From Guillardia theta CCMP2712 (lineage: Eukaryota > Protista > Cryptophyta), in NCBI RefSeq assembly GCF_000315625.1, contig NW_005434649.1, positions 248,001 through 312,000 on the forward strand: DNA of 64,000 bases, in the 5' to 3' direction. The translations under genes were made by a program, and so were the position numbers. How positions within the stretch are numbered: the stretch's first letter is position 1; every line of letters starts with the position of its first letter. Shown here piece after piece: positions 1 to 64,000 of the stretch. The notes below the pieces were generated by a model that was given only the letters and a program-made list of their open reading frames with translations, was not told the DNA's origin and searched no databases.

Positions 1-55
1 CTTGAAAACCCTGGATTGCCTCAACACAACCGTCTCGAGCTTCGCATAAGGCAAA

Positions 56-1126
56 ATGATTCCAACCGCGGAAAATTCTGGAACATACAGCTCTATCCTT
101 CTTCAGAACGAGAAGGCCTCGCTTGGTGTGAAGAAAGACGACCATAGTAATACTCACAAGAAGAAATCTGGCTCACGATGTGGTGGTTTGCTTGGCACTC
201 TGCTGAGGCGAAGGATTCAAAGGACAGAGCGCGATCTCATTCCAAAGGTCTTCCGAGCAGACGAGTGCCTGGACATGAACGACGATCCATGCTTCTTCGC
301 TGCGCAAACGTTCGAGGAGATGAAGCCTGGCAATGATGAGAAATCGTTTGAGCATGTTTGTGAGAGTATTGACAACCATGCATGCTCTCAACCTGGTTCC
401 TACTTCACCTCTCTGTTCAAGTCCGGAGAAAGCTTCAAGCAAGCACTCAGTGCATCAGCGCAACCGTGGTTGCCGGCGTTGCCTGTCGCGCAAGATTCAA
501 TCAAGTACGGAGAGAGGCAGCCATGTACGTACATGGAGATGGTTCAGAAGCAATCTGGTTATGCAGTCAAGACAGAGGATCCGCTAATTGATTTAAATTC
601 CAAGCAAGCTTTCGCTGGTGCACACCCGTACCTGACGATGGCGCGCGAAGATGTCAGCGAAAGGACGTGCAGGGAGGAAGAGGACTGCGAATCGAGTGAT
701 TTGTACTCTACGTCGTCCTCATGCAGCCCGGCTCCCTCCAGCTTTAATAGCGCTGAAACTCGAGGGATAGAATTCCCGTCGGTAGAGGAACTTACTCAGA
801 TGTCGCAGACATCGAGATCTCTGTGGTCATGCTTCATCGAGCAGCACCACAAGTACAAGAAGATCGACTTTGTCAACACGGAGCTCGAGGCTGTCGATGT
901 TCTCAACCAGGACGTTTCTGTGGAGATTGCTTCCAACCCCGTTGACCAGAGCAACAGGTTGGAGGATGGATGCCTGAGCACCGAGGTGCTTGCCGATGCG
1001 CTCCAGACTTCTGACCCTCTGTTTGCTTCCTCCGAGGAGTCCTCCGAGGAGAGCATGTTGTGGGTTGCACCCCACCATGAGCAAACTTTCGAATGCGATT
1101 CGGAATGGAGTGCGATAAACTTGTGA
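56..1126 (+). CDS. Uncharacterised Ser/acidic-rich protein, 356 aa (may be the last exon of a longer gene)
   Basis: Long uninterrupted ORF followed by an AT-richer 3' region; converges on the next gene; no domain recognised. Confidence 0.55.
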   Translation: MIPTAENSGTYSSILLQNEKASLGVKKDDHSNTHKKKSGSRCGGLLGTLLRRRIQRTERDLIPKVFRADECLDMNDDPCFFAAQTFEEMKPGNDEKSFEHVCESIDNHACSQPGSYFTSLFKSGESFKQALSASAQPWLPALPVAQDSIKYGERQPCTYMEMVQKQSGYAVKTEDPLIDLNSKQAFAGAHPYLTMAREDVSERTCREEEDCESSDLYSTSSSCSPAPSSFNSAETRGIEFPSVEELTQMSQTSRSLWSCFIEQHHKYKKIDFVNTELEAVDVLNQDVSVEIASNPVDQSNRLEDGCLSTEVLADALQTSDPLFASSEESSEESMLWVAPHHEQTFECDSEWSAINL

Positions 1127-1234
1127 AGAAAACTGGGACATCATCTTCCCGTTGATTTTGATGAGTGCATTTCAAGTCAGTGATTGAATATGCAACTGTG
1201 AATTTTGTTTATGTACTCTATGATTTGATAAATT

Positions 1235-3500
1235 TCATCTTGATGGAAGCTTGTTGAGTTGTCTCACTATCTTCATGGCCAGACCGTGAGAAATCGCAAT
1301 CCCCATGCTGAATCTCGTCGTGTTGGTCGAGTAAACCGCCTGTGCTGCAGGTTAAAGCATCCTGTGATGGTTGTACTGTTTGTGCTCACATGCCACAACG
1401 ACTTTCCTCTCACCAATCGAAACATATTCGCCTGAAACTTTCTGTCCCCCACTCGCCTTACGCCGTCCTTGGCCTGGTATCTGGAGGAACGAGAGTAGTC
1501 AGGCGGACTGGAGGGGTTAGCTCATCCTTACACGAATCCTGACTGGTTCTCCTCTTCCACATCCGTCAGGTAGAGCCTCCATCCTTCGACTTGCCCCCCA
1601 TCCGTGTGCCACTCGGTGAAGCCATTGGGGGGATACCAGTATCTTCCCTCAAGTCAGCAGGGGAGAAGGAGGAGTCGGGGCTGCATACAGCCCACGGAAG
1701 GAGTCGTCGGCGTCCGTGTACTGCAGGCCTCCATGCTTCAAAGTGGAAGACACTAGCTCCTTTAGCTTGCGCGAGCAGGGAGTCCCGCTGAGAGCAGCAT
1801 GACTGAGGGAAGGAGGGGAGGGAGGTGACGAGGAAACTTACTTCTTACGGTAGGAGATTGAGCCCAAGTGGTGTCTGAAGGAGAGTGTAAGGTGAAGGCC
1901 AGCAAGGGAGAAGGGGCAAGACGTACGTAGTGGCAAAATGAGTGCCGCTAGAGCCGAGGATGTGGTGGGAGGCTTGTCCCGTGGAGATGAAACTGAACTG
2001 AATTCAGGGAGGGAGAGGAGGGAGGGAGGGGAGGGAAGGGAGGGAGGGAGGGGAGGGAAGGGAGGGAGGGGAGGGAGGGGAGGATGGATGGATGGGCAAA
2101 AACGGTCGAGGGAGGGGATGAGCTGATGGCAGAGACGGAGGGGAAGGTGGAGAGGAACCTCAAGGTAGAGTGGCAAGGCCTCCTGTCGTCAAGCCTGACT
2201 GATGGAAATATGCATGTTACAAATCAGCTTTCCTTGTAAGAACATAATCCTACCTGTCGCGTTCGGCTGCAGTGCTTGCCTTAATGCTTCACTGACTTGC
2301 ACACTGCGTTTACCACATTTCTTCTTGGCACCTAAGCTGAGAGTGAGCCTGTTGTAGCATGCGCTCGATAAGGACTAAGATGAGGATCAAAAAGAAGTTG
2401 GGGAGAAGGAAGGAGGAGCAAGGCAGGATGGCTAAGAGTGCGGGAAACAATTCTATGACGGCCTCCTTTCCTACCTGGCCCATGTCCTCTCCCCTCTGTC
2501 TCGAACACCCGGTAGCTGCAGCACGCGAGGGATCACTTCAGCAGCAGGCAACGTTTGGGGGCACAGACTCTTCGAAGAGTTCACTGTGCTCGTGGAGCTT
2601 GATGGTGTGAGTGAGGATACCTCGAGAGGCAGTGAGATGGAAACAAGAAACTAGAGCAGAGATCTTACGATCGAGATGCTTCTGTCCTTCATCGACGCAT
2701 TGCCATCTGAGATAGCTGAGTAGAACGAGCGAGCAGGAGGAGAGGCTCTTCTTACCCATCCTTCATCTTCTCGACTTCGCTGATGCTGCATGTGTACCTG
2801 AGGAAGGTCAGCCAACCGTTCCCGGACAAACTTTATGGAGACCATCGCCTCATGTCTGAGATAGGTAACTGCAAATGCACAAAAACGTCATCAAGCTAGT
2901 TGGTTCCTCCTCCTCNNNNNNNNNNNNNNNNNNNNNNNNNNNNNNNNNNNNNNNNNNNNNNNNNNNNNNNNNNNNNNNNNNNNNNNNNNNNNNNNNNNNN
3001 NNNNNNNNNNNNNNNCCTCCTCCTCCTCCTCATGCTCCACTCCTCCTCCTCCTCCTCAGCTCCTCCTCCTCCTCCTCCTCCTCCTCCTCCTCCTCCTTTT
3101 CCCGCCCCTGCTCCTGCCCCTGCTCCAGATCCTTTTTCTCCTTGTTCTCCTGCTCCTGCTCCGGCTCCTCCTCCGGATTTCCATGCTTTTTCATTCTTCA
3201 ACTCACCGCAGCTCGCAGCCCTTCCGAGCATGTTCTGAACTGAACAAACTCATCTCACCTTCATCGCGATATCTGCATCAATACCTGATCCCACACGGGC
3301 TGGAGCTCTGGGAGCACTTCCCTCCAGTCGAAAGATATCGCTTCCTCCCCCAGCTCGACCCCACCAGACGGCACGGCACGTCGAAGGAACGACCAGGACA
3401 CGAGCACGTGGATCGTGACGAGGATGCAGACGCACAAGTTCAAAACCCTCAAAGTTCTCGGCGCTGCGATCGACCCGATGCCCCGTGACTTGCGTCTCAT
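1235..3500 (-). CDS. Spliced 2OG-Fe(II) dioxygenase-like protein, probably with an N-terminal signal anchor
   Basis: Hand-spliced exons in 1235-1790 read RGLYWYPPNGFTEWHTDGGQVEGWRLYL...LWH|AVYSTNTTRFSMG, giving the HxD...H...RxS motifs. Candidate first exon at 3500 is MRRKSRG...VLNLCVCILVTIHVLVSWSF. Linking the upstream exons across the N gap is inferred. Confidence 0.65.
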
Positions 3501-4850
3501 GGTTTCCACAGGTGAAGACTATCTCAACTTTGCCCCGGAGGAGCGTCTCAGGTAGGTTTTGCTCTGCCACATCCCAGGACTGCTGTACTCGTCTTTGTGT
3601 GATGGAATGGACTTCCCTGAGATGATAGATATTCAGCCTCCTCCCCTTCTCCTGCTCTGCCTATCTGCAATTCTTAATCCTATCCCTTCTCTACTTTCTC
3701 ATACTTTTTTTCACCTCTATTGGTCTATCGATTTGCCTTTGCCATTCGTATATTTTGAATGTACATTTCGTTTTATATCGTGTTCACCTTTGCCTCTCTT
3801 TTACTGGCGGCCTGTTTATTGCAACCTACCACCAGCCGCCAGCCCTCCTAACCTCTCCCCTGCTCTCCATCACAAATTCTCTCTTTCGTCTCCGTCTCCG
3901 TCTCCGTCCCTCCCTCCTCTCCCTCCTTCCTCCCGCCCTACTCCTCTCCCTTTCCCTCACTCACCCACCCTACTTCCCCAAATCCCTCTGCCTTCCTCCC
4001 TCCCTCTCCTTTCTCATCGCGACCTTCTGTGCGAACCTCACCTTGACTCATCTCCGACCTTCTGTGCGAACCTCGCCTTGACTCACCTTCCTTCCGCCAT
4101 CCCTCTACCCATTCTGTCTGCCTCTCCGTCTTCTGCACCACCTGCCTGCCTGCCTTGCATCTCCCTTTGTCCGCTGGTCAAACTCTGGTCAAATGATGCG
4201 ACGCTGGTCAAACTCATGATTTTTCTCGTAGTGGTCGTCCCACCGAGCATGTCAGAGCAGAGCCCTGTGGTTCTTCGCGACATCTGCGTGGACGCTGGCA
4301 TCGTCACGAAGCTTCGTCAGCACGAACTTCGACACATCCGGACTGACAGCGGAGTGGGATGGCTGTGCTTAGGAGGCGCCGGGTGTATGGGGACCATGCC
4401 TTTCATCGTCTGCGTGCTCGTCTGTTTCGGCAGTATCGAGCTCGCATAGATCTTGCCGTCCTCCTTGCAGGAGCCTTGCGCTACTGCTCTTTGTCCTTAT
4501 CCTTGTTCCCCTGCTTGTCGGGTATGAGAAAGAATGTTGAACTCGAGAGACAAGCCTCTGTTTCTGACAAGATTTCAATTCTCTCCTGAGCACCTGTAAC
4601 TCGATGCTGGATTCCATCGCAGATTTGGAGGTGCAACCCATCGTGATGAAGCTGCCACTGTTCTATCGCGAGCATCAAGGGGTCGAGGGCTGGCTGCTGC
4701 AACGTGGACACGCACACACGCACACACGACAAGCAAAAATGGCATCACAGCCTGATCGACGATGCTGGAGGAGGACCGCGCGACGACTGATGTTAGCAGC
4801 ACGGTACTGTTCATAAATTAGGCTCTTTCTATAAATCATGCAACTCAACG

Positions 4851-4963
4851 GAGCTCTTTTTCAAGATTGCTTTTTTTGCCGTAGCAATCTTGAAAAATGC
4901 TCTTGCAGTTGCAATCTTGAAAGAAGCTCTTTTTCAAGATTGCTCTTTGTCAAGATTGCAACT
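4851..4963. repeat. Cluster of five TCAAGATTGC/GCAATCTTGA motifs forming two inverted-repeat pairs
   Basis: Motif at 4861(+), 4884(-), 4911(-), 4934(+) and 4950(+); perfect 14-bp inverted repeat AGTTGCAATCTTGA (4907-4920) / TCAAGATTGCAACT (4950-4963). Confidence 0.85.
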
Positions 4964-5409
4964 GGACTTAGCGAAAGATCATGCCGGTGGCGATAGAAGG
5001 AGGATAGATCGCAATTGTTCTCAGTATGTTGTTTGTTCCTGACAAATCAAATAATGCATAACATAGGGAAATCATTTCTCCATCGATTGTCTGTCCTTTT
5101 ATTCTCTAATTATGCGATTTGAGAGTAACAAACAGCATTGAACCTGGCTTGAGGGAAGAAAACCTCCATGATGTAGGCTATTACTGAACCTTGTAGTCAT
5201 CTGATCATGGTCTGCAATGTTTGATCGAAGCAATTTACAAAGTTATTCAGGAAGTAATGCACTGACTTCCATGATTATGGCCGAAATATCGACAATCGTT
5301 CATGGCGAAATATCGACAATCGTTCAACATAATCAAGTACTTTTATTTCAAGTTCAAAGAAAACATCATCCTGACTATTCTCAACGACTTGGTGCAGATG
5401 CGCTCGACT

Positions 5410-6164
5410 TCTTCATGAATGTATTCCATTCAATTGCCCTCTGCGGAAACTGTAGCCGGAGTCTACATTGATCCAAGTGTAGAAAGACGACTCATAAAGT
5501 TGACAAAAATCGCCTGCGATTCCCTGAACATGCGCCTGACTCGGTTTCCTCTTCTCAACTCTTCGAATCTCCTTAGTTCTGTATCCCTCTTTTCTGCATC
5601 CTTATCACCTAACACGTTGTTCATATGCTGCCCAAAACATTTCACGAGCAACTTCACGTCTGAGCATCGCTTCGTATTGCTTTGTCCAGGCTTCAACTCC
5701 CCTGCGGGAACATTTCTCAGGGGAGTTTGTTTTTTGTCCTTTCCACAGAACCACAAATTCCATGCCGATAACGGGGTTTCCAGCTCTTCTGTCAAAAGTA
5801 CTTGTTCCAGAGCCGCCGCGCTTGCCCCAACTGCTTCATCAATAGAACCATCCGGGTCTCTGCTGTCATTCGCTCCAACAGTGTCTGCCGGTATGACGGT
5901 GCTCCCCTCACTCCTGCGACTAGACTCAACAACACTCTGTCCTGGAGCCTCAGGGTCTCTTTGCTGAACATCTCTCTGTGATCCACTTTCTTCCCCTCCC
6001 GTCTCCAGAATCACCTCCCGAATGATGGCTTTCAGCTCATCTCGATTCTCTTGCAAGCCTTGCCGAAACAAGTCCTTCGCTGATGGTCCACACTCATTTG
6101 GTATGAAACAAACTTGTCGCCTTTCCGAAACTCCTAGATTGCACTCTGGTACTCTGGTACTCAC
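5410..6164 (-). pseudogene. Degenerate GCR1_C-like / Crypton (NDC10-II) C-terminal domain relic
   Basis: ORF 5463-6164 lacks an ATG start and contains AWNLWFCG-x5-TPLRNV...KRCSDVKLLVK. Shifted frames downstream give RRGQL-x-WNTF. Family assignment is from recalled motif similarity only. Confidence 0.45.
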
Positions 6165-6285
6165 TATTTTTTTTACTTCCCCTAATAATAATAACTGTCT
6201 AAATTTTAAAATTCTTTGAGTAATGGTTATTAGATTCGCGTGACCGTAAGAATCGCTGATATTTACTACTGACTTTTATAATTGT

Positions 6286-6343
6286 CGGATGTCTCCGAGG
6301 ATACGGACTTATTTAAAAAGGGTTGTCGGGTAACTCCGTTTCC
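6286..6343. promoter_or_regulatory. Two CGG-N6-CCG putative Zn2Cys6 binding sites upstream of Zn-cluster copy 1
   Basis: CGGatgtctCCG at 6286-6297 and CGGgtaactCCG at 6327-6338. Confidence 0.5.
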
Positions 6344-6400
6344 GAAAAAATCCCGATAGAACACTGTGTGTTCCGTCAGCTTCCCTACCATCGACAGAAC

Positions 6401-7278
6401 ATGAATGCAACATCCTTCGCCATGGCTGCTTCAGAGTCCCGTCCCTTCGCTGCAGCCCCCTCCTTCCCCTCCAAGCCTCCCCGCCTCCCCTTCACTGCCT
6501 GCGACCAGTGCCGCCGATGCAAGACCCGCTGTGACGATCAAGCCCCCTGCTCTCGCTGCATCCGCTCTGGAAGGGGCGCAGCCTGCTCCCGCCTGGCGGA
6601 GGATGACATGCTGGAGATCCCGCAGTACCTGGCCGAGTACCGGCTGAGCCGTAGGGCGACCAAGGCTTGTCTGAGCTGCCAGCTCAAGAAGGTCCGCTGC
6701 GGTGACTCTCGGCCCTGCGCTCGGTGCTACCGGATGGGGCTGACGTGCGACGACGAGCCGGGGCTGGGGCAGGAGGCGCTGCCTCTGATGCTGCAGCGGA
6801 AGCGAGAGCAAGTCGTGCAGGCATGCGAGCGATGCCGGAGGTCGCGGCTCAAGTGCGACTCGGTCAGGCCATGTCGGCGGTGCGTGAGGGCNNNNNNNNN
6901 NNNNNNNNNNNNNNNNNNNNNNNNNNNNNNNNNNNNNNNNNNNNNNNNNNNNNNNNNNNNNNNNNNNNNNNNNNNNNNNNNNNNNNNNNNNGCGAGGGGT
7001 ACGCCAGGGGGGTCGGGTACAGCTGGGAGGAGCTGCTGGCGCTAGAGGGGGAGCCATCCGAGGAGCCATCGGGCACAGAGGAAGGGTCAGAGGAGGGGGA
7101 CGAGGGAGGCGCAGAGGGCTGGCTGGGGTGCTTGGAGGGGCTTGATGCTGTGGCCATGGCTCAGGGCGGGGAAGAGGAGGAGAAGCTTGGGGTCGGGAGG
7201 GGGGAGGGGGAGGAGGGAGGGTGGGCGAGCTTCCTGTGGGATCAAGGCAGCGAATTTTCTGCGTTTAGTTTGGATTGA
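6401..7278 (+). CDS. Triple Zn(II)2Cys6 transcription factor, copy 1 (spans an N gap)
   Basis: CDQC-x6-C-x5-CSRC-x8-C; CLSC-x6-C-x5-CARC-x6-C; CERC-x6-C-x5-CRRC; acidic W/L/F-rich C-terminal tail after the gap. Confidence 0.88.
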
Positions 7279-7813
7279 AGTTTTCTTTGCAATCAGACTT
7301 ACAAGATGAATGAGGGGAAGGATGTGATGTTCGTGTATGTACCCCATCAAGTATGATTGCTCGCTACACTGTGCATGGGGAATGTCAGAGCCCGTGCAGG
7401 AGAAGTTAGCGAGCTTTCTTTTCTGCAGCACACTGTGCTAGTTGGAATAGCGTAGGAGACACTATCAACTTTCTGTATCGATTGCGTTTCCTCCCTGCTG
7501 AACATCATGAACGACGTTGACAGCGACTTTCAGTATAATACTCAGTTACTTACGGTATCACATTGTGACCGTGACTCGACACTAGACTCTTCAATATTAC
7601 TGCAAGTAATTTGTTTGCAAGTTATGGCCGAAAAAAAATCTTTGACAAAGGCCTTTGCTCAAAGTTCGGAGGGTCTAGCTAGTGGACGGGGAATGATGGG
7701 GGACCGTACACTAGCGCCACAAGTCTCCGGAAATTACAACTATTATTGCAGGAACCTAAAATTTACACGTGACCATGACATGAACCGTGATGTTTACTAC
7801 TGAAGAGATCTTT

Positions 7814-7830
7814 CGGGTAATTCCGTTTCC
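7814..7830. promoter_or_regulatory. CGG-N6-CCG site upstream of Zn-cluster copy 2
   Basis: CGGgtaattCCGtttcc, matching the element upstream of copies 1 and 3. Confidence 0.5.
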
Positions 7831-7896
7831 CCGAAAGTATAAAAATAGTGTGATGACCCAATCCGTACGGTGGACTGGCGGCATACACTGGTATCC

Positions 7897-8772
7897 ATGC
7901 TCAAAGCTCAGCCCCATCCCTTCGCTGCAGCCCCCTCCTTCCCCTCCAAGCCTCCCCGCCTCCCCTTCACTGCCTGCGACCAGTGCCGCCGATGCAAGAC
8001 CCGCTGTGACGATCAAGCCCCCTGCTCTCGCTGCGTCCGCTCTGGCTTGGGAGCAGCCTGCTCCCGCCTGGCGGAGGATGACATGCTGGAGATCCCGCAG
8101 TACCTGGCCGAGTACCGGCTGAGCCGTAGGGCGACCAAGGCTTGTCTGAGCTGCCAGCTCAAGAAGGTCCGCTGCGGCGACTCTCGGCCCTGCGCTCGGT
8201 GCTACCGGATGGGGCTGACATGCGACGACGAGGCGGGGCTGGGGCAGGAGGCGCTGCCTCTGATGCTGCAGCGGAAGCGAGAGCAAGTCGTGCAGGCATG
8301 CGAGCGATGCCGGAGGTCGCGGCTCAAGTGCGACTCGGTCAGGCCATGTCGGCGGTGCGTGAGGGCGGAGGAGGNNNNNNNNNNNNNNNNNNNNNNNNNN
8401 NNNNNNNNNNNNNNNNNNNNNNNNNNNNNNNNNNNNNNNNNNNNNNNNNNNNNNNNNNNNNNNNNNNNNNNNNNCGGGGGGAGGAAGGAGAGCGTCATGG
8501 GCACCGGCGAGGGGTACGCCAGGGGGGTCGGGTACAGCTGGGAGGAGCTGCTGGCGCTAGAGGGGGAGCCATCCGAGGAGCCATCGGGCACAGAGGAAGG
8601 GTCAGAGGAGGGGGACGAGGGAGGCGCAGAGGGCTGGCTGGGGTGCTTGGAGGGGCTTGATGCTGTGGCCATGGCTCAGGGCGGGGAAGAGGAGGAGAAG
8701 CTTGGGGTCGGGAGGGGGGAGGGGGAGGAGGGAGGGTGGGCGAGCTTCCTGTGGGAGGAGGAGGAGCCGTGA
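7897..8772 (+). CDS. Triple Zn(II)2Cys6 transcription factor, copy 2 (spans an N gap)
   Basis: Same three Zn2Cys6 motifs and acidic tail ending WASFLWEEEEP*. Confidence 0.88.
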   Translation: MLKAQPHPFAAAPSFPSKPPRLPFTACDQCRRCKTRCDDQAPCSRCVRSGLGAACSRLAEDDMLEIPQYLAEYRLSRRATKACLSCQLKKVRCGDSRPCARCYRMGLTCDDEAGLGQEALPLMLQRKREQVVQACERCRRSRLKCDSVRPCRRCVRAEEXXXXXXXXXXXXXXXXXXXXXXXXXXXXXXXXXXGGRKESVMGTGEGYARGVGYSWEELLALEGEPSEEPSGTEEGSEEGDEGGAEGWLGCLEGLDAVAMAQGGEEEEKLGVGRGEGEEGGWASFLWEEEEP

Positions 8773-9760
8773 GGATGCTTTGCGGATGGGCTTGGACGTG
8801 GACGGGTTTTCAGGAGAGATCTCGCAGCGGCAGGAGGGAGAAGGAGCGGCGAGCGGGGGGATGAATGTCGACGTGAGATTGGGGATGGGGGAGGGCTGTA
8901 GAGGAGGGGGAGGCTTCTGCAGGGAGGGATCTAGAGATCATCAGAATCCCAGAGGTGAACCATCCTCCTGAGGTGGGGCGACTGTGAGCAATGTTTCAAT
9001 GAAACTGGATTGGTGCATTGATAGTATTATGAGTAAAGCCATCAGGACATGACATCGACTATGTTTCGCAACGCTTTCTGCAACGTCCATTTTCTCAAGC
9101 CACATCCGAGCCGTTTGTAGTCTTGCCGTCATTTCTTATTTGAAAGGTTTGCTTTGATACATTTCGTTTAGGTTCAAGCACTATTGTGACTCAAGATTCT
9201 GGAGTTCTTTTCTTCAATTTTCTGCTGGTCGATCGCTCGGGTTCTTGTACCTTACATACAATCATATTTGCTTTGATCGGCCTCTGTCCTCTCTATGGAT
9301 CGTCTCAAAACCTGATCACCGTTAACCCACCGCTACCTCATCTGCAAAGACTTTCATTCATTCTCTGGATTATCTACCTTGATGCTCATCATCATGTGCT
9401 TGATGCTGTGACAGTCACTGCCTGAGTCTCGTTGCCATTTTGACATGGCCGTCGCTCCGATATCTTCAAACAAAATGAGTCGTGACTGAACGGATATCCC
9501 GACGTGCGATTAATCGAAAATCTCCACAGTTCCAAAAAAAACAAAAGCATGACGACGCCGCTTTCCAGTAGAAACTTCTACCGGAATCGGAGAACCCTGC
9601 TTGCCGAATCTTTTACTACTAAACCCGCCGCTTTACTTCTCGCCCTCGCCCGTGCTTGCCATTTGCTCCGGAAAATACAACTATTATTGCAGGAACCGGG
9701 CAACAAGTAAAGTGACAAAGTCATTCACCGTGATGTTTACTACTGAAGAGATCTTTCAGG

Positions 9761-9777
9761 CGGGTAATTCCGTTTCC
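9761..9777. promoter_or_regulatory. CGG-N6-CCG site upstream of Zn-cluster copy 3
   Basis: CGGgtaattCCGtttcc. Confidence 0.5.
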
Positions 9778-9832
9778 CACGAAAGTGTAGAGAAGCAGAT
9801 GGGTGACAATGATCTGGTATCCACTGGTATCC

Positions 9833-10729
9833 ATGCTCAGAGCTCAGCCCCATCCCTTCGCTGCAGCCCCCTCCTTCCCCTCCAAGCCTCCCCGCCTCCC
9901 CTTCACTGCCTGCGACCAGTGCCGCCGATGCAAGACCCGCTGTGACGATCAAGCCCCCTGCTCTCGCTGCGTCCGCTCTGGCTTGGGAGCAGCCTGCTCC
10001 CGCCTGGCGGAGGATGACATGCTGGAGATCCCGCAGTACCTGGCCGAGTACCGGCTGAGCCGTAGGGCGACCAAGGCTTGTCTGAGCTGCCAGCTCAAGA
10101 AGGTCCGCTGCGGTGACTCTCGGCCCTGCGCTCGGTGCTACCGGATGGGGCTGACGTGCGACGACGAGCCGGGGCTGGGGCAGGAGGCGCTGCCTCTGAT
10201 GCTGCAGCGGAAGCGAGAGCAAGTCGTGCAGGCATGCGAGCGATGCCGGAGGTCGCGGCTCAAGTGCGACTCGGTCAGGCCATACGGCGGTGCGTGAGGG
10301 CGGAGGAAGAGTGCGTGGACCGGCAGGTGAAGCGGCAACGGAGCGGGGGGAGGAAGGAGAGCGTCATGGGCACCGGCGAGGGGTACGCCAGGGGNNNNNN
10401 NNNNNNNNNNNNNNNNNNNNNNNNNNNNNNNNNNNNNNNNNNNNNNNNNNNNNNNNNNNNNNNNNNNNNNNNNNNNNNNNNNNNNNNNNNNNNNCTGGGA
10501 GGAGCTGCTGGCGCTAGAGGGGGAGCCATCCGAGGAGCCATCGGGCACAGAGGAAGGGTCAGAGGAGGGGGACGAGGGAGGCGCAGAGGGCTGGCTGGGG
10601 TGCTTGGAGGGGCTTGATGCTGTGGCCATGGCTCAGGGCGGGGAAGAGGAGGAGAAGCTTGGGGTCGGGAGGGGGGAGGGGGAGGAGGGAGGGTGGGCGA
10701 GCTTCCTGTGGGAGGAGGAGGAGCCGTGA
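9833..10729 (+). pseudogene. Triple Zn(II)2Cys6 transcription factor, copy 3, frameshifted in the third cluster
   Basis: CCATGTCGG in copies 1 and 2 reads CCATACGG here (about 10280-10288), giving a premature TGA at 10295-10297; the downstream coding sequence is intact in another frame. Confidence 0.75.
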
Positions 10730-11075
10730 GGATGCTTTGCGGAGGGGCTTGGACGTGGACGGGTTTTCAGGAGAGATCTCGCTGCGGCAGGAGGGAGAAG
10801 GAGCGGCGAGCGGGGGGATGATGGTCGACGTGAGATTGGGGATGGGAGAGGGCTGTAGAGGAGGGGGAGGCTTCGGCAGGGAGGGATCGCTTCCTGTGGG
10901 AGCATGAGGAGCTTTGAGGAGGAAGAGGAGGAGGAGCGAATTTGCATCGGGAAGGAGGTGGGTCGCATGTGGGACGGGGGTTCAGGAGCGCTCGGAGGCC
11001 GGAGAAGGAGGGACGAGGAGGGGGATGGAGTTCGATGTGAGATTGGGGATGGGGGAGGGCTGTAGAGGAGGGGAT
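10701..11075 (+). repeat. Degenerate tandem duplication (about 190 bp) of the copy 3 3' end
   Basis: GCTTCCTGTGGGAG at 10701 and 10889; GTGAGATTGGGGATGGG(A/G)GAGGGCTGTAGAGGAGGGG at about 10830 and 11037. Confidence 0.7.
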
Positions 11076-11544
11076 GGGGTTTAAGATCTTGAGGTTCAGA
11101 TTGTATGAGGTTTGAATTGTACGTAAAGCCTCCGTGCCGAGACTGATTCCGAACTTACACTTTCAAGCAGCCATGGGTTGTTGGCTAGGAAGCTCCTGTG
11201 CCTCATGGCACGTGCCACAGCTCCTGTACTTCTGATCTGCGGGCCCTACTGAAGAGCTTGCAAGTTCAGCGTTGGATCAGCTTTTGCTCACTTTCGCTTT
11301 CACTACCAGTGAAACCCGCCTCAGCTTTGTCAATCCTAGAACTGCCCCTGCCTTCACATCCGGACCGACAAGATAGTCGCCATGGCGGGCCAGCATGTAC
11401 GCGAATCTGGATGATGTAGATGTGGACACAGAAGCTAGATCATGTGACGCAGATGTGTACGAGGGCTAGCAAGTTTCGCACGTGTAGACTGACGAGAAGT
11501 GAACACCTGCAGCAACTTGATGAAATCCATGAGAGACTTTAAAC

Positions 11545-14500
11545 ATGGAGAACAATCAAGGCTTCTCAAGCTTCGAAGGAGTGCAGGCAGGAATCTTGAG
11601 CGAGTTGTACAAAGAGTTGAAGATATCCACTCGCCTGCAAGACTTTGGAGTCATCGAAGAGATCAAAGAGAGCTTCTCTGGGTCCCTCCAGCGAAATGCA
11701 GCCTTGTTCGAGTTCTTAGATTTTGATTACTCTCAGAGCTCTGCAAACAGCAATCGTGAGACGTTCTCAGAGAGATATGCTCGATGCTTTGTTAGCAGTC
11801 CAATGGAGGACATGCAGGAGGAGCGACGGCTCTTGTCTGAAGATGTATTCCCAAGGATCCGATTGCAATGTCTGAGCCGAGGAGTCCATTTCGTCGAATG
11901 TGACTTCGGATGGAACGTGAGTGATGATACAGCTTATGAGAGGTCACGAGTCGAGCATCGCATGTTAGAAATCAGGCAGAATGTCAAGACATACTTCATC
12001 GGGGTGGTGGGAGATCGACTTGGAAAGACCTTTCATGTTGAGAGCACGGCTGAGCATAGAAACGATCTCAAGTTGAACATGAATCAAGAACTCTTTGTTG
12101 ATCTACAGGTGATGAAGACTGCGGCCTGTCTCGTGCTTTTTGAGTAATTGTTTTGGTCAAAGGATGCAGAATTTGATGAAGCCTTCCAAGACAGGAGGGG
12201 AGAATCCTCCATGTTTTATTACTTTCGAGATACAGAATATTTGACCAAAGTGATTCTTTGGTATCAGATGTTTGTTTGGTTGATTGGCTTTTAGATACAA
12301 GATGCTTCCAAGATGAAATCTTTGTCATGTGAAACCTTGAGGGAGAAGGAAAGATTGAGTCGACTAAAAACCAAGTTGAGAAGCTCGAGGGGAGTTCTTG
12401 TCAGGTACTACTTGTCGTTGAGAGATGGCCTTCTGAACCTACAGGAATGAAGGGAAGATTACAAAAATCCTTCGGAATTTGCAGAACTGGTCTACAAAGA
12501 TTTGATGGCTCAGATTGAGAGGGTTTTCTTTGCTACAATCGTATTATGTGCTCACGAAAGCTCGTTCAGGACTTTGCTCTGGCATCGGAGGAGAGATTTC
12601 AGGAGGAGGTGGATGCGCATATGGTACTTGAGTTTGAAGAGTCTGTGGTGCATTTCTTCGAGGGTCGTGAAGATGTGAGGAGGAGGAGCGATGCTGCTTC
12701 TACCCTTGACGTTTCCGTGTAAAGGAAATGAATGAGCTGGACCAGAGAGTGCTTGGGCTTCAGACATTCAAGCATCCGACCATCGTTGTAGGTGAAGCCC
12801 TCTGTGTATTGCTTGTTTGTTGAGATTACAAGGACCGTTGATGCAGGCAGTGAAGGCTGCGGGAAGACAGCCTTTCTCGTTGCTTGGAGTCAGCGGTTTC
12901 AAAGCTCAAACGCGTTTGACTTGTTTTTCCGTCATTACTGTTCCATGAACAACGAGATGAGACAGTGGACGTTCATGATACGACGTGAGGAGCTTGGATC
13001 CTCACTCTGATTGACAAGATCGGCAGGTCTGTTGCAAGACATCAAGAAGCGGTTCGGTCTTCGAAAGCAAGTGCCAGACGATCACGAGCTGTTGCCTGGA
13101 GCATTTGCGATGTGGATCAACATACTGTCATCGATATCAGCGAGAGCTATTCTCATGATCGACGGCGTTGAGAAACTCTGCCCTGTGTTGACAGACGACA
13201 AACCTGAAGGAGAAATCGCTGCAAGCTCAATCAAGGCAAGTAAAGATGAGCTTGACTTGGACATCTGGATGCCAAAACAAGTTCCCAGTTCTGTTCGGAT
13301 CGTGTTGTCAACAACTCCACAATCTGATGCAACGACGAAGCTTGTTGCAAGGAAATGGAACATATACGAGTTGAGATCACTGGATATGAAAGAGAAACAT
13401 TCAATCCTCGAAAGATGGATGAGATCTAAGAACATCTCAATGCCGGAGAAGTTGCAGGTATGTCGTGATATCATTTCAAGCATGTCGTCTTCAACCATGA
13501 CCCTCATCGTTCTTGCAGGAGAGACTCACTGAAAGGACCTCAACCTCCAACGCTCGTTTCTTCACGTCGGTGCTAAGATCGATTCAAACCACCCATGACC
13601 TTCGCCCTTCTGGCTCCTACGGCTCCTTCTACAACTTGCGAAGCATAGAAGAGCTCAACGCTGCACTGCTGGCGCGCTTGGAGCGAGGGTGTGAGGTCGT
13701 GGGTCTGTGCGAGGAGATGCTGACCTGTGTCAGCTTGTCTCGCCGAGGGCTGAGCGAGTTTGAGCTGCTCCGCCTGCTGCAGGTGCCTCGTGCCTTCTTC
13801 TCCAAGTTGTACATCCACGTGCGCGGCTTCTTCAAGGTCCTCGGGGGGCTGATGAGCTTCGACAACAGCTCCCTTGAGGAGGCGATCAGGCGAAAGTACC
13901 TGAAACATCCTGAGACTATCAAGTCCTGCCGCCTCCGCATCGCTGCCTCGTTCACCAGCAGGAGTCTCTCCTTCCGGACCGTCGAGGAGGTTCCATGGCA
14001 GTTGTTCCAGTGCAAACGATGGCAGGACCTTTGCAATCAGCTCATGAGCCCTCCGTTCCTGCTGAAGCTGGTGCAGCACCCCAAGGGAAAGGCTGACCTG
14101 GTGTTCTACTGGACGTACCTCGGCTCGGATCTCTTTGGCGCCATCAACATCATAGACAGGTGTGAGGAATGCGTTAGACAAGCGTCGGAGCTCGAGTTCG
14201 ATCTCAAATCCCGTGTCGAGCTCATCAACTCCATCGCAGAGCTGCTGCACAGGATGCGATATCATGACATCGCGCTGTCGTTCTACAAGCGAGCAAGGGA
14301 GGCTGAAGATCAAGAGCTAGGGCTTCCTTTCCTTGCGCACGTTCAATACATGCTGGTAGAAGCAAGGCTCGCGGCGGACAAAGGCGATTTCCGGGGCTCG
14401 AAGCTAATTTTCTGGAGAGCTGTTGAAATGCTGAAAGAAGAAGTAGACGAAGACAACGACGGGAACATAACATATGAAGAACTGAAGAACTCGAGCGCAG

Positions 14501-16539
14501 GGACGTTGTTCCTCGACACAGAAGAAGAGTTTGTGTACATGCTGTGGGAAGCAGGATCATACAGCGAGCTTGAAGAGATCTGTCTGACGATGTTGAAGCG
14601 AGAAGAAGACCGGCCAACCAACGAGCTTCTCCTCTTCGACAGCCTCGTGCATGTCTACCTGGAGCGAGGGAAGAAGGACTCAGCTTTCAACTTCATGCAG
14701 ACATGCGTAAGGCAAGTTCCCAACCAGTGCCGAGAAGAGTTCGTCCACGTGCTCTCGAGGTTCCTCGCGTTCTTGAGTGTCTCCCAACGGCACGTGGAGC
14801 TCGTCAGCTTCGTCGAGTCTCAAGCCCAGCTGCTGTCCGAGCTGTCGCAATCTGACCCCGCGAAGTTCAGGATGGACCTGGTGGACCCTGCCGTCCTCTA
14901 TGCCTTCGCCCTCAGCCGCTGCGGACGAGGGGAGGCTGCGCTCGAGGTCCTCAAGACGTGCCTGCTCAAAGTGAACCCGCTCCCTGACGCGGAGGATGAG
15001 GAGAGTGAGAGCGAGACCGGCAGCGACGCGTCCTCGGAGTTCGAGGAGGAACGAGAGGAGGAGCTGGGGGCAGACGAGCGAGCGGCTGGTTCGATCATTA
15101 CGAGCGCGATGATCTACGAGGTTGCTAGCGTGATACACCGACAGCTCTTCGAGTTCGACATCTCGGAGCACCTGCTAAAGAGGTCGATCTTCATCAAGAA
15201 GATTGAGTTCGGATCTCTCGACCCCTCTGTCGCCTTGTCTGTCGGAGAGCTGGCAGACCTCTACGAGTCTGTTCGCAACAAGGAGATGGCGCTGAAGATG
15301 CGAGCGATCGCTTGTGCTGTCATGTCGCAAAGTCAAGGGAGCCGGTCGCTGCTCTACTACAAGGCGCTTCTTGCTCAGGCTGTCAGCTTCTGGAAGTTCG
15401 GGAGTCACGACGCGGCGCTGAATGTCGTCAGGACGATCATCGCAAACGTCGAGAACCAGTTCGGGTCCTCGCACGAGCTGCTGATGCAGGCGAACAACCT
15501 GGAGGCCCTCGTGCTGCTGGCGGTCGGAGAGCTGCGGCAAGCGGAGGAGGTAGTGGAGAGAAACATCCGCACGTGCCGCGCCCTCAAGTCCGAGTCTCAT
15601 CCTGACACCCTCGTTGCCGAGAACTGCCTGGGTCAGATCCTGGAGCTGAGAGGAGACTTCGAGCTGGCTGAGCTCAAGTACAAGGAGGTGATGGGGCGGA
15701 GGAGGGAGGCGATGGGGAGCATGCACGAGTACCTGCTGCAAGACGTTCTCAGCCTGGTCCTCCTCTACTCAAGACTGGGAGCCTTCAAGGAGGCTCAGGA
15801 GCTCGTCAGAGACAACTTGCCCTCTGTGAACGCGTTCCATGCTCCCGACTCACTGCCCATGGCCGCCATGTTGGACGTGCTGACGGTCACGGAGCTAGCA
15901 GGAGAGGGGAGGGCCGAGCGAGGCCTCGACCCCCGCGCGAGTGTCTCGAGGTCCTTGAGGATACGGAGCAAGCTCCTTGGCAAGGGCTCCGACCTGTTGC
16001 TGCTGTTCGCCGCCATGCACGGCCTCCTCCTCGTCCACTCAGATCACTTGAGGATGGGATGCCAGCTGCTACAGGTGGCTGCGGACCTGGCAAGAGGCTC
16101 GAGAGTCATCTCTTCTACCCTCAAGAGTATGATCAGAGAGAGCCTGAGCAGGAGCACGGAGCGAGCGCGGGCAAGGGACCCCACGTTCTCCCTGTCGCAG
16201 TACAAGAACCCCTGGGAGCTGGAGGCGCAGGCCGTCGGTCTCAGCAGCACCTCAGAATACTTCATGTCGCTGCTGCTGGGGAAGAAGGTGATGAAGGGAT
16301 ACAGCGATCCGATGCCGCAGCTGGATGAAGCAGCTTCGAGCTCAGCTGGGGTGGAGGAGCTTCTAGAGCGGGTGCAGGAAGGGAGAGGAGGAGGAGTGAG
16401 GCCGCGCTCTGCCTCCTTGTTGAGGAAAGAGCCTCCCAAGGCACAGAGCGTGGAGGTGAAACGGCCTAAGACTGCTCACGTGATGAGGATGAAGCAAGAG
16501 GAGATGGACTTGTCCCCTCGAACAGAACGGGCGTGCTGA
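11545..16539 (+). CDS. DUF4062 + NACHT/AAA ATPase + TPR protein (NPHP3/TTC41-like STAND architecture); true start may lie upstream near 11382
   Basis: CFVSSPMEDMQEERRLL...VFPRIR..C..RGVHFVECDFGW (DUF4062-like); Walker A GSEGCGKT at about 12846; Walker B-like LMIDG; kinesin-light-chain-type TPRs (HPDTL, PSVALSVGELA) in the long last exon. Confidence 0.85.
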
Positions 16540-16709
16540 AGTTGGCAGTTTTAATTCCATTTCTTATCTTGTTTCTCATTCCCCTCCCTTTCCTCTTCCT
16601 TTCCTTGTCCTTCTCCTCTCTCGCTGTCTCGTTAGCATGCTCTCGTGTGTAAATATCTCCACGAACCTCCTCCTCCTCCTCCTCCTCCTTCTCCTCGTTC
16701 TCCCTCGCT

Positions 16710-18184
16710 TCACAGACCATACCCGACCCTTCCTTTCCCTTGTCTTGCAAGATTCAGCAGCTTGTCCGACTCCGTCCCGCTGTCCTCCTGGATGAGTAAA
16801 GTGTTCTTGCGGAAGTACTCGTCCTCCATGGGCAGCTGCAGATCCTCGGAGATGGTGGAGTACTCCTGCACCATATGACGTCAACGGTGTGAGAGCAGCT
16901 GGTGCAGCTGCAGGAGGAAAGCAGAGGAAGAGCTGGGGGGCAGCTGCAGGAGGAAAGCAGAGGAAGAGCTGGGGGCCAGCTGGGGAGGAGCTCACCTCTG
17001 CCAACCCTTGCTTGCCAGGAGGTAGGACAGAAAGTCTGTGGTAGGCAACCTCTCCGTGGTCCACCCAGTCGAGACCTGTTGACACGTTCAGCATGGTGGA
17101 AAAGACGCGGGAAGAGAGAGGAGGGGGTAGAGGAGCGAGTGGAGAAGGAGGTAGAGGAGCAGGTAGAGAAAGAATTTGTTCACCGGCTTGCTGCCTTTCG
17201 TCGTCGTGCGTCAGCTTTCCGAAATGGTTCTCAAGCAGGCGGAGGAGGAGCCAGGTGATTATCCCTGCGTACAGGCCGACGATGAAGACTCCGATAACCT
17301 GAAGAGAGGAGCATGAGGGAACAGCAGGACACAATGTAAGGGGCGGGAAAAGGAGCAAGAACGAAGGAGGAAGAGGAGGAGGTGGTGGTGGTGGCGGCGG
17401 CGGCGGAAGCAATACTGGTGGTTGTGGAGGAGAGGAAGACAGGATAGGAGGGAGACCTGCATGCCGAACTGAGTCCACGAGGTGTGAAAATGAACTTCGA
17501 AGCTCGACACTTCCTCCGACTCCCTCCTCCCAAACACCCCAAGGAGGACAGCGCCGACAGCACCTGCGAGGAGGCGTCAGGGCACCAGCCAGCCCTGACA
17601 CTCCTCACCGGTCGCTCCGTGAACCATGTGGACGTCAAGAGCATCGTCGATGTGCAGCCGCGCCTGCTGTCACTTCAGGGACCTTCCCTGCCGCTCCTCT
17701 CGGAGAGTCCGACCAACCTTGGACAGCCGGATGCCGTAGTAGGACACGAACCCGCACGTGATGCCGATGAAGATGGTCGCCTGCGTGCTGATCCACCCCG
17801 ACGCTGCCGTGATGCCTGAGAGGACTGATGAGTCGAGCACTGCCTCCTCTTGCCTCTCCTGCTTCCTCTGCCTCTCTGAATTCTTCTCCTCCCCCGCTCA
17901 CCTGCTAGCCCAGCAAGAACTCCGTTGAAGATCCCGGTCGCCGCTGGTCGGTGATGGATCATCGACAAGATCAGCCAAACAGACTGAAAGAGGGTCAGGA
18001 GAAGCAAAACGTGAAGGTGATATCCCAATCCCTTTCATCGTCATCTCCATCGTTATGAGACTCCACCACCATGAATCACCCCGCATCCTCCTCCTCCTCA
18101 ATCACCACCTCCACCTCCTCCTCCTCGTCCTCCTCCACCACCACCTTCTCCTCCTCCTCGTCCTCCTCCTCCTCCTCCTCCTCC

Positions 18185-18216
<32 letters not shown>

Positions 18217-19297
18217 TCCCAGACCACCATATCCTCCTCCTCCATGGATTGATTACCGCCGAGAAGCAAGCTGCAATGTGAGTGCTAACAACAGCAGACA
18301 CAGCAAGATTTCCTGCTTGCAGTGCGGATCCTCCGTTGAAACCAAACCAGCCCATCCACAGAAGAGCTGACATGGAATGATAAGGCACCTTGAAATCCTT
18401 TTTTACCCTGCCTCTTCCCTTGCCTACTCTCAACCAACTTCTCCTCAAACTACCCCTCTCCCACTCCCTCCTCCCCCTCCTGCTCCTCCTCCTCTCACCC
18501 GTGCCGATGCCAGCAAGTGGCAGATTGGACGGAGGAAACTCTCCATGGTAGAGATGAAAGTCCTTCCTCCGAGTTCACATCATCGTCAACCCCGGCAATT
18601 CCCCAGCTCGCCACGAGCTCACCGATATACATGGCAACGACCAGCGCCCCCACCCCAGCTGACACGTGAATCACGATCCCTCCCGCAAAGTCCTTGACCC
18701 CCCAGGTACCCAGGAAGCCTCCTCCCCAGATCCAGTGGCAGACGGGGTAGTAGACGAAGAGCTCCCAGAGCACGGTGAAGGCCAGGAAACAGTCCCACCG
18801 GAGGCGCTCGGCGAAGGACCCAGTCATGAGCAGCGGCGTGATGGAGGCGAACATCATCTGAAAGAGCGCAAAGAGAGCTGCTGGGATGTTCTTGGCGTGA
18901 GGGCCACACTGATCATACCGCACGTTGAACCAGAGCAGATGCGATGGGGCACCGATGAGGCCGTTCATGGTGGGGCCAAAGCACAGGGTGTAGCCGAAGA
19001 GCAGCCACATCACAGAGAGCAGCGCGTTCCCCGCAAACGCCTGATGGTGAAAGTATTTGTGAGATAAAGTCGATGCTCGTAGGCGATCATGCCTGAGAGA
19101 TGATGGAGAGAGAGTGCTTGGATCGCAACATCCCAGCTTCGAAGAACGCTAGTGCTGGGCTCATTCCAAGCACAAGTGCAGTAGAGACGCTGCATGCGAG
19201 TGAGATATCACAGAGGGTCGAATAAACCATACATGATCCATGTCGTGTCTCCGGAATCCATGTCGCAATCCACTCCGAGATGCTTGGGTGGCAACAT
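16710..19297 (-). CDS. AMT: Ammonium transporter (Amt/Mep family), multi-exon
   Basis: DSGDTTWIM; LFQMMFASITPLLMTGSFAER; YYPVCHWIWGGG; DFAGGIVIHVSAG; LLWMGWFGFNGGS; GITAASG; IDDALDVHMVHG (both conserved His present). Confidence 0.95.
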
Positions 19298-20119
19298 CGT
19301 ATGAAACCTAACCTGCAGCAAAGTCAGGATTTCGTCCGCTACACCTCAAATGAAGTGAGAAGATTGAAGACGACAAGTTAGATGTGAAGAAATCAAACAA
19401 TATCAGATGTCAGACTGCGATTATCCTCGAATCTTCATCGCAAGACATTCTTCTAAACACTCTTGCACCGCTGTCCTTTACAGCATCATACCATTCGGGC
19501 TGAATAAGCTGGATCTACACTCGCTTCTTGTCCTCGAGCTACTAATGCTACATCTTCTTGGAATCATAAGCACGTGGGACGAGCTCTCAGCTTCAGCTTC
19601 TTCTTCCGCCTCCTCCTCCCGCCTCCCCGTTCGCCCATCTGCCATTCGGAGCGATGACGCCATGGGGAACGTGTGTGTGACGCTCTGTGAATGGCTTTTA
19701 AAACTTTATTTTAAAATATCAAGCACTGTTTAATAGTACCTTTTTAAAATTGGTACAAATTAAATCTATTTCTGCATTGTTTATAAATTTTTGTTATTGG
19801 TTTTCGCGTTTTAAAATATTGTAGAGAGCTTTCTTCCCCGGATTAACACAGACCCAAACGCAGTACAAACAACATGCCGAGGCGAGCTGGCAGCTTCATT
19901 TAGGACCGCTCGTCACAACAATTTGAACTGGCGTCCGAAGGGCCTCAGGGAACCGGCGATTCACGGAGGGAACCCGCGAGCCTCGGACAGACAGGCTGTC
20001 TTCCTTGCCTGCCACCCACCGCCGGAGCTCCGGCTGACAGTCACTGTCACAAGATCTTTTACTTTTACTTCATCATTTAGGCACGGTGCGGCACCGTCAC
20101 CATCGATCGGAACTTGGCA

Positions 20120-20540
20120 ATGATGGCGCGGCCCGGGCCACGATCATCGGATTACCTCAGTGTCCGACCGGGCACTTCCGAGTGTACGCTGAGAGCCGGG
20201 CAGACTGAGACTCGGACCGTGCCGTGACTGCGGCGTGGCACGCCGCCCGGCCGCGCCAGACCGTCCAACTTACGCATGGCCGGCCGGGCTGAGGGCGGCC
20301 CCGGCCCGGGCCGAGTGACCGTACGGTGTCCGAGCCCGCCGTCATCAGGCCCGGGGCATCGTCGCCGCTCGCCGGGCCGGCCGGGAGTCCGACGGTGCGG
20401 CCCGGACCGTACCGCACGCGGCGGCAGGCTAGGCTCAAAGCATCGGATACTTGAAATCGGGGCCGCCGCTGGCCCCGGCCCGTGACGGACCGTGCCCGGC
20501 GATGGCTACGTACCTGGCCGGCAAGCCAGCACGGTACGTA
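20120..20540. other. Very GC-rich, palindrome-rich non-coding island in the divergent spacer between AMT and the Cys-rich gene
   Basis: Dense GGCCCGG/CCGGG words and no credible ORF; terminal hairpin TACGTACC-TGGC..GCCA-GGTACGTA at 20507-20540. Confidence 0.55.
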
Positions 20541-21013
20541 AGGGTGCATCGTTTTCTGAGGGGTGGGGTCATATGGTCAAGACCTTTGATGACCCGGTGG
20601 TACTCGAAAGGACCAGTGGAGATAGTGGGTGGTCGGTGGGATGTACGTCTGGGACCAGATTAGATCGATCAGTGTAAGAGTTTCTTTTTTGTTTCTTTCT
20701 GGTACCACATTAGTACCGTAATGGCCGAGGCCGAGCAGACGATAACGAATCACTAGCAAAGGGGGTGCTATCGTGTTAGTATTTCATAATATTATTTTCA
20801 TCTTTGTGTAAATTTTCAAATATTAAACTTAGAGTATAATGTATCACCGAAATAGTGGGACGAAATGGTATTTGAAGGAGTCTCAAAGCAGTGACTACCT
20901 TCACCCACTCAATCCCAGGGAAATGTACGGGTCATAGTCAGATTTCCCCCTGCATTCTGACTAAAACGGTAGGGTGGGGTCTGGGTTCGTTCTTCCAGTC
21001 TGAAAGCGAAAAA

Positions 21014-22189
21014 ATGCGCTTCGCGGCTTTCACTGTCCTTGTCGCGATCTGCGCAGCAGTGCCGATGAGGAAGAGGATAGATGATGATGACTCCATATCT
21101 GCCATCGCTCCTCTCAAGGCCTCGAGCATTCCTGGCCCGTCATGCACGCTCTACAACAACTCTGGGGGCTGCAACGACGACCCCTGCTGTACTTGGTAAG
21201 ATTTCTTGAGCGAGGGTGTGGAATCTGCAAGGACGTGGTAGACATGCACTGCGATGAAGACATCTATGCATGAGTTTTGTATCGATCACTTTTTTTTTGG
21301 TCATGTCATGCTTGTATTCACATAATTTTGGTCCTGTTTGATGGTTTGATGGTGGAATCGCAGGTGCGGAACCATCTTCAACGCGACGAAGCCAGGCTTT
21401 TGCATGATGATTACCCCCTTCCCTATCCCGACTCTGCAGTGCCAGAAAGCTCCTACCACTTGCGGTCAATTCATGAGTCTCCCAGACTGCGACGAGCACA
21501 GCGATTGCATGTGGGTACCCGAGGGCCCGATCTCCGCCAAGACTGGCATGTGCGTGTACAACTGGGACAGCTGCAAGACGCCAACGAGCGAGAGATCGAC
21601 TGTGCACAAGAAGGCCAAGAAGTCTCATTCTACTGCCCCCTCCCCTCCTGCTCCTCCTAGCCCGCCGACTCCTCCCACTCCCCCCGCGCCCCCTGCCCCG
21701 ATCATGTGCAACATGACAACAGCAGAGGAGTGCGATGCGACCCCATGCTGCCAGTGGTATGTTGTTTGAACTGTGACAAGAGCTTGCAGTGACGGTTTTC
21801 TTTCATTGCTTCTTGTCTCTCTTTCCCTCTCCCTTCTCCAGGTGCGGATCCATCTATAACACAACCGCACCAGGCTGGTGCATGAAAGTGCTCCCTGTGC
21901 CCATCCCCGCGATGAAGTGCTCCAAGGTAGGGTCAACGACGACATCTGAACCGGTTTTCATGGCTAGCGGTCCGCATTGTGACTCTTTTCCTTTGTTGTC
22001 AACCAGGGAAACATGAAGTGCACGGCCTTCAAGACGGAGCTGGCTTGCAACGCTTCTGCATCAGTTGGAGCGGTAATTCCTTCATTTCTGTCTTTCACGG
22101 TTTGATGTGCTGGATGGCAGTCCTGCAAGTGGGTGCCCTTCGGCCCTCCAGGAAGCATCAAGGGAATCTGCATCTCTGGGTGTGATTAG
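21014..22189 (+). CDS. Secreted Cys-rich protein with two PSI-like repeat modules separated by a Pro-rich linker (4 exons)
   Basis: Signal peptide MRFAAFTVLVAICAA; repeats C..DPCCTW|CGTIFNATKPGFC and C.ATPCCQW|CGSIYNTTAPGWC with introns at equivalent positions; several NxT/S sequons. Confidence 0.8.
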
Positions 22190-22537
22190 AGACGGGATGA
22201 TGTGTGATTTCCTGTGTATATGAAATCAGTTGAGAATTTTTCAAGCCTTCAAAATGAAACTCAAAACATTTCGATATCGTTCTTCAATGTGTCCGGTTGC
22301 AGTGAGGGAGGAGAAGAGAAGGGACAGGTCGACTAGAGACAAAATTTCGAAAGGTATCACGGTTTTTATCTGTACAGGTTCCAACAGCAGTGGACCACTA
22401 CAACTTTCCCGGCGTCCGTTGACGTCAGCTTCATTCCATTCAAGCGAGTCAGGGATGGGTGGTCTGTAGCACTCCCTTCAAAAGCACAAGCAGTGCCAAC
22501 GAATGAACATGAGAGAAAATCCAAGAGCGACAGCCCT

Positions 22538-23011
22538 TCACTCGAGCTGTGAGCCTAGATCCTTCATCGGCGAGACGTAATGGGTTGTGATGACTGTAGG
22601 GCTGGTTCGAAACATAGGTCAGACCTCACACGCTTGCTACTTGCAGGCATACCGGTGATTAAAAACAATCTTCTTCTTGATGATTCCGGCTATGCTGTAT
22701 TCCGTAGCCGATTGGCCGCCTTGCAAGGGCTCTGACTTTCTCTTGAGCATTACTGCGAGAGGGCTGCTCAGGTCGACGATTTTGCCTTCCAGCCTTTGGT
22801 TTCCTACTGTCAGAGATACATTCTTGTCTCCTTTTTTCATCTGCAGGTTCCCAATGTCCAATCCGTCAAGGCTGTCCGAGGAATCTCTGGCCTGGAGCAT
22901 GCCTTGCATCTCGATCATGGTCCATTCCTTGGGTCCGTCCGCGGGACTTTTCACGAGGATTTCTCTGCATGGAGGGATCTCAGATGCCTGCTGTGTCTGC
23001 CCATTCACCAT
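22538..23011 (-). CDS. CTF8: Chromosome transmission fidelity protein 8 (Ctf18-RFC subunit)
   Basis: EWTMIEMQG...IGNL...LTVGNQRLEGKIVDLSSPLAVM...IIKKKIVFNHR|P. Confidence 0.92.
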
Positions 23012-23831
23012 GACTCCAAACTTCGCTGCTGCTCTTCACCGTGAAATGCACAATTTGTCCCTGCAGCATGACGGAGTCAGCGGCAAACCGTAGAGCAATG
23101 GATAGTGTAGTGCAACTGACAATACAAAGCTGAAAAGCTAGCAAATAGTTTCAAAGCTACGATGACCATCATTGCTGCATATCAGCTTTTGTTTGCACGA
23201 GTGCTCGTGTGAACAACGGATTTTTTGTTGTCACTGAAGTATATGTAGTAGAAACAAAACGTTCATGACACCACCAGCATGCATGATTCAATTCAATTGG
23301 AAGAAATAGCCCAGAATGTTTGAGACGCTGTGATCGCATGCTTGGTGAGATTGAGAAAGTGTATTCAGTCACCAAAAGCGAGAGGGTACAACCTCCTTAA
23401 AGGTCAGCGAAGTAATAAGAGAGTGTGAAGAGATGAAAGAGGGAGGAGAGGAGAAGCATGCATGTCAGGATAAGAGAGAGATGAAGACAACATGAAGGAT
23501 TTAGAAGAGGAGAGGGTGAAGACGACATGAAGGAGTCAGAAGAGGAGGAGGGAAAGGAGATGGAGGTGTCAGAGGAGATGGAGGATGACATGGAGGAGTC
23601 AGAGGAGGACAATAGGGAGGATGAGACATGACGGGGAAGAGATGTTGGTGGAGGGCAGGAGAAAGGGGCAAGAGGAAAGGGGAAGGGGGAGGCGGGAGAT
23701 CAGATCTATCGATCAGCCGCCATATGGGACGGGAAATTGGCGCCAAGTCGTCTTTTTTTTGGTGGAAGTGTAAAATTTAAAAACAAAACAAAGGGACCCT
23801 CCTTCATACTTCTCCTCCTCCCCCGCCCCCG

Positions 23832-24698
23832 GATGCAAGGTATGCTCCCACTTGCTTGCAGGCTGAGTCAACTTCAGTATGCTGATACTTCACCATGTTG
23901 CCGCACTAGCCGGTCTATTCACGCAGTTACCGCACCAGCCTGACTGCCTGTTGGATCAGTTAGAGGTAACCACTATTGTTACTTTTCGTCACACACATTT
24001 TCATCCGGCTTTCATCGCCAGGGCGACAGAAGAGCAAGAGAAGCTGATAAAAAGAGATCCAAAGGAGGCACCAGCGTGCAAGCAGAGAGAGACAAACAGA
24101 AGATGAGCGAAACTAAAATGACATATGGATCTTCTTTGTTAGAGCGTCGATCTGCGGTGGAAGAAGCTATATTAGTCAAGATCGCAAGACACTCTTCTCA
24201 ACAACCACTTTTCCGAGGTTTGCCATTCCTCTGGATATGACTGGGCCGCGGAAAGGAAGATGGTTTGACGGACCCATAGAAACATGGCTAGATGTATGTT
24301 TTTGGGCAAGATGAGGTCGCTGATGGACATGACTGAAGTTCTCCGAAGGTGAATGCTTCATGCAGAGCAAAATGCTGAATTAACGGGCATAGGGATTGAA
24401 AAGCAGGGATTTGTGTTGGAAAGTCAATCCCGAACCGAGCATTATGTGCTCCTTGGTAGGGATGGATGGTTTGACTGATCTAGGTGAACTTACATGTCAA
24501 CTTCATGTTTTGCCCATCTTCCTTTTGATCAGAAGTGCAGGTCATAGCATTTGTGTTAGCCACCACGAGGGATTCTGCTCACCTGAAGATGCTTTATCTC
24601 CAAATCTCACAATTCAGGCAACTCAACTTTGCTATAGAAGTAGATGGAGGTCGCGCCTGGATCGTCTCAAGATTGATGTCCTTCGAATGCAAGGCTAA
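23832..24698 (+). CDS. Possible small spliced gene of unknown function
   Basis: Several GT..AG intron-like segments join open frames (…GRWFDGPIETWLD|…GIEKQGFVLESQSRTEHYVLLG); no domain recognised. Confidence 0.3.
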
Positions 24699-25329
24699 CA
24701 CAGATCCTCAGAATCCAGATAAACAAGTCGAGAAAGATTTCAGATTGGTCTGTGAGATTGATCAGCATAGGCTCTGAGTAGATTGACAAGAGTTGAGGAA
24801 AGGGACAGCAAGAAATCAAGTTTTTGGATCAGCAAGTGTTGGTTTTCGCTCCCTGGAGCCAGTGTTTGGAACAATGAGTAAGATAATGTAGAGATTGAAA
24901 GCAACCTTGAAGAGTAGATGATGAACGATCAAAGAGGCAGGAAGAATGATCAATTGTTTAGGAAGAACACAGATTCTTCAGGGAAGAAGAGACTCAGATC
25001 GGAGATCAGCCTTTGTCTTCAAGGGTGAAGCGACACAGTCGGAATGGTTTTGTCCGGACAGTTGTTCAACAGTTGGGTTTGAGGAAGTGTGATACCCCTT
25101 CCCAGGCTTCTTCTCATAACGCAGCCATGATCATATTATATGCGTCTTGAGCTTGATGAGCGAAAGGATTCATTGTTTCACACTGTAGTCTTCATCTCAG
25201 TACATTTCACATCCTCAAACAAACCACATCGCCGGGCCAAACAGCTAGTGGTAATGATAAAATCAAGCCCCCTTTTCTTCATCCGAAATAGATCCGAGTA
25301 CTCAGTAAAAAAGAGGAGTTTAGTAGGAG

Positions 25330-25385
25330 TTTGGTACAAATATTTATATTTATTTATAAATATTTGTTTAAATATTTGTACCAAA
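25330..25385. repeat. AT-rich 17-bp perfect inverted repeat (cruciform-prone)
   Basis: TTTGGTACAAATATTTA (25330-25346) / TAAATATTTGTACCAAA (25369-25385). Confidence 0.85.
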
Positions 25386-25576
25386 ACTCGTTGGAAGTTG
25401 ATTTTCGGGACACACCCATTTACTACCCCTCGTCCCGTATAGTTCACCCAGGGGTGGAGTCAACACCCTGTGCGATATAAAGTAAAGTCCTTTCACCGCG
25501 GCGCCTGCGAGTCCGAGGTATCCATGGTAAGAGCATAGTCGTCGCCTCCCGCCTCTGTACTCATCGAACCTGCACC

Positions 25577-26085
25577 ATGTGGCCTTGTGAAGATGATTCT
25601 TCGTCTTGTATGACCTCTGCTTCAAACATCAAGATGATTCTTTGTCTTATATGACCTCTGCCTCAAACCTCATCCTTGACCGAATCGAACTTGACCGCCT
25701 CAGTTGGCGCTTTGAAAGCTCTGACTGCCTTGATTTCTCTCAGTTTGCGGACATCAGTCATCTTCAGGGCCTCTTCAGCACCTCCTGGCCTTTGACCACC
25801 ATCACTGACGATCAAAACCTGAGAGTCGAAGGAAACATTGGCGACGCTTGGAACTATGGGTCTGCCAGCTACCACCACAGAGAATTCGGCGGATCCAGCG
25901 GCAAGACTCACTACCTGACATCCTCGGGCGAGAGTGTGTATGGCCCCTATGGAACCGACCATACCATCTTCGGTAAGTTTGGCGTCAGTGACAGCGCTTA
26001 TGATGCGTTCGACCCTGATCGCATCAAAATGTGCGACTACCCACACGACCAGATCTGGGCCGGATATACCGCGTGTCAAGGCTAA
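25577..26085 (+). pseudogene. Probable gene fragment or pseudogene, frame-shifted by a 41-bp tandem duplication
   Basis: ORF 25606-26085 has protein-like composition but no ATG at its start; an upstream ATG (MWPCEDDSSSCMTSASN) is put out of frame by the duplication 25590-25630 / 25631-25671. Confidence 0.4.
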
Positions 26086-27454
26086 TTGCACTCGAGCACA
26101 ATGCCGTGCCGGTCGGACCTGGTGTGTCGCTGCGAGAATATCGGAGGGCGTGTATGCACTCCTTCAGATGACGCCGAGTCTGTAATAAATCACCATGTTT
26201 TGGTCTAGCAAGGGTTTCCCCCCCCGTATCGCATCGTGGTAGTGATTGAGTGGAGGTGGAGTAGCTGAAAACTCACGACGGCACTGAGAAGCTTCAGCCT
26301 CGCAGGGTCTGGAAGCCAGTGAGAGCTCGTAGGAAGACAAAGCGGGTAAGACAGGGGACGACCCACTGCGTACGAGCAGTAAGGAAGACAGAGCAGCATC
26401 TAAGGCTGGCTCCTGTCAACTTGAAGACAAATGAGCGAGGTCGCCTGCTCCTCAGGCAGACGGGTCTTTTCTCCTCAAGCTCAGCGGCTTCGGTTTGCTT
26501 GAGGAGATAGCTGATGATAATTCGGTTGTAGAGGCAAGCCTAGGATGAGCGAAGGGTATGTCCAGCTGTCGTCTTGCACGCGTAGACGATCAGATCCTAG
26601 TATACGCATGCGTTCGCAAGAGCAGGGAATCTACCCGGCTAGAGTGGACAACGATGACAGAGGGAGGTGGTTTTAGCTGCAAGAGATCTCGAGCTCGTCG
26701 ATTTTCTTGAACTTTTGTAGAGCCAAAGCCTTGTAACGACTCGACAAAAAATCCCCCACATACTTCAACACTATAAAAGAATCGGCGAGCGACATGTTCT
26801 ACCTTCGTCGAATCCAAAGCCTGAACCATCGTAAATCAATGATTGGACCCAGCGAGATTGGTTGCCAAAAGTTATTTGACTCCAGCACAAACTTCAACAA
26901 CACACATCAAGTGACTTAGAAGTTCAATCACTCTGTGTACATGTAACTACATGTAACTCGATTCTTTTCAAAACCATGAGCTCAGTGTCCGCCTCTCCTA
27001 CCTCGCGCAGCTGGAAACCCTGGAAACTTCAGAAGAACAATATCTTCATTGACTGAAAAAGAAAGGCAAATATCAGTCTGGCTCTTGAATGAAATGATAT
27101 AGCCGGTACCAATCTAAAAGAGCACCCGTACAGAATCCCCGGGCTGCCGTGGGTGGTAACGATTATTGCAAGTACAAACCTTGGTCATGGGAAAAGAGCA
27201 AACACATGTTAGGGATAAGAACTTAGAAGAATTCGAAGCTGGGCTTTGCATGCTGCAATTAACAAACCATCACTGAACGAAATATTACAAGAAAACCAAT
27301 ACGGTCAAAGGATAGGCGCGGAGGTAGGAGGGAGCCTGGGAGAGTGGATGCACTGAGAAGTGAGCCGTGTAGGTGGTGTGCGACAAGAAAGATGAAGAAG
27401 CCTGAGGCACGAGACGGAGAGCAATTATTTGAAATCTTTCACTCTTTCACTCTT

Positions 27455-28794
27455 TCAATGCGTATCGTGCGGATGCAGTTGGACTGGCTTGTCCCGGGTT
27501 GGTGTCGACTTGCTCTTGATCCCGCCTGCAAACATCCATCATGTCGAGCGATGATCGATCATGTCTCCGCACCTATCAAGTGCTCGTGGAAGAATCCTCT
27601 ATGGCAACAGTTTGTATCTCTGCAGACGTTGGGCCCAAGTGCCTGGTGGGATGCGACACGGAATCAGAAGAAGCATGCGAGGCTCTTGGATCAGCCTACC
27701 TGCTCAGCCGCTGATCTATCCATCTGTGCCCTAAAAAGCAATGTACTTCAGTTTCGACAAGGTCGCCTTAAAACTTTGCATGTATTGGTCTTTACCTCGA
27801 GAAAGTCTTGGAGCCAAGCTCTCGGTCAATCCTCAACTTCGACTGGAACGACGTGTGGAAGGACCCACCTTCATCCTCTGACCCCGAGTCACTCTCATCC
27901 TCGCTCTCGTCGTGCCGAGATGCTGCAGAATTCTTCCCCCGTTGCTCCTCCAGCCTTGAAGTCTGGCAGTCCTCCTTGCTCTTGTGAAGGATTCCAGCCT
28001 GATTCAGCCAAGCTTGAAACACGGCAGCGCCGACCGAGTCCATCAGAACAAACTGTCTCAATGCAGCTCCCATTACGCGAGAGACGATGACGGTGTGACG
28101 GCAGCAGACGAGGGCAGGAAAGTCTGTCACGTGAAGGCTGCCTCTGAGTTCGTCCCCTTGCCGTGAATTCAGCGTCGTGCAAAGGAAGCACGTCCCAACA
28201 AACTGATGCGCAAGAGAGCGCATGTTCTTGAGGATTCCACCTGATAGCTCTCCTTCTGACGAACCTGGTTCAGCGGCTCGGTCGACAAGCACTACAAGAT
28301 GGACTCCGGCCATGATCAATTGGAGGACCTTGCCTGCATCCGTCACTTCTACCTCGCCATATCGCACATCAAGTTGCTGCTGCTCCTTGGAGCTGTTCGA
28401 CTTGTTGCTTCTCACCAGCTCCTCCATTCTAGCATTGCGGATCATCATCAGCTCTGCATCGTCGTCGACGTCTTCCAAAGCACGATCGATCTCATCCTCG
28501 GTCAAGGCGTTGGGATAGTCAGGGATCGGGATGCTCTGGATGCTGCTGGTTGGTTTGCAAAACACTTCCTCCTCGTAGAATATGCGCGACTTGTCGACCA
28601 ATGGAGCCGGCATGGCTTTTCGCACCTTCCCAACCATGTCACGAGCGCCATGGTAGAAGATAGAAGGAGGAGCGCACCGTATCTAACTTCACCTGGAAAG
28701 ACGTCCTTTCTCGCATCTCTCGCCTGCAAGAAAGAACAGCATGAACGGAAAGAGCTCAGTATGGCAGGGGAACGTACCGACAGCACATGGCCAT
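27455..28794 (-). CDS. Phosducin/thioredoxin-like protein with a C-terminal Cys/His motif
   Basis: DDDAELMMIRNARMEEL...YGEVEV...LAHQFVGTCF...FPALVCCRHTVIV (phosducin-like); spliced ends MAMCCR and CRDTNCCHRGFFHEH. Confidence 0.75.
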
Positions 28795-30007
28795 TGTAGG
28801 ATCATGCTCAAAATCTACCATGTCTTCGAAACCTTCCATCTAGAAACATCAAAATTTCAGGATCCTGCCTTGATCACATATAAATTTGATCTCGTCGTCA
28901 CATGGAAACTCAGACGGCAGTCCAACCTCTTTCTCCATTGATATGCATACTATTCCATCATGTACCTTGCCTTCAAAACTCCTTTCGCCAATTATTCATC
29001 ATCATGGCCGCCTTTTCCTATCCCCTTCCTTGCTTCACCCTCTGCATGCTCCCCCCCAACAGTATCTACTTGTAAGTGTCATTCTGCCATCAATCTCTCG
29101 AGCACACCTACAGGTAGCACGCATGCTCGTATTCGAGAAATCGCCGCCATGATCGCAGCATTGTACACCATCAGCCTACTTGGTCTAGCCCCTCCTGCCT
29201 TCCTCAGTCTGCCGCTGGCCCTCACTTCCATGTCTAGACCATGGAGCCTCCTCCTCCTCTCCCTCTCCCTTCTCCTCACCATCACTCGTTCCCTCCTAGT
29301 TCCTCTCCTCGTGCTCCTTCAGCTTCATTCTTCGCCGTTCCCTCGCATTCCCTTGGCATTCCATCGCCATGCATGGAATAATCGGATGGGGTAGGGGTTA
29401 GAAAGTACGGGTGTATACAACTACAAAAAGTGGGGTTTACAGAACCAATATTGGAAGTTGTGGGGTGGGGTAGATCTCATTGTCTTGCAGGGGTAGGGGT
29501 ATCCGTCATGGGAAGGGCGGATGAGTACTGTAGCGTGCGAGGATCATGGCAAGTGATGGGAAGGAGAGCAGTAGGACGCAGATCACAAGAGCGAGGACAC
29601 CGACGATGACGAGGAGGAGAACGAGGAGGAGGAGGAGAACGAGGAGGAGGAGGGGAGCAGGGACGAGGGAGCCATAGTTCAGACGTCTGGGTCGCAGAGG
29701 GTATCAGTTCACCATGAGCGCATGAAGCGAGATTTCAGTTTCAAGGTAGGGGATCAGCAGGCCACCACACCGAGGATCCTTAGAAGAAGCAGGAGGCACA
29801 ATATTCCAGTTGTTGCCAGCAGGAGAGTTCCACTAGGAGGGTTATGTCAGAGGGACGAGGATCAGACGGTGTGGAGCTTGCAAAATCTTTTAACGTGCCA
29901 TCGGCGATGTAGAACTGAATGGCAGCGACTGTGCGAGAGCAGAAGCTGCACACAATCTTGCTCGAAGAAGAGTCTCTGTGTCTGCCAGGAAATTCACAGG
30001 GTAGCAG

Positions 30008-30474
30008 ATGGGGATAGAGAGCAAAGAGATCGCCGAGAAGCAGCAGCAGCCTCCCGTCCCCTCTGTGGATGACGACAGGTACTTGCCTTGTATTGCTGGG
30101 TACGAGGAGGATTTACGGCATGTGCAACAAGTAGCGATGAGGAGGCTGGTCCCATGCCTCCGCCAAGCCATCCAAACAAGAAGCGAAAGGTTCGAAATCT
30201 TCTCTCACTCTCTCTCGATCCCCTCTCCTCTTAGTGTACCTCTCCGTCGCTTGCGTCCCCCCCCATCCTCCCGCAAGCTGCTTCTCGTGAAAGGGCGGCA
30301 GGTGCTCGAGTTCCAGCAAGTCTTCTTGGACCATCTGCCGAGCGCGCAGCTCTACGAGGTTTGACTGATCCTTGTTGGCGTTCCGAGTGAGAGCAGGCGC
30401 AGAGAAGCTACATGCACCAGAACCAAGTGCTGCACGTGAAGTTCACCAAGACAAACTTTCTCATTACTGGAAGG

Positions 30475-30507
<33 letters not shown>

Positions 30508-30530
30508 CGACGACGACGACGATAATGACG

Positions 30531-30562
<32 letters not shown>

Positions 30563-30617
30563 AATGATGATGATGATGATGATGATGATAATGATGATGA
30601 TGATGATGATGATGATA

Positions 30618-30656
<39 letters not shown>

Positions 30657-33600
30657 CTGATAGAAGGAGGAGGAGGAGGAGGAGGAGAGAATGTCTTTCT
30701 TCTCATCGCAGAGGAGCACGGGCGGGTGAAAGGTCTGACGAGCTTGTCGATCCCTTCAGCGCGGAGGGCCACATCAAGTTCTGGAAGAAGAAATCGAAAG
30801 AGATCGAGTTTGTGAAGAGGTTTTTTGCACATCTTGGGCCAGTGACAAGCATGGCGGTCTCTCTTGATGGTCTGAGTTGACTTGCTAGTCGACCATGTCT
30901 GATTGCGGCTGTAGGAGTTTGGATGTGCTCGGTCAGCAGCAAAGACAAGGTAGTTTCAGTGTAGAATTGCTGCTGTTGTGCTCTTGCAAGGATTGGTTGT
31001 TGTTCGTTATGAGCGGATATGGGATGAGTTGGGCGCACGTTGATTGATTGTTCAAACATTGATCTATGACTTGTTCGCTGAATGATTGATGGAGATTTCT
31101 CTGAAGAAGTTTCGTGAGAGATGGCTGACTGTTTCTAGGTCCTGAATGTATTCGATGTCATCAATTTCGACATGGTGAACCGAATCCAACTTGACTTCAC
31201 GTAAGTTCTTCCTATCATGACGACAAGAATCTTTAAATGCCATCGAAATACTATCGACCGCGATGTTTGTCCTTGATAGTAGCAGTAACTACACAAGCAG
31301 TTTCTTGCTTTTGTTGTGTGATGGTGTTGTTGTCTTCGATTTCAACCTTTTGACCTCAATGGTTTTGTCTGCACTGTTTTCGCGGCAGTGATGATTGACG
31401 GCACCGCTGCTTGTTGTTGTGCTTGTCTTGATCTCTGATCGCTTCACCTATCAGACCGAGTCGGGTCGAGTGGATCTCGAGGGCAGGAGCCAATAAAATG
31501 CTGATTGCGATTGCATGCGCAGACTCAGGTCAGTGTACTGCTGTTCCTCTGGTGGAAACTGACGTTGCTGTTGTCATGGAAGGCGATATTAAGGTGTTCG
31601 ACTCCAAGGGAAGCAACAAGGAACTGGTAACGCGATGTTTTGAATCTCAGCTAGAGTGGAGGACAAGGACAAGGGAGGAGGGACGACTTGGAAGCGAGGA
31701 TGGAGCAGGGAGCAGGGAGGAGGAAGGAAGGGAGGATGAAGACGCTGCTGACGTCAACGACAACAGAAGGTGGTCTCCCTCCACAAGCACCCCGTCTGTG
31801 CGATGTGTTTCCATCCTCAGGTGAGGCTGCTCGTCTTGACGCGTCTGGATGAGTTTCTGACGCCCGACAGCTGGAAGCCGTCATCTCCACAGACAAGAAG
31901 GGGATCATCGAGATGTGGGACCCCGACACCCTCCAGGTGCAGCTGAACCCCTGCAGGGTTGCCGTGCGTGAACCTTCTGCTGTCTTCCCTCACCTCCTCC
32001 TCATCCCACTCTCGACCTCTACTCCTCTCTGCTGGTTCCCCCATCCTCCTCTTTCTCCTCCTCTTCCTCTTTCTCCACAACTCCTCACCTCCTCTTTCAG
32101 ATTCCTTCCGGCGTCAAGTTTCGGTTCAAGTCAGACACAGACTTGTACGAGCTTGCTAAGGTCCTCCAGCTAAGTTCCTTCCTACTCGTCGCTCTGACGA
32201 TTCTCCCGTCAAACAGACTCGCTCGTTCGCCTACTCGCTGGACTTAAGCCCTGACGGAGATCTCGTGGCTGCCATGTGTTCGGACAAGCAGGTACAGTGG
32301 ACAACAAGAGGCGCAGGGGGGGGACAAGCAGGAGGGGAGGAGCAGGAGGGAGAAACAAGAGCAGCAGTAGCAGCAGCAGCAGGGGCAGCAGCAGGAAGAG
32401 GAGGGAGAACAGACTGAACAATCAGGGAGATGATGATCTGACTGTCATCGGAATAATGGGTCCTGGCTGACGCATGCTCGTCACAGGTCAGGATCTGGAG
32501 ATGCCTCACGGGCAAGTTGTTCAAGGTGAGACGAGGGTTTCAAGGAGGAGAAGTTTGAGAGGTCGACCAGAAAATCGACGAGTCACTTTCAGCGCTTTCA
32601 TCTTCTCAAGCAGAGGTAAAGTATCTCATCGGCTGCTGACTTGAAAGTCAGCATTGTCAGCACCATGTCGCAAGTCCTCCCCTGCTTTCCTTCCTAGTTT
32701 TCTCCTCACAACAACCTTTCATCCTCTTATGCCTCATCTTGCATTTCATCCTCGCCCCTCCCCTCCCCTCCCTTACGTTCTCATAGGGAGGAAACATGGC
32801 CCTTGACGCTCTTGACTTCGGTCGTCGAATGGTGAGAGCACATGAGAGGACGAGACGGGAAATGACGTGTGAGCAGGCGGTGGAGAAGGAGATGGAGTCG
32901 AACAAGTCAAAGTGAGGAGGAGGAGGAGAGAAGGAGGAGGAGGAGGAGGAGGAGGAAGAGGAGGAAGAGGAGGAGGAGGAGGAACTCACGGGCATCGTCA
33001 GCGATGATTCCTGCATGCCGAACGCGATCTTCGATCAAAGTGGAAAGCTTTTGCTCTACGGCTCTCTGATCGGTGAGATCCGGACGCAAGAAAGTATCAG
33101 GAGGTGGGGAGAGAACGAGACTAGGAATGGAACAAGGGAAGGGGAGGGAGAAAAAGGGAAGATGGCGGTACAGGAGGGCAGAAACGAGGGAAGAGAACAA
33201 GGGGGGGGAGGAAATGCAAGGAACGGCAAGGCAGGGCAGGGAGCATGTTGGAGGGAGCATAGTCTTCTGTTAGTCTGACGGCATGTTTAGGCATCAAGGT
33301 TGTCAACCTAGTGGAGAACAAGGTCATGAGGGTGCTGGGAAAGGTGACGAGCTGCTGCTCTTTGACCCGGCTGACGCGGCAGCCAGCCCGAGTCAAGTGA
33401 AAGATTCCTCTCCCTCTCCCTCTATCAGGTAATTGCTCCTCTACCCCGCCTCTTCCCTCCTACCCGCCCGTGCTCCGCCCCCCCCCCTCCCTTCCTCTCC
33501 CCTTCCTCTCTCCTACCTCCTCCCTTCCTTTCCCTCCCATGTCTACTCTCGACACTCATCTCTCCCAATCTCCCACTCCCGACAACCTTTGCATCCTGCA

Positions 33601-35198
33601 AGTTTTACTTTCTCTTCCTTCCCTGTCTTGCGCTTGATCTATCTTGATGTGCCTGCAGGGAAGACAAGAAAAAGTATTTCAAGAGGAGGTAAGCTGAAAT
33701 CTCTATGCACCCTTTCCCTTTCTCCCTTCATAGTGTACTTCCTCATTCAGCTTTCCCTCCCTCCCTCCCTTCTTTCCTCTCTCCCTGCGTTCCTCCTCTC
33801 TCTCTCCTTTCTTTTTCCTCCCTTCCTCTCACCTTGAAATCCTTCGCTCCTCTTCCTTCCTCTCTCCTCCTTCATCAAGGTTGATCGTCCCGTTCCCGGC
33901 AGCTGGAGATCGATCCCATACTTTGCGCCACGTCCTATGGCAAGAGCCGTTTCTACTTGTTCTCCAAGAGAGAGCCTGCGACGAGCGGAGGTAAAACAAG
34001 GGAGGGGAGAGGGGAAAGGAGTTGTGGGGAGGAGGAGAAGGAGGAGGAGAGGAGGAGAGGAGGAGGAGGAGGAGGAGGAGAGGAGGAGGAGATGGTGGTG
34101 GTGGTGGTGAGAAGGAGGGGGAGGAGGAGGAAGAGGAGGAGGAGGNNNNNNNNNNNNNNNNNNNNNNNNNNNNNNNNNNNNNNNNNNNNNNNNNNNNNNN
34201 NNNNNNNNNNNNNNNNNNNNNNNNNNNNNNNNNNNNNNNNNNNNNCCCTCCCTCCCTCCCTCCCTCCCTCCCCTCCCCCCCCCCCCCTCCCCCCTCCTCC
34301 CTCCGCCCCCCCCCCCCCCACCCCCACCCACCCACCCTCGCTCTCCTCCTCTCCTCTCTCTCTCTCCTCCTCTCTCCCTCTCTCCCCCCTTTTTCCTCTC
34401 CCTCCCCTCCCTCCCTCCCTCCCTCCCCTCTCTCTCTCTTTCTCTCTGCTCTCCTCGCTTATTTTCATGCTCATTTCTTTTCACGCCTGTCCTGTCCCTC
34501 ATCTCCTCCTCTTCTCACTGCTGCGCTTCCTGGGCTGTAAGCTAACAAGAGAGGTAGGCGGCATCGAAGAAGCTCGGCAGAGGAGCCGTCATTCACACCA
34601 CCATGGGCGACATCACCATCAAGCTTTTCCCCGAGGAGTGCCCGAAGACGGTTCTCCCTGCCCTCCCAATCCTCTCCCCCTTCCTCTCTCCTTTTCCCCC
34701 CCTCGTTTCTCTCTCCTCTTCCTTCTTTCCCTTGTCTTCGCCCCACTCGCTCCTCCTTCTCTCCCTCCTACTCATACGCTGCAGGTCGAAAACTTCTGCA
34801 CGCACGCCAAGAACGGATACTACAACGGCGTGATCTTCCACCGCGTCATCAAGTCCTTCATGCTCCAGACGGGCGACCCGCTCGGAGATGGGACAGGTTT
34901 GACAGCTGGAGGAGGAGGAAGAGATGGAGGAGGAAGAGGAGGAGGAGGAGGAGGAGGAGGAAGGGGGTTGAGGGTGGGGGGAAGAGGAGAAGAGATGGAA
35001 AGATGAGAGGTGGGAAATAAGAAGGTCGTTTGAGAAGTGTGAGAGACAAGATGGATTCTGAAAGAGGATTTGCAACTGCATGAGGAGGATGAGAATTCGG
35101 TCTGGGAGGAGATGATGTGAGTCATGTAGGCGGAACTTCTATCTGGGGAACTGAGTTCGAAGATGAGTTTCACCGCTCGCTGCGCCATGACAGGTTTT

Positions 35199-35237
<39 letters not shown>

Positions 35238-35252
35238 CTGCTCCTGCTCCTT

Positions 35253-35320
<68 letters not shown>

Positions 35321-35930
35321 GCTGCTCCTGCTCCTGTTTTCCTCACTTTTTCTCCTCCTTTCACCTCCCCGTCCTTCCTTCGTTTCTTCTCCTCACTACT
35401 TTCAGGCCCTTCACCGTCTCCATGGCCAACGCTGGGCCGAACACCAACGGCTCTCAATTCTTTATCACCTCTGTCCCCACCCCCTGGCTGGATAACAAGG
35501 TTTCCCCCTCACCCCATCTCCTGCTCCTGCTCCTGCTACTCTTCCTCCCTCTCTTCCTGCAACTCCACATGTCCTTCCTCCTCCTGCATCTCCTCATTGT
35601 CATCATTCACGATCTCATAAGTTGCTTATCTTGTCGCGCAGCACACAGTCTTTGGGAGGTGCGTCAAGGGCATGGACGTTGTGCAGGTACTGTGCAGGGA
35701 TCCAAGAACTAAGAGGAAGAGGGCGTTGAAGGGAGGAGGGGGAGTGTGGTGGAGGGAGGGAGGAGTACAGAGGATGGAGGAAGAGGGAGGATGCGGCAGG
35801 AAGAGGAGAAGGCTTGCGTGATGTGTCGCAGGCCATCGAGAACGTTCGGACCAACAAGGAGGACAAGCCCTGGGAGGACATCAGCATCGTCAGCATCCGC
35901 GTGCTGGACCAGACGCCTTCAGCCAAGTAG
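30008..35930 (+). CDS. PPWD1: WD40-repeat cyclophilin PPWD1/CYP71, many exons
   Basis: GPMPP..KKRK|[19 protein letters not shown]|RSYMH; GHIKFWKK; [19 protein letters not shown]|VENF; [21 protein letters not shown]; [16 protein letters not shown]; WLDNK|HTVFG. Confidence 0.95.
30475..30658. repeat. (ATG)n microsatellite in a PPWD1 intron
   Basis: Direct reading of the sequence. Confidence 0.95.
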
Positions 35931-36070
35931 ACCATCCAGTCAAGCAAGACGAGGAAGGGGAGGAAGACGAGGAGGGGGGGAAGAGGAGGGGAAGAGAGAG
36001 GGAGGGAGGACAATGATTTCTTTACATGCTTCATTCAACTTCTCTTGTCCTAGTTTACATTCCTCCTCCT

Positions 36071-38887
<2,817 letters not shown>

Positions 38888-39771
38888 TCACTCAATCGAT
38901 CTCCTATGATCTCTCTCCATACCAACTCATCCATTCTCTTCCTAACCAGTGTCGCTCCCCCGCCCCCCTTTCTTCCTCCTCCTCCTCCTCCTCCTCCTCC
39001 TCTCTCTCTCTCTCTCTCTCACTGGCTTCCTCGTGTCTAAACCTGCACGTGCATATGGAGGACCCTCATCCCCTCTCATCAATCATCCCCCTCATTCTCA
39101 CATCCTTACGATTCTGAGGCAGGCTTGATATTTAGGCCGTTTTTGAGTGACTTCCCGGCAGTCCAAGTTCCATCTCCACAGAAGGGGTGGGGTGGGAACG
39201 GTCCAGGACGGGAAGGGGTTAAATACAGTGTAATTGAAGGGGTCATGGTTGATCCCACCCTGATCAGGACCCGTGGNNNNNNNNNNNNNNNNNNNNNNNN
39301 NNNNNNNNNNNNNNNNNNNNNNNNNNNNNNNNNNNNNNNNNNNNNNNNNNNNNNNNNNNNNNNNNNNNNNNNNNNNNNNNNNNNNNNNNNNNNNNNNNNN
39401 NNNNNNNNNNNNNNNNNNNNNNNNNNNNNNNNNNNNNNNNNNNNNNNNNNNNNNNNNNNNNNNNNNNNNNNNNNNNNNNNNNNNNNNNNNNNNNNNNNNN
39501 NNNNNNNNNNNNNNNNNNNNNNNNNNNNNGAAGGCGGAGGAGAGAGGAGAAGGGAAAGAGAGGGAAGGGACATGGGTTGAGGGCCATGGTTACTTGTGTC
39601 GTCTATCAGTAGCGTTGCGGTGTGATCTCATGACATACTGAGCAGCAGATGCGGTGTTTAGCTCTCAGTGCTCTTCACAGCACTGATGCTCTTTCAAGTT
39701 CACTGATGGATGTCGCAGAGAGAGTAAGAGATGAGCGGAGCTTATGTGAGCGCAAACTCGGGGGGTCACGT

Positions 39772-41287
39772 ATGGCTGGACACACCTCGGGGGGTTCTGG
39801 GAGGATGCTTCCGTTGCGGTTCCAAGAAGATGAGAGCATGCCAGTGCTTCCAAGACGTTCTCACGAACCAGTGAGCTTCCTTCCTCGTCCCTTCTCAGGC
39901 TCTCCTTATCATGACATCCTCCTCCTCCTCCTCCCCCCCCCTTCCCCCTTCAACTCCTGCTCCTCCTCCCAACTCCTGCTCCTGCTCCTCCTCACCCCCA
40001 CAACTCCCAATCCCTCCCCCCCTGGTCATCTTGATGACATTTGCGTCATAGGCACATCAGCGAGCACTGCGATGCGTTTGCGGAGCACCGACAGGGTCGA
40101 GTGGGAGGGAGGAAGGAGTCTGTCCTATCTCGGCTGTCGATGCGGACCTCAACTCCCGAGATGGAAGGAGCGAGGATGTCGCCAGACAACCTCGCTGTCG
40201 ACGGGACGGGGCGCGTGCAGACGCTCCTGGAGCAGCTCAAGAAGTGGCGGGAAGAAGGACTTATCGACGAGGAAGAGTGACGAAGAGGAGGAGGAGGTGG
40301 AGGAGGAGGAGGAGGAGGAGGAGGAGGAGGAAAAGCAGAAGAAGAAGAAGAAGAAGTTGACATCCGCGAGCAGGTACAAACAGGAGAAGGCAAATGCGCT
40401 CAAGACGCTTATCCCCTCAACGAACAACACTCGCTCCTCCTCGTCCCTAGGATACACGTCGACTTACTCGTCTCACTACGTCGAGCAGAAGCCGCTCAAT
40501 GAGACTGGCCTGAAGCTTGTCGGGGAGGAAGAGGACAACGACTACGAGGCAGGAAGCAACGTGCCAAAGGCAAGGATCGACTACTTGTTCAACCAGCTCC
40601 GGCAGATCTGCTGTAAGGCAAACTGCTCCCGTCTCCTCCTCCTCCTCCTCCTCCTCCCTCCTCTCTGCTTGCTCTTGGGAAAGACGGACGACTAAATTAT
40701 ATGGACAGATCGCAAAGTCAAAGGAAACGGGAGTGATGTGTCTGTCAGGTTGAAACCTTCACACGATTTTCTTCTCTCCTGATCCTTCTTGAAATTCTCA
40801 TCCTCCTCTTTCACTTGCTTACTTACTTCCTCTCCTGCTGCTGCTGCTTCCGCATTCGTGTCTATCTCATATGCTGATGTGGTTGCAGAGAAATTTTTCG
40901 GCATTTTGATAACAACAAGAACGGCTCCAGTCCCGGCATCGACATGGACGAGTTTTCCGACGGTGAAGAATACATTCCCTCCCTCCCTCCCTACCTACCT
41001 ACCTCTTGCCTCCTCCTCGTCACCCTTCTCCTCTCCTCTCCTCTCCATCTCCCTCCTACTCTGTCGCCATCTTCGCACTTCGTGACTCTAGCGCTGCAGC
41101 CGTGAAGCGACTCATGCTGGGCAACCACGAGGGAGGCATCATTACTGAGGAAGAAGCTCGCCTGCTATTTAACCGCATCGACGCCGACGGGAGCGGCTCC
41201 ATCGACTACAGGGAGATCGCCTCCACATTGTCGCTGCCAGGATGGGACATCCGCTATCTCAACAAGAAGAGCAACATCTTACTGTAG
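39772..41287 (+). CDS. EF-hand protein, multi-exon
   Basis: LFNRIDADGSGSIDYRE canonical EF loop; second degenerate loop FRHFDNNKNGSSPGIDMDEF; start position uncertain. Confidence 0.7.
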
Positions 41288-41352
41288 GAGGAGGAGGAGG
41301 AGGAGGAACTGCTAAGATTGAAGGAGAAGGCTCTGAAGTCATCATTCTGGTG

Positions 41353-42930
41353 TTAACTAAGAGGATTGATGACGTCACTCTTTCTCGATTGACTTTTTCT
41401 TGGGGATGGAAGGAAGCACCTGCGTCGTCTACTTAAATTCTCGTATTGAAACCCTTCCCGCTTTGAGTCGATTCCTCCTCCTCCTCCTCCCTTCCTCCCT
41501 CTCCACCTCTTCCTCCTTCCCTTCATCGCCCCCCTCCTCCTCACCTTGATCCCACTGCTCTGGCTCCCCGACTTTCCCTTGTCAAGCGCCTTGGCTCGTT
41601 CCTTCCACAAGCTGCTGGTGCTGATTTCCCTCGCTGTCATTGCCTTGATCTTATCCGCCGCGCTCTTCGACCCCTCGAGGTACTTCTGCTTGATCGCCTC
41701 CTCCACCTGCGCCTTTTTCCTCTCCTCCTGCCCCCCTTGCACTCTGACCGAGCTCGAGCTCAGACGGCAGCTCTTGCACCTGCTGGGAATGCTCGAGATG
41801 CCGCGGTCGATGAGGCGTTGATGGTCAGAGACCTGGAGGCCATCAGAAGAAGAGGAGGAGAGGAAGAAGACGGAGCAAGAGACAGAGAAGGAGAGGAGAG
41901 GAGAGGAGAGGAGAGGAGAGGAGAGGAGAGGAGAAGGAGGGAGGGAGGGCGGGAGGGCGGGAGGGNNNNNNNNNNNNNNNNNNNNNNNNNNNNNNNNNNN
42001 NNNNNNNNNNNNNNNNNNNNNNNNNNNNNNNNNNNNNNNNNNNNNNNNNNNNNNNNNNNNNNNNNNNNNNNNNNNNNNNNNNNNNCGAGAAGGAGAGGGA
42101 GAGTGGAGGGAGGGAGGGAGGGAGGGGCAGGAGAGACAGAGGGAGAGAGAACGAGAGGAGAGTGATCAGTAACAAGAGCGGAGAGCGATCGTAGTCAATG
42201 GGCAGGAGGCAGGAGGCAGGAGGCAGGAGGCAGGAGGCAGGAGGAAGCCGTACTGTGAAGAGGAAGTTTTCTTTGCAAGTCTCGCATTTGAGTAACTGAT
42301 CGCAGGAGAGCACTCCTCCGCTCCTTTTCACGATCTCCTGCACCGCCTTGGCCGGCAGCCCTCGACCAGGCTGAGAGGAGGACGAGCTCTGAGCAGCTTG
42401 GCTGATGGGACACTAGACAGTGAGTGTCGAGGTAGGTAGGAGAGAGGAGAGAAGAGGAAGAAGAGAGGAGAGTGGGGGAGCTGGAAGCGGGGAGGGGGAG
42501 GAGAGAGCAGAGAGGAGGAAAGATGGAGACGAGAGGAGGACAAGGTGAGGGGGGAGGAGGGAGGAGGGAGGAGGGAGGAGGGAAATTAGGAGGAGAGGAG
42601 AGAGAAAAGAGGAGAGAGGACCTGGACGATGCGGAGGAGTTGGCAGCAGGCTGAGAACAGAGTGAGCGGAGGGCTCAGGAAGGATGAGAAGTTTTACTCT
42701 GTTTGGTGGCTCGTCACCGTCGATGATGATGACGTCATCGTCCAGTTTCTGTATAGCAAAGGTGAGGAAGGAGGAAGTTGGGAAGTGAATGAGGGGACCA
42801 AAGGAACGAAAACGAAGGAGAGGGAGCGAAGAGAGAAGAGACGAGGGAGGAAAACAGAGAGGGAGCAGAAGAGAGTAAGAGGGAGAGAGAGGGAAGAGAG
42901 TAGGAGGGAGGGCTCAGAGAGGGAAGAGGA

Positions 42931-42972
<42 letters not shown>

Positions 42973-45599
42973 GAGAGAGAGAGAGAGAGAGGTACTGCTG
43001 CAGGGAGGGAACAAGAGGAAGAAGGAGACCTTTTCTACATGTCTCCTCTTGCTGCCTTGTGTGTCAGACTCCGCCTTCCTCTTCCTTCTTTGCTCCTCCT
43101 CGGCGAGCTTGAGAGCGTTTCTCTGCTCGTTCATCGCTTGATCTTTCTCCCTGTCAGCCTCCTCTGACCTCCCACACTCTTCAGTCTCACATGGTACGAT
43201 GTCTTCGTCGTCATGGTCGTTGAGGTACTTGCTGCCCGGCTCCGGGGGCCCGGCGGTGAAGTCCGGCGGCATCTTCTTGGACTCAATGACTGTCACCCGC
43301 TCCCTCTTCTTGGCGTTTGCAAGAAACGCTTTCCAAGGCTCAGACGCCTGAGGTAGAAGGAGATCAACTCCACCCTCTAGCCTCCCCCTCCCCCTGCTCG
43401 TGCTCGTGCTCGTGCTCTCACCTTGAGCGAGTTCGAGTTGCCGATGACGAGTAGAGAGTGACGGGCTGTAGTTGGGAGTGAGAGGAGAAAACAAAGCAGA
43501 AGAAAATGAGGCGGATTTGGAGAGAGCGGATCCACACGAGAATCTTTGAGGTAAATGGAAGGAGAGAAGAGGGAGAAGTATCGTAGAGAAGGGTTCTCGG
43601 CGACGAAAGAAGGGAGGGAAGGAAAAAGGAATCGGGATATGGATGGAGACGCTCCGAGGACAGGAATGAGGGTGAAAAGTAAAGGAAAACTGTGGAGGAG
43701 AGGGTAGGAGAGAGAGGAAGATGGTGGAAGGGGAGCGAGCGAGGGAGAGCGAGAGAGAGAGAGAGAGAGAAAGAAAGAAGGAGAGGGGAGGATGAGCAGA
43801 AGGGTTGTTGAGTTGAGATTTACCTCTGGTCAGAGCCACATTCATGCGACGAACATCTTCAAGGAAACCGACGCCCCTGATAAGGAGGAGACAAGGTGCG
43901 AGTGAGTGAGGAGAATGAGGAGATGTGTGAGTTGAGTCAGGAGGAGCAGGAGCAGGAGGAGCAGGAGCAGGAGGAGCAGGAGCAGGAGCAGGAGTAGGAG
44001 CAGGAGTAGGAGTAGGAGTAGGAGTAGTAGTAGGAGGAGGAGGAGCAACAGGTGCAGGATGAGATTAAGAGGACGGTCACCTGGTGTTGGCTCGCACACA
44101 AGAGAAAATGACAATGTCTCTCTCTTGACCCTAACAAGAGCGTGAGAATGAAGTAAGGAGAAGGAGGAGGAGGAGGAGGAGGAGGAGGAGGAGGAGGAGG
44201 AGGAGGAGGAGGAGGAGGAGGAGGTGCAGGAGCAGGAGCAAGAGATTGGTCATGGGAAGGGGCAGGCGACAGAAGGACTGGCTACTCACTTGACAAGAGT
44301 CAACCGTCATCACATCGATGCTGTATCCTCGCGCCTGGTAGCTCTCTCTCAGTACAGGCTAAGACAGCGCACAAGCTCAGTCACAACTTCAGGGCTGCGA
44401 TTCTCAACCGACTCCGAGACAGCATGAGGACCTGGAGACACATCAGGAGGGGAGCGAGGGGAGGAGCGCTCAGCAGACCAACTAGCCTCTTCAAGCTTGA
44501 GGTGATCTCGTTCCTCTGTTGCCGGTACGGAGTTAGGATGGCGATCTTGCCTTTCAGCTCTCCGCGCTGATCAAGGAGAGGACAGAAATGAGTGAAAACA
44601 TGTTCAACAGACATCAAGCTCTGATTCCATGTCCTGTAGCTCTACATGTCAAATTACCTGGGAGTATCTTGAGATGAGCTCCTTCACCAACAATGCAACA
44701 AACTGTCGTCCGTGTCAGTCACGATAGCAAGTGGAGAAAACCTTTGCATTCAACATCTTTGTGAGCATCACAATCATTCTTGTCCATCAGGTCAGAAGAT
44801 CAAAGAAGAGGAGACCAATAATAGTTTCCTTCTTCAACATCACCAACATTTCAACTTTCATCTCAGCCATCCAAACCAACTTCAAGACCCAGGGTGTCGA
44901 CTCCAGAAATACACAAACAGGTACAACCAGACACAAACAAGAAATAGAAGACAACCCACGTACTCTTGCATGCAAACAGCTTCACCTTTGCTTCAGCCAC
45001 GTTCCTCAAAGAAGAACCATCGGATCTCTGCTCCTTCGAGTCGATGAGGTCGAAGAAGTGGAAGGGGCCAAACCAAGGATCAGCTTGATACCTCTCACCC
45101 TCCTTCCTTCTCCCAAGGTTCTAAAGTGAAAGTCAGTCCTCGTTCCAAACTGGTCCACTACCTCCTCCTCGCCCTTGACCTTTCCACGTCCTCATCCTCC
45201 TCCTCCTTCAATCCTCCTCCTTCAAACCTTCTCCGCTCGCTTCCTCCTGCTCCTGCTCCTCCTTCAATCCTACTCCTCCTTCTGGTCCTGCTCCTGCTCC
45301 TGCTCCTGCTCCTACTCCTCTCCCTTCCTGCTCGTCCCCCCCCAACCTCTGCATCCACTAGTCGCCCCTCGTAGAAGTACTCGGATGGAAATCTTGTGAT
45401 TTCTGCTCGAATGCATTAGACGGCAAGTCTACCGATCGCTCTCCTCGACCTGGATGCATGCGGTACTGCACGTTGAGGAGGGCGACGGGGTGATTACAGC
45501 TCATCAGCCTCTCGAAGAGCGAGCGCTGGTAGATGGCTGCTGGACTATCAACACAGAAGCAACAGCAGGAGAAAGAGCATCAGCAGCAAGGGAATGAGT

Positions 45600-45682
<83 letters not shown>

Positions 45683-48600
45683 TGGCAGCAGAAGAGGGAG
45701 CAAGCGCAGTAGCAGCAGCACCTGCAGATGAAGATTGAGAGATGACAGTAGCGGGAAGCTGTCGAGGGTCTCCCACAAGGATGCAGCGGCTGCGAGGAGG
45801 AGAAGGTAAGAGCTCGAGCGGCAGCTCTCAGAGGTCCCACCGAGCTCCCAGCAGGAGGGGGATGAGAGTACCAGCCTCTACAGACTGACAGGCCTCGTCG
45901 ATGATCACTGAGAGGAGAGGAGAGGGGAGGGGAGCAGAGGAGAGGAGAGGAAAAAGGGTCAGATGTAGAGCAAAACGTGTGTACAGGAGCAGCCAAGGCA
46001 TGCTAGCTCAGATGAAGAAAAGGATCCAGGTGAGAGATCACATGAGCAAGAGCACGAGAACAAGGAGTGGAAGACTAAGAGCAGGTCAGAAGACGTCAGC
46101 TACCTGTGTCAATCTTGTTCTGCAAACGAGAGAAACAATCCAGCCCAGCAGAGCTCAAGGTGGTGAGAATGACCTGCGTCAAGGTAAGGAGGAGGATGGG
46201 GGAAGAAGGGGATGAGCAAGAGGGACCTGAGCGTCGTCGAGCAGCATGGTTCTCAACTGATCTGTGTCTTCTTCCTTGCTCGACTTGATCTGGCGGCAGC
46301 ACTTTAACGAGAGGGGTCTTGTCAAGGCAGCATACTGACTTACCTTCTTCACGACCTCCAGCCGCTTGATGTCTCGCTCGACCTCCTCCAGTTGAGTCCT
46401 GACCTGCTCGCTGCGCTGAGCGGGAATGAGGGACCACCGTTGCACCTTCAGCATCTCCACTTCGAGCGAGTTGGTTGCTCCTACTCCTTTGCACTCGGCC
46501 TGATACGACAGTCAACCTCACGGCGCCCGCTCATGGCTGCGGCGGTCTTGGAGGAGGAGCTGTACTTCACCTCGAGATAGCTCCGACGAGTGAGAAGTGA
46601 ACGGTACCTACACTCAATCATCACATCCTGCAACCGCATCCACCGCTGTTATTACCGATGCTTGCAGTCTTCCAGCTCACCCCCTCTGCTCATGATCTCT
46701 TGGACCTGCCGTCATGTCATTCTTCTTCCCCTCCCTCGCGCCCTCCCTCCACCTGATGGTCGAGGGTGACGACTCTGATCTTGTGATGACAAGCACTGTT
46801 TGCAAACATCTCAGCTCCTCCGCCCCTCCCCGTGTCAGCACATGAGGCATGTTACTTCGGGGATCCGATGCGGATCATGTCGGGTGTGTAGAGGCCGTTG
46901 CCGTCCCTCAGGCGCTCCGAGAGGACACGCTGGCATGCCGTCAGGACGCGCAACCGAAAGGTGATAGACCTCGACGATGTGGTCGACTGCCGCGTTGGAG
47001 GGAGCGCAGATGAGAATGCGAGGCTTCGGGAGGACCTTGGGAGTATGATCTGCAAGTGCCAGCGTTACCTCCAACGAAGTGCAGTTGGAGGGTAACGGGA
47101 AGGTGAAGGTACATCGTCGGGTTCTCAAGATGACAAGAGAGGTAAGAGATGGAGCAAGGGAGAGAAGAAATCAGCCGGAGTTGCGTCCTTCACCTGATGG
47201 AGTCTTCTGAATGTCATGGAGGATGCTCTCGAGGGCTCCGGAGTGATACTTCCCAGAATCGATATTCACAGGCTCCGGGGTCTTGGCTGCCGTCCCAGCC
47301 TGCACTGACAGCTTGCTGCGGACAACTTTCAACACGCTCTCGTAATATTGTTGATACTGAGTGAGATGAAGGAAGTTCAGGATGGACAGGATGACAGTAG
47401 TCTTGCCCGTCCCCGGGGGGCCCTGCAGGAGGGTGACCCCCGTCCGATGTGCCGGGTCGCAGGCTGCCGCTATAGCAACCAGCTGAGACTTGTTGCTGCG
47501 AGAGGCGATGTGGGTCTGTACGACTGGGTTGAGATGCCCCATGATCTTGGCCACTTCGTCGTCGTTGGGCAGGCTCGTGAACTTGTTGGGGTTGAGGATT
47601 TCATGCAGGAGCGGGCTGTTCTTGATTTCATGGACAGCGCGCCATTCTCTTATACTCGCACCCATGTTCCGCAACCTCTGTATGCTCCATTGGTAGCGGA
47701 TTTCACTCTGACGGCAAGTGAGACTGAAAACATCGCAGGCGTCATCGGCAGCTACCTTAGACTTCGAGATGTTGGTGGCGAACTCAAGGTCCACAGACTT
47801 GAGCGTCTTCACTCGCACGGAGCACAGGAACTTTTGGGAGTAATGCGCATGAAAGTTCCCGGCGACGATCGCATAGAACTTCCGGGGCTCTCCTGACTTG
47901 ACCCACTTGCCGCTCTCTTTCTTGACTGGAGACTTTCCCGAGGGATCTGAAGGATGGAAACTGTCAACAGCAGGTTGCTAGCGAGCAGAGCAGCGGTGGA
48001 TCGTTGACCACCTTTCATCGCAGACTTTTTCGGCGAAGAAGCAAGGCCCTTTATCCATACCATCTTGCACACCTGTGGTGTGTTGGCAGGTTATGAACGC
48101 TGAGAGCTAAAAGAGCAGGGATTGCACCTCAATCAAGGCAAAATCATGGTTTTCGAACATGTATGTTCCCGGCCCGTCACGGCGATTCCTGTCTTCCTCG
48201 TTGTTGTCGGACGACTTGACATTGAGAGTAAGAAACATGAAGTCGCTATACACGCCTCCTTTTTGCAAGTCCCTCTACAGTCAAAACCCCGTGAGGCGAA
48301 CAAGGGCAAACATAAGTACAAGACCAGTTCCGCAGGATGGCTGTCGTATAGCTTCTCCTTGAGACTCTGCTCGATCTCGGATCCTATCTCCTGGTAGCAA
48401 GAAAACGTGGATCAACGATCGCATTGCCGGCGGCTCGCCCAACCTCCATGACAAGGGGCCGGAACGTCTCCACGTATTCTTCATGCGTCTTGAATCTTGT
48501 GGGCGCTGACTTCAAGCCGCTGCCCCTTGCGCTCTGAACCTGCTGAGAAACAGAACCCAAGGTCATGATAGAGCCTCAAGCCATCTGGACGAGCTCAGGA

Positions 48601-48934
48601 CTCACTTTGTTATCCGACTGGTGTTTGGACAGATTCGACATTAACTGCGTCAAGACTTCGGCATGAAATCGATCGTACTCCCTCCTCTTGGAGTCACGAT
48701 CTGAAATCCCCGTCAGGAATGTGGAGAGCGTTCAAGAATCTGCTGACCTGACAAGTCGTTGCCGTGATGGGCATCGGAGGACCTGGAAGGAGCAAACTGC
48801 TGTACGTTTGTGTCCTGCAACATGCCCTGTCAAAGAACGGAAGATCGCTCGAGACAGAGCTATACTCCTCTGTGCTTGGCTAGAAATCGCTGAGCCTCAT
48901 CCAGCTGCCTCTCGATCGAAGACTTGTGGGCCAT
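41353..48934 (-). CDS. SEN1: SEN1/senataxin-like SF1 (UPF1-like) RNA/DNA helicase with a C-terminal zinc ribbon
   Basis: LLQGPPGTGKT; ILICAPSNAAVD; LTTLSSAG; IIDEACQ; LVGDPRQLPATV; LFERL; QYRMHP; ILTPYRQQ; NVALTRGK; both gene ends approximate. Confidence 0.88.
45601..45680. repeat. (GCAGGA)n hexamer microsatellite in a helicase intron
   Basis: Direct reading; related arrays at about 35240-35335 and 43938-44045. Confidence 0.9.
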
Positions 48935-49214
48935 ACCAGAGTCCAAGGTTGCCCGACGAAAACCTCACTGCAGCATTCCTGCCAAGTCCGATCGAAGGGA
49001 GAGCGAATATCAGAGGTTGGGTCGGGATCCGTGGAGGATTCCGGGGGGGGAGGAGGGAGATGTCAAGTAAGAGGCTGACGGGAGGGGGGGGGGGGTTGTC
49101 TGTTAGGTCTGGGGGTGTGGTGCAGGCAGGCGAAGGAGGAAGTGCAAGGAGTGGGGGACGGATGACGGGAAGTTCTTAGCAAACATGATTTTAATATATT
49201 TTTAAAACCCGATC

Positions 49215-49880
49215 ACTGGGCCGAGTTGGCCCGGGGGCGTCGGGCCCGGGGGCCGGCCGTTCCCCCGCGGGGCCGGTGATCGGATTGATGCCGCTGAGAC
49301 GGTCTCGGGGCCGAAGTTTCCGTACTAGCAGCGGGGTCAGCTATCAGCTTCAACCGGCCCGCCGGGGGGTTGGCTCCCGCTCAAAAGCCTGAACTTCGCC
49401 GGGAACTCGGACTGCCTCCGCTGGGCTGAGTATCATACGCGGCCGGCACACTCCGCGGCAGGTCTCCGCACTCAGCCAGCCTGTGACTGAAGCGGCCGAG
49501 GCCCGGGCTGGGCCCGGACCCCGGGCTCAGTGGCAGTGCCACGGCCGTGGCAGCAGTGACCTTGGGCCGGCCGCCCGGGTGAGCCAGACTCTCTGGCATA
49601 AATACCCTCCAACCTCGATAGCTGCTCGGCGAGTCAATCATCCTGGCCATGGCACAGCGGCAAGAATCGCCCTCGGCGACATCTCGGGCTCATGCGGCTT
49701 GGGGCCGGCGCCGGGGCCGAGCCTCGGAGGCCGGGCCGGACTCCGGACTCCGGGACCGTCGGACTCCCGGGCCGGGACTCGGGAGCGGCCGCGCTGCCGG
49801 CTAGCCTCCGCTGGCCGCAAGTTAAACTGCCAGGCCCGGGTCCGACTTTTTACTCAAAGTTAAGTCCGACCGGTCTCCGC
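49215..49880. other. Second GC-rich, palindrome-rich non-coding island, upstream of the helicase gene
   Basis: GGCCCGGG/CCGG-rich, with tandem CGGACTC words at about 49737-49785; follows an AT-rich block at 49188-49208. Confidence 0.55.
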
Positions 49881-50418
49881 CTCAGTGAGTCACAAGAAGA
49901 CCACCCACCCCTCGCCTTCCCAAATATTCGGGGGGCTAATGACCCCTATAACGTCATGTGGGTGCCTGTTTGAATGCTCGAGGAGCGCTCGAGAAGGAGG
50001 ATGGAAGGAGGGCGAGGGGGAAGGGCGAGTTAGAGGAGGAAGGGGCAGAGGGCAATTTTGAACATGATATACAGACTAGAACAGCTTTTCACTGATCATC
50101 AGGCATTGACCACCGATTTCGTGAAGGGTAGCAGTCGATAGTTGATTCGTCTTGAGGATATCAGAGGCGTTTCATATAAGGGTTCGGTTGTCATTTGCCC
50201 CTGGAGGCATAAGAGAATTTCATGGGACTCTTTTCCAGTGCCTAAAACAATATGGGGAGATGCTCGCTGGATTTCATGCGAGCATAACATAGCCAATCAA
50301 GTGCGTGACACGAACCAGTCCATCTCGATAGCACGATGTGCGATGAGATGGATTCAAATTGTTTCTGAAGAGGCATGATGTGTTCCCATTTGCAGGAGAA
50401 GTGGATATCCTTCAAATT

Positions 50419-51256
50419 ATGCCGAGCGCGGTCAGCTCAAGGCTTCGTTTGTCCAGCAACAACTGACAGTGATTTTTCAGCATACCTCCGACACTCCCCC
50501 AGCAGGTCCAGACAAGCAGCTACGTGCACCCTTCCGCCTTGCTGCGAAGGTGGGAGGAACGACAGCGAGGGCTGTCAACACAGCAGTTGATAAGATCCAG
50601 AGCTTCCCCAAGAAAGTCAGCAGCAAGTAAGCTCTTCTCCTCTCTGTCTCAGTTGCTTACATCAAGTGACCGCACAGCCGCCATGTGCAAGACATCTCCT
50701 CGGCTGTGATGCGAGCTGAAAGGAGTGTTGAGAGCAGCATGCGCCCGTACGTGGACCCAATGATGGGATACGTGCGGACCGTCAGGCCTTTCATCCCTCC
50801 TGTTCTCATTCTTATTATTTTTATTCTCTTGCCCCCCGCGCTGCTCTGCATAGGTTCTTGATTACCTAACGCATCTGTCCGTCCAGCTAACGCCTCTGTC
50901 TGCAGCAACCGTCGCTTTCTTCACCGCGCCATTGTGGATTGCATTCCTATTTCTCAGTGCGATCATATGGGTCCCGTGCCTTGTTATGCTGGTACATTTG
51001 CCGTCAGTTACCTCCCGAGTTGTTTGACTTTGTTTGTGTTGGCATCAGCTCTGCCTCTTTGCACTCCTCGCGTTCATTGGCCTGATTCGCTTCTGCTCCG
51101 CTCCTAGCGTCCAAGCCATCTGGCGGCCGATGTTAGTCGCTGGATCTCTCTCCCCTCATCAGCTGACTGATTGTCCTAGGGCGGGGGCCGTACTGAACTC
51201 GCCAGTCGGACAGTTTTTGTTCTATCAGAAAAAGGAGGAGGAAGTCTCCGAGTAAA
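50419..51256 (+). CDS. Small protein with an uninterrupted hydrophobic, Pro-containing segment of about 60 aa (oleosin / lipid-droplet-protein-like)
   Basis: Spliced PFIPPVLILIIFILLPPALLCI|ATVAFFTAPLWIAFLFLSAIIWVPCLVML|LCLFALLAFIGLIRF; start position inferred. Confidence 0.65.
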
Positions 51257-51482
51257 GAGAAGCATCGAATGAATGAATCTCATCCTAGTTGGTAGGCGAG
51301 GACAACAAATTGGAAACGACAAGGATAGTGGCATGCTGTGCCGTGAAAGATAGCCACACCGTTTGACTTTTATTCATCTTATCTTCGGTCTCTCGACCAA
51401 TTCAGTCCGTATCTCCGAGAAAAAACCAATTTCATACTTTCTAAATGTAAGGAAACTACTGTGGAGAACACACGAATCGACA

Positions 51483-52208
51483 TTATTCGCGACTTGTCAG
51501 AACAAAGATGCCGAGCAATCCGATCAGAGCGTATTTCAAGTATGGGTAATCGTTCATGATGATGGTCACCATCCCCACGTAGGGGAGGTACCCGACAGCC
51601 CTGCCGATAATGTGCTTCTTGTTCAGCCATCGCTGGTCTGGGGCATACCTGTATGGCTGTTATGGCCGAGGCGTCACGAACGTCGAACTTACAGTCCACG
51701 GTCGTCGACGTCATTGTTGTCTCCCTTGGTCAGAACATCAGTGGTGCCATCATGCCTGCACAAACCCTGATCAGCAACCGCCGTGCTATGCATGTCAGAA
51801 CTACTTCTCGTGAACTTTGATCACGCGATGTACGATCGGAATGTCTCGGCCCTCGATCTTGAACACAACGATCTCGCCTATCCTGAAGGGTGCGCTCCCC
51901 AGCCATAGAAACAGAATATCGCCGCGCTGAAAAGCCGGTTCCATACTCCCACTCAGAACCACGACGACAGGGCTCTCACTGTGCGTTACGACCATTAGAA
52001 ACTTCCAGATCCTGCCAGGCAGAGCATGCGGTCAACCATCAACTCACTACCGCCAGCACAAGTGCACTCACATCAGCGCCGAGGTGATGATGAGCCCCAA
52101 GTTGATGACTTGATGAGCAAGCTGCCGTGACGTCAAGGCACCTCAAAGAGACGTGTTGCCCACCTGGCGCTTTCTCATCGTCCTCAAGGCTTGAAAAGTT
52201 TCTGACAT
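51483..52208 (-). CDS. SEC11: Signal peptidase complex catalytic subunit
   Basis: [25 protein letters not shown]; DIPIVHRV; [15 protein letters not shown]; [15 protein letters not shown]. Confidence 0.97.
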
Positions 52209-52771
52209 GACGTTCATCGTGAAGGGTGTATAGAGTGACTATGAAAGAATCCTGATTTCCCAAAGTTCGTCTGAATCGTTCCCCAGCAAGGTTCAGAAAT
52301 GCTTCAGCAGCCTGCAAAAAGCATTCACTTCCTAAGCATGCACGTCATGCGCTTTATCAGTGGTCCTATGAACAATGCTGTATGCCAGTGAATTAGGGAT
52401 GAATAACTTTCGATGATTTTGGCACATGCAGGTATGTTCGAAATGTACATAAGCAAAGTACAAAGTACAATGAACTGTGACACGTGCGATATCAACTGAA
52501 AAGAGAGTCTCTACACTGTTCTATCTGCAATCAGGACTGCAGCGTCAAATCACCAAAGGATGGATACGTGGGACAATATTGGAGCATCAGAGAGGTTCAT
52601 AGCATAATATTCGTGAGAGTTCACAGGATGCAATGCAGCAAGTATGAAAGGCAAACATGCAATGAAGAAGGATCCTGCAAGAACACAACAAGGAAATTGG
52701 ATATGTTCGTACAGGTCTTGTTCTTTCAGAGAGCTATGAAGAAATGAACGATGCTGAAGTTGTTGAAAAAG

Positions 52772-52861
52772 GAGATGTGAAGTATCAGAATGTGTTAGTC
52801 ATGGAATCAAGAACACGAGATGTGAAGTATCAGAATGTGTTAGTCATGGACTCAAGAACAC
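52772..52861. repeat. 45-bp tandem duplication (1 mismatch)
   Basis: GAGATGTGAAGTATCAGAATGTGTTAGTCATGGA(A/C)TCAAGAACAC x2. Confidence 0.9.
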
Positions 52862-53757
52862 GACAAGGGTCAAGAAGAGGTTGAGGGTACCGAGGTGCCA
52901 TGAGAGGGTAAGCCCGGAAACGAGTGAGCGAGTGAGCGAGAGAGCGAGGGTAGGAGCACGAGGAGGAGAGGGTAATACGGAGATAGTGACAGAAAGATAG
53001 GAAGAGATGGAAAATGAAGGGACGACGGGGGCGATGACAGTGTGGGGGGGGCGAGGAGGGGCGGGCTGGGGAGGAAGGAAGTTGGCGGCGAGGTAGGGAG
53101 AGGAAGGAAGGGAGAGGAAGGAAGGGAGAGGAAGGAAGGGAGTCGGAGAGAGGAAGAGGGACAGGTAGAGGAAGAGGGGATGGGGTAGCAGAAGAAGAAC
53201 AAGGGTCGCAGCAGTAGCATGACGAAGCTATGAGCTAGACAAGCATGGAGGCTGCAGGACGCGAGCATACAGTACCCCCACCCCTGCCTCGAACAATTAA
53301 GAGATCGAGGTTTCACACACCGGTGCATGATTGATTCATTTCTAGGGTACTTTCGAACACAACGACAAGGGTAGTCTAAGTACCCCACATATGGATCTCC
53401 CACCATTACACATATATAAAGGGTAGGGTCATTGTAAAATAATTTTGTATTTGTACAAAATATATTTTGAGTAAATACCTGTTGACTTCACGATCTATCT
53501 CTTTTGTTGCCAAAAAGCTGAGGCGGGATGTGCGAAGAAATGGCGGGAGTCGGGAGAAAAACGTCGGACAAGGAGGAGGAGGAGGCAGGAGGCAGGAGGC
53601 AGGAGGGAGGAAGTGTTGCGAGCAGGATAAAGGAGCGATAAAGATGATGCGACAACGATAATGAAGCGAGGGACTGGAGGAGAGGAGGCGGCAAGACTGG
53701 CACTCGACCTCAGCTTTCTGAAAGTAACGTTAACACTTGGCAGGATCTTTAGTACAC

Positions 53758-56700
53758 ATGGGGAACGAGCACAGCGTGATCAAGAACATCGACAAGAGGA
53801 CAGCTCGCCGAGAACATGCTGCTTTCTTCAAGCTGGCCATTGAGAGGTTCTACACGGCTGCTGGTTGATAACTCCTCACCTTGCATGTTTCTAGATTCCG
53901 ACAAGAGGGAGAGACGAGTTCTGGAGGTGTGAGAGAAGAAGGGGCGCCTACAAAGAGAAGCATACACGTCTGCGTAAGGAAACGACCTATCTTTCCGCAC
54001 GAGATCAATGCAGGGGAGTACGACGTGATAACATGCAGGAAGGCCGGCGTCTTTGTGCATGATGCGAGGGTATCATCGCTGCCGCCCTTGGGATGAGTCT
54101 AAGTGTGACGGTTGTCTACCAGATACACTCAGACATGAGGCATCTCTTCATCAACCACCACTCCTTCGACTTCGATGCAGTCTTCGACGAGAGCGCGGAG
54201 AACAGTCAGGTGTACCAGGGGGCAGCCGCCGAGGCCATCGCCAACACAGTCCAGTGAGTCTGCAAGAGGCAAGCCCTCATAGCTCCTTGTAACTTCTCTT
54301 GTGTTGCAGCAAGTCTATCACAACAACCATCTTGATGTACGGGCAGACAGGCTCAGGGAAGGTAGTCGCGGAGGAAGGAAAGGGGTGCTGGGGACGGGTG
54401 TGATACAAGCGCAGACCTACACCATGACGTCGATATATGAGATGGCGGGAAGGGACCTGTTTGACCACATGGAGAGCTCGGGGAAGAAGTTCGACGTCTC
54501 CGTCTCCTTCGTCGAGCTGGAAGGTGACGGGCCTCCCGGTCGGCACTTGACCTGCGACTTCTGACCTGCCGCACGGGATGACCAGGCGACATCTGTCGCG
54601 ACATGTTGAACCGAGGGGCTCAAACTCAGTTGCTGACCGGAAAGGATGGAGCCGTCCATCCTTATCCACTAACGGAAGTTGACGTCAAGAGCGCAGGTGA
54701 ATCGTTTTACCCCTCCACGCATCTCGCTATAGAAATACACTATGAGGATGTTTTCGTGACATCCTCTACTCCTCCTCCTGGTCCTCCTGGTCCTCCTGGT
54801 CCTCCCTCGTGTATATTTTGTTTCCTCTTCCTTCGAGTCATCCACTTCATTCTCCTCCTCCTCTCTCTAATCTCAATCATGATCGTGATCATCATCTGTC
54901 ATTACCGCCTGCGTTGAGATGTTGACAACGACCAGATGAACTTGTTTCGTACATTCGATTCGCGTGCTCGTTGAGGGCAACCGAAGCCACAGGGGTGCAC
55001 GACAAGGTAGCAGGAAGATGGGGTAGTTGCTGGTGATGTGGCCGTGACATGGCTGTCAGTCTTCTCGCTCGCACGCTTGCGTGAGGATCTTCATCCGGAA
55101 GGTGGACGAGGAGGTTGAGGGAGTCCTGCAGCTCGTGGACCTGGCAGGCAGCGAGCATCGTATCGATTCCTCAGAGCATGACGCGGCTAGGAGGAAGGAG
55201 TGTGCGCAGATTAACAGCAGCCTCTCAGCGTTGAAGGAATGTATCAGAGCACATGCCAAGGGCTCGTCCTTCATTCCTTTCAGGTCCCTCCTCCTCTATC
55301 ATTCCCTGCTCCTTCTGCTCCTCCGCCCCACCCCCGCCCTTCCTCTCCTTCGTTGTCTGAGTGAACGTGCTTGACCTCTAGCTCCTCTTGACTTATCGCA
55401 CTTGTACTCGCACACAGATCGCTCCACCGCTCGTCAACTGACTTTCCTCATACAGGAAAAGCAAACTGACTCACTTGCTCAAGACTTGCTTCATGGACGG
55501 CAACGCAACTATCATCATCGCTACTGTCTCTCCCTCAAGCAAGGATACCGAGTCAGCATCAGCCGTTGCTTCTTCCTTTCCCTCCTCCTGATCGCCCTGC
55601 AGGCACTCGCTCAATACGATTCGACACGCATGCATCATGGACGGGCAAGGAACTGGGGAGGATGCGAGTTCGACGTCCTCCCACGTGACCGGAGGGTCTC
55701 TTGTGCGGGAGGACATCGCAGAGTTGAACATCACCTTGCTCGCCCGGCAAAAGAGAGCAGAAAGACTTGCATCGAAGGTGAAAGCCGCGAAGGAGGAGGA
55801 GAGGTGGACGAGCAATACGTTGCGTGAGTTTTGCACAGTCTCAACCGACAAACTCAACAGCCACCAACAAGAAATCCAGCGGGACCGGGCACAATGACAA
55901 GGCTGGTCATTCCGATGTTACCAAGAGGTTGTTGTTAGTGGTGCTGCGTTGTCTTATGTGATGATGGTGACAATTGTTGTGATGATGGTGTTGATGGGGA
56001 AAGGAGTTGGAATATGTTGGAGTTTGGTGGAGACGAGGGAGAGGAGGAGGAGGAGGAGGAGAGACTGATGGACAACAGGAGGCAGGACGTCATCGCGGAT
56101 TCAGAGAGGAGGGCACTAAAGACCCTAGACAAGAACCTGATCCGGATGATGGAGGAAGCAAGGGGGGTGCTGGGTAGCAACGCCAACCAGCTCAGGAGGC
56201 TGCAGTCCTACAGGACACAGCCGGAACCAGCAGATCTGGAGGGGCCCCAGGACGTCCCCAGCAGTTGGATGGATCAGCTTGATGGGGAGGGAGTGAGAGC
56301 TCCGAGCTGGCCTGACAAGCCCGAGGGCCTCGAGCCACGTCGTGCATGTTGTCCCGTCCCTCACGTTGTGACGTATGTTTCAGGAATTGTTGGGCACCAA
56401 GAATGGCCAGAGAGTGGAGTTGGGGAGGGGCAGCGGGGAGGAGGGGGAGGAGGGAGGGAGGAAGAGGTGGAGGAGAGAGGGAGGGTGAGGAGGGATGGAC
56501 AAGGAGGGGGAGAGTATCGAGTAAGTATTTGCTGCTATCCTTAGCTGTTCTGACTGTCTCTACAGTCTGCAGTTGGAGTGAAGGTGCAGGAAGAGGCGAC
56601 AAGTCGATCCCGTGCTGATGACAAGGGGGAGATCGAGCGAAGGATGGAGGAGCTAGAGGACGAGCTGCGTGCTCCCGGTATCAGCCAGGCGAAGGCCTTT

Positions 56701-57012
56701 GCAGTGAAGAAGAAGATCGCGATGCTGCGGGCAGAGCAGTTGCGCAGCCAGCGTGCTAAGAAGGCGAAGGATGTAGGAGGCGAGAGCTCCGCTCAGGCGC
56801 CGACAGAGGAGGACAAGAGCACGTCCAGGTGCTCTCCTGCCCTCCTGCCGTGCGAGGACAGGAGGCAGCGGTGCTGCGAGGGCAAAAACATCTCGCCAGA
56901 GGTTCTGTACATGCTGGACGAAGACGCGGAAGGATTTAAGATGGTCATGCGTGACCGAAGGAGGAGAGCGATCCTGCAGGAAGAGCTGCATGGGAATGAG
57001 AGGCCTCGCTGA
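53758..57012 (+). CDS. Kinesin-13-like motor with a C-terminal coiled-coil tail
   Basis: IHVCVRKRP; FDFDAVFDE; MYGQTGSGKTYTM; SSRSHA; LVDLAGSE; INSSLSALKECIRA; IPFR|KSKLT; TVSP; HSLNT. Confidence 0.9.
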
Positions 57013-57233
57013 CTTGGCTGCAGGCATGGCGACGGACACGAGGCTGAAGGCCAGAGGAGGAATAGAAGAGGAACAGGAGGAGGAAAAGGAGGAGGAGGAG
57101 GAGGAGGAGGAGGAGGAGGAGGAGACCGCGGGCCGGGCTGGAGGACAAGGAGTAGGAGCCAAATGTCTTCTTCGGCTGCCAAGTGGGGAAAAAATAGAAG
57201 AGGCGGCTAAGAGAGAGCGACCGGGGAGAGACA

Positions 57234-58860
57234 TCAGGTCAGGAAGCGCTTCTCGAGCCCCTCCTCCATCAGCCGGCACTCGTCGCTCGCCCCGAAGAAC
57301 TTGTAGCGATACTTGGAGATGATGTCCGACACAAACCAGTCTCGTAAAGGCTGCCCCAGCATGTCAGGATCATCTCCTCCTCTTCCTCTTCCTCCTGCCC
57401 CCGCCCCTGCCTTCCCCTCCCCAGCTCCTCCTCTTCCTCCTCTTCCTCCCAGACTCACCTTGGGCACCACTGTCCTTGCAACCACCGCGAGCTGAGGAAG
57501 GTTCCTGCTGATTCGTCAGAACTTCAGGGGTCAAAGAGAGGAGCAGCACAAACCAGGGCAGGTTGAGCTCCTGACCGATGAGAAGCATCGCATCCGACTT
57601 GTCGTAGACCTTCTCGTGCTGCACCGAATGTCAAAATACGATGGTGATGATGACGACGATGGTGATGATGACGATGAAGGAGAAGGAGAAAGAGGTGAAG
57701 GGATGGGGGGGGAGATGGGGTAGCAAGGAGGAGATGGAGGAGGAGCAAGGAGGGAGCGAGACGTTCCGAAAGAGCATATGGGCTGTTCAAGGTGAAGGCG
57801 CACACGCAAGGAAGAAGACGAGCAAGGAGAGGAGGGAGAGAGTCACCTGCACGAGAACGAGAGAGCTCATGTCGTTGGGGTCCCTCCCGTACCTCCGGAG
57901 GAGCGCATGCCCGGTCTCGCTCTGCAGTGCAGCGAAGCGGAACTTCTCGTCCTGGTCATGGTCCAGCACGAAGTTGACCGCTGCGTTGCAGAGGTTGCAG
58001 ACACCGTCGAAGAGGATGACGTCGTCCGTCTCCTTGTAGCCATGGGTCGTCAGCACCTCGTCCACCGCGTAGTCCAGAACGGACTGAAACGCCCCTTCCT
58101 TCCCGCTGACTCCCTCGAGGTTCGTCGCTTCCTCCTCCATGGCCTCCCCTCCCATCTTCTTCTTCTCCTTCAGCATGGCGGAGGCTGTCAGTGCAATGAC
58201 CTGCGAGTTTCCACCCTTGTCCCTCTTCATCTCAAACCGCCTCGAGCTTTCCAGGATCTCGCCCATAAGGACGATGTTTCCATCCGAGTCGTAGAAGGGC
58301 TGCGGGATCGCTCCGACCAATCCACGGAGGGGGACGAACCAGTCGATCACAGGTCTATTTTCCGCCTTCTCGTCCAGCACTGGCTTGTATATCCGCAACT
58401 CTTCATGAAGTTTCAAGAAACGTTTACCAAACTCCTCCAAAGTCATACAACCGCCCGCCGTCCTCACAATCGATTCTGCTTGATCCAGGAAGTCTTCTAC
58501 CATGAGCAAGTGTGACGGACTGTCAACAAACCGAGCTCGCCACCCGCTGACTTTTGAGGAAACCCGCTTCTCATGTTGCTCTTTGACGGCAGCTACACTC
58601 TGTTTCCCCGACGCTGATACAGTTTCCTTCTTCTGTTCTGCCTGTTTCGCTTTCCACTGTTGCATGAACTTTTCTTGAGCAGAAAGACCTTCACCATCAG
58701 ATGCTTTGAGAGACTTTAGTTTACACGATCTCGAACCAGCTCTTGGTCGGAGGATTGTATGAAGAGTTTTGCCAGGGGCGTTCAAGACGTATGCCTTGCC
58801 CATGTCTCCAGTCAAACAGCAGACAAGGAAGGAAAGAAAGATGATCTTGTTAGACTTCAT
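57234..58860 (-). CDS. DCC-family (DUF393) thiol-disulfide oxidoreductase with a bipartite, plastid-type presequence
   Basis: ILFDGVCNLCNAAVNFVLDHD..EKFRFAALQSETG; RYKFFG; N-terminal signal peptide ending GKA-Y followed by a basic, Ser-rich transit-like stretch. Confidence 0.88.
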
Positions 58861-58980
58861 CTCTGGCAGCTTGTCTGATGTACAAAGACGAAGAAGGTAA
58901 TATCAATGATGGCACAAGTTGCAGTTGAGAGCTTGCGAGAGATTGAAGCCTATAGACTTCCAGGCATCCTGGAGTTCACT

Positions 58981-59060
58981 GAGAAGGAATGGCGGAAGGA
59001 TTCTTTCAAGTTTGCTGAGCGAGAAGGAATGGCGGAAGGATTCTTTCAAGTTTGCTGAGC
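58981..59060. repeat. 40-bp perfect tandem duplication
   Basis: GAGAAGGAATGGCGGAAGGATTCTTTCAAGTTTGCTGAGC x2. Confidence 0.95.
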
Positions 59061-60597
59061 GAGGAAGACGATCCTGTTATAGGTCACTTCGCCGCCTGTA
59101 CCAAAACAAGTCAGAATTAGCTGAGGCACTCTTTGAAACTCGGACTAGAGAATTTTGGAATCTCTCCCTGACACCATTAGTTTTCTAAACAGATACCGAC
59201 CGTGTCGCTCACATTCATGATCAACATAAAAAAAGATGTCATGTGCACACATTGGTATGCACAATCCTAATGGTTGGAGATAGACTGCAGTAATACATCC
59301 TATACTTTTCCCCTCCATCCCTGTCTCACTATTGAACTAGCACCCGATTTTCCCCTTTGGCTGCAAGAATGTGCAAAAGCGATCAACCGAGCTCTAATCA
59401 ATCAGTCAATCCTGCAGTCACCCCAATCTTCAAATCCACTGTCACCCGAATCTCCTGACGATTTTAGCTCTTTCGATCTCAACCCTTGCCCTTCCATCAA
59501 ACATCCCGCTCTCAAACACTGAGTCCCTCGCTCATCCCGGCTGCTCAACCACGTTCCGTCTCTATCAACACCACCATCTGCTCTCGTCATCAATGTCTCC
59601 TGTGCCCAGCATTCTTTGTGTGCTGCTTTTGCAATCTCCTCCTCTTCCTGCCTCGTATCGTGTCTCTACCCTCCTGCATGCGCAACCAAACACGCAATCT
59701 CAGGACCCCTTGACGTTCTCGCCACCTTCATCAGTACCCCTACCCGTTTAATGACCTTGTCAGACATATTTCCACAACCGGTACTAAGAATGACTTAGGT
59801 ACCCCTACCCCCTAATCAGACTCACGTTTCAAAAATGATAATCTGAATGATCACCCTACCCCACCCCTCACCATGGTAAAACCCCACCCGGAGAGACTAC
59901 CCCCAATTTCCCACCCACATCTGGCTAAATCCAGAATTGCCCCACCCCACCCCACCCCTCTGCATCGTAATGATGCTCACCAAAGTGAGTCCAGTTCCAC
60001 TTCCAAAGATTGACTACCCCTCCTGGAGTATTTTCCACCCCACCCCTCAGTGTCCAATCCCTTCTACGCCGACTAGATTGTTCTCCATCATGAACACCAT
60101 TTGGGACTCCTACCCCACCCCTACTTTACTGTGTTGATCAGGGGGTACCTTCAACGGGATAAATGTCTCCGTCCCCTTCCTCCTCCCCCACTTCCCCTCG
60201 TGGACCCCACCACCCCCTTTTCCAATGACCCCGCCGTTTTACTACCCCTACGGTATCTCAGCAGCAACTACCCTACCTCACCGAAATTGGCCACCTATTT
60301 CCGTTTTACATGTTTTACAGTAAATTTATAGCATATCCGACCATACTCTGAATCTGCAGTATCTCCATTTTATTTATTGCAATCTCCCATAAATATTGCA
60401 ATATCTGTGCAGTAAAATCCCCAACTCAGTCCTTGAAGTTCGGAGCTGGAGACCGGGTGGTTCCTGACAGTTACAATACGTTTCTTGTGCATCATAAGCC
60501 CTCTTCCCCCCACTGCCCCAACACATACCCGTACCCGTACATTCTCCGGTCAAATAGGGGGTAATGCTGTTGAAGGTGGAGGAGCTGTCGGGGAGCC

Positions 60598-61768
60598 ATG
60601 GCGGGGATGGGGGGATGGAGGGAGGACCATGTAGGCAGGAACCGGCTGCATGTTGCGGCGATGGCATGCGACGTGGATGAATGCCGAAGAATGTTGAAGG
60701 AGGATCGAAGTCTGATCTTCTCAAGGGCGGAGGGGGTCTTGAACAATTCCCCTCTGCACTTTGCATGTTCATCAGGATGGGATTGGGATACGAAGGCAGG
60801 AGGCGAGGCAGAAAAGGAGGGCGAAGCAGAAGAAATGCATGAGATGAGACGTGCACATGCTGCGTCAGATATTGATGGGATGGAGACAACAAAGAGAGAC
60901 AGGGACGCGACAGTAGATCTCTTCTTGGAATTCTCTGCAGATATTACCGCCAAGAACAGGATGGGGAATACGCCCCTGCATCTTGCATCGGCCTGTGGTG
61001 ACCTGAGTACGGTGAAGAAGTTGTGTATGGCAAAAGCTGACATCAACTCTCGTTCCAACAAAGGGCGCACGCCTCTCTTCGTGGCGGCCGAGAACGGCGG
61101 CCGAGAAGTGATAGCTTTCCTTCTCAACAACAAAGCAGACGCGTCCATCCTAGCGGACGGCGACGAGGGGGTCTTGCATGCTGCTGCTCGATGCAAGCGA
61201 TGCCATCCCCATACGATCCAGTGGCTGTTGGATGCTGGTGCAGGCGTGCATGCCCGCTCCGGCGACCTCAAGACCCCATTGATGTTGGCGTCGGAGAGCG
61301 TTCTAGACTGTCTGATCGAGGATCTGTACTCCAAGGTGTCTCCTTCTAGTGCTGCGCCATGGCAAATGTGACCTGACCTTCGCCTGAAGGAGCCGTTTTG
61401 GAAGAAAGATGAGGAGGTATGGGAGGACCTGGATCGCAACGACCCTCGCTTTCGGGTACGGAGGTTGTCTCGGTTGTGGCATGTCGATCCTGATATGCTC
61501 CGCAGTCATGGCAAGACTCGATGCAGGACAAGAAGAAGTCTGAAGTCTCCGTCTTGTTGGTACATGCTTGTGTTTTTTATGCGCATTCGCTGATTGCCTC
61601 GTAGAGTAATCTCAACCTAGAAGATATCAAGGTATTCATGATGGCTGTTGAGGGTGGTCACTTTATTCTTTACAGAGGAAGTTTGGCATATCCGAGGACG
61701 ATCTAGCTGCTGCTCGTAGCCAGATTGCAGCAAACAAAGACAAACTGTCGTCAGAAAAGACGCCCTGA
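60598..61768 (+). CDS. Ankyrin-repeat protein
   Basis: GRNRLHVAA; NSPLHFAC; GNTPLHLASACG; GRTPLFVAA; KTPLMLAS; short spliced 3' exons end ...SSEKTP*. Confidence 0.9.
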
Positions 61769-61887
61769 CAATCTGCTCTGAACAGTCTTTGGATTGCCGT
61801 TTTCCAATAAAGAAATGTTGTACTCCACTCGGCAGAACTCAGTTTGTACTCAGACTCCGTTTAAACTCTCTCTTTCCCACTCACTGT

Positions 61888-63836
61888 CTACTTAAATCCC
61901 CCAAAAATCACCTTGATGGACTCTGGATCAATACTGCGAACTTCAGCGTCAGCGGCAGCGGCAGCGGCAGTTGGGAAGTGAGACCGGTACACGTAAGTGT
62001 CGTTGACGAGTCCGCGGTAGAAGGTGAAGGCCACGGCCTGAAGCGATGTCTCGTGTCAGTTGCACAGGCACCCGACGCTCAAGCGTCTCCCGCACCCCAG
62101 TGTTGACGATCTTCTTCTTCTTAGCGTCATGGTCCTCGTTTCTCGGGAGGAAAGTATTGAAGAAGGTTCTGCAGGACGAGTGAGGGGGGAGGCGAAGACG
62201 GCGAAGCATGCAAGTACTTGAAGTACAGAGAGTGTCCGTTCACGATGATGGTATTCTCCCCGCTCTTGGTGTGAGGGCTGTCGAAGCACCAGGAAGAGAA
62301 CCTGCGACGGTTTCAAGCTCAATGGCAAATTCTCGCTGTCCGCATGAGGGAAGGGAAGCTGAAAGCCGAAGTTCCCACCTGATCACACGCTCTGCCGCCG
62401 ACTCGAAGACAAGCTTCTGACCAGCGTTGCCCGACGTCTGCTCGCGCGTCAGTGGGCAGCACACGTGACAACCCACGTCATCGACCTCGAAGAGCTCTCC
62501 AAAATTTGCGTTCGGGTCCTCCAGCAGCTGCTGGAGCCGATCGAGGGGCGGGACACCCATAGGGGGGGAGAGTGCCATAGTGTCGACGTTGCGAGAGATC
62601 TCTTGGAGGTCAGAGAGGATATGAATCTTCTCCTTGGTCCTCTGAGCCATTGCAGGATGTGTTAGGCAACGGGCCCCTCCTCCTCCTCGACGCCATACCT
62701 GCAGTCTCCCCCACAGTGCGACTGTGCCAGTCTCGACGCACCTTCGAAGATTGGAGGACACGATGATGGATTTCCCCTGCGCGCATGAGGTGTAAGAGGA
62801 CGAGGCGCTGCGGGAGCCCTGGAGATCACTTGGTTTCCTGCCAGGATGTCGACAAGGCTGCGGCAAGAGTCAAGGGGTCAGCTTCACACCAGGGAGAAAG
62901 GACCGGTCCTTGTTATTCTGCCCCTCGAAGAGAAACTTGAGCAGCAGCCTTGCCTGGTTAGCCCCATCGCTGAAGAGCGTTGCCTCACACACCAGAGCCA
63001 TCGCTCCTCTTCAAGGGTTGAACCTGTTCAGCGGCGAGTCTAGGAAGATGGAGTCGCCCTTCATCATGCAGAAGAACTGCCCAAGGAAGGTGAACGGGGC
63101 TGTCTGCGACTGCAGGGGTGCTACCTCGAGGAAGAGTGCCCGAATGAGGCGCAAAACAATCAGAAACACCTTCATGATCCCCTTGTCCTTGTTGAAGACT
63201 CCATTCCACTCACTCTCGCCGTGGCGAATGAAGATCATGTCGACCCTCTTCAGAGCAGCAAGTCATCGTCAGCTCATTAGCACGGCCCGACCCTCCTGCA
63301 CCTGCAGGTTTGAAGCGTTCTTGATCAGGTCTGGGTCTGGTAGACTCTTAAGGCGCCCCTTGAAGTTGCTCTCGGTCGTGAAGATCATGTGAGCGTACGC
63401 CCTTCACATCGATCAGAACAGGATGAGATGCTCCGGCTCACCTCAGATATTCCACCATCCTCTTGGTGACATTTGCAACTGAAGGACTGCAGCGATTGGT
63501 CACTCATACAACAAGCATGAGGGCCCTGGATGTATGAACCCCCTCCTCCATGGGCGACACCCACTCTTGCTCTCTCCTTCTCATCGCCTCTCCTGCTGAC
63601 AGCGACAACCACTGCATGTTCACAATCCTTTCAATCTTATATCCTCTCTAGTGCTGTCCTGACTTGACTTGTTTTGACCTGACCTGCGCTGAGCTGAGCT
63701 GAGCTGACCTGAGATAACCTGAGCGGAGCTGATCTAAGCTGTTCTGACTTGTAATCAACTCTCACCTGATCGTCGACATCACTCCCAGCATCGCCACCGG
63801 CGCCCCCACGAGAATCGGGATCGGAACACCAGCCAT
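61888..63836 (-). CDS. Histidine phosphatase (phosphoglycerate mutase-like) with an N-terminal hydrophobic anchor
   Basis: IFIRHGESEWN; LDSPLN; VSSNLRRCVET; LQEISRNVDT; IIVNGHSLYF; first exon MAGVPIPILVGAPVAMLGVMSTI. Confidence 0.85.
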
Positions 63837-64000
63837 GGTTGGGGAGAGGCTCTACCGAACAGCAGGGGTCCCTTTGACTTTGAATCCAGGGGTGAGACGC
63901 CACTTTGTGTTCTCCAGCGGTAAATTTACAGTAATTGGAGGGGGTAGGGGTGGGTACATGCTGAGGCGGACCTCATATCGCGGTCAGAGGGACTAAAATG

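Follow-up and report, generated by a model that had tools for sequence, protein, structure and literature searches.

A conserved block of 17-18 bp, containing an inverted pair of CGG triplets, precedes each of three tandem genes for proteins with three Zn2Cys6 clusters, located within a 64-kb stretch of DNA of the alga Guillardia theta CCMP2712 (the window, in what follows). The block, CGGGTAAYTCCGTTTCC, lies 72-83 bp upstream of the ATG in all three genes, and is found nowhere else in the window, even when up to 3 mismatches are allowed. In our reading of the sequence data, it would be a real cis-element, derived, in this array only, from a promoter module common to the family.

The gene array

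The three genes, indicated as copies 1 to 3, are all located on the plus strand. Copy 1 (6401-7278) is intronless, and features a second in-frame ATG at 6422; copy 2 (7897-8772) codes for 269 aa, once an assembly gap is corrected; in copy 3 (9833-10729) the homologous frame reaches position 10729, and the loss of 1 nt near 10284 leads to a stop at 10295-10297 (154 aa, P0001). Each ORF, including that of copy 1, contains three stretches matching the Pfam Zn_clus model (PF00172), with scores of 71.8, 68.1 and 66.6 bits, against a cut-off of 21 bits. By this measure, the encoded proteins belong to the Zn2Cys6 class, with its CX2CX6CX5-12CX2CX6-8C binuclear cluster. The cysteines are invariant in the paralogues, and the recognition helices, which read the DNA, are near-invariant between clades for all three clusters.

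Copies 1 and 2 show 94% identity by tblastn, and their DNA is identical at 446 of 456 positions, starting from 6436. Coding identity is 98% between copies 1 and 2, and 99% between copies 2 and 3; gene conversion probably holds the coding regions 98-99% alike, while the promoters drift. Assembly gaps are present at 6892-6991 in copy 1, within the third cluster, and at 8375-8474 in copy 2, both of them coding and outside the promoters, as well as at 10396-10495 in copy 3. The gap of copy 2 is bridged, from 8373 to 8475, by contigs of runs X1/X2, according to which its true length is 35 nt, in frame, with letters identical to positions 10309-10343 of copy 3. The gap of copy 1, for which no bridging contig was found, would be in frame if it equals the 74 nt of copy 3. 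The raw RNA run yielded 25 reads, none of them informative on the transcription start, and the X1/X2 contigs begin at 7917, in the coding sequence.

An AlphaFold2 model of P0002, with a mean pLDDT of 48, was used for secondary structure alone. In this poor model, the acidic tail is disordered or of low confidence, and past cluster 3 no helix exceeds 16 residues, the one of that length having a pLDDT below 55. The model weakly suggests that a coiled-coil dimerisation helix is absent, none being confidently predicted.

Conserved islands upstream of the three genes

The block, named island I2, has the general form CGGGTAAYTCCG. It appears as CGGGTAACTCCGTTTCC at 6327-6343 in front of copy 1, and as CGGGTAATTCCGTTTCC at 7814-7830 and 9761-9777 in front of copies 2 and 3. 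The complete features span 6326-6343 (TCGGGTAACTCCGTTTCC, made of CGG-N6-CCG plus GTTTCC), 7813-7830 (TCGGGTAATTCCGTTTCC) and 9760-9777 (GCGGGTAATTCCGTTTCC), all on the plus strand, at distances of 74, 83 and 72 nt from the start codons at 6401, 7897 and 9833, respectively. The presence of CGG-N6-CCG just upstream of all copies, as reported in an earlier note on this DNA, was therefore reproduced. Contigs of run X3 cover the motifs of copy 2 (7785-7934, without differences) and of copy 3 (9728-9870, without differences at the motif); no contig covers that of copy 1. Within 64 kb, 3 matches with up to 3 mismatches were found, versus 0.14 expected, a number reached in none of 100 shuffles. The bare CGG-N6-CCG is not enriched in the whole window (14 versus 11 expected); what is kept is the entire 18-mer, spacer included, and not the triplets alone.

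Local alignment of the upstream DNA of copies 1 and 2 detected only two significant similarities, I2 (score 31) and a second island, I1 (score 30), versus a mean of 18.8 and a maximum of 28 in 300 shuffles. The segments flanking the islands are unalignable, and do no better than shuffles. Copies 2 and 3 share their islands with 100% identity, whereas the nearby segment 7838-7880 is about 50% identical; the upstream regions are indeed otherwise divergent, as had been claimed. Islands of copies 1 and 2 differ at 2 of 34 nt (94% identity), a value similar to the 2% coding divergence. Spacing within I2 is constant, and that between I1 and I2 varies (10, 14 and 54 nt).

Island I1 contains no CGG. 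It corresponds to the second shared motif of the earlier note, TGATRTTTACTACTGA, which starts at 6257, 7788 and 9731, upstream of copies 1, 2 and 3. The island reads TGATATTTACTACTGA in copy 1 (6257-6272), where the family 8-mer TTTACTAC occupies 6262-6269, and TGATGTTTACTACTGA in both copy 2 (7788-7803) and copy 3 (9731-9746), always on the plus strand.

An additional palindromic site, TCGGATGTCTCCGA, also described before, is found on the plus strand at 6285-6298, within the 54-nt I1-I2 spacer specific to copy 1 and 29 nt upstream of I2; it reads CGGAGA on the minus strand, and is the sole TCGG-N6-CCGA in the window. Inverted CGG triplets at exactly 6 bp, the Ppr1-type spacing, are thus present at 6327, 7814, 9761 and 6286. 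An independent gain of this second CGG-N6-CCG by copy 1 is supported; the site is unrelated in sequence to I2. Two further candidates were dropped, their spacing not being conserved: a third CCG after I2 (N3 in copy 1, N5 in copy 2, missing in copy 3) and an outer TCGG...CCGA palindrome (N12, N14). A cluster of CGG-N6/CGG-N13 at 20.1-20.4 kb turned out to be merely a CpG-rich stretch.

Other elements of the promoters, all on the plus strand, include CGTGACC, located upstream of copy 1 (6239-6245), of copy 2 (7768-7774) and again in the L002 and L004 promoters of paralogous genes, and island I0, common to copies 2 and 3 only (7725-7756 and 9666-9697, 97% identical). A putative TATA-like box, read from the sequence as TATAAAAATA, is found in copy 2 at 7838-7847, 8 nt downstream of I2; the same position is A-rich in copy 1 (6344-6351) and degenerate in copy 3. 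Out-of-frame ATGs occur between I2 and the start codon at 7853 in copy 2, and at 9799 and 9809 in copy 3. As for RNA elements, there was no Rfam match and no fold better than shuffles. A location of the motif at the ends of a mobile element, as had been proposed, was not borne out: no inverted repeat brackets the units, and in copies 2 and 3 the promoter continues upstream, with I0.

Promoter elements shared with paralogous genes

Word-based protein searches retrieved only one ENA contig of 2.2 kb, three loci of G. theta, transcripts, without DNA, from Hanusia phi, and unrelated single-cluster proteins (P0008-P0012). A scan of JGI metagenomes gave no relative, and the ORFs of L002 and L004, once corrected, had no exact protein match.

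CGG-N6-CCG is missing upstream in the four further lineages of paralogues that were examined (A, B, C and D): the 300-400 bp in front of the L001, L002, L003 and L004 genes contain none; the 'PPR1-type' spacing is therefore specific to this array. Within the array the block is conserved well above the neighbouring upstream DNA; between paralogues the N6 pattern is not conserved. Sharing the same recognition modules does not entail sharing the N6 site: helices are near-invariant, yet sites differ. Over the family, the CGG...CCG spacing is N13, N6 being restricted to this array, and inverted CGG...CCG pairs are present in 8 of the 8 family promoters examined, versus 34% of random 300-bp windows.

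In its place, these lineages carry a different element, CGGAGA-N10-CCG (E2), which precedes every family gene in L001, L002 and L004. Within about 126 kb (the window plus these three loci) it occurs 11 times, always upstream of family genes and on the gene strand, 69-245 nt from a family ATG, versus 0.77 expected per 64 kb. Its sole match in the window, CGGAGAACCCTGCTTGCCG, lies on the plus strand at 9588-9606, 245 nt before the ATG of copy 3, followed 5 nt downstream by a second TTTACTAC on the same strand (9612-9619). E2 was defined post hoc, on the loci, and the match at 9588 represents an independent confirmation (p about 0.014, by our estimate). Triplets and spacing of E2 are kept, and the spacer differs between L001 and L002/L004. 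For the ungapped match of 14 out of 21 positions between the E2 elements of L001 and L002, we estimate about 29 chance occurrences, so E2 is based on the occurrence of the pattern, and not on alignment.

The 8-mer TTTACTAC occurs 6 times in the window, versus 0.27 expected; 4 of these are in the promoters of copies 1-3, and two at unrelated positions (25419 and 60238). In the other loci, all 8 occurrences adjoin family genes. It is the most widely shared 8-mer, found in 4 of 7 lineages, a sharing reached in only 1.3% of shuffles. The lineages that count as independent in these comparisons are few (effectively W1, W2/3, A, B/C and D). In the L001 array it forms part of the module TTTACTAC-A-CGGAGATCTTCAGTTTCCG. 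A chain of TTTACTAC, GAGATCTT and TTCCGT links the L001 promoter to those of copies 2 and 3, and was reached by 1 of 400 shuffles for copy 2, and by none of 400 for copy 3. By standard local alignment, promoter similarity between clades is not significant; related elements recur in promoters of paralogues only 57-69% identical in protein. At the level of sequence, then, the block is conserved, associated with the family and homologous to the L001 promoter.

Origin and possible function of the block

With moderate confidence, we regard the 17-18-bp block as a real cis-regulatory island of the proximal promoter, derived from the family module via site turnover, and likely read by a zinc-cluster protein. 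In the ancestral state, a promoter module common to the whole gene family would have been present, as in the L001 array. Within the window, the left CGG would have decayed (AAGAGATCTT), and an insertion of 4-9 nt would have brought in another CGG at a distance of 6 nt from the CCG, which was retained. The overall pattern would resemble binding-site turnover. The likeliest reader, acting just upstream of the TATA-like box, would be a zinc-cluster protein, plausibly one of the family's own products, by auto- or cross-regulation. We infer protein binding at the block, and with it the identity of the protein, the direction of regulation and the position of the transcription start.

Binding of the block by the family's own proteins is plausible, if rather doubtful. 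The promoter of each gene does contain, conserved above background, a candidate site of the type expected for the encoded factor, as would be the case in an autoregulatory loop, and self-regulation through the block may fit the data, although it is not proven by them. If the family regulates itself, near-invariant recognition helices between clades lead one to expect a shared site type. Judged from the sequences, the block would remain an ordinary conserved promoter element, plus an attractive hypothesis.

Since the full 18-mer is kept, and I1 is devoid of CGG, the data agree just as well with other factors. Sites of an unrelated factor, with incidental CGG-N6-CCG symmetry, are a possibility to which we give rather little credit. 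Such a factor could be of Myb type, its target AAC(G/T)G being on the minus strand of C[C/A]GTTTCC, or a reader of TTTACTAC. TTC[C/A]GTTTCC is a possible reading of the I2 segment alignable to the L001 promoter, and its complement GGAAAC[G/T]G would fit the known Myb core; the spacer is conserved together with the triplets, and the most widely shared element, TTTACTAC, is without CGG and occurs also at the two unrelated positions given above. Against this reading stand the gain of a second, sequence-unrelated CGG-N6-CCG by copy 1, and the fact that E2 holds triplets and spacing with a varying spacer, as typical zinc-cluster sites do. The absence of selection is distinctly less probable. Islands and coding regions have diverged to a similar extent, so the islands could be what is left of a promoter duplicated not long ago and patchily overwritten by indels, or else very short conversion patches: their identity between copies 1 and 2 (94%) is not distinguishable from that of the coding DNA (98%), the flanks are unalignable rather than measurably diverged, and copies 2 and 3 are very recent. 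Several independent replacements, however, would each have to spare exactly both blocks, which copies 2 and 3 keep perfectly beside DNA that is about 50% identical, and related elements are found in promoters of paralogues as distant as 57-69% in protein identity.

Least probable of all, in our opinion, is that the block, instead of being an activator site, belongs to the core promoter, to the transcription start region or to the 5' UTR. Its nearly constant distance to the ATG (72-83 nt) would agree with this, as would the similarity of TTTACTAC to what we take to be an initiator-like Y-Y-A-N-W string. Yet the upstream out-of-frame ATGs, which separate the block from the start codon, and the TATA-like box of copy 2 argue for a transcription start downstream of the block; moreover, E2 lies anywhere from 69 to 245 nt upstream of the ATG in paralogues, and neither a significant RNA fold nor an Rfam match was obtained for the region.

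Comparison with known zinc-cluster factors

Zinc-cluster factors are mainly known in fungi, where homodimers read paired CGG sites. The three-cluster cryptophyte family, organized in tandem arrays with a recognisable promoter code of its own (TTTACTAC and an inverted pair of CGG, of which N6 is the local variant), would offer a simple system to study DNA reading by a chain with several clusters, and the turnover of binding sites under concerted evolution; the sites listed here make the idea of self-regulation directly testable with oligonucleotides.

Like I2, the site of yeast Ppr1 consists of inverted CGG/CCG triplets with a 6-bp spacer, Gal4-family sites in general being paired CGG triplets, and the additional TCGG-N6-CCGA of copy 1 agrees with it in the palindromic flanks as well. 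The proteins are also alike in having true PF00172 domains. In the Ppr1 homodimer, however, each chain carries a single cluster and a coiled coil, whereas the Guillardia chain has three clusters and lacks the arrangement of one cluster, linker and coiled coil, although the absence of the latter is weakly shown by a poor model. The N6 spacing is confined to one array, against N13 in the family. The label 'PPR1-type' of the earlier note hence describes the spacing correctly; it does not extend to a Ppr1-like homodimer.

Among fungal zinc-cluster activators, AlcR, Pdr3, Yrr1 and AflR, for example, are reported to act on their own promoters. The Guillardia genes resemble them in carrying candidate family-type sites in the proximal promoter of a Zn2Cys6 gene. 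They differ in that binding and feedback of the fungal factors have been demonstrated experimentally, while the present case is known from sequence conservation alone, and in their setting, multi-copy arrays of near-identical genes in a cryptophyte.

A more elaborate scheme, which we consider quite unlikely, is that the single-chain proteins bind composite sites as monomers, with two clusters on the inverted CGG...CCG (N13, here N6) and a third, Pho7-like cluster on TTTACTAC next to it. In that case the arrays, held alike by gene conversion, would make up a network of self- and cross-activation, with sites that turn over and proteins that remain constant. Pho7 of S. pombe (PDB 6o19, 6e33) is a monomeric Zn2Cys6 factor, whose asymmetric footprint covers 14 bp and is centred on a single CGG triplet (PMC6265462). 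A zinc cluster can accordingly read a long, fully specified site, which would fit both an 18-mer conserved over its whole length and the TTTACTAC-N-CGG of L001 and L004. Pho7 has a single cluster, whereas the Guillardia proteins have three, and its consensus, TCG(G/C)(A/T)xxTTxAA (PMC6265462), compared by eye, has no match on either strand of I2, E2 or TTTACTAC-N-CGG, apart from TCGG. By sequence, Pho7 is the closest DNA-binding domain of solved structure, matching cluster 3 at E = 5e-4.

Genes and assembly of the array

Three tandem, apparently intronless genes are encoded on the + strand of scaffold JH992989.1 of the cryptophyte Guillardia theta CCMP2712, with start codons at 6401 (c1), 7897 (c2) and 9833 (c3). 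Each contains three Zn_clus domains (Pfam) and ends in an acidic, tryptophan-rich tail. At the DNA level, c1 and c2 are identical at 446 of 456 positions, counted from 6436 on, and c2 and c3 at 427 of 430; arrays of this type would be held alike through gene conversion. In c3 one base is missing near 10284, within the third zinc cluster (10280-10297: ccata-cggcgg vs ccatgtcggcgg in c1 and c2), which leads to a stop at 10295-10297 and a product of 154 aa (P0001). The TATA-like box of c3 has degenerated too (GTGTAGAGAAG vs TATAAAAATAG in c2). This copy may be a young pseudogene, or the loss may be an assembly error.

Assembly gaps fall in the third zinc cluster of c1 (6892-6991) and c2 (8375-8474), and leave the promoters untouched. 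Contigs from the sequencing runs X1 and X2 cover the genic parts alone, and are therefore probably of RNA origin. Across the c2 gap they read 35 letters, the same as in c3 at 10309-10343; the true c2 gap is thus 35 nt, in frame, for a protein of 269 aa. The c1 gap would be in frame if equal to the 74 nt of c3. DNA around the motifs of c2 and c3, and of these two only, was confirmed by contigs of run X3.

Conservation of the upstream block within the array

An earlier note had described a CGG-N6-CCG block before all three genes, a second, TGAT-type block kept in the three upstream regions, and an extra TCGG-N6-CCGA before c1; all were found again by motif search, and the last is unique in the window. 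The 17-mer containing the CGG-N6-CCG block is matched three times in the 64 kb, even with 3 mismatches allowed, where 0.14 matches are expected. The bare CGG-N6-CCG pattern is not enriched across the window (14 found vs 11 expected). A cluster near 20.2 kb, made of six CGG-N6-CCG and four CGG-N13-CCG within a CpG- and GC-rich stretch (20100-20420), was rejected as a base-composition effect.

In the c1/c2 upstream comparison, the sole significant similarities were TCGGGTAAYTCCGTTTCC (score 31) and CGTGACC...TGATRTTTACTACTGA (score 30), the maximum score over 300 dinucleotide shuffles being 28. The DNA between the blocks, upstream of them, and from them to the ATG aligned no better than shuffled sequence; within the array, the block is kept above the surrounding upstream DNA. 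Between c2 and c3 both blocks are identical, while identity drops to about 50% over 7838-7880, with a 10-nt indel. The interval between the two blocks changes from copy to copy (c1, 54 nt; c2, 10 nt; c3, 14 nt); within the CGG-N6-CCG block the spacing is constant. A variable distance between blocks, together with fixed spacing inside, is how separate protein-binding modules would behave.

Paralogue lineages and the family-wide element

Four additional lineages were compared with the window array: L001 (lineage A), an array of at least 7 near-identical genes with one variant at its edge; L002 (B), with two genes; L004 (C), which shares its scaffold with the window; and L003 (D), a metagenome contig of 2.2 kb with 49% identity. 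In L002 and L004, the NCBI models GUITHDRAFT_118770 and GUITHDRAFT_106548 lack the 5' part of the genes: the complete ORFs encode 262 (L002: 9793-10578 and 13174-13959, the second buried in a 262-aa multi-exon model) and 279 aa (L004: 9668-10504), with three clusters each. In L001, the N-terminal coding repeat MMPLAVPPRPS (299-400, 5186-5290) is present in 2 or 3 units depending on the array copy; the edge copy (gene at 299) carries part of it in its 5' flank.

Within 300-400 bp of the start, lineages A-D contain no 17-mer, no 12-mer of the second block and no CGG-N6-CCG. Conservation of this site across paralogues, by which the earlier note proposed to judge the motif, is therefore not family-wide.

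Three results point to a promoter module that would be shared across the family. The c2/c3 promoter is, judging from its motif order, homologous to that of L001: of 400 shuffles run for each copy, one matched the collinear chain TTTACTAC, GAGATCTT, TTCCGT for c2 and none did so for c3. Where L001 has TTTACTAC-A-CGGAGATCTTCAGTTTCCG, c2 has TTTACTAC-TGA-AGAGATCTTT-CGGGTAATTCCG; the left CGG is lost, and the added bases supply another one at a distance of 6 nt from the CCG, which is retained. The pattern CGGAGA-N10-CCG was derived from L001, L002 and L004, and fixed before the window match was found. It occurs 11 times in these loci and the window (expectation 0.77 per 64 kb), always on the gene strand and in the interval 69-245 nt ahead of the ATG of a family gene; no others are present in them. 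The single window occurrence (9588-9606) lies upstream of c3; the chance of its landing in one of the three promoters is, by our own estimate, about 0.014. Between L001 and L002/L004, triplets and spacing are kept and the spacer sequence differs. The sequence TTTACTAC is found 6 times in the window vs 0.27 expected, with 4 of the 6 in the c1-c3 promoters, and in the paralogue loci 8 of 8 copies adjoin family genes. It is the sole 8-mer common to 4 of 7 promoter lineages, as happens in 1.3% of shuffles. CGTGACC is a third, weaker, common element. Inverted CGG...CCG pairs (N<=14) are present in 8 of 8 promoters vs 34% of random 300-bp windows. The extra site of c1, located within a c1-specific spacer, reads CGGAGA on the minus strand, the half-site of the family element.

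Interpretation of the block

The preferred reading is that the block is a real cis-element, putatively a local, derived version of the family paired-CGG element. Alternatively, the two conserved islands may be non-selected leftovers of patchy replacement after a recent duplication, given that their flanks are wholly unalignable; with 2 differences in 34 positions, they have diverged to roughly the same degree as the coding sequences. The block may also have a core-promoter role. In c2 a TATA-like box lies 8 nt downstream of the block, and out-of-frame ATGs intervene before the start codon (7853 in c2; 9799 and 9809 in c3), which suggests a transcription start downstream of the block.

As to the factor involved, the helices with which the three clusters read DNA hardly vary between clades, hence a self-regulating family should share one site type, and CGGAGA-N10-CCG would match this expectation more closely than the N6 site. 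Family proteins are candidate binders of their own promoters. Some other factor could instead recognise C[C/A]GTTTCC or TTTACTAC, the latter being present also at 25419 and 60238. The observation behind the autoregulatory proposal is confirmed, and the proposal itself, partly supported, is directly testable.

The site was also called PPR1-type: it resembles the Ppr1 site in its N6 spacing, but its protein architecture and the lack of a conserved spacing set the family apart from Ppr1. The closest solved domain is that of S. pombe Pho7 (E = 5e-4), which binds as a monomer and occupies 14 bp that surround one CGG (PMC6265462). By analogy, sites that are long and specified throughout, and a TTTACTAC-N-CGG arrangement, are plausible. 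The Pho7 consensus itself has no match in the sites described here. No paper mentioning Guillardia together with Zn2Cys6 was found in the literature. Self-regulation has been reported for fungal zinc-cluster factors; the variant considered here would differ in belonging to a cryptophyte, with three clusters per chain and gene-converted arrays.

Neighbouring sequence

An ORF on the minus strand (5463-6164), head-to-head with c1 and covered at 5900-6116 by an X1 contig, has no Pfam match at E<=1 except a sub-threshold, antitoxin-like one, so Pfam lends no backing to a GCR1_C/Crypton identity for it. In the c2-c3 spacer (9494-9553), run X7 has 14 RNA molecules that terminate at 9553, immediately past an A-rich tract (9534-9546). 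Possible explanations are a 3' end, internal priming and a separate transcript. A G-rich 78-nt module lies downstream of the stop codons, once after c2 (8832-8909) and twice after c3 (10789-10866, 10996-11073), and an X3 contig links a copy of the 8909 type to the sequence at 11074.

The copies of TTTACTAC at 25419-25430 and 60238-60249 both carry the extension TTTACTACCCCT. The former is about 105 nt before an ATG that precedes GTAAG, and TATAAAG stands between this site and the ATG. Several ACTACCCCT-like repeats are clustered at 59.7-60.3 kb (59733-60249). ACTACCCCTAC is also found in the L002 promoters.
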